The notes under the pieces were generated by a model. It had not been told where the DNA came from, made no database searches, and saw nothing but the letters and a program-made list of their open reading frames with translations. A stretch of 63,853 nt of DNA, the filler included, from Octopus bimaculoides (Eukaryota): assembly GCF_001194135.2 (NCBI RefSeq). It is 5 parts of 5 records of this genome, joined end to end, with 100 filler letters (N's around TTAATTAATTAA, not from the genome) between each part and the next. Parts side by side here need not be neighbours in the genome. Positions count along the whole stretch, not along the records: positions 1 to 26,870 come from NC_068983.1; 4 more parts are not named here. One strand, written 5' to 3'. The position numbers and the translations under genes were made by a program. Below are positions 1-63,853 of the stretch, piece after piece. Position 1 is the first letter of the stretch. Every line of letters begins with the position of its first letter.

Positions 1-522
1 TATGTATATATATAAAATGATACTTGTATAAAGAGTAATTTAAAATCGAAAAATACTGGAAACTTAAAACCACAAACCTTTCTCGTTTTTCTTTAATATT
101 TATTTGAAATTATGCAGACTGAATTTAATATTTTCCTCAAAAACTTTGATATTTTCTTGAAAGATTAAATCGCTCTTAGAGACAAATTAGAATGCAAATT
201 CAAAATTTCACTTTTGTGCATGTGTGTGTATGTGTGTGCGTGCGTATATACACATTCATTTAGAGAGAAGTGAAGTAAGAGTCTATTTTGTTTGTTTATA
301 TGTTGTTGTTGTTGTTGCTTATAGTAGTATATAATAACACAACATTGCTATTACTGTTTGAAAGATATCAATATTTTACTTGTTTAAAATACAATCAACT
401 GACATTTTCTTGACATATTATATCTCATTGCTAAGACATAATGTCCAAAGTTTCAAATTAACTGTTTGATGACATTTATTTAATATGACGTGTGTGCGTG
501 TGCATACATTTATATATTTATA

Positions 523-730
523 GGGAGAATTCACAAAAAAACAACAGACGAAGACAGGTGGTGTAGAAAACAAACAGATGTATTCGTATAACGCTCGGAA
601 ATTGAAAAAGTCTTTAACGTTTCGAGCCTACGCTCTTCCACAGAAAGGAACACAGAAAGAAACAAGGAGAGAAAAAATAATGTGCGTAGTGGTTAGCGAT
701 CTATCATGGCGAATGCCGGACAGAAGGGTT
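523..730 (-). mobile_element. Penelope-like element terminal repeat (family G) with hammerhead-like motif
   Basis: Reverse complement aligns by eye with 43670-43860. Minus strand 647-611 reads CTTT CTGTGGA A GAGC GTAG GCTC GAAA C GTT AAAG. The Penelope link is inferred from the motif type. Confidence 0.6.
611..647 (-). ncRNA. Minimal type I hammerhead ribozyme-like motif (A6U variant)
   Basis: Helix I CUUU/AAAG, core CUGUGGA+A, helix II GAGC/GCUC, GAAA, self-complementary AACGUU in place of helix III. Confidence 0.5.
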
Positions 731-1870
731 ACACAGGAGAGCTAAGAAGAAGGGGAGATAACAAAGTAGTAGTGATCCCAAAACGATGTGTGTGTGTGTG
801 CGTCTGTGTGTGTGTGTGTGCGTCGGTGTGTGTGTGTGTAGTGAATTGGTAAAAAAAAGTACTTTCCTCTACATCCTTTCTCAAAATAAAAGTAACACTA
901 GACAGACAGGCGGGCAGGCAGACAGATATGAATATNNNNNNNNNNNNNNNNNNNNNNNNNNNNNNNNNNNNNNNNNNNNNNNNNNNNNNNNNNNNNNNNN
1001 NNNNNNNNNNNNNNNNNNNNNNNNNNNNNNNNNNNNNNNNNNNNNNNNNNNNNNNNNNNNNNNNNNNNNNNNNNNNNNNNNNNNNNNNNNNNNNNNNNNN
1101 NNNNNNNNNNNNNNNNNNNNNNNNNNNNNNNNNATATATATATATATATATATACAGAGAGAGAGAGAGAGAGAGAGAGTGAGAAACATACGTGTATATA
1201 TGTATATATTTATGCATACATACATAGACAGACAGTGAGGCAGGCAGACAGACAGACAGATACATACATAAAATACTCCCTGAAGAAGCACAATGAAATA
1301 CCTACAGTGAATTTGAACCTACACACCACTGGGTTATTTCATTGCTATACCAGTAATATACAAGGATCAAAGCAATCGACTGCACTATATACTGTGACAC
1401 TGTTGCATAGAGGATATAAAATGTAAGAAAAAATAATCGATATTTAAAGTAGAGTGACGCAATAGATTCAGAAACGAAACAAAAATCGATAAGAATTTTC
1501 TGAACTACTGACGTGCTGTATATTAAGTTTAGGAAATTTTAAAAGCAACGAAAATAAACGTGGTTCAGTGTATGAAAAGTACTTTGGAAAGCATAAAAAT
1601 TCAATCACTCACCTATCAAAGAGGGGAATATTTGAGATCAATCAACGCAGATATGCGATCGAAAATGTCTGAGATATTTGGTGGTGGAGGCGGCGGGAGG
1701 CGGTTAAGGTCAAGGCGAAATGTTAGGGTAACTCCGGATTGAGCAGACTCAGGTTTCTGACGATTTCCTCTCACTTGAGTCTGCCACAGCAGCAAATGGG
1801 GGAGCAGGTATTCAGAGGGCTGAGTACCCCAAAAAAGCCCTCTCTTTCTCTCTCCCTCTCTCACTCACTT

Positions 1871-1972
1871 AAGTTCTTTAGTTCTCCTACCATTTCTCTC
1901 TCTTTCTCTCTCTCTCTCACCCAAGTTCTTTAGTTCTCCTACCATTTCTCTCTCTTTCTCTCTCTCTCTCTC
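1871..1972 (+). repeat. Tandem duplication, 52-bp period, CT-rich
   Basis: aagttctttagttctcctaccatttctctctctttctctc starts at 1871 and again at 1923. Confidence 0.85.
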
Positions 1973-2084
1973 ATTCTCCCTTTCCTTCTCTTTCTTCTCA
2001 CACAAACATCACCGGATCATTTGTCTAAGCTGGACAAAAAGTCGAGTTTACCAAAGTAAACCTGATAAAATATTTGTCAAAGTG

Positions 2085-2195
2085 TTTTGGGGGGTCAGTA
2101 CCACTGTAGGGTGCTTTGAACAAGTGTCTTCTACAGCCCAAGGCCGATCAGTGCCAAGTGAGTGGATTTAGTCGACAGGAACTGAAAGAAGCCTG
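2085..2195 (+). mobile_element. SINE family B, diverged 5' fragment
   Basis: caagtgtcttcta...gtgagtggattt..gaactgaaagaagcc matches other family B copies. Confidence 0.6.
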
Positions 2196-2217
2196 TCATA
2201 TATATATATATATATAT

Positions 2218-2258
<41 letters not shown>

Positions 2259-2260
<2 letters not shown>

Positions 2261-2455
2261 CTTTTACTTGTTTCAGTCATTTGACTGCGGCCATGCTGGA
2301 GTACCACCTTTAGTCGAACAAGTACTTATTCTTTGTAAGCCTAGTACTTATTCTATCGTTCACTTTAGCTGAACCGCTAATTACGGGGACGTTAACGTAC
2401 CAATATCGGTTGTCAAGCGATGGTGGGGGCACAAACACAGAAACACAAATATGTA
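2259..2455 (-). mobile_element. SINE family B, 3' half
   Basis: Reverse complement of the tail seen at 61740-61912 (gctccagcatggccgcagtcaaatgactgaaacaagtaaaag). Confidence 0.85.
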
Positions 2456-2959
2456 TATTATATATATNNNNNNNNNNNNNNNNNNNNNNNNNNNNNNNNN
2501 NNNNNNNNNNNNNNNNNNNNNNNNNNNNNNNNNNNNNNNNNNNNNNNNNNNNNNNNNNNNNNNNNNNNNNNNNNNNNNNNNNNNNNNNNNNNNNNNNNNN
2601 NNNNNNNNNNNNNNNNNNNNNNNNNNNNNNNNNNNNNNNNNNNNNNNNNNNNNNNNNNNNNNNNNNNNNNNNNNNNNNNNNNNNNNNNNNNNNNNNNNNN
2701 NNNNNNNNNNNNNNNNNNNNNNNNNNNNNNNNNNNNNNNNNNNNNNNNNNNNNNNNNNNNNNNNNNNNNNNNNNNNNNNNNNNNNNNNNNNNNNNNNNNN
2801 NNNNNNNNNNNNNNNNNNNNNNNNNNNNNNNNNNNNNNNNNNNNNNNNNNNNNNNNNNNNNNNNNNNNNNNNNNNNNNNNNNNNNNNNNNNNNNNNNNNN
2901 NNNNNNNNNNNNNNNNNNNNNNNNNNNNNNNNNNNNNNNNNNNNNNNNNNNNNNNNNNN

Positions 2960-3058
2960 AATCGCTCACTCTTTATTGCCCCACTTTTCTTCAATGCCCC
3001 TTGGAACTTTCCACCGCCCCCAGAGAGGAAGCAATACCGCTCACTTTGGGAACCACTG
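2960..3058. mobile_element. Probable hAT-type MITE end; other end lost in gap
   Basis: Ends in tttgggaaccactg, the reverse complement of CAGTGGTTCCCAAA, the same TIR class as 59018-59613. Confidence 0.45.
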
Positions 3059-3119
3059 GACTAAACCATACAAGACGGTGCTCCAGCATGGCCGCAGTCC
3101 AATGACTGAGCCAAGTAAA

Positions 3120-3337
3120 ATATTCTTTTCTACTCTAGGCACAAGGCCCGAAATTTTGGAGGAGGGGGCCAGTCAATTAGATCGAACCAGTACGTGACTG
3201 GTACTTAATTTATCGAACCTGAAAGGATGAAAGGCAAAGTCGACCTCGGCGAAATTTGAACTCAGAACGTAGCGGCAGATGAAATACCGGTAAGCATTTC
3301 GCCCGCGTGCTAACGATTCTGCCAGCTCGCCGCCTTA
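3120..3337 (-). mobile_element. SINE family A, near full length
   Basis: Reverse complement reads aaggcggcgagctggcagaatcgttagc...ttctgagttcaaattt..gtcgactttgcctttcatcc...gtaccag...gccttgtgcctagagtagaaaagaata. Confidence 0.9.
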
Positions 3338-3604
3338 CGCCAATTAAAATAATAAAAGAATAATTAATCAGTGCACACATTTTTCCAGCGATGTAGGACT
3401 TGTTCCGAGCTACAGAAAGTTGTTTGAAATAAATACTATTTGCACAGAATATATATCGATCATTTGGATGATCGGTCGATATTGTGTCCGAACATTTGGC
3501 TAGTTGTGTTTTTTAATACGACTAGTTTACATTTTACTTACAGGTGAAAGACCAACACGTTACTTGTCAGAAGAGAAAACAATTAATGAAATGCAAAAAG
3601 GGCG

Positions 3605-3790
3605 CCCTCTACCGTAATATTTCGTACACATTTGGAACGGTGCTGCCATCAAATGGACATCTTAGATCGCATCAAAACAAGTCACCCGGCTTATTGGCAC
3701 GAAATCCCTATCAGCGACAGACTTCAATCTCTCGTCCACACGCGTCTTGTATCTCTGTCTTTGCCTTTTCTTCCGCAACTACAAGGCGAA
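3605..3790 (+). pseudogene. Decayed non-LTR retrotransposon ORF2 C-terminal fragment (CR1/Jockey/L2-like)
   Basis: Frameshifted mosaic HIWNGAA / LDRIK / RLIG / SDRLQSLVHTRLVS / LCLFFRNYK resembles the post-RT region of these LINEs. Confidence 0.5.
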
Positions 3791-4007
3791 CTGGAGGAGG
3801 ACTCAATACCGTATTAGTAGAGTGTTCTCAACAGCTATCATTTTTTTTTAAATGGCTGATTTTACCTTGACTGAAGATTACCGCTGGTATATAATACCCC
3901 ATATCGATAGATGAACCCACCATGTAGGACTTGCATGAAATAGCTCCAAATGGAAACCGAAACCGGGACATCACAGGTGTTGCATTTTCAATATTATTAA
4001 AGTTGAA

Positions 4008-4205
4008 AAGGCGGCGAACTAACAGAATCGTTAGCAAGACGGACAAAATGCTTAGCGGCACTTCGTCCGTCTTTACGTTCTTCGTTGAAATTCCGCCGAG
4101 GTCGACTTTGCTATTCATCTCTTCAGGGTTGATAAAATAAGTACCAGTTGAGCACTGGTATCGCTGTAATCGACTTAGGCTCTTTCCCGAACTTGCTGGC
4201 CTTTA
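4008..4205 (+). mobile_element. SINE family A
   Basis: aaggcggcgaactaacagaatcgttagc...ccgaggtcgactttgc...aagtaccag...gtaatcgactta. Confidence 0.85.
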
Positions 4206-4505
4206 TAAATCAATGTTATTCTAGATGGAAATTCAAATTTCCTTTTCTCAATCATTATCCATCTACAGCGTTACCTTTCATAGAACGGATAACTTTGGAA
4301 GTTTCTATATTTGCCACCAAGCGTGACATCAGGAAATATGGCAGACATACAATCATTATAATTTCACTTTTATCAAATTTTTTTGTTGTTTATACAAAAT
4401 GATGAAATGAATACTAATTTTCAAAAGGAATATATTTATTGCCTTAAAATATAATTAAATGAAATAGATTTCTCATTTGTATAACTACCCCATTACTTCT
4501 TTGTC

Positions 4506-4571
4506 ATGTACTCCCTCTCCTCATCCTTCCGCCACCATATGTACTCCCTCTCCTCATCCTTCCGCCACCAT
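4506..4571 (+). repeat. Perfect 33-bp tandem duplication
   Basis: atgtactccctctcctcatccttccgccaccat x2. Confidence 0.9.
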
Positions 4572-4699
4572 ACATAGGATTCACACTCATCCTGCACCTC
4601 CTGTTATCTCTCTCTTTCCCTCTCTCAGTATGCTATACAGCATGACCTGAAAAATTAACCAATATTTCTATCGGGTGTTTTACTTATGTCAGGGTGGGG

Positions 4700-4849
4700 C
4701 ACTGCCCCTGAAGGGTTTAGTCAGACAATTTTTCCCCGGTGCTTAGTCTGTCACTTATTCTATCAGTGTCTCTTGCTGAACTGCTAGATTACGGGAACAT
4801 AGACAAATCAACACCGATTCTCAAACGGTGAAGAGGAACAAACACGAAG

Positions 4850-4850
<1 letters not shown>
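4700..4850 (-). mobile_element. SINE family B, diverged 3' part
   Basis: cttattctatc..tctcttgctgaactgctag.ttacggg is the reverse complement of the family B tail. Confidence 0.6.
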
Positions 4851-4926
<76 letters not shown>

Positions 4927-5123
4927 CTTGAGAATTTTTGCAGTTAATAAATTTCTATTATTGCTACTTCTGTATTTTCTGAATTTGAATTTGAATATTT
5001 ATAAACCAAGATTTATACTTAAACCTATTATTTTAGGAATATCACTATTCACACAAAAAATAATAGGTAACAAATCAGTGATTCATTGGCTATTTTGTAT
5101 CCCTTAATGTGGTTATTTTAGCC

Positions 5124-5180
<57 letters not shown>

Positions 5181-5202
5181 TACGGGCTTCCACGGGCTTC
5201 CA

Positions 5203-5329
5203 CGCAGTTTCTGCCAACCAAATTCGTTGACAATACATCGGTTATCCAGCGCGAGGTTGCGAAGTGGAACTGAACTGGAAACTACGTGGTTGCAAAGCGA
5301 ATTTCTTAACCATTCGGCCTTGCCTGCAC
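5203..5329 (-). mobile_element. SINE family B-related 5' fragment
   Basis: Reverse complement ggtgcaggcaaggccgaatggttaagaaattcgctttgcaaccacg...gttcagttccac...gaaactgcgtggaagcccg. Confidence 0.6.
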
Positions 5330-5805
5330 CACAGATACTTATTATGCAATTAATTATTTTGCATTTCCTGTATTTGAAATCCTATAATCCTTAGGAATTT
5401 TTGGAATGCTGCCGAAGTTTCTACCCTATGTGGTGTATCTTGGGGTGGTTACTTTGACAGAACCTTTTCCTTCTTTAAACTATAACGTTTCAAAATAAAC
5501 CATAAACGTTTCAAGATTCTGCTCATAATCTTACAAGCTTTCTCAAACTTTAAAACATCTAGCTTAACCTACCCTGTTATATCTACTTAGATCAAGATCT
5601 TCTAAGACGTAGAAAGTTATACACCATCGCGAGAGATTAGAAAACAGTGACAAGAATTGTCGGCATTTTTACAAGTTATCCGATGCCCTCGGTATTATAT
5701 TCTCGACCTTCTGCACATTTCTTAGTGCACTAAATACTTTCAAAATTGGGTCATGTGACCAATTACGTCAATGGTTTGCGTTTTGATGGTTTAGATTGAA
5801 CTGCA

Positions 5806-6043
5806 TCAGTCCCCTAGTTTCCGTCCTTCTGCAAGATCCTTTGCGAGCCATATAGAGTCGTAGCGCCGGTTTCCCGGTTTCCGTGGCGCATAGATATATT
5901 TTTCCCTGGACAGGATGCCAGTCTGTCTCGGAAAATGAAATGATTTGTTTTGCTCAAAAACACAACGCATAGCCTGGTCCAGGAATCGAAACCGCAATCT
6001 TACGATCATGAATGCAATACCCTAACCACTAAGCCACGCGCCT
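5806..6043 (-). mobile_element. tRNA-derived SINE family E
   Basis: Reverse complement has A-box (gtggcttagtggttaggg), B-box (ggtttcgattcc) and tgttgtgtttttgagcaaaac core; matches 43509-43640. Confidence 0.8.
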
Positions 6044-6266
6044 CCCCTTCTGCACCAGCATATCATAAATGAGATGATTCGAACCCAGTTATGTGCGCTT
6101 ACAAATCTTCGGAATAATGGTTTAATTGGACAGTTATTACCGTCTATTCGTGTCTCTCCAGCAAAATGGCAGACGATAACTCGTTCTGCTTCCTATGGTT
6201 GATGCGCAGAGATTAGTGAACGCATGCGCAGAGATTAGTCAAAGAAAGTACTCCACTAACATCTAA

Positions 6267-6470
6267 TTTATTTCTTTATTGCCCACAGAGGGCTAAACAT
6301 AGAGGGGACAAACAAGGACAGACAAAAGGATTAAGTCGATTACATTGACCCCAGTGCGTAACTGGTACTTATTTAATCGACCCCAAAAGGATGAAAGGCA
6401 AAGTCGACCTCGGTGGAATTTGAACTCAGAACGTAAAGACAGACGAAATACCGCTAAGCATTTCGCCCGG
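6267..6470 (-). mobile_element. SINE family A with alternative 3' tail
   Basis: Family A core, but the tail reads ...tgtctgtccttgtttgtcccctctatgtttagccctctgtgggcaataaagaaataa. Confidence 0.85.
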
Positions 6471-6478
6471 TGGGTGGG

Positions 6479-6536
<58 letters not shown>

Positions 6537-7448
6537 TGACGAAGAAGAAAACACAACCAAAAAAAAACTCGACGAGATAAATTCACAATTGAAATTATTA
6601 GTTTGACGCTTTTGACGCTCAGAGAAAAAGAGGTAATTGTGATGACGTTTTGGATGGTGTCCCTTCTTCAGAATGAGATGTTGAGCGTACAGAGAAAGAG
6701 GGAAAACGAAGAAAAAAAAGAAAACAATTATAGGAGTAATCAGTCGAAAAATGTCCACATGGACCTGGTGTACATGGTGTTCCTTGACGTGTTGTACACG
6801 CAACTTGATCGCTAGAGTAACTACTATAGTTTTTTTTAGTTAAAAATTCATCCATACACACTGGCGCACGCATATACTACGCATACACAAACATACAGGT
6901 CTGAGCGCATGTGTATGTGTGGTGGATGTTGTTAGTTTTAATGGTGTAGCGTAATAGAGAAGAATGAGAGGAAAAGAAGAGGAAAACGTGAAAAAGAAAA
7001 GGAAGAAAGAAGATTATCCCATAAGGCTGGTGCATTTACATAAACATTGATGCTTATCCGTAAAGTCGATACTGTTAACACTGAAATCTTGCTGTTTTTA
7101 GTTGTTTCCTAATTGTGAGGAAGAAAGGGTTTCGACGAAAAGTCATCTGGGTAATAAATATACGCGAAGGAAATAATTTGAAATGCGTCGCCACCAACAG
7201 CATTGTTATGTGAGTGAAATACTTGTTAGAAAGTGTTATTCGATTAATAATTACTTAACAATTCTCAGATCTGAACAACAGCAGCAAGATGATGTTACGG
7301 CTAACCTCCAGCTATTATATTACAAAGATCAAAGCCTAGAACCAAAATCTAAACGTTCGTAAACTTGATCTAGAAAATGTCCAATCACAAAAGTCTGTTC
7401 TCCACAACAATTCACTGAAACAATCAATAAAATAGCTTCTGCTTTTAC

Positions 7449-7483
<35 letters not shown>

Positions 7484-8497
7484 TACTTTGCCAAATCAAT
7501 TGTTGTTTATTTATCTCGGGGATAAAAGGAAGTCGATTGGCTGATATTCCCAAATCAACTGCAACAACAGTCAACGAATCATGCGCACTCTTAGTCTTCA
7601 GAAAGCGACCTCCACCGCTCTGGGCCTTTGGTGACTTCAGAGTTTCTGCTCTTCAGTTTTACAAATCGACAAAACACTTCTAAAATATATAGTGCTCTTT
7701 AGGATAATGAATGACGGGAGAAACGACATGGCGTTGTTGGATCCCCGTCGTTTGTCGACGAGTATTTAGTTGTTCGATCAACTAAATAACTTGCCCTTGA
7801 ATTAACATTAATATTGTGGTTATTTTTTGTTTGAATAAAAATAGTGGATTATTAATCAATTAATTAGAGCTCGTACACTAAAACTGGTGCCATTTATGGA
7901 CCATTGCTGCCAATAATTATAAGAACAGGTTTTATTTCTAAGATAACTAAAGCTGAAGTCCATTTCGAGTCCTTAATTTCAGCGCATGAGTGGTTATGTA
8001 ATTATATGAATTTGAGATGATAAAACAAACTGAATAAACTTTGGGTATTTGAATATACAAATAGATAATGGATGTTTGCCGTCCGGAGCGCCCCCTGTAT
8101 ATATTGAAGAATAGATCTAACTTGGACACAACCAAGACGTATGTTCACGAGTTCAATGATCCTCTATTGAAGACAAACTCAGGTCCAACTCAACACATAC
8201 ACACACGCGCGCAAGCAAAACACACACGGATGCGCATGCACACACATATATATGATTAATGATGTTTATTGCCTACGAAACAGCTGTTGAGCGTAATTAA
8301 ATAATGAGATATAAACTATTTGGGAAATTTATTTTTCTGCTTTTCTTTCTAAAAGATTGTTTTAACAAATTCTATGCAAAGATGCTATATTTCCACTTGG
8401 ATTTACTGCTACATTATGATGCACTGGAGTTTAACGGCCTGTTATTCATTGAGCTTTTAATCACTGTAGATAGATATCTTGTGATTTTTAGATTCTA

Positions 8498-8541
<44 letters not shown>

Positions 8542-8686
8542 ATATATATATAGCAGACCAAGGTGACACTTGTTTACTGGTCATGCTTCAAGAATCCTGT
8601 GAAGAATTCTTGCAGTTCCAAGCAACGATAATTTTTGTAGGTGTTCTATCTTTACATTGATACCAATATCATCATCATCATCATCA

Positions 8687-8858
8687 TTAAGGCGGCGAGC
8701 TGGCAGTCTTTACGTTCTGAGTTCAAATTCCGCTGAGATTGACTTTGCCTTTCATTCTTTCGGGGTTGGTAAAATAAGTACCAGTCAAATACTCGGGTCG
8801 ATGTAATCGATTTAACCCCTCTCCTCAAAAACTTCTGGCCTTGAGCCAAAATTTTAAA
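8687..8858 (+). mobile_element. SINE family A (internal deletion)
   Basis: aaggcggcgagctggcag joined directly to tctttacgttctgagttcaaattcc. Confidence 0.85.
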
Positions 8859-9135
8859 CTATTGTTATTATTGTTGTTGTTTTGTTTTGTTTCGTTTTTA
8901 TTTTGCNNNNNNNNNNNNNNNNNNNNNNNNNNNNNNNNNNNNNNNNNNNNNNNNNNNNNNNNNNNNNNNNNNNNNNNNNNNNNNNNNNNNNNNNNNNNNN
9001 NNNNNNNNNNNNNNNNNNNNNNNNNNNNNNNNNNNNNNNNNNNNNNNNNNNNNNNNNNNNNNNNNNNNNNNNNNNNNNNNNNNNNNNNNNNNNNNNNNNN
9101 NNNNNNNNNNNNNNNNNNNNNNNNNNNNNNNNNNN

Positions 9136-9174
<39 letters not shown>

Positions 9175-9813
9175 TGTGTGTGTATAAGCTAGCAATGTGT
9201 TACTGTGTTGGAACAGTGGTTGATAAAAAGTGAATATCCTGGAATTTTGTTTCTGTTTTTCTGTTTCCATTTTGGCTTATTTCAATCAATAATGTTTGTC
9301 TGGTGCGGGTTTAGGAGTGTAATACAGCAATTGTCCATTGAATATGAGAAAGCTCGCTACCTGAATGCAAACACGTTTATAGATACACGACCTCTTTGCT
9401 GTTGTTTACCAATGGACATCGTTGTGAAGCAAGGTCTTTTTGTCTGGTTGCCAACAACCAGGTTTATTACTTAGAGAGAGAGAGAAGATGATAATTAACA
9501 ATTTGACGAACATCAGCGGAGAGAAATGCAATTGAACATTTTAGAATGTTTCTCTCGTTCATGAAAACTTAATGACACAATGCCTTCCCTCTTTTTCTCT
9601 TCCACACTCTCTCTCTCTCTCCCCTCTCTCTATTTATTTATTTATTTGTTTATCTATCAAGCTGGTTGTCTGTCTGACTGTCAATGTGTGTGTGTGGAAA
9701 TTCTGGTGATATTTGGTTGATAACTGATGAGGGGTTTAAGCTTTTCCGCGTCTACTAAGAGCATTTTTTTCCTGTTACTATGTATGTCCTGCCATATTTT
9801 TTATTATATATTT

Positions 9814-9860
<47 letters not shown>

Positions 9861-10124
9861 TGCGTGCGTGTGCGTGTGTGTAATTAACTCAGTTTCTGGG
9901 TTAATTATTTTTACCTCAGCAGTGATGTGTGCCGCAGTGCTCTTCATTGTGAAGTCAGCAACAGACACAGCTGAAACTTATTCAGACTCAGAAAACTTCT
10001 CTCCTTTTTGATGGATGAGACAATTTTCTGGGTTTATTTATTTTTTATTTTTTATTTTTATTTTACAATGAGTGGAAGGGGGTTTTTTTCCGTGATTTTC
10101 AAATCAACAACAACAAGAATCATT

Positions 10125-10295
10125 TCTACTATAACCACAAGGTCTGAAAATTGAGGGGAAGGGGATACTCGATGTAATAGACCCAGATGTTCAGCTGATA
10201 CTTATATTTAATCGACCCCGAAAGGATGAAAGGCAAAGTTGACTTCGGCGGAATTTGAACTCAGAACGTAAAGATGAGCAAAATGCCACTAAGCA
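10125..10295 (-). mobile_element. SINE family A
   Basis: atcgaccccgaaaggatgaaaggcaaagttgacttcggcggaatttgaactcagaacg. Confidence 0.8.
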
Positions 10296-10619
10296 TATAA
10301 AATCAAAAATTAATGCGTTGGTAAATGAGTGCATTGGAATATTAGTCAGGTTTGTAGATTTGAACAACAACAGCAGCAACAACAATGACGTTATCAGCAA
10401 TACTATTTGATCGTGAAATGTGAATCAGTAAATAAAACCAAATATATGTATGTAAATGATAAACAATAAACCGAAAGATAGGATCTTGTTAGGATATGCG
10501 AATATTACTATACATGCAATAAAGACGTCCACTGCACCTGTCGCTTAACATTTTGCCATGTCTGTGCAAATATAGAGACATAGATACATAATGGACTCAC
10601 CAGTCGCAAACAACAGATG

Positions 10620-10876
10620 AGGGCTCCGTAACTTCTTGCCAAACAACCTACACAAATGATTCGCTTATAGTGATCAAATGTCTGTACTGTACATAGACTC
10701 GCTCCCTCCTTCCAATCAACATTACCCGTACAGTGTGTCACACGTCAAATTTCGAAGTGATTGCGGAGCAACGTGAAATGAAGAGTTTTGCTCAAGAACA
10801 CAACACACCACCAGGTCCGGGAGTCGAAATCACGACCTTACCATCGTGAGTGCAACATCCTGGCCTGAAGCATACG
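10620..10876 (-). mobile_element. SINE family E variant
   Basis: ggagcaacgtgaaatgaag.gttttgctcaagaacac core plus tRNA-like head on the minus strand. Confidence 0.65.
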
Positions 10877-11127
10877 CCGCACGTGAGGTGTCTTTAATTT
10901 CACTGAGTCGTAGCAACGGGGGTGATGAAAATTGTTAGTTAAAGAAAATGGGGAGAACTTATAAAAAGACTGAGAAGCACGGGGTGAGAGGGACACTGAA
11001 TAGAATGCGAATAGAGTAAATAATAACATGAGGTGGTGGAGGAAAGAAGGATATCTATGATGGCACCAGATACCGTTTGATACAGAAATACATTTTTATA
11101 AACAGACACACACACTATATATGTATA

Positions 11128-11170
<43 letters not shown>

Positions 11171-12093
11171 NNNNNNNNNNNNNNNNNNNNNNNNNNNNNN
11201 NNNNNNNNNNNNNNNNNNNNNNNNNNNNNNNNNNNNNNNNNNNNNNNNNNNNNNNNNNNNNNNNNNNNNNNNNNNNNNNNNNNNNNNNNNNNNNNNNNNN
11301 NNNNNNNNNNNNNNNNNNNNNNNNNNNNNNNNNNNNNNNNNNNNNNTATATATATATATACATATATACGTATATATAGAGAGTCGCTAATGTATTTGCA
11401 CACAACCATTTTGGCATAAACATATGTGTACTTGTTATATGACTTCCTATTCAGATTCGTGTATGCACCGGAACCGAATTGGTGAACATGCATATGTTAA
11501 ACCAAGTCAAGTGCCTGCAGACGTACATACGGGTAAGTGCACAATAACATCCATACGGGGTTACGTACTCATCAGCGCGCGTACAAATTTACATACATAA
11601 ACAAAAACGAACACCCAAGCTTTTGAAAAAGAATACCTATAGGGAAAAGCGACCTGAATAATTACATAATTACTAGTGAGCATGCGTACATATTTACACA
11701 TATGCATACACCTACAAAAATATATAGTTATACAAGCCTATATGCACACCAACTGATACCGGGCATATTGTTATCACATTCACTCATATAAATAAACAAC
11801 TATAAAACTATCGGACTGTCAGTATACCTCACTCATCACAGTGCGCTTCTGTACAGTTTTAGCTTTAGGCGAGCAGGCCAACAAAAGAGGGACTCGAACA
11901 ACGTGATGTACATTACATACATACTTTATTGCATCACGATGTTTATCTCGCGACTTGAGTTTCATGCCAGCGTGATCTTCCGGCGGGAACATATGTGTGT
12001 GTATACATACTTGGGACGTGTTTACAAAGTTATAATTCTATTCAGTAAGCGTAATTTTTTCAAAAACAAATAACTGAAATCCATGTCTAAGTT

Positions 12094-12200
<107 letters not shown>

Positions 12201-13014
12201 AACACGCACACACACTTATACTAAGGTATTTAAACCTACGTTTTGAAGTACTGAGTACTTTCTTTACTACGTGAAAGCCTTGTTCTAATAAACAAGCTGG
12301 AAACGTATACATGCATACTCTCACATATATACACACCTTCGCCTACAAACATGTACATATGTACAAAGACGAATCCAAATACACTCTCTTAGATATGACT
12401 GTGAACAGGCATTCATATCTGTATAAACTTTCTTATATACAATTATATATATGTAGTTGTGTCGAAACCACAATGATTTCCGATAGAGCAGCTAAGGATC
12501 AGATGCTTCAATCCATTTCAATTAAAAGTGTTGTTATTGTGATGTTTGTATAGTTGTTTATACGTTCTCGTTTTTGGTTCGTCATCGGATTGATTGTATC
12601 CCCATTTGTAGTTCTGGTTTCCCATACTGCCTGGCACGGAATTTGGTCTGGATTTATTGTTTCTCTTGCTGGTTCATTGTATGTTTAAGGCTAATTAGGG
12701 TCTTTGTATTTAATTGATCTACATGGAAGGCTTTCATACATTTTTAAGTAATGGCACATCAGATAATTAGTGGTATTATAATTAATGGGCAAGATTTTAG
12801 CTAGTCATTATTTTATTGTGGACTTTGGCATATCTGGTTGTGTCTCCGTGCGTGCGTGTGTGTGTGCGTGTGTGTGCGTGTGTGTGTGTGCGCGCGCCGG
12901 TACATACATATACATAGACGGATACATGGACCTATGAACACTCAGATTTGTGTAAGTTACGCTTCCCTTCTTAAATTTCTATAAACATAATTTATCTATA
13001 TATGTGTATATATA

Positions 13015-13200
13015 TCAGTTCGTTTCGTTTAAGGCACACTTTTCCATGCTTACATGGGTCAGACGGAATTTATTGAGGCAGATTTTCCATGGCGGGTACT
13101 CTTCCGGTACTCTGCTTCCTAGGAAGGTAATATTCCCACATCGCCAGACAGGATTTCCCGAGCGATTAGAAGCAAACAACATCGCTCGTACTCTCTTTTG
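13015..13200 (-). mobile_element. Family D retroposon 3' end
   Basis: Reverse complement ...tctgcctcaataaattccgtctgacccatgtaagcatggaaaagtgtgccttaaacg matches 34826-34915. Confidence 0.6.
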
Positions 13201-13266
13201 CAATCATTAAAGGATATCAAGACAAGACCACAAACACGGACACGGACGGACACGGACAGGCGCGTG

Positions 13267-13339
<73 letters not shown>

Positions 13340-13341
<2 letters not shown>

Positions 13342-13432
13342 GACGAGTTTCTTTCAGTTTCCATCTACCAAATCCACTCACAGGGCTCTGGGACTATAAA
13401 TGTCACTGGCCCAAGGTGTCACGCAGTTTGGG
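13340..13432 (-). mobile_element. SINE family B fragment
   Basis: ttctttcagtttccatctaccaaatccactcaca...ggcccaaggtg. Confidence 0.7.
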
Positions 13433-14171
13433 CAAGAGTTTTCCTGTNNNNNNNNNNNNNNNNNNNNNNNNNNNNNNNNNNNNNNNNNNNNNNNNNNNNN
13501 NNNNNNNNNNNNNNNNNNNNNNNNNNNNNNNNNNNNNNNNNNNNNNNNNNNNNNNNNNNNNNNNNNNNNNNNNNNNNNNNNNNNNNNNNNNNNNNNNNNN
13601 NNNNNNNNNNNNNNNNNNNNNNNNNNNNNNNNNNNNNNNNNNNNNNNNNNNNNNNNNNNNNNNNNNNNNNNNNNNNNNNNNNNNNNNNNNNNNNNNNNNN
13701 NNNNNNNNNNNNNNNNNNNNNNNNNNNNNNNNNNNNNNNNNNNNNNNNNNNNNNNNNNNNNNNNNNNNNNNNNNNNNNNNNNNNNNNNNNNNNNNNNNNN
13801 NNNNNNNNNNNNNNNNNNNNNNNNNNNNNNNNNNNNNNNNNNNNNNNNNNNNNNNNNNNNNNNNNNNNNNNNNNNNNNNNNNNNNNNNNNNNNNNNNNNN
13901 NNNNNNNNNNNNNNNNNNNNNNNNNNNNNNNNNNNNNNNNNNNNNNNNNNNNNNNNNNNNNNNNNNNNNNNNNNNNNNNNNNNNNNNNNNNNNNNNNNNN
14001 NNNNNNNNNGCGTGCGTGCGTGCGTGCATGCGTGCGTGCGTGCGTGCGTGCGTGCGTGTGTGTGTGTGTGTGTGAAATTAAGCAACATCACACTTATACA
14101 ATCATATACTAACAAACACGTAATTTTCCTTCACCTAAACTTAGACATTTCAACCTTGAGGTGTCAACAAC

Positions 14172-14235
14172 CAAGAGTACGGCAGTGCAAGAGTACAGCA
14201 ATGCAAGAGTACAGCAATGCAAGAGTACAGGAGTA
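14172..14235 (+). repeat. 16-bp minisatellite x4
   Basis: caagagtacagcaatg units. Confidence 0.85.
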
Positions 14236-14500
14236 TAAGTATGCTGTTGGCTGAACCTCATCACGGTTAACTATTTTTGTTTTTAATCACATTTTGTTCG
14301 TTAAGTTTATTGACACAAGAATGGGCTTCGCTTTTCCGGTTTATATATCTGCATAGTTTGCACTCAGGTGATTGCTATTATCTTGCATTCCTCTTGCTTG
14401 GCATCTAACGCTTGGTATCTTTACATAAAGAGATACAGAATAGAGGGGGTTGAGAGAGAGGAGAGACAGGCAGACAGAGAGAGAGAGAGAGAGAGGAACT

Positions 14501-14553
<53 letters not shown>

Positions 14554-15029
14554 CTACACCAGTGTAATCCATGGACTTAGGAGTGCTCCCACGACATACC
14601 ACTTGTCTTAACCATTTTACACTTTGAAGAGCTCATCCCTCTCCACATCTGGCCATCACCAATTTCTTCTTGAAGGAGAGAAAGTGACATGGGCAAAATA
14701 GCGAAGCAGGGGGGAACATGTGATGGTAGACGTTGAAAACAGCCAATCAATATGACAGATCAATGAGTTCAATTGCCATCAGAGTGATTGAATTTATCGA
14801 ACTCTTACGTATTGGGAAAAGTTTTGTGTTGAAGAGTTTGCGTGGAAGATTAGGATTGTGGAGGGTGGAGGGTTGTATGAAGTTTGAGGTGCGTGGTAGG
14901 GATCTGAATGTGCCAGAAGAACTTCGGAATTGAGTAGTGTTTATGATAAAGAAACATGACACGTCTAAACAAAGTCAAAAGAATACATAAAAATTGTACA
15001 CAAACACCAGTTGGCCATTGACATTCAAG

Positions 15030-15063
<34 letters not shown>

Positions 15064-15160
15064 CGCCTACTTGTGCATGTATATATAGATAGATATTATT
15101 TCCTCGAACCTGCTAGCTTTGTGCTAAAAATTTGAAACCATTATTACTACTACTACTACC

Positions 15161-15207
<47 letters not shown>

Positions 15208-15210
15208 TAT

Positions 15211-15400
15211 TAAGGCAGCGAGCTGGCAGAATCGTTGACACGGTGAAAGAAATGTTGAGCGGTATTTCGCCCGTTGCTACGTTCTGAGTTCAAATTCCGC
15301 CGAGGTTGACTTTGCCTATCATTGATGTGAGGTCAATAAAGTAGGTATTCTCTAAGCACTAAGAGTCGATGTAATCCACTTAACCCTTTCCCCAAACTTT
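15211..15400 (+). mobile_element. SINE family A
   Basis: aaggcagcgagctggcagaatcgtt...gttctgagttcaaattccgccgagg. Confidence 0.8.
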
Positions 15401-15589
15401 GTCCCGCAATAATTCGAGCTTCATTCGAGCCACATATGTATTCTCTACAATATGTATTGAGTTCTCCTTTTTCATTCATTCGACATTAAGTAACATAAGT
15501 AATGATAAGTTCCTGAGTATTGAAAGCCCAGGATCCAGTTTTTCCCAGCTTCATACATGTTGAAATACCGAGGGTCTAATGAATCCTGC

Positions 15590-15720
15590 AATTGAACATT
15601 TAATTTCGCCGAAGTCGACTCTACCTTTCATCTTTTCGGATCGGATCAATAAAATTAGTACCAGTTACGACTTAATGCCTTCCCCCAAATTTGAGGCCTT
15701 GTGCTTCCAGTATAAAGGAT
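15590..15720 (+). mobile_element. SINE family A, 3' part
   Basis: gccgaagtcgactctacctttcatc...agtaccag...aaatttgaggccttgtgc. Confidence 0.75.
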
Positions 15721-15841
15721 TATATATANNNNNNNNNNNNNNNNNNNNNNNNNNNNNNNNNNNNNNNNNNNNNNNNNNNNNNNNNNNNNNNNNNNNNNNN
15801 NNNNNNNNNNNNNNNNNNNNNNNNNNNNNNNNNNNNNNNNN

Positions 15842-15986
15842 TGCATGGATGGATTTATATGAATGTAGAAATGTATAATGTTTTATATATATATATATAC
15901 ACACTCAAACACGCATACACATATATGTGTGCATGGATGGATTTATATGAATGTAGAAATGTATAATGTTTTATATATATATATAT
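15842..15986 (+). repeat. 88-bp tandem duplication next to a gap
   Basis: tgcatggatggatttatatgaatgtagaaatgtataatgtttta at 15842 and 15930. Confidence 0.8.
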
Positions 15987-17156
15987 CGAAACAAACGCTA
16001 CTACAAAACAATACCATTACTGTTTATTAGCCACCTTTTTTTTTCTTTTTTCTTTTTTCTTTTTTCATAAATTTATCTCTAATCTCCCACTTGTCACCTC
16101 TTTCTGTGAAAAACTAGTTTTGCTTGTAACTCACAGCTGACAGTTTTGATAATGAGTTAATTGGTTTCAAATCTCTATCATACCACTTAATATTTCGTTT
16201 TTATGCTTGTTTCTTTTGTTTGTTGGTTGGTTGGGTTTTTCGTTTGGGTTTTTAAGTTTTATTTTCTTCACATTCTTTCTTTCTTTCTTCCATTCCTTCT
16301 CTCTGGCCTTCCTACTTGATGGCGTTTTAAAGCAAAGAGGATTTGAAACGAAAGACATAAACGACATTTTATCGTTTCTCGCCTGTTTACTCAGAGATTG
16401 ATAAATAAACGCATGCAAATACATACATACACATATATATCCATATACACATAAGTACATAAACACATGCTTACATACATGTATATATACAAGCACACAC
16501 ATGCGCACACACAAACAGATACATATACATATTTACACATATTTGCACACATATAAATACATATACATACACACATACAACACACTTATAACACAGATGC
16601 ATACATATACATATACACACACACATACATACAACACACATATGTGCATATATACATAAGTACGGACACATACACATCTTCATACATACATACAGACAGA
16701 CAGACAGACAGACAGACAAGTTTACACCGAAATCAACTCCTAAAGCTCATTTGTAGCAAAGAAAGGTAAAAGTATCACGTGATTTGCAATGGCGTCCATT
16801 ACAGATTGGAGGACATCTTAAAACTAAAAGCATTGAGTGAGAGTTTATACAAACAAGGTTTAGCGTGAAGGAGAACTCTATTGCTGTTCCCAATGTAGTA
16901 CTGGTATTTGATTAACAGTGGTATGGTGTTGTTTAGTATTTGATGACAGGGGAATGACAAGAAGCATGCAGTACTGTGGGGATGAGAAATTTGCTTCACA
17001 ACCGCTTGATTCCAAGTTCAATCTCACTGCTCGGTGCCTGGCTGGAATGCCTTCTATCAAAACCTCCGGAAGAACAATACTTTGAGGACTAAATTTGGTA
17101 GAAGGAAATTTTTTTCAAAAACTTATATTTATGAATGTACGTGTGTATGTATGCAT

Positions 17157-17224
<68 letters not shown>

Positions 17225-18435
17225 ACATAGTGCTTAAGCACTATAAAAGTATATCTGCTGAATTTAAGATGAAAGTAAACTGACCGGAATTGGCGACAGT
17301 AAAATCCGATAATTTCGTGTAAATTTGATTAGATGGGTGATGGATATTCGGTTAGGCTGCGTGTTATTCTCATTTAAAAATCAAGTCACCATAAAGATTT
17401 CTCAACGGGTCACACTTATTTACATAAAGACATTACAGAGACTACTAAGAATGTTAAGCTAAATGTGCAGAGTGTTCGTGTGCTGAAAGAGGTAACAAAA
17501 TAAGTCTTCATTTCTGATGAGAAGCTCTTTTAACATGGCTGCCAGTAAACCAAGAATATAACGAACTCCGCTAAGCTTCTCTCTTCTCTAACTAGTCTTT
17601 CCTGTGCATGTCAATCTATGACCATATTTTGGCGAGAATTTGCGTAGAAATTGTCATTTCCACCATGTGATCACATGAATCCACCTGTCATATGATTGGT
17701 CGGAACACAGGGCAAAATCGTCTGACATTTCGTGGTCTTTTTCTTGTTACTGAGATATCAGGGTTTCAAACTCCAAGCATTCTGCTACCAGAGTGTTTGT
17801 CGGGATGTGAGCACAAATGAAAATAATAAAAGTGTAACGAAAATCATTATAAGGCAAAAAAAGCAATGTGTGCCACGTACCCAATAGTGGGGAAAAAACT
17901 AGCAAAGAAAAAACATCATAGAATAAATGCATAGAAATGGAATTCATGCCTAGAATGAGGTGACATGCAGAAAGTTATCTGCGAAAAACTGCAGGGTCAA
18001 AATGTTGCTGATATGAATATAGCACGCAGATAAAGTGTACTAGAAAGATAGAGAAAATTACATGAAAACTAGAGTAAAGTCTAAATTTTAAAATGCTAAC
18101 TGGCAATACAGCAAACAGGGCAAAGGATTAAAATGCAAAATACAAAAGCAAAAGGCTTTAAATTAACCCTGTCACACTGTATTCTCGCTAGAGCGGGAAT
18201 AGGTCAAACATCGTCTCTGCCGAATTCCTGGTGAAGCGGTAATGAACAACACAAGTAGAAAAAGATTACGCAACCGATTCGGTCCATTAGTTTGCCTGCA
18301 ATTGTTACTCTTGAGCTGTGTAAAACAACTATTTATTGTCCATATTTAGAGTTCATGAATGCAAAATTATAACACGCTGAGCACATGCAAAGAGAGAAAG
18401 GAACTAGTTATATACAATTATCTTCTTATGCACAT

Positions 18436-18501
<66 letters not shown>

Positions 18502-18553
18502 TTGTGTGTGTGTGTGTTGTGCATGATGAAGAAAATTGTTTGTGAGCAAGTAA

Positions 18554-18948
18554 GGATTCCACAAAAGCTTTCTTAAGCTTATCAATGTTAACTGCCTCTC
18601 GTTTTCCTTGAATGTGTTTGAGTGTCGTCTGAAGAACACAGTATGGACCAGAATATGAAGTGCTCAAAGGATGCTTTACTACATCATAACGGACGAAAAC
18701 ACAAGTCCAAGCCTTCACATCAGATGGACCATACGTTTTAATTGACTGAGCTCTCACAGTCATCGGAAATGAGTCCACCATGAAGCGTCGCAATCTTTGA
18801 ACACAGCCAATGGGACTGTGCCGCTGGTCATTTGTTCCAGCTGCCACCTGATCCGTACAGTACCGTACAGTAGTTCTGCTGGAAAGTAGCCATGGTCTTC
18901 TTTAATTGTTGTACGTAAACCGAATAATACAGCAGGAAGAGATTCTAA

Positions 18949-19011
<63 letters not shown>

Positions 19012-19104
19012 CGAGTCGACGTGCGCCCGTAAAGCTGCCTTGAGTTGACGATGAAAGCGTTCAGTTATCCCGTTGGAAGGAGGATGAAGGAGGCTGTAGT
19101 ACAA
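18554..19104 (-). pseudogene. Ty3/Gypsy integrase relic (core C-terminus plus GPY/F region)
   Basis: HPPSNGITERFHRQLKAAL...LPAVLFGLRTTIKEDHGYFPAELLYG, then VFVRYDVVKHPLSTSYSGPY...VNIDKLKKAF; interrupted by a (GA)n expansion. Confidence 0.85.
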
Positions 19105-19632
19105 ATTCGTTCTTAATAGGATAGTTTAATCAGTGAATTGATTAGATTCAAAATGTCGGTCGCTGTCTGTTGGGGTAGCATAACGGATCGCTACATAAAG
19201 AAGGAGTTCGCTAAATAGAATTAGGGGATTTCACCAGTTCTCTTCATAGAACTATGGGATGTCACTGTCGTNNNNNNNNNNNNNNNNNNNNNNNNNNNNA
19301 AACCCCTAAGTTGCATGTTAACCACAGAGCGTTCTTCGATCTTAGATAGAAAAATAGCATGATCTCCGAACAGAAACTTTTCTAAATTTCTTCTATAAGA
19401 AAGCTAAGTTTTTTTTTTGTTTTTTTTTGTGAGTGAATTAATTTTAAGAATATATTTGCATCTGTTTATTGAGATTACAATTTTGTTTTAGCATGAGCAA
19501 CAACATTAATGTTGAAATTCAAAATTGATTGCTAGAATTGGTACCAATTCTCTAAAGAAAAGAAACGTCAAATGTAGTTAAAAGTACATTATTTACATTT
19601 GACGGATATTTGTCCTCATCTTGTTTGTTATT

Positions 19633-19678
19633 AACACAACGTTTCGGCTGATATACCCTCAAGCCTTCATCAGGTGTC
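19633..19678 (-). ncRNA. Minimal type I hammerhead ribozyme motif (left arm)
   Basis: Minus strand reads GACAC CTGATGA A GGCT..AGCC GAAA C GTT GTGTT. Confidence 0.7.
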
Positions 19679-19823
19679 TTGGGGAAATTTCGAACCTGGG
19701 TTCTCATTCCTCAGGCATTTTTCGATGTTATTATTATTATTATTAAGGTCACCGCCTCGAATCTAACTCGGAATCTTGGGATTAGTAACCCGCGCTCTTA
19801 ACCACTATGTCATATGCCCGTGA

Positions 19824-19892
19824 GCATATGGCGTAGTGGTTAAGAGCACGGACTACTAACACTAAGATTCCGAGTTCGATTCCAGGCAGTGA

Positions 19893-19895
<3 letters not shown>
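19824..19895 (+). promoter_or_regulatory. tRNA-like Pol III internal promoter head
   Basis: A-box tggcgtagtgg (19829-19839) and B-box gagttcgattcc (19872-19883) with tRNA-like spacing. Confidence 0.75.
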
Positions 19896-19946
<51 letters not shown>

Positions 19947-19994
19947 ATGGAAAAATGCCTTAGGAATGAGGACCCTGGTTCGAAATTTCCCCAA

Positions 19995-20040
19995 GACACC
20001 TGATGAAGGCTTGAGGGTATATCAGCCGAAACGTTGTGTT
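19995..20040 (+). ncRNA. Minimal type I hammerhead ribozyme motif (right arm)
   Basis: Helix I GACAC/GUGUU, core CUGAUGA (20000-20006) plus extra A, helix II GGCU/AGCC, GAAA (20028-20031), palindromic AACGUU; predicted cleavage after 20035. Confidence 0.7.
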
Positions 20041-20641
20041 AACAACAAACAAGATGAGGACAAATATCCGTCAAATGTAAATAATGTACATAATTCCTCA
20101 TTTCTTAAATATAGAATTGTATGTAGTTAAAAGGTTATAAAATTTTCATTGGATATTTCAGCAAAGATTTTCCTTGATGACCTTAAGTGAGGGAAGCTGA
20201 CGTTGATAACAAATGAGAAGAATCGAAAGAGGTTCCCAATAAAATTAGCTTTCCATCTTCATTGATGGATACCGTCGATCAAGATAAGACAAGCTGGGTG
20301 AAAACTTTCACGTTTGGGGGACTTACGAAGTGGATTCACTTTACACTTACATTAGGAACACCGCGGTTGAGATGGAGAGAGAGAGATGAGGAAAGCGCAC
20401 GTCGTGTCTTTGTAGGCATATATGCATCTCTATTCGTGAGCGTGTGTGTGTGTGTGTGCGTGTGTGCGTGTGTGTGTGTGTGTGTGTGCACGTTATGTGT
20501 CTCTGCCTACGTTTGTATGCAAGTGCGTGTGACACGAGTATTACGTGGATAGATATATACGTATGTCAAAACGTACACGTGCGTGTATGTATATATGGGC
20601 GAAGGTGAAGAATATACACACCCGGTGTTTAGGGATAGAGT

Positions 20642-20692
20642 TTAGGGTTAGGGTTAGGGTTAGGGTTAGGGTTAGGGTTAGGGTTAGGGTTA
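20642..20692 (+). repeat. Interstitial telomere-type repeat (TTAGGG)8
   Basis: Eight perfect TTAGGG units plus TTA, preceded by degenerate units. Confidence 0.95.
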
Positions 20693-20734
20693 CGCTGAAA
20701 ACGGGTGGTGTGCGTATTCTTTATCTCCACCATA

Positions 20735-20766
<32 letters not shown>

Positions 20767-21332
20767 TGTGTGTGTGTGTTAATACGAATGAATACTGAGT
20801 TCTAACAACCGGTTATTAGTATTACTATACCCAAGCGATATAAAATGTGTGTGTATCTGTGTGTTTAAAGGCATTTAGTCACACAGATACAACAAAAACC
20901 GACATTAATACATAATAAAGACTGTGGACTGTTTAATGACGGAACCTATATGATGTAGAGAGAGAGAGAGAGAAAGAGAGAGAGAGGCAGACAGACAGAG
21001 ATATTACGAGTGGAGGGTAATAGGCCAGCATACAACCAGTGCATTCGATAAGGCGTACAGACTACTTCATTGAAATTTCAGTTAGCATCGCCCAATTTGC
21101 TGGCTTGGAACCAAAATAAGGAACACTATTTTCGTCGTGTCATTTCCGACTCTTAAAATGATAAATAACGAAACAACAGCACGAAAAATCAACAGAAAAT
21201 AAATACACAAATATTGATGAATGCCTAACTACACAGACACTACAAATAAATCGATTGAGGTCTATATATAGCTATATATGATATATAAAGGCAGTTAGTG
21301 GGCTAAATAAATAGATGGAGGGAGAGACAGAC

Positions 21333-21415
<83 letters not shown>

Positions 21416-21865
21416 GTGTTTAATTTGTGTTCAGCATAGGGACATATAAGCGCGTGTATGTATGTATCGATGGGTGTATATATACATATCTATGTGTGTA
21501 TATGTGTGCGTGCATTTGTATGTTACATATATAAGTATATATAAACATACTTATGTTACAGATATATACATATATATATATTTATTATGTTAGATATATA
21601 TATATATATATATATATANNNNNNNNNNNNNNNNNNNNNNNNNNNNNNNNNNNNNNNNNNNNNNNNNNNNNNNNNNNNNNNNNNNNNNNNNNNNNNNNNN
21701 NNNNNNNNNNNNNNNNNNNNNNNNNNNNNNNNNNNNNNNNNNNNNNNNNNNNNNNNNNNNNNNNNNNNNNNNNNNNNNNNNNNNNNNNNNNNNNNNNNNN
21801 NNNNNNNNNNNNNNNNNNNNNNNNNNNNNNNNNNNNNNNNNNNNNNNNNNNNNNNNNNNNNNNNN

Positions 21866-21918
<53 letters not shown>

Positions 21919-22766
21919 AATATGATATAGTATAATGTACACACATTTATTGTCGGTGATGATGGTTGTTGTATATATCCAGATTTATTGATATTATACA
22001 TATACACATAAAATATACATGTCTTAATATATAGAGAGAGAGGGAGGAGAGACGTGGGAGGGAGAAAGAGAGAATAATAATACATAGATACACACTTTTA
22101 AACACACGGGTCAGTGTGTTTATTTATGTGCGCATTGACAGGTACATAAATAGTTTGATCGATTCATTCATTGATTGACTGATTGAAAATAGATGTGAAT
22201 TAGGAGGAAGGAGTCTCTGTGATTTTCATCTTTTCTGTCCTTACCAACGTTTATTTGTACCTGCGCTTGTGGATGTGTACCTGTGAATGGGTGCATATGC
22301 GGCAGTATTTGTCCATGTTTAGAAATGTATATGGGTCAATAAATATATTAAAATCCTTGCATCGATATTCAATCGCGTATAGATCACTCCAATCGGCCGT
22401 ATGCCTCGTTAGAAAGATCGTTACTTTGTTCTGGGAAAAATTACATTGTAAAGATTACATTTCGCTTCATCGCAGTTGGGTGTTGTGGTGGGAAATATCT
22501 TGAAAGCTGAGCGGGAAAATCTCACTCTGAAGTCTTGAGTTTGATGTTGTTGAGTGGAGGAGGAAATTCCCTCACGCTTCCTATAAGAATGATGTCAGAC
22601 AATCACTGGTGACATTACCAGAAGTTTTCGGTTGGCAAGCTTTCACAGTAATATTTATTGAAGTATGTAAAATAAGGTACTTTGCATAATGATAATAATA
22701 GTAATAACAACAATCCTTTCTATTATAGGCACAAGGCCAGAAATTTCGGAGCAAGGTGCTAGTTGA

Positions 22767-63619: not shown

Positions 63620-63853
63620 CATGAAGTTTTAAGAAAATATTTATTTACCGTTACATTACAATACCTTGCCTCGACGGGCAGGTTATAATAGATCCAAAAG
63701 CATGTGAAGTAAAGTTTGTGTTTGTGTCCTCTTCATTGTTTAGTAGTAATTACAGAGAGGGATAGAATGATGTTGTAAGAGAATAGAATTAGAGCTAGTG
63801 AGAGTTGTAGGGGTGGAACGTTGTCTCACAGTAGCTGACAGTAAACTTCATTT
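63620..63853 (-). pseudogene. Possible very old CR1-type LINE 3' end
   Basis: Minus strand LILFSYNII...RGHKHKLY...YNLPVEA...TVNKYFLK resembles the CR1 terminus (recalled as RGH..KL...WN.LP). Confidence 0.35.

What the first reader, a model, noticed from the sequence alone, without database searches (positions are those of the whole stretch)
19572..20133. Palindromic twin element: two tRNA-headed, hammerhead-bearing units head-to-head between direct repeats
Seen: 19584-19817 is an inverted copy of 19824-20089 with a 6-nt spacer (CCGTGA), and the whole block is flanked by ATGTAGTTAAAAG on both sides, so it appears to have inserted as one unit. Each arm is a tRNA-like A/B-box head, then (AAT)n, then ~50 nt, then a hammerhead motif, then a tail. 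Only the right arm has an extra 31-nt 3' extension (20090-20120). Established: Penelope-like elements (PLEs) have pseudo-LTRs, often inverted, with a short 3'-only extension, and carry minimal hammerheads (Cervera and de la Pena 2014; Lunse et al. 2017). Classical SINEs borrow LINE tails instead. Inference: this is a non-autonomous Pol III SINE mobilised by a PLE reverse transcriptase, a SINE/retrozyme hybrid that may propagate as a fold-back dimer. I do not know of a description of this architecture in cephalopods, but could not search.
Basis: partly seen in the sequence, partly recalled or inferred. Interest (0 to 1): 0.88.

Follow-up and report, generated by a model that had tools for sequence, protein, structure and literature searches.

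The report
Octopus SINE twin with Penelope-type hammerhead
Two copies of a short tRNA-headed mobile element sit head-to-head inside one 13-bp target duplication, and their hammerhead motif, one-sided 31-nt tail and inverted layout are the known insertion signature of Penelope-like retrotransposons, so this looks like a SINE family copied by a Penelope enzyme rather than a LINE.

Summary
Arms 19584-19817 and 19824-20089 are inverted copies around a 6-nt spacer. An exact 13-bp direct repeat (19572-19584 and 20121-20133) flanks the block. Only the right arm carries a 31-nt extension (20090-20120).

Each arm has a Pol III A/B-box head, an (AAT)n run, a 50-nt linker and a complete minimal type-I hammerhead (19995-20040, mirrored at 19633-19678). 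The hammerhead shows the three extra features reported for Penelope-like element (PLE) hammerheads. It had no match in 40 Mb of random sequence.

Relatives exist in Octopus bimaculoides proteins, in other cephalopod assemblies and in unidentified animal DNA in metagenomes. One locus is a second full head-to-head twin (L011). Two have a target duplication plus a one-sided tail of 31-35 nt (L027, L001). One is a monomer (L022). In a probable squid or cuttlefish, the hammerhead-to-tail module is a 132-nt tandem repeat unit, as in retrozymes.

Best reading: a tRNA-promoter SINE with a PLE/retrozyme 3' module, inserted by priming on both nicked strands from two start sites.

Not shown: an autonomous PLE sharing this module. 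Rejected: propagation as a fold-back dimer. I rate it a new variant of a known kind and moderately interesting.

The parts
19572..19584 (.). Left copy of the 13-bp target-site duplication, ATGTAGTTAAAAG
   Evidence: Exact direct repeat D2. It abuts the outer end of the left arm. Its last G may also be the arm's first base (1-nt overlap).
19585..19632 (-). Left arm, region 3' of the hammerhead, ending at the short 3' end (...AAUAAUGUAC) with no tail
   Evidence: Mirror of 20041-20089. The element ends at the same nucleotide as the monomer in L022.
19633..19678 (-). Left arm minimal type-I hammerhead, with a core identical to the right arm's
   Evidence: Descriptor hit.
19679..19727 (-). Left arm linker, which contains a B-box-like GGTTCGAAAT
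   Evidence: Arm alignment.
19728..19745 (-). Left arm internal microsatellite: (ATT)6 on the + strand, (AAT)6 in the element's sense
19746..19817 (-). Left arm tRNA-like head. Both boxes are degenerate: the A box reads TGACATAGTGG and the B box AGTTAGATTCG.
   Evidence: Arm alignment shows 87% identity to the right head.
19818..19823 (.). 6-nt spacer CCGTGA between the two 5' ends
   Evidence: The spacer differs at the other twins (about 9 nt in L011, 4 nt in L001), so it is not part of the element.
19824..19896 (+). Right arm tRNA-like Pol III head, with A box at 19829-19839 and B box at 19873-19883
   Evidence: A box matches TRGCNNAGTGG exactly. B box matches 10 of 11 positions, 33 nt downstream. 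No tRNA is called by ARAGORN or Rfam.
19897..19944 (+). Right arm internal (AAT)16 microsatellite
   Evidence: An A/T-rich microsatellite sits at the same place in L010, L011, L016, L020, L023 and L024.
19945..19994 (+). Right arm 50-nt linker. AGGAAUGAGGA (19962-19972) can pair with the tail.
   Evidence: The minimum-free-energy fold closes the module with an 11-bp stem, 19962-19972 with 20095-20105.
19995..20040 (+). Right arm minimal type-I hammerhead. Helix I is GACAC/GUGUU and helix II is GGCU/AGCC. The core is CUGAUGA...GAA, helix III is the palindrome ACGU, and the predicted cleavage is after U20035.
   Evidence: Descriptor hit, with none in 40 Mb of random sequence. Helix II covaries among 16 related instances.
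20041..20089 (+). Right arm A/C-rich region up to the short-form 3' end (inferred internal RT start site 1)
   Evidence: Conserved in all relatives (alignment A4). The left arm and L022 end here.
20090..20120 (+). 31-nt tail, present on the right arm only (inferred RT start site 2 at its end)
   Evidence: Absent from the left arm. Homologous tails occur in P0001, P0011, P0023, P0024, L016, L024 and L027. The tail is also the end of the tandem unit in the probable squid or cuttlefish family.
20121..20133 (.). Right copy of the 13-bp target-site duplication

Best explanation
This is one insertion event of a non-autonomous retroelement family found in octopuses and other cephalopods.

The unit is about 300 nt. 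It has a tRNA-derived Pol III promoter head, an (AAT)n linker and a 3' module of about 126 nt. That module holds a minimal type-I hammerhead, an A/C-rich stretch and an optional 31-nt tail. This is the kind of sequence found at the pseudo-LTR/ORF junction of Penelope-like elements, and it also forms the repeat unit of animal retrozymes.

Most likely mechanism:
1. Pol III transcribes a source copy through the whole unit. Neither arm contains a TTTT run, so nothing stops Pol III early.
2. A PLE reverse transcriptase/GIY-YIG endonuclease binds the 3' module.
3. The enzyme nicks both target strands 13 bp apart in AT-rich DNA.
4. Each 3'-OH primes reverse transcription of a SINE RNA. One primes at the internal start site (copy ends at 20089, mirrored at 19584). 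The other primes about 31 nt further 3' (copy ends at 20120).
5. Both cDNAs run to the 5' end of the Pol III transcript and are joined with 6 extra nucleotides.

The product is a head-to-head twin inside one target-site duplication.

Shown here: the anatomy, the hammerhead motif, family membership, the recurrence of twins, and the two classes of 3' end.

Inferred: Pol III transcription, the PLE enzyme as the mobiliser, and priming on both strands.

The hammerhead probably serves mainly as part of the enzyme-recognition module. Cleavage at U20035 would cut the promoter head off the start sites, and both arms were copied from uncleaved RNA.
For: Anatomy.

Hammerhead:
- Full core, a 5-bp helix I, a 4-bp helix II and U17.
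- It also has the three features listed for PLE minimal hammerheads (PMC4209133): the extra A between A9 and G10.1, the G10.1-C11.1 pair, and the ACGU palindrome.
- No descriptor hit in 40 Mb of random sequence.
- Helix II changes length and sequence but keeps pairing in 16 related instances.

PLE insertion signature in the literature:
- An inverted copy adjacent at the 5' end and a 30-40-bp tail at one end only (PMC8557442).
- The tail equals the stretch between two internal RT start sites, and the purified enzyme nicks and extends both strands (PMC11167929).
- Geometry here: the two ends lie 87 and 118 nt from the AUG inside CUGAUGA. In the Anolis element, RT starts 111-118 nt into an ORF that begins at the hammerhead.

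Independent loci with the same layout:
- L011/L014: full twin with heads at the centre.
- L016: twin with truncated arms.
- L027: 12-bp target duplication, truncated left arm, homologous 31-nt tail on the right only.
- L001: 16-bp target duplication, 4-nt spacer, 35-nt one-sided tail.
- Many predicted proteins read through a reverse-complement copy straight into a forward copy, for example P0023, P0030, P0033, P0048, P0051 and P0052.

Family:
- 95 relatives by phmmer. They include two O. bimaculoides proteins, P0001 and P0038.
- The module is a 132-nt tandem unit in a probable squid or cuttlefish genome (P0003, P0004, L025).

Supporting points:
- The first TTTT after each arm lies outside the unit, at 20143 and 19583.
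- Octopus genomes hold recently active Penelope families (PMC13282606).
Against: - No autonomous PLE sharing the module was found. A profile search in the frame in which PLE ORFs start at the hammerhead listed only ORFs of 39-77 aa with no Pfam domain; 120 of the 244 hits were shown.
- No octopus genome could be searched by DNA. Copy number, the fraction of twins and the partner element are therefore unknown.
- Rfam's hammerhead models and tRNA model do not score the region.
- The two heads differ far more than the two bodies: 12 of 90 positions against 5 of 145 (Fisher p = 0.008). A single template does not explain this. It requires two different template RNAs, patchy gene conversion, or faster decay of the CpG-rich heads.
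- Minimal hammerheads cleave poorly in vitro (PMC4209133), and cleavage here is untested.
Confidence: 0.7

Rival explanations
1. It is an ordinary LINE-mobilised tRNA SINE (for example RTE- or CR1-dependent). On this view the hammerhead-like motif has no link to PLEs, and the twin arose by LINE 'twin priming'.
For: Octopus SINEs are usually annotated as tRNA-Core or tRNA-Deu, and RTE, CR1 and Dong-R4 LINEs are abundant and active. A degenerate LINE RT fragment lies in the same window at 23277-24468. No PLE partner was found.
Against: - The 3' end has no poly(A), no microsatellite and no recognisable LINE tail.
- The hammerhead has PLE-specific features and conserved pairing.
- A discrete optional 31-nt tail is a signature described as unique to PLEs.
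- L1-type twin priming gives an inverted and truncated single copy, not two full-length units meeting 5' to 5'.
- The same module forms tandem hammerhead arrays in another cephalopod.
Confidence: 0.08
2. The palindrome is the transposing unit. The element propagates as a fold-back dimer.
For: Twins recur at several loci.
Against: - Arm lengths, truncation points and spacers differ at every locus. Arms are full length in the window and L011. In L027 the left arm is cut inside the hammerhead. In L016 the arms are cut in the linker. Spacers are 6, about 9 and 4 nt.
- The two arms of this twin differ by 13% in the head.
- A monomer exists (L022).
- A Pol III transcript starting in one head runs away from the other arm.
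Confidence: 0.05
3. A single monomer inserted and was later duplicated in inverted orientation, by a fold-back replication error or by hairpin repair.
For: Palindromes can arise after insertion. The bodies of the arms are 97% identical.
Against: - An inverted duplication of a monomer with its flank would give inverted flanking repeats. Here the 13-bp repeats are direct.
- The arms end at two different, family-typical 3' ends.
- The same layout with a one-sided tail is seen in three other genomes.
Confidence: 0.05
4. Two independent insertions happened to land head-to-head.
For: L020 holds two inverted copies 343 nt apart that may be separate events.
Against: There is only one target duplication, and it flanks the whole block. 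No duplication surrounds either arm. The 5' ends are 6 nt apart.
Confidence: 0.03
5. It is an assembly artefact (a chimeric or fold-back read), or a DNA transposon of the foldback/MITE type with long terminal inverted repeats.
For: The window is a gap-rich scaffold with nine N runs. A target duplication plus long inverted repeats superficially resembles a MITE.
Against: - The region 19300-21618 has no gap.
- The arms differ at 17 positions and in microsatellite length, unlike an artefactual perfect palindrome.
- The L011 twin locus recurs in contigs from five separate read sets; two of them (L011, L014) span both arms.
- A 13-bp duplication and asymmetric ends do not fit cut-and-paste transposons.
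Confidence: 0.03

Closest known systems
Penelope-like elements (Penelope/Poseidon/Neptune): pseudo-LTR hammerheads and insertion structure
   Same: Same minimal type-I hammerhead, with a bulged nucleotide after A9, a G10.1-C11.1 pair and a palindromic, loop-less helix III. Same insertion structure: an inverted copy joined at the 5' end, a tail of about 31 nt at one end only, a variable-length target duplication and an AT-rich target. The spacing from the hammerhead to the two 3' ends resembles the two RT start sites of the Anolis Poseidon element.
   Different: No RT/GIY-YIG ORF, and only about 300 nt long. It starts with a tRNA-type Pol III promoter instead of a pseudo-LTR promoter. Both arms are full length rather than one being 5'-truncated. 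Sequence identity to any autonomous PLE was not tested.
Schistosome Sm-alpha / Sj-alpha SINE-like retroposons
   Same: Short, non-coding and multi-copy, with a Pol III promoter and a hammerhead ribozyme inside the element (review PMC6765202).
   Different: According to that review and PMC4209133, those elements carry the canonical type-I hammerhead and are found largely in tandem. Here the hammerhead is the minimal PLE type and the copies are dispersed, often as inverted twins. I could not compare the sequences.
Animal non-LTR retrozymes (Cervera and de la Pena 2020; Li et al. 2026 preprint)
   Same: Non-autonomous, hammerhead-bearing and proposed to depend on PLEs. In a probable squid or cuttlefish genome, the hammerhead-to-tail module homologous to 19995-20120 is the unit of 132-nt head-to-tail arrays.
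   Different: Retrozymes are defined by tandem repeats, have no known promoter and are expressed as circular RNAs. This element holds one module behind a Pol III head and is not in tandem at this locus. Circular RNA was not testable.
Non-autonomous PLEs such as MRC1 of Chlamydomonas (Chlamys clade)
   Same: Short elements that share the 3' end of an autonomous PLE and form pseudo-LTR or multi-copy insertions (PMC8557442).
   Different: No Pol III head is mentioned for them in the passages read. The same paper says Chlamys and Naiad elements lack canonical hammerheads.
Cephalopod SINEs: Ceph-SINEs of squid and cuttlefish, and the OK/OR SINEs of octopus
   Same: tRNA-derived heads in cephalopod genomes.
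   Different: The Ceph-domain is a CORE-like piece plus an RTE 5'-UTR piece (PMC5786205). Its diagnostic 23-mer is absent from the window even with 3 mismatches.
L1 twin priming (recalled from Ostertag and Kazazian 2001, not checked here)
   Same: Both nicked strands of the target prime reverse transcription, which gives inverted segments inside one target duplication.
   Different: In L1 a single RNA gives an inverted, internally deleted copy. Here two complete units meet 5' to 5', and they start at two different internal 3' sites.

Membership tests
Hammerhead ribozyme, minimal type I (PLE type) | Conserved core C3 U4 G5 A6 N7 G8 A9 / G12 A13 A14 / A15.1-U16.1 / H17 | tested here: met
   CUGAUGA at 20000-20006, GAA at 20028-20030, A20031...U20034, U20035. 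The left arm is identical.
Hammerhead ribozyme, minimal type I (PLE type) | Helices I and II base-paired around the core | tested here: met
   Helix I is GACAC/GUGUU (5 bp) and helix II is GGCU/AGCC (4 bp). Both appear in the unconstrained minimum-free-energy fold. Helix II covaries among 16 related instances.
Hammerhead ribozyme, minimal type I (PLE type) | Extra nucleotide between A9 and G10.1, a G10.1-C11.1 pair, and a palindromic 15.2-16.2 without loop 3 (PMC4209133) | tested here: met
   A20007, the G20008-C20027 pair, and ACGU at 20031-20034.
Hammerhead ribozyme, minimal type I (PLE type) | Match to a curated hammerhead covariance model | tested here: not met
   No Rfam hammerhead hit even at E<=10. 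None of Rfam's hammerhead models matched, as expected for a form that lacks the helix III hairpin.
Hammerhead ribozyme, minimal type I (PLE type) | Self-cleavage, as a monomer or as a dimer | not testable with these tools
   Needs an in vitro transcription and cleavage assay.
tRNA-derived SINE | Internal Pol III A and B boxes at tRNA-like spacing | tested here: met
   In the right arm the A box is exact (19829-19839) and the B box matches 10 of 11 positions (19873-19883), 33 nt apart. Both boxes are degenerate in the left arm.
tRNA-derived SINE | Head recognisably homologous to a tRNA | tested here: inconclusive
   ARAGORN calls nothing at default settings and only a weak pseudo-tRNA at 80% threshold. 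The Rfam tRNA model gives no hit in the window or in related loci.
tRNA-derived SINE | Short, non-coding, dispersed and multi-copy | tested here: met
   The unit is 234-297 nt. Copies occur at unrelated loci L010, L011, L016, L020, L022, L023 and L024, and in two O. bimaculoides proteins.
tRNA-derived SINE | No Pol III terminator inside the unit | tested here: met
   The first TTTT lies at 20143 for the right arm and at 19583 for the left arm, both outside the unit.
tRNA-derived SINE | 3' tail shared with a partner LINE, or a poly(A) or microsatellite end | tested here: not met
   The unit ends ...AAUAAUGUAC or ...UAUAGAAUUGU, with no A-run or simple repeat at the 3' end. No LINE library was available for comparison.
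PLE-dependent non-autonomous element (PLE insertion signature) | Inverted copy joined at the 5' end | tested here: met
   The layout recurs in L011, L016, L027 and L001.
PLE-dependent non-autonomous element (PLE insertion signature) | [quoted passage not shown] | tested here: met
   31 nt at 20090-20120 on the right arm only. L027 has a homologous 31-nt tail and L001 a 35-nt tail, each one-sided. Other copies occur with or without the tail.
PLE-dependent non-autonomous element (PLE insertion signature) | Target-site duplication around the whole composite insertion | tested here: met
   13 bp here, 12 bp in L027 and 16 bp in L001.
PLE-dependent non-autonomous element (PLE insertion signature) | 3' module shared with an autonomous PLE encoding RT plus GIY-YIG in the same genome | tested here: inconclusive
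   A profile search for ORFs starting at the hammerhead returned only short ORFs among the 120 hits listed. No RT ORF lies next to related hammerheads in L001-L009 or L025. The octopus genome could not be searched.
Non-LTR retrozyme | Head-to-tail tandem repeats, each with a type-I hammerhead | tested here: not met
   This locus is inverted, not tandem. Tandem 132-nt units of the homologous module do exist in a probable squid or cuttlefish genome (P0003, P0004).
Non-LTR retrozyme | Expression as small circular RNAs | not testable with these tools
   Needs RNA data.
Ceph-SINE superfamily | Ceph-domain (a CORE-like piece plus an RTE 5'-UTR piece that includes CCTCCAGCTATGGGTTAAATAGT) | tested here: not met
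   No match in the window with up to 3 mismatches. The definition comes from PMC5786205.

The most novel reading that the evidence does not exclude
Cephalopods carry a class of true SINEs, Pol III-transcribed and tRNA-headed, whose tail is one Penelope/retrozyme hammerhead unit. These SINEs would be copied by PLE enzymes rather than LINE enzymes. Part of the large pool of 'unclassified' SINEs in octopus genomes (about 8-12% of the genome is SINE) could then be PLE-driven. The twin insertions would be a natural in vivo record of the two-strand, two-start-site priming so far shown only in vitro.
Probability: 0.3. Interest if true: 0.8.

Novelty: new variant of a known kind. Interest (0 to 1): 0.62.

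Why it matters
SINEs are defined by their dependence on LINEs. A Pol III SINE that borrows the recognition module of a Penelope-like element would widen that definition. It would also link three things that are treated separately: SINEs, animal retrozymes and PLE pseudo-LTRs.

Octopus genomes are unusually rich in SINEs, most of them unclassified. Knowing which enzyme drives them bears on how these genomes expanded.

The locus also offers genomic evidence for the PLE mechanism inferred in vitro in 2024. That mechanism has nicking and extension of both strands, and two internal RT start sites about 30 nt apart.

Practical point: head-to-head twins like this produce spurious microRNA-precursor hits. 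If transcribed through, they would form double-stranded RNA of about 250 bp.

Tried and rejected
- Rfam at gathering and at E<=10, and ARAGORN: no hammerhead or tRNA call. The only hits were spurious miRNA hits on the hairpin.
- BLAST of the unit against the window: no second copy, only (AAT)n hits.
- Pattern scans of viral and prokaryotic genome collections: nothing.
- The metagenome scan gave 9 animal-derived loci carrying the same hammerhead core. None had a PLE ORF. L004 has an RTE LINE on the opposite strand, which I judged unrelated.
- Looking up P0001 and P0038 for genomic DNA failed. P0001 is not on record, and the gene range of P0038 is too long.
- The search for a PLE ORF N-terminus in the frame that starts at the hammerhead gave only short ORFs among the 120 hits listed. 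This does not exclude a partner. A PLE ORF that starts at the conserved AUG 24 nt after the cleavage site would overlap the query too little to score.
- Ceph-SINE membership was rejected.
- One hammerhead-like hit, L025 12747-12802, proved to be the reverse complement of a tRNA-like head. The loose pattern CUGANGA...GAAA alone is therefore not evidence; about 0.5 such hits are expected per 24 kb.
- The 490-aa ORF next to the L025 copy is Gly/Tyr/His-rich and looks like a suckerin, not an RT. I used it only as a hint that L025 comes from a squid or cuttlefish.
Full report
**1. The observation**

- Two inverted blocks make up the arms. 19584-19728 pairs with 19945-20089 (145 nt, 97% complementary). 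19728-19817 pairs with 19824-19913 (90 nt, 87%).
- The arms differ in length only because the internal microsatellite is (ATT)6 on the left and (AAT)16 on the right.
- The 5' ends face each other across CCGTGA (19818-19823).
- ATGTAGTTAAAAG occurs exactly at 19572-19584 and 20121-20133, abutting both outer ends.
- The right arm runs 31 nt further (20090-20120) than the left.
- The stretch 19300-21618 has no assembly gap, although the scaffold has nine N runs elsewhere.
- The unit has no other copy in the window.

**2. The parts of one arm (right arm, + strand)**

- Head, 19824-19896. The A box TGGCGTAGTGG (19829-19839) matches TRGCNNAGTGG exactly. AGTTCGATTCC (19873-19883) matches the B box at 10 of 11 positions, 33 nt downstream.
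- ARAGORN and the Rfam tRNA model do not call a tRNA. 'tRNA-like' therefore means promoter boxes and general resemblance to tRNA-derived SINE heads, not a foldable tRNA. Both boxes are degenerate in the left head.
- (AAT)16, 19897-19944, followed by a 50-nt linker.
- Hammerhead, 19995-20040: GACAC / CUGAUGA / A / GGCU-UGAGGGUAUAUC-AGCC / GAA / ACGU / U / GUGUU.
  - This is a complete type-I hammerhead core with a 5-bp helix I and a 4-bp helix II. Helix III has no hairpin, only the palindrome ACGU. The cleavage-site nucleotide is U20035.
  - It has the three features that Cervera and de la Pena (PMC4209133) reported for the minimal hammerheads of Penelope-like elements, features not built into their search. 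These are a nucleotide between A9 and G10.1, the G10.1-C11.1 pair, and a palindromic 15.2-16.2.
  - A descriptor requiring all of this found only the two arms in the window. It found nothing in 20 Mb of first-order Markov sequence scanned on both strands.
  - The loose pattern CUGAUGA...GAAA alone is expected about 0.5 times per 24 kb. The structural context carries the weight.
  - Rfam's hammerhead models found nothing even at E<=10, as expected for a form that lacks the helix III hairpin.
- After the hammerhead: an A/C-rich stretch up to 20089, then the 31-nt tail. TCCTCATTTCT in the tail can pair with AGGAATGAGGA at 19962-19972 and close the module (z = -2.3, modest).

**3. Relatives**

No octopus genome can be searched by DNA with these tools. 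I therefore translated the one frame of the 3' module that is open (window:19945-20127) and searched protein collections.
- A word-indexed search found one protein, A0A0L8FV75 of Octopus bimaculoides (P0001, 81% identical). It continues through the tail.
- A full phmmer scan of 1.84 billion representatives found 95 relatives. They fall into two groups.
  - An octopus type. It includes P0038, the first exon of O. bimaculoides 'dystrobrevin beta isoform X1', and contigs assembled from read sets SRR11869384-94.
  - A second type on long ENA contigs. One contig, L025, encodes a Gly/Tyr/His-rich ORF that looks to me like a suckerin, so I take it, tentatively, to be from a squid or cuttlefish.
- In the second type, the peptide ...TPEEGRRTYRPKRCGNNNKDEDNSPKTLNDKNHQASSQKFRQ repeats head-to-tail every 44 residues (P0003, P0004). 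That is a 132-nt DNA unit running from just before the hammerhead to the end of the tail. The octopus 3' module therefore corresponds to one unit of a tandem hammerhead array, which is the definition of an animal retrozyme.
- At DNA level, the L025 copy is 84% identical to the window over the hammerhead and the A/C-rich stretch.

**4. Architecture at other loci**

- L011/L014: a second full twin. Its order is body-rc, short (ATT)n, head-rc, a spacer of about 9 nt, head, (AAT)n, body. The flanks are unrelated to the window. This locus recurs in contigs assembled from five separate read sets; two of them (L011, L014) span both arms.
- L016: a twin whose arms are both truncated in the linker.
- L020: two inverted copies, heads facing, 343 nt apart.
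- L022: a monomer with a different tRNA-like head. It ends at the same short 3' end (...AATAATGTAC) as the window's left arm.
- L027, from a JGI metagenome: a 12-bp duplication AGTATGTAGTAT and a left arm truncated inside the hammerhead. Its right arm carries the 31-nt tail ATAATACCTCATCTCAAAAACACAGAGATAT, clearly homologous to CATAATTCCTCATTTCTTAAATATAGAATTGT here.
- L001, another metagenome with a different family: arms of about 180 nt, a 4-nt spacer, a 16-bp duplication and a 35-nt extension on one side only.
- L003 holds two more inverted hammerhead pairs.
- Many of the predicted proteins read from a reverse-complement copy straight into a forward copy (P0023, P0030, P0033, P0048, P0051, P0052).
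- Across 16 related hammerheads, helix II varies while staying paired. Examples are GGCU/AGCC, GGCCA/UGGCC, GGCCGA/UCGGCC, GGACAG/CUGUCC, GGCUUC/GAAGCC and GGCCAGA/UUUGGCC.
- Copies with and without the tail both occur (alignment A4).

**5. What it most likely is**

These features match what is published for Penelope-like elements.
[quoted passage not shown] They also describe a 30-40-bp tail often present at one end only (PMC8557442).
- Frangieh et al. showed in vitro that a Poseidon enzyme nicks and extends both strands. They also showed that it starts reverse transcription at two internal sites, and that the sequence between those sites is the tail. In their element the ORF starts at the hammerhead, and the start sites lie 111-118 nt into the ORF (PMC11167929).
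- Here the two 3' ends lie 87 and 118 nt from the AUG inside CUGAUGA.

The simplest account has five steps.
1. Pol III makes SINE RNAs. Neither arm contains a TTTT run; the first ones are at 20143 and 19583, outside the unit.
2. A PLE enzyme binds the 3' module.
3. It nicks both strands 13 bp apart.
4. Each nick primes a cDNA, one from each start site.
5. Both cDNAs reach the 5' end of the RNA and are joined with six extra bases.

The anatomy, the family and the recurrent signature are shown. Pol III transcription, the PLE enzyme and two-strand priming are inferred.

Cleavage at U20035 would separate the promoter head from the start sites, and both arms span the cleavage site. The templates were therefore uncleaved. 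This agrees with the in vitro finding that unprocessed RNA is the main substrate. I think the hammerhead serves here mainly as part of the recognition module.

**6. What is not explained or not shown**

- No autonomous PLE sharing the module was found. A profile built from the frame that begins at the hammerhead listed only ORFs of 39-77 residues with no Pfam domain; 120 of 244 hits were shown. No RT lies next to the related hammerheads in the fetched loci. This is a limit of the tools rather than evidence of absence. Octopus vulgaris is reported to hold 30 recently active Penelope families (PMC13282606).
- The heads of the two arms differ at 12 of 90 positions and the bodies at 5 of 145 (Fisher p = 0.008). 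Only three or four of the head differences are CpG transitions. Two different template RNAs, one per priming event, would explain this. Patchy gene conversion or faster decay of the head would explain it too.
- The left flank shares CGTCAAATGTA with the element's own 3' end, 19566-19576 against 20068-20078. Only 35 of 20,000 shuffles reach this, and none of 3,286 real 40-mers from the window. L022 shows a weaker case.
- The duplications of the window and of L027 share ATGTAGT (p about 0.009).
- Together these two points hint that the endonuclease prefers targets resembling the element's own start-site region. The cited papers report the same for Penelope. I regard this as suggestive only.

**7. 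Rivals**

- A LINE-dependent SINE with a chance hammerhead is unlikely. The reasons are the PLE-type features, the two-class 3' end and the absence of any LINE-type tail.
- A later inverted duplication is excluded, because the flanking repeats are direct.
- Two separate insertions are excluded, because there is a single outer duplication.
- Misassembly is unlikely. The arms differ at 17 positions, and the L011 twin locus recurs in five read sets, with two contigs spanning both arms.
Each twin has its own arm lengths and spacer, and monomers exist.

**8. Comparison with what is known**

- Closest in function: PLE pseudo-LTR ends and PLE-dependent non-autonomous elements. These include animal retrozymes, proposed in 2020 and argued in a July 2026 preprint to derive from PLEs. 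MRC1 of Chlamydomonas is another.
- Closest in design: the schistosome Sm-alpha/Sj-alpha SINE-like elements, which combine a Pol III promoter with a hammerhead (PMC6765202). According to the literature read, those carry the canonical hammerhead and lie mostly in tandem.
- It is not a Ceph-SINE.
- Full-text searches for octopus/SINE/hammerhead, for Penelope-like/SINE/tRNA and for related term sets found no description of a tRNA-headed SINE with a PLE-type hammerhead in cephalopods. Repbase and Dfam could not be consulted, so an entry there cannot be excluded.

**9. Verdict**

I classify this as a new variant of a known kind. It is a Pol III SINE head fused to one Penelope/retrozyme hammerhead unit, caught as a two-strand-primed twin insertion. 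Interest is moderate to high for transposon specialists. The decisive missing piece is the autonomous partner, together with a genome-wide census.

Noticed in passing
window 19566-19576 vs 20068-20078 (and mirror 19595-19605): The left flank, across the edge of the target duplication, shares the 11-mer CGTCAAATGTA with the element's own 3' region. Only 35 of 20,000 shuffles reach this, and none of 3,286 real 40-mers from the window. L022 shows a weaker parallel: GTCTGTTGTAA in the 5' flank against GTCTGTTATAA near its 3' end. One possibility is that the endonuclease prefers targets resembling its own start-site region.
   Followed up: partly
window 19572-19584 / 20121-20133; L027 2547-2558 / 2799-2810; L001 2117-2132 / 2537-2552: The target duplications of the window (ATGTAGTTAAAAG) and of L027 (AGTATGTAGTAT) share ATGTAGT (p about 0.009). 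L001 (ATGATGCAGTATACAG) shares AGTAT with L027. This may reflect a common target motif.
   Followed up: partly
window 19746-19817 vs 19824-19896, compared with 19584-19728 vs 19945-20089: The two heads are 87% identical while the two bodies are 97% identical (Fisher p = 0.008). Only a minority of the head differences are CpG transitions. The arms may come from two different template RNAs.
   Followed up: partly
P0038 = XP_052825882.1 (Octopus bimaculoides, GCA_001194135.2): The annotated N-terminus of 'dystrobrevin beta isoform X1' (MPMGIWHSGEGWRVYQPKCCVNNKQDEDKYPS...) is a translated copy of this element's hammerhead region. It is either an exonised copy or an annotation artefact.
   Followed up: no
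window about 5960-6090, minus strand: A second, unrelated tRNA-like SINE head, with A box TGGCTTAGTGG at 6026-6036 and GGTTTCGATTCC downstream. A TTTTT run follows, and there is no hammerhead.
   Followed up: no
window 23277-24468 (-) and 18404-19104 (-): Decayed transposon coding fragments. The first is a LINE-type reverse transcriptase remnant, with a weak RVT_1 hit and SVRQGCPLS / AYANY motifs. The second is an ORF that looks integrase-like by eye (NGITERFHRQLK). Neither looks like a PLE.
   Followed up: partly
P0003, P0004, P0064; L025 10053-10180 and 10433-10488; L026: In a probable squid or cuttlefish genome (ENA ERZ21867824; also NCBI GCA_041192925.1), the homologous hammerhead module uses CUGAAGA as its core. 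It occurs in 132-nt tandem arrays, and it also occurs behind a long upstream region with a B-box-like GGTTCAATCCT.
   Followed up: partly
L003 4576-4627 (-) and 4751-4802 (+): A different minimal-hammerhead family in an inverted pair. One copy has a 7-bp helix I, a 6-bp helix II and the 6-nt palindrome ACAUGU as helix III. It sits beside another inverted pair at 3929-4235.
   Followed up: no
L025 12747-12802 (-): The reverse complement of a tRNA-like head (B box plus A box) mimics CUGAAGA...GAAAC. This is a source of false hammerhead calls when only the core boxes are scanned.
   Followed up: yes
window 19767-19874; L011 164-279: The head-to-head junction scores as a microRNA precursor in Rfam below gathering thresholds (MIR5380, E = 1.5e-9; also mir-885 and mir-9). 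These are hairpin artefacts. A read-through transcript of the whole twin would fold into a hairpin of about 250 bp (-374 kcal/mol).
   Followed up: partly
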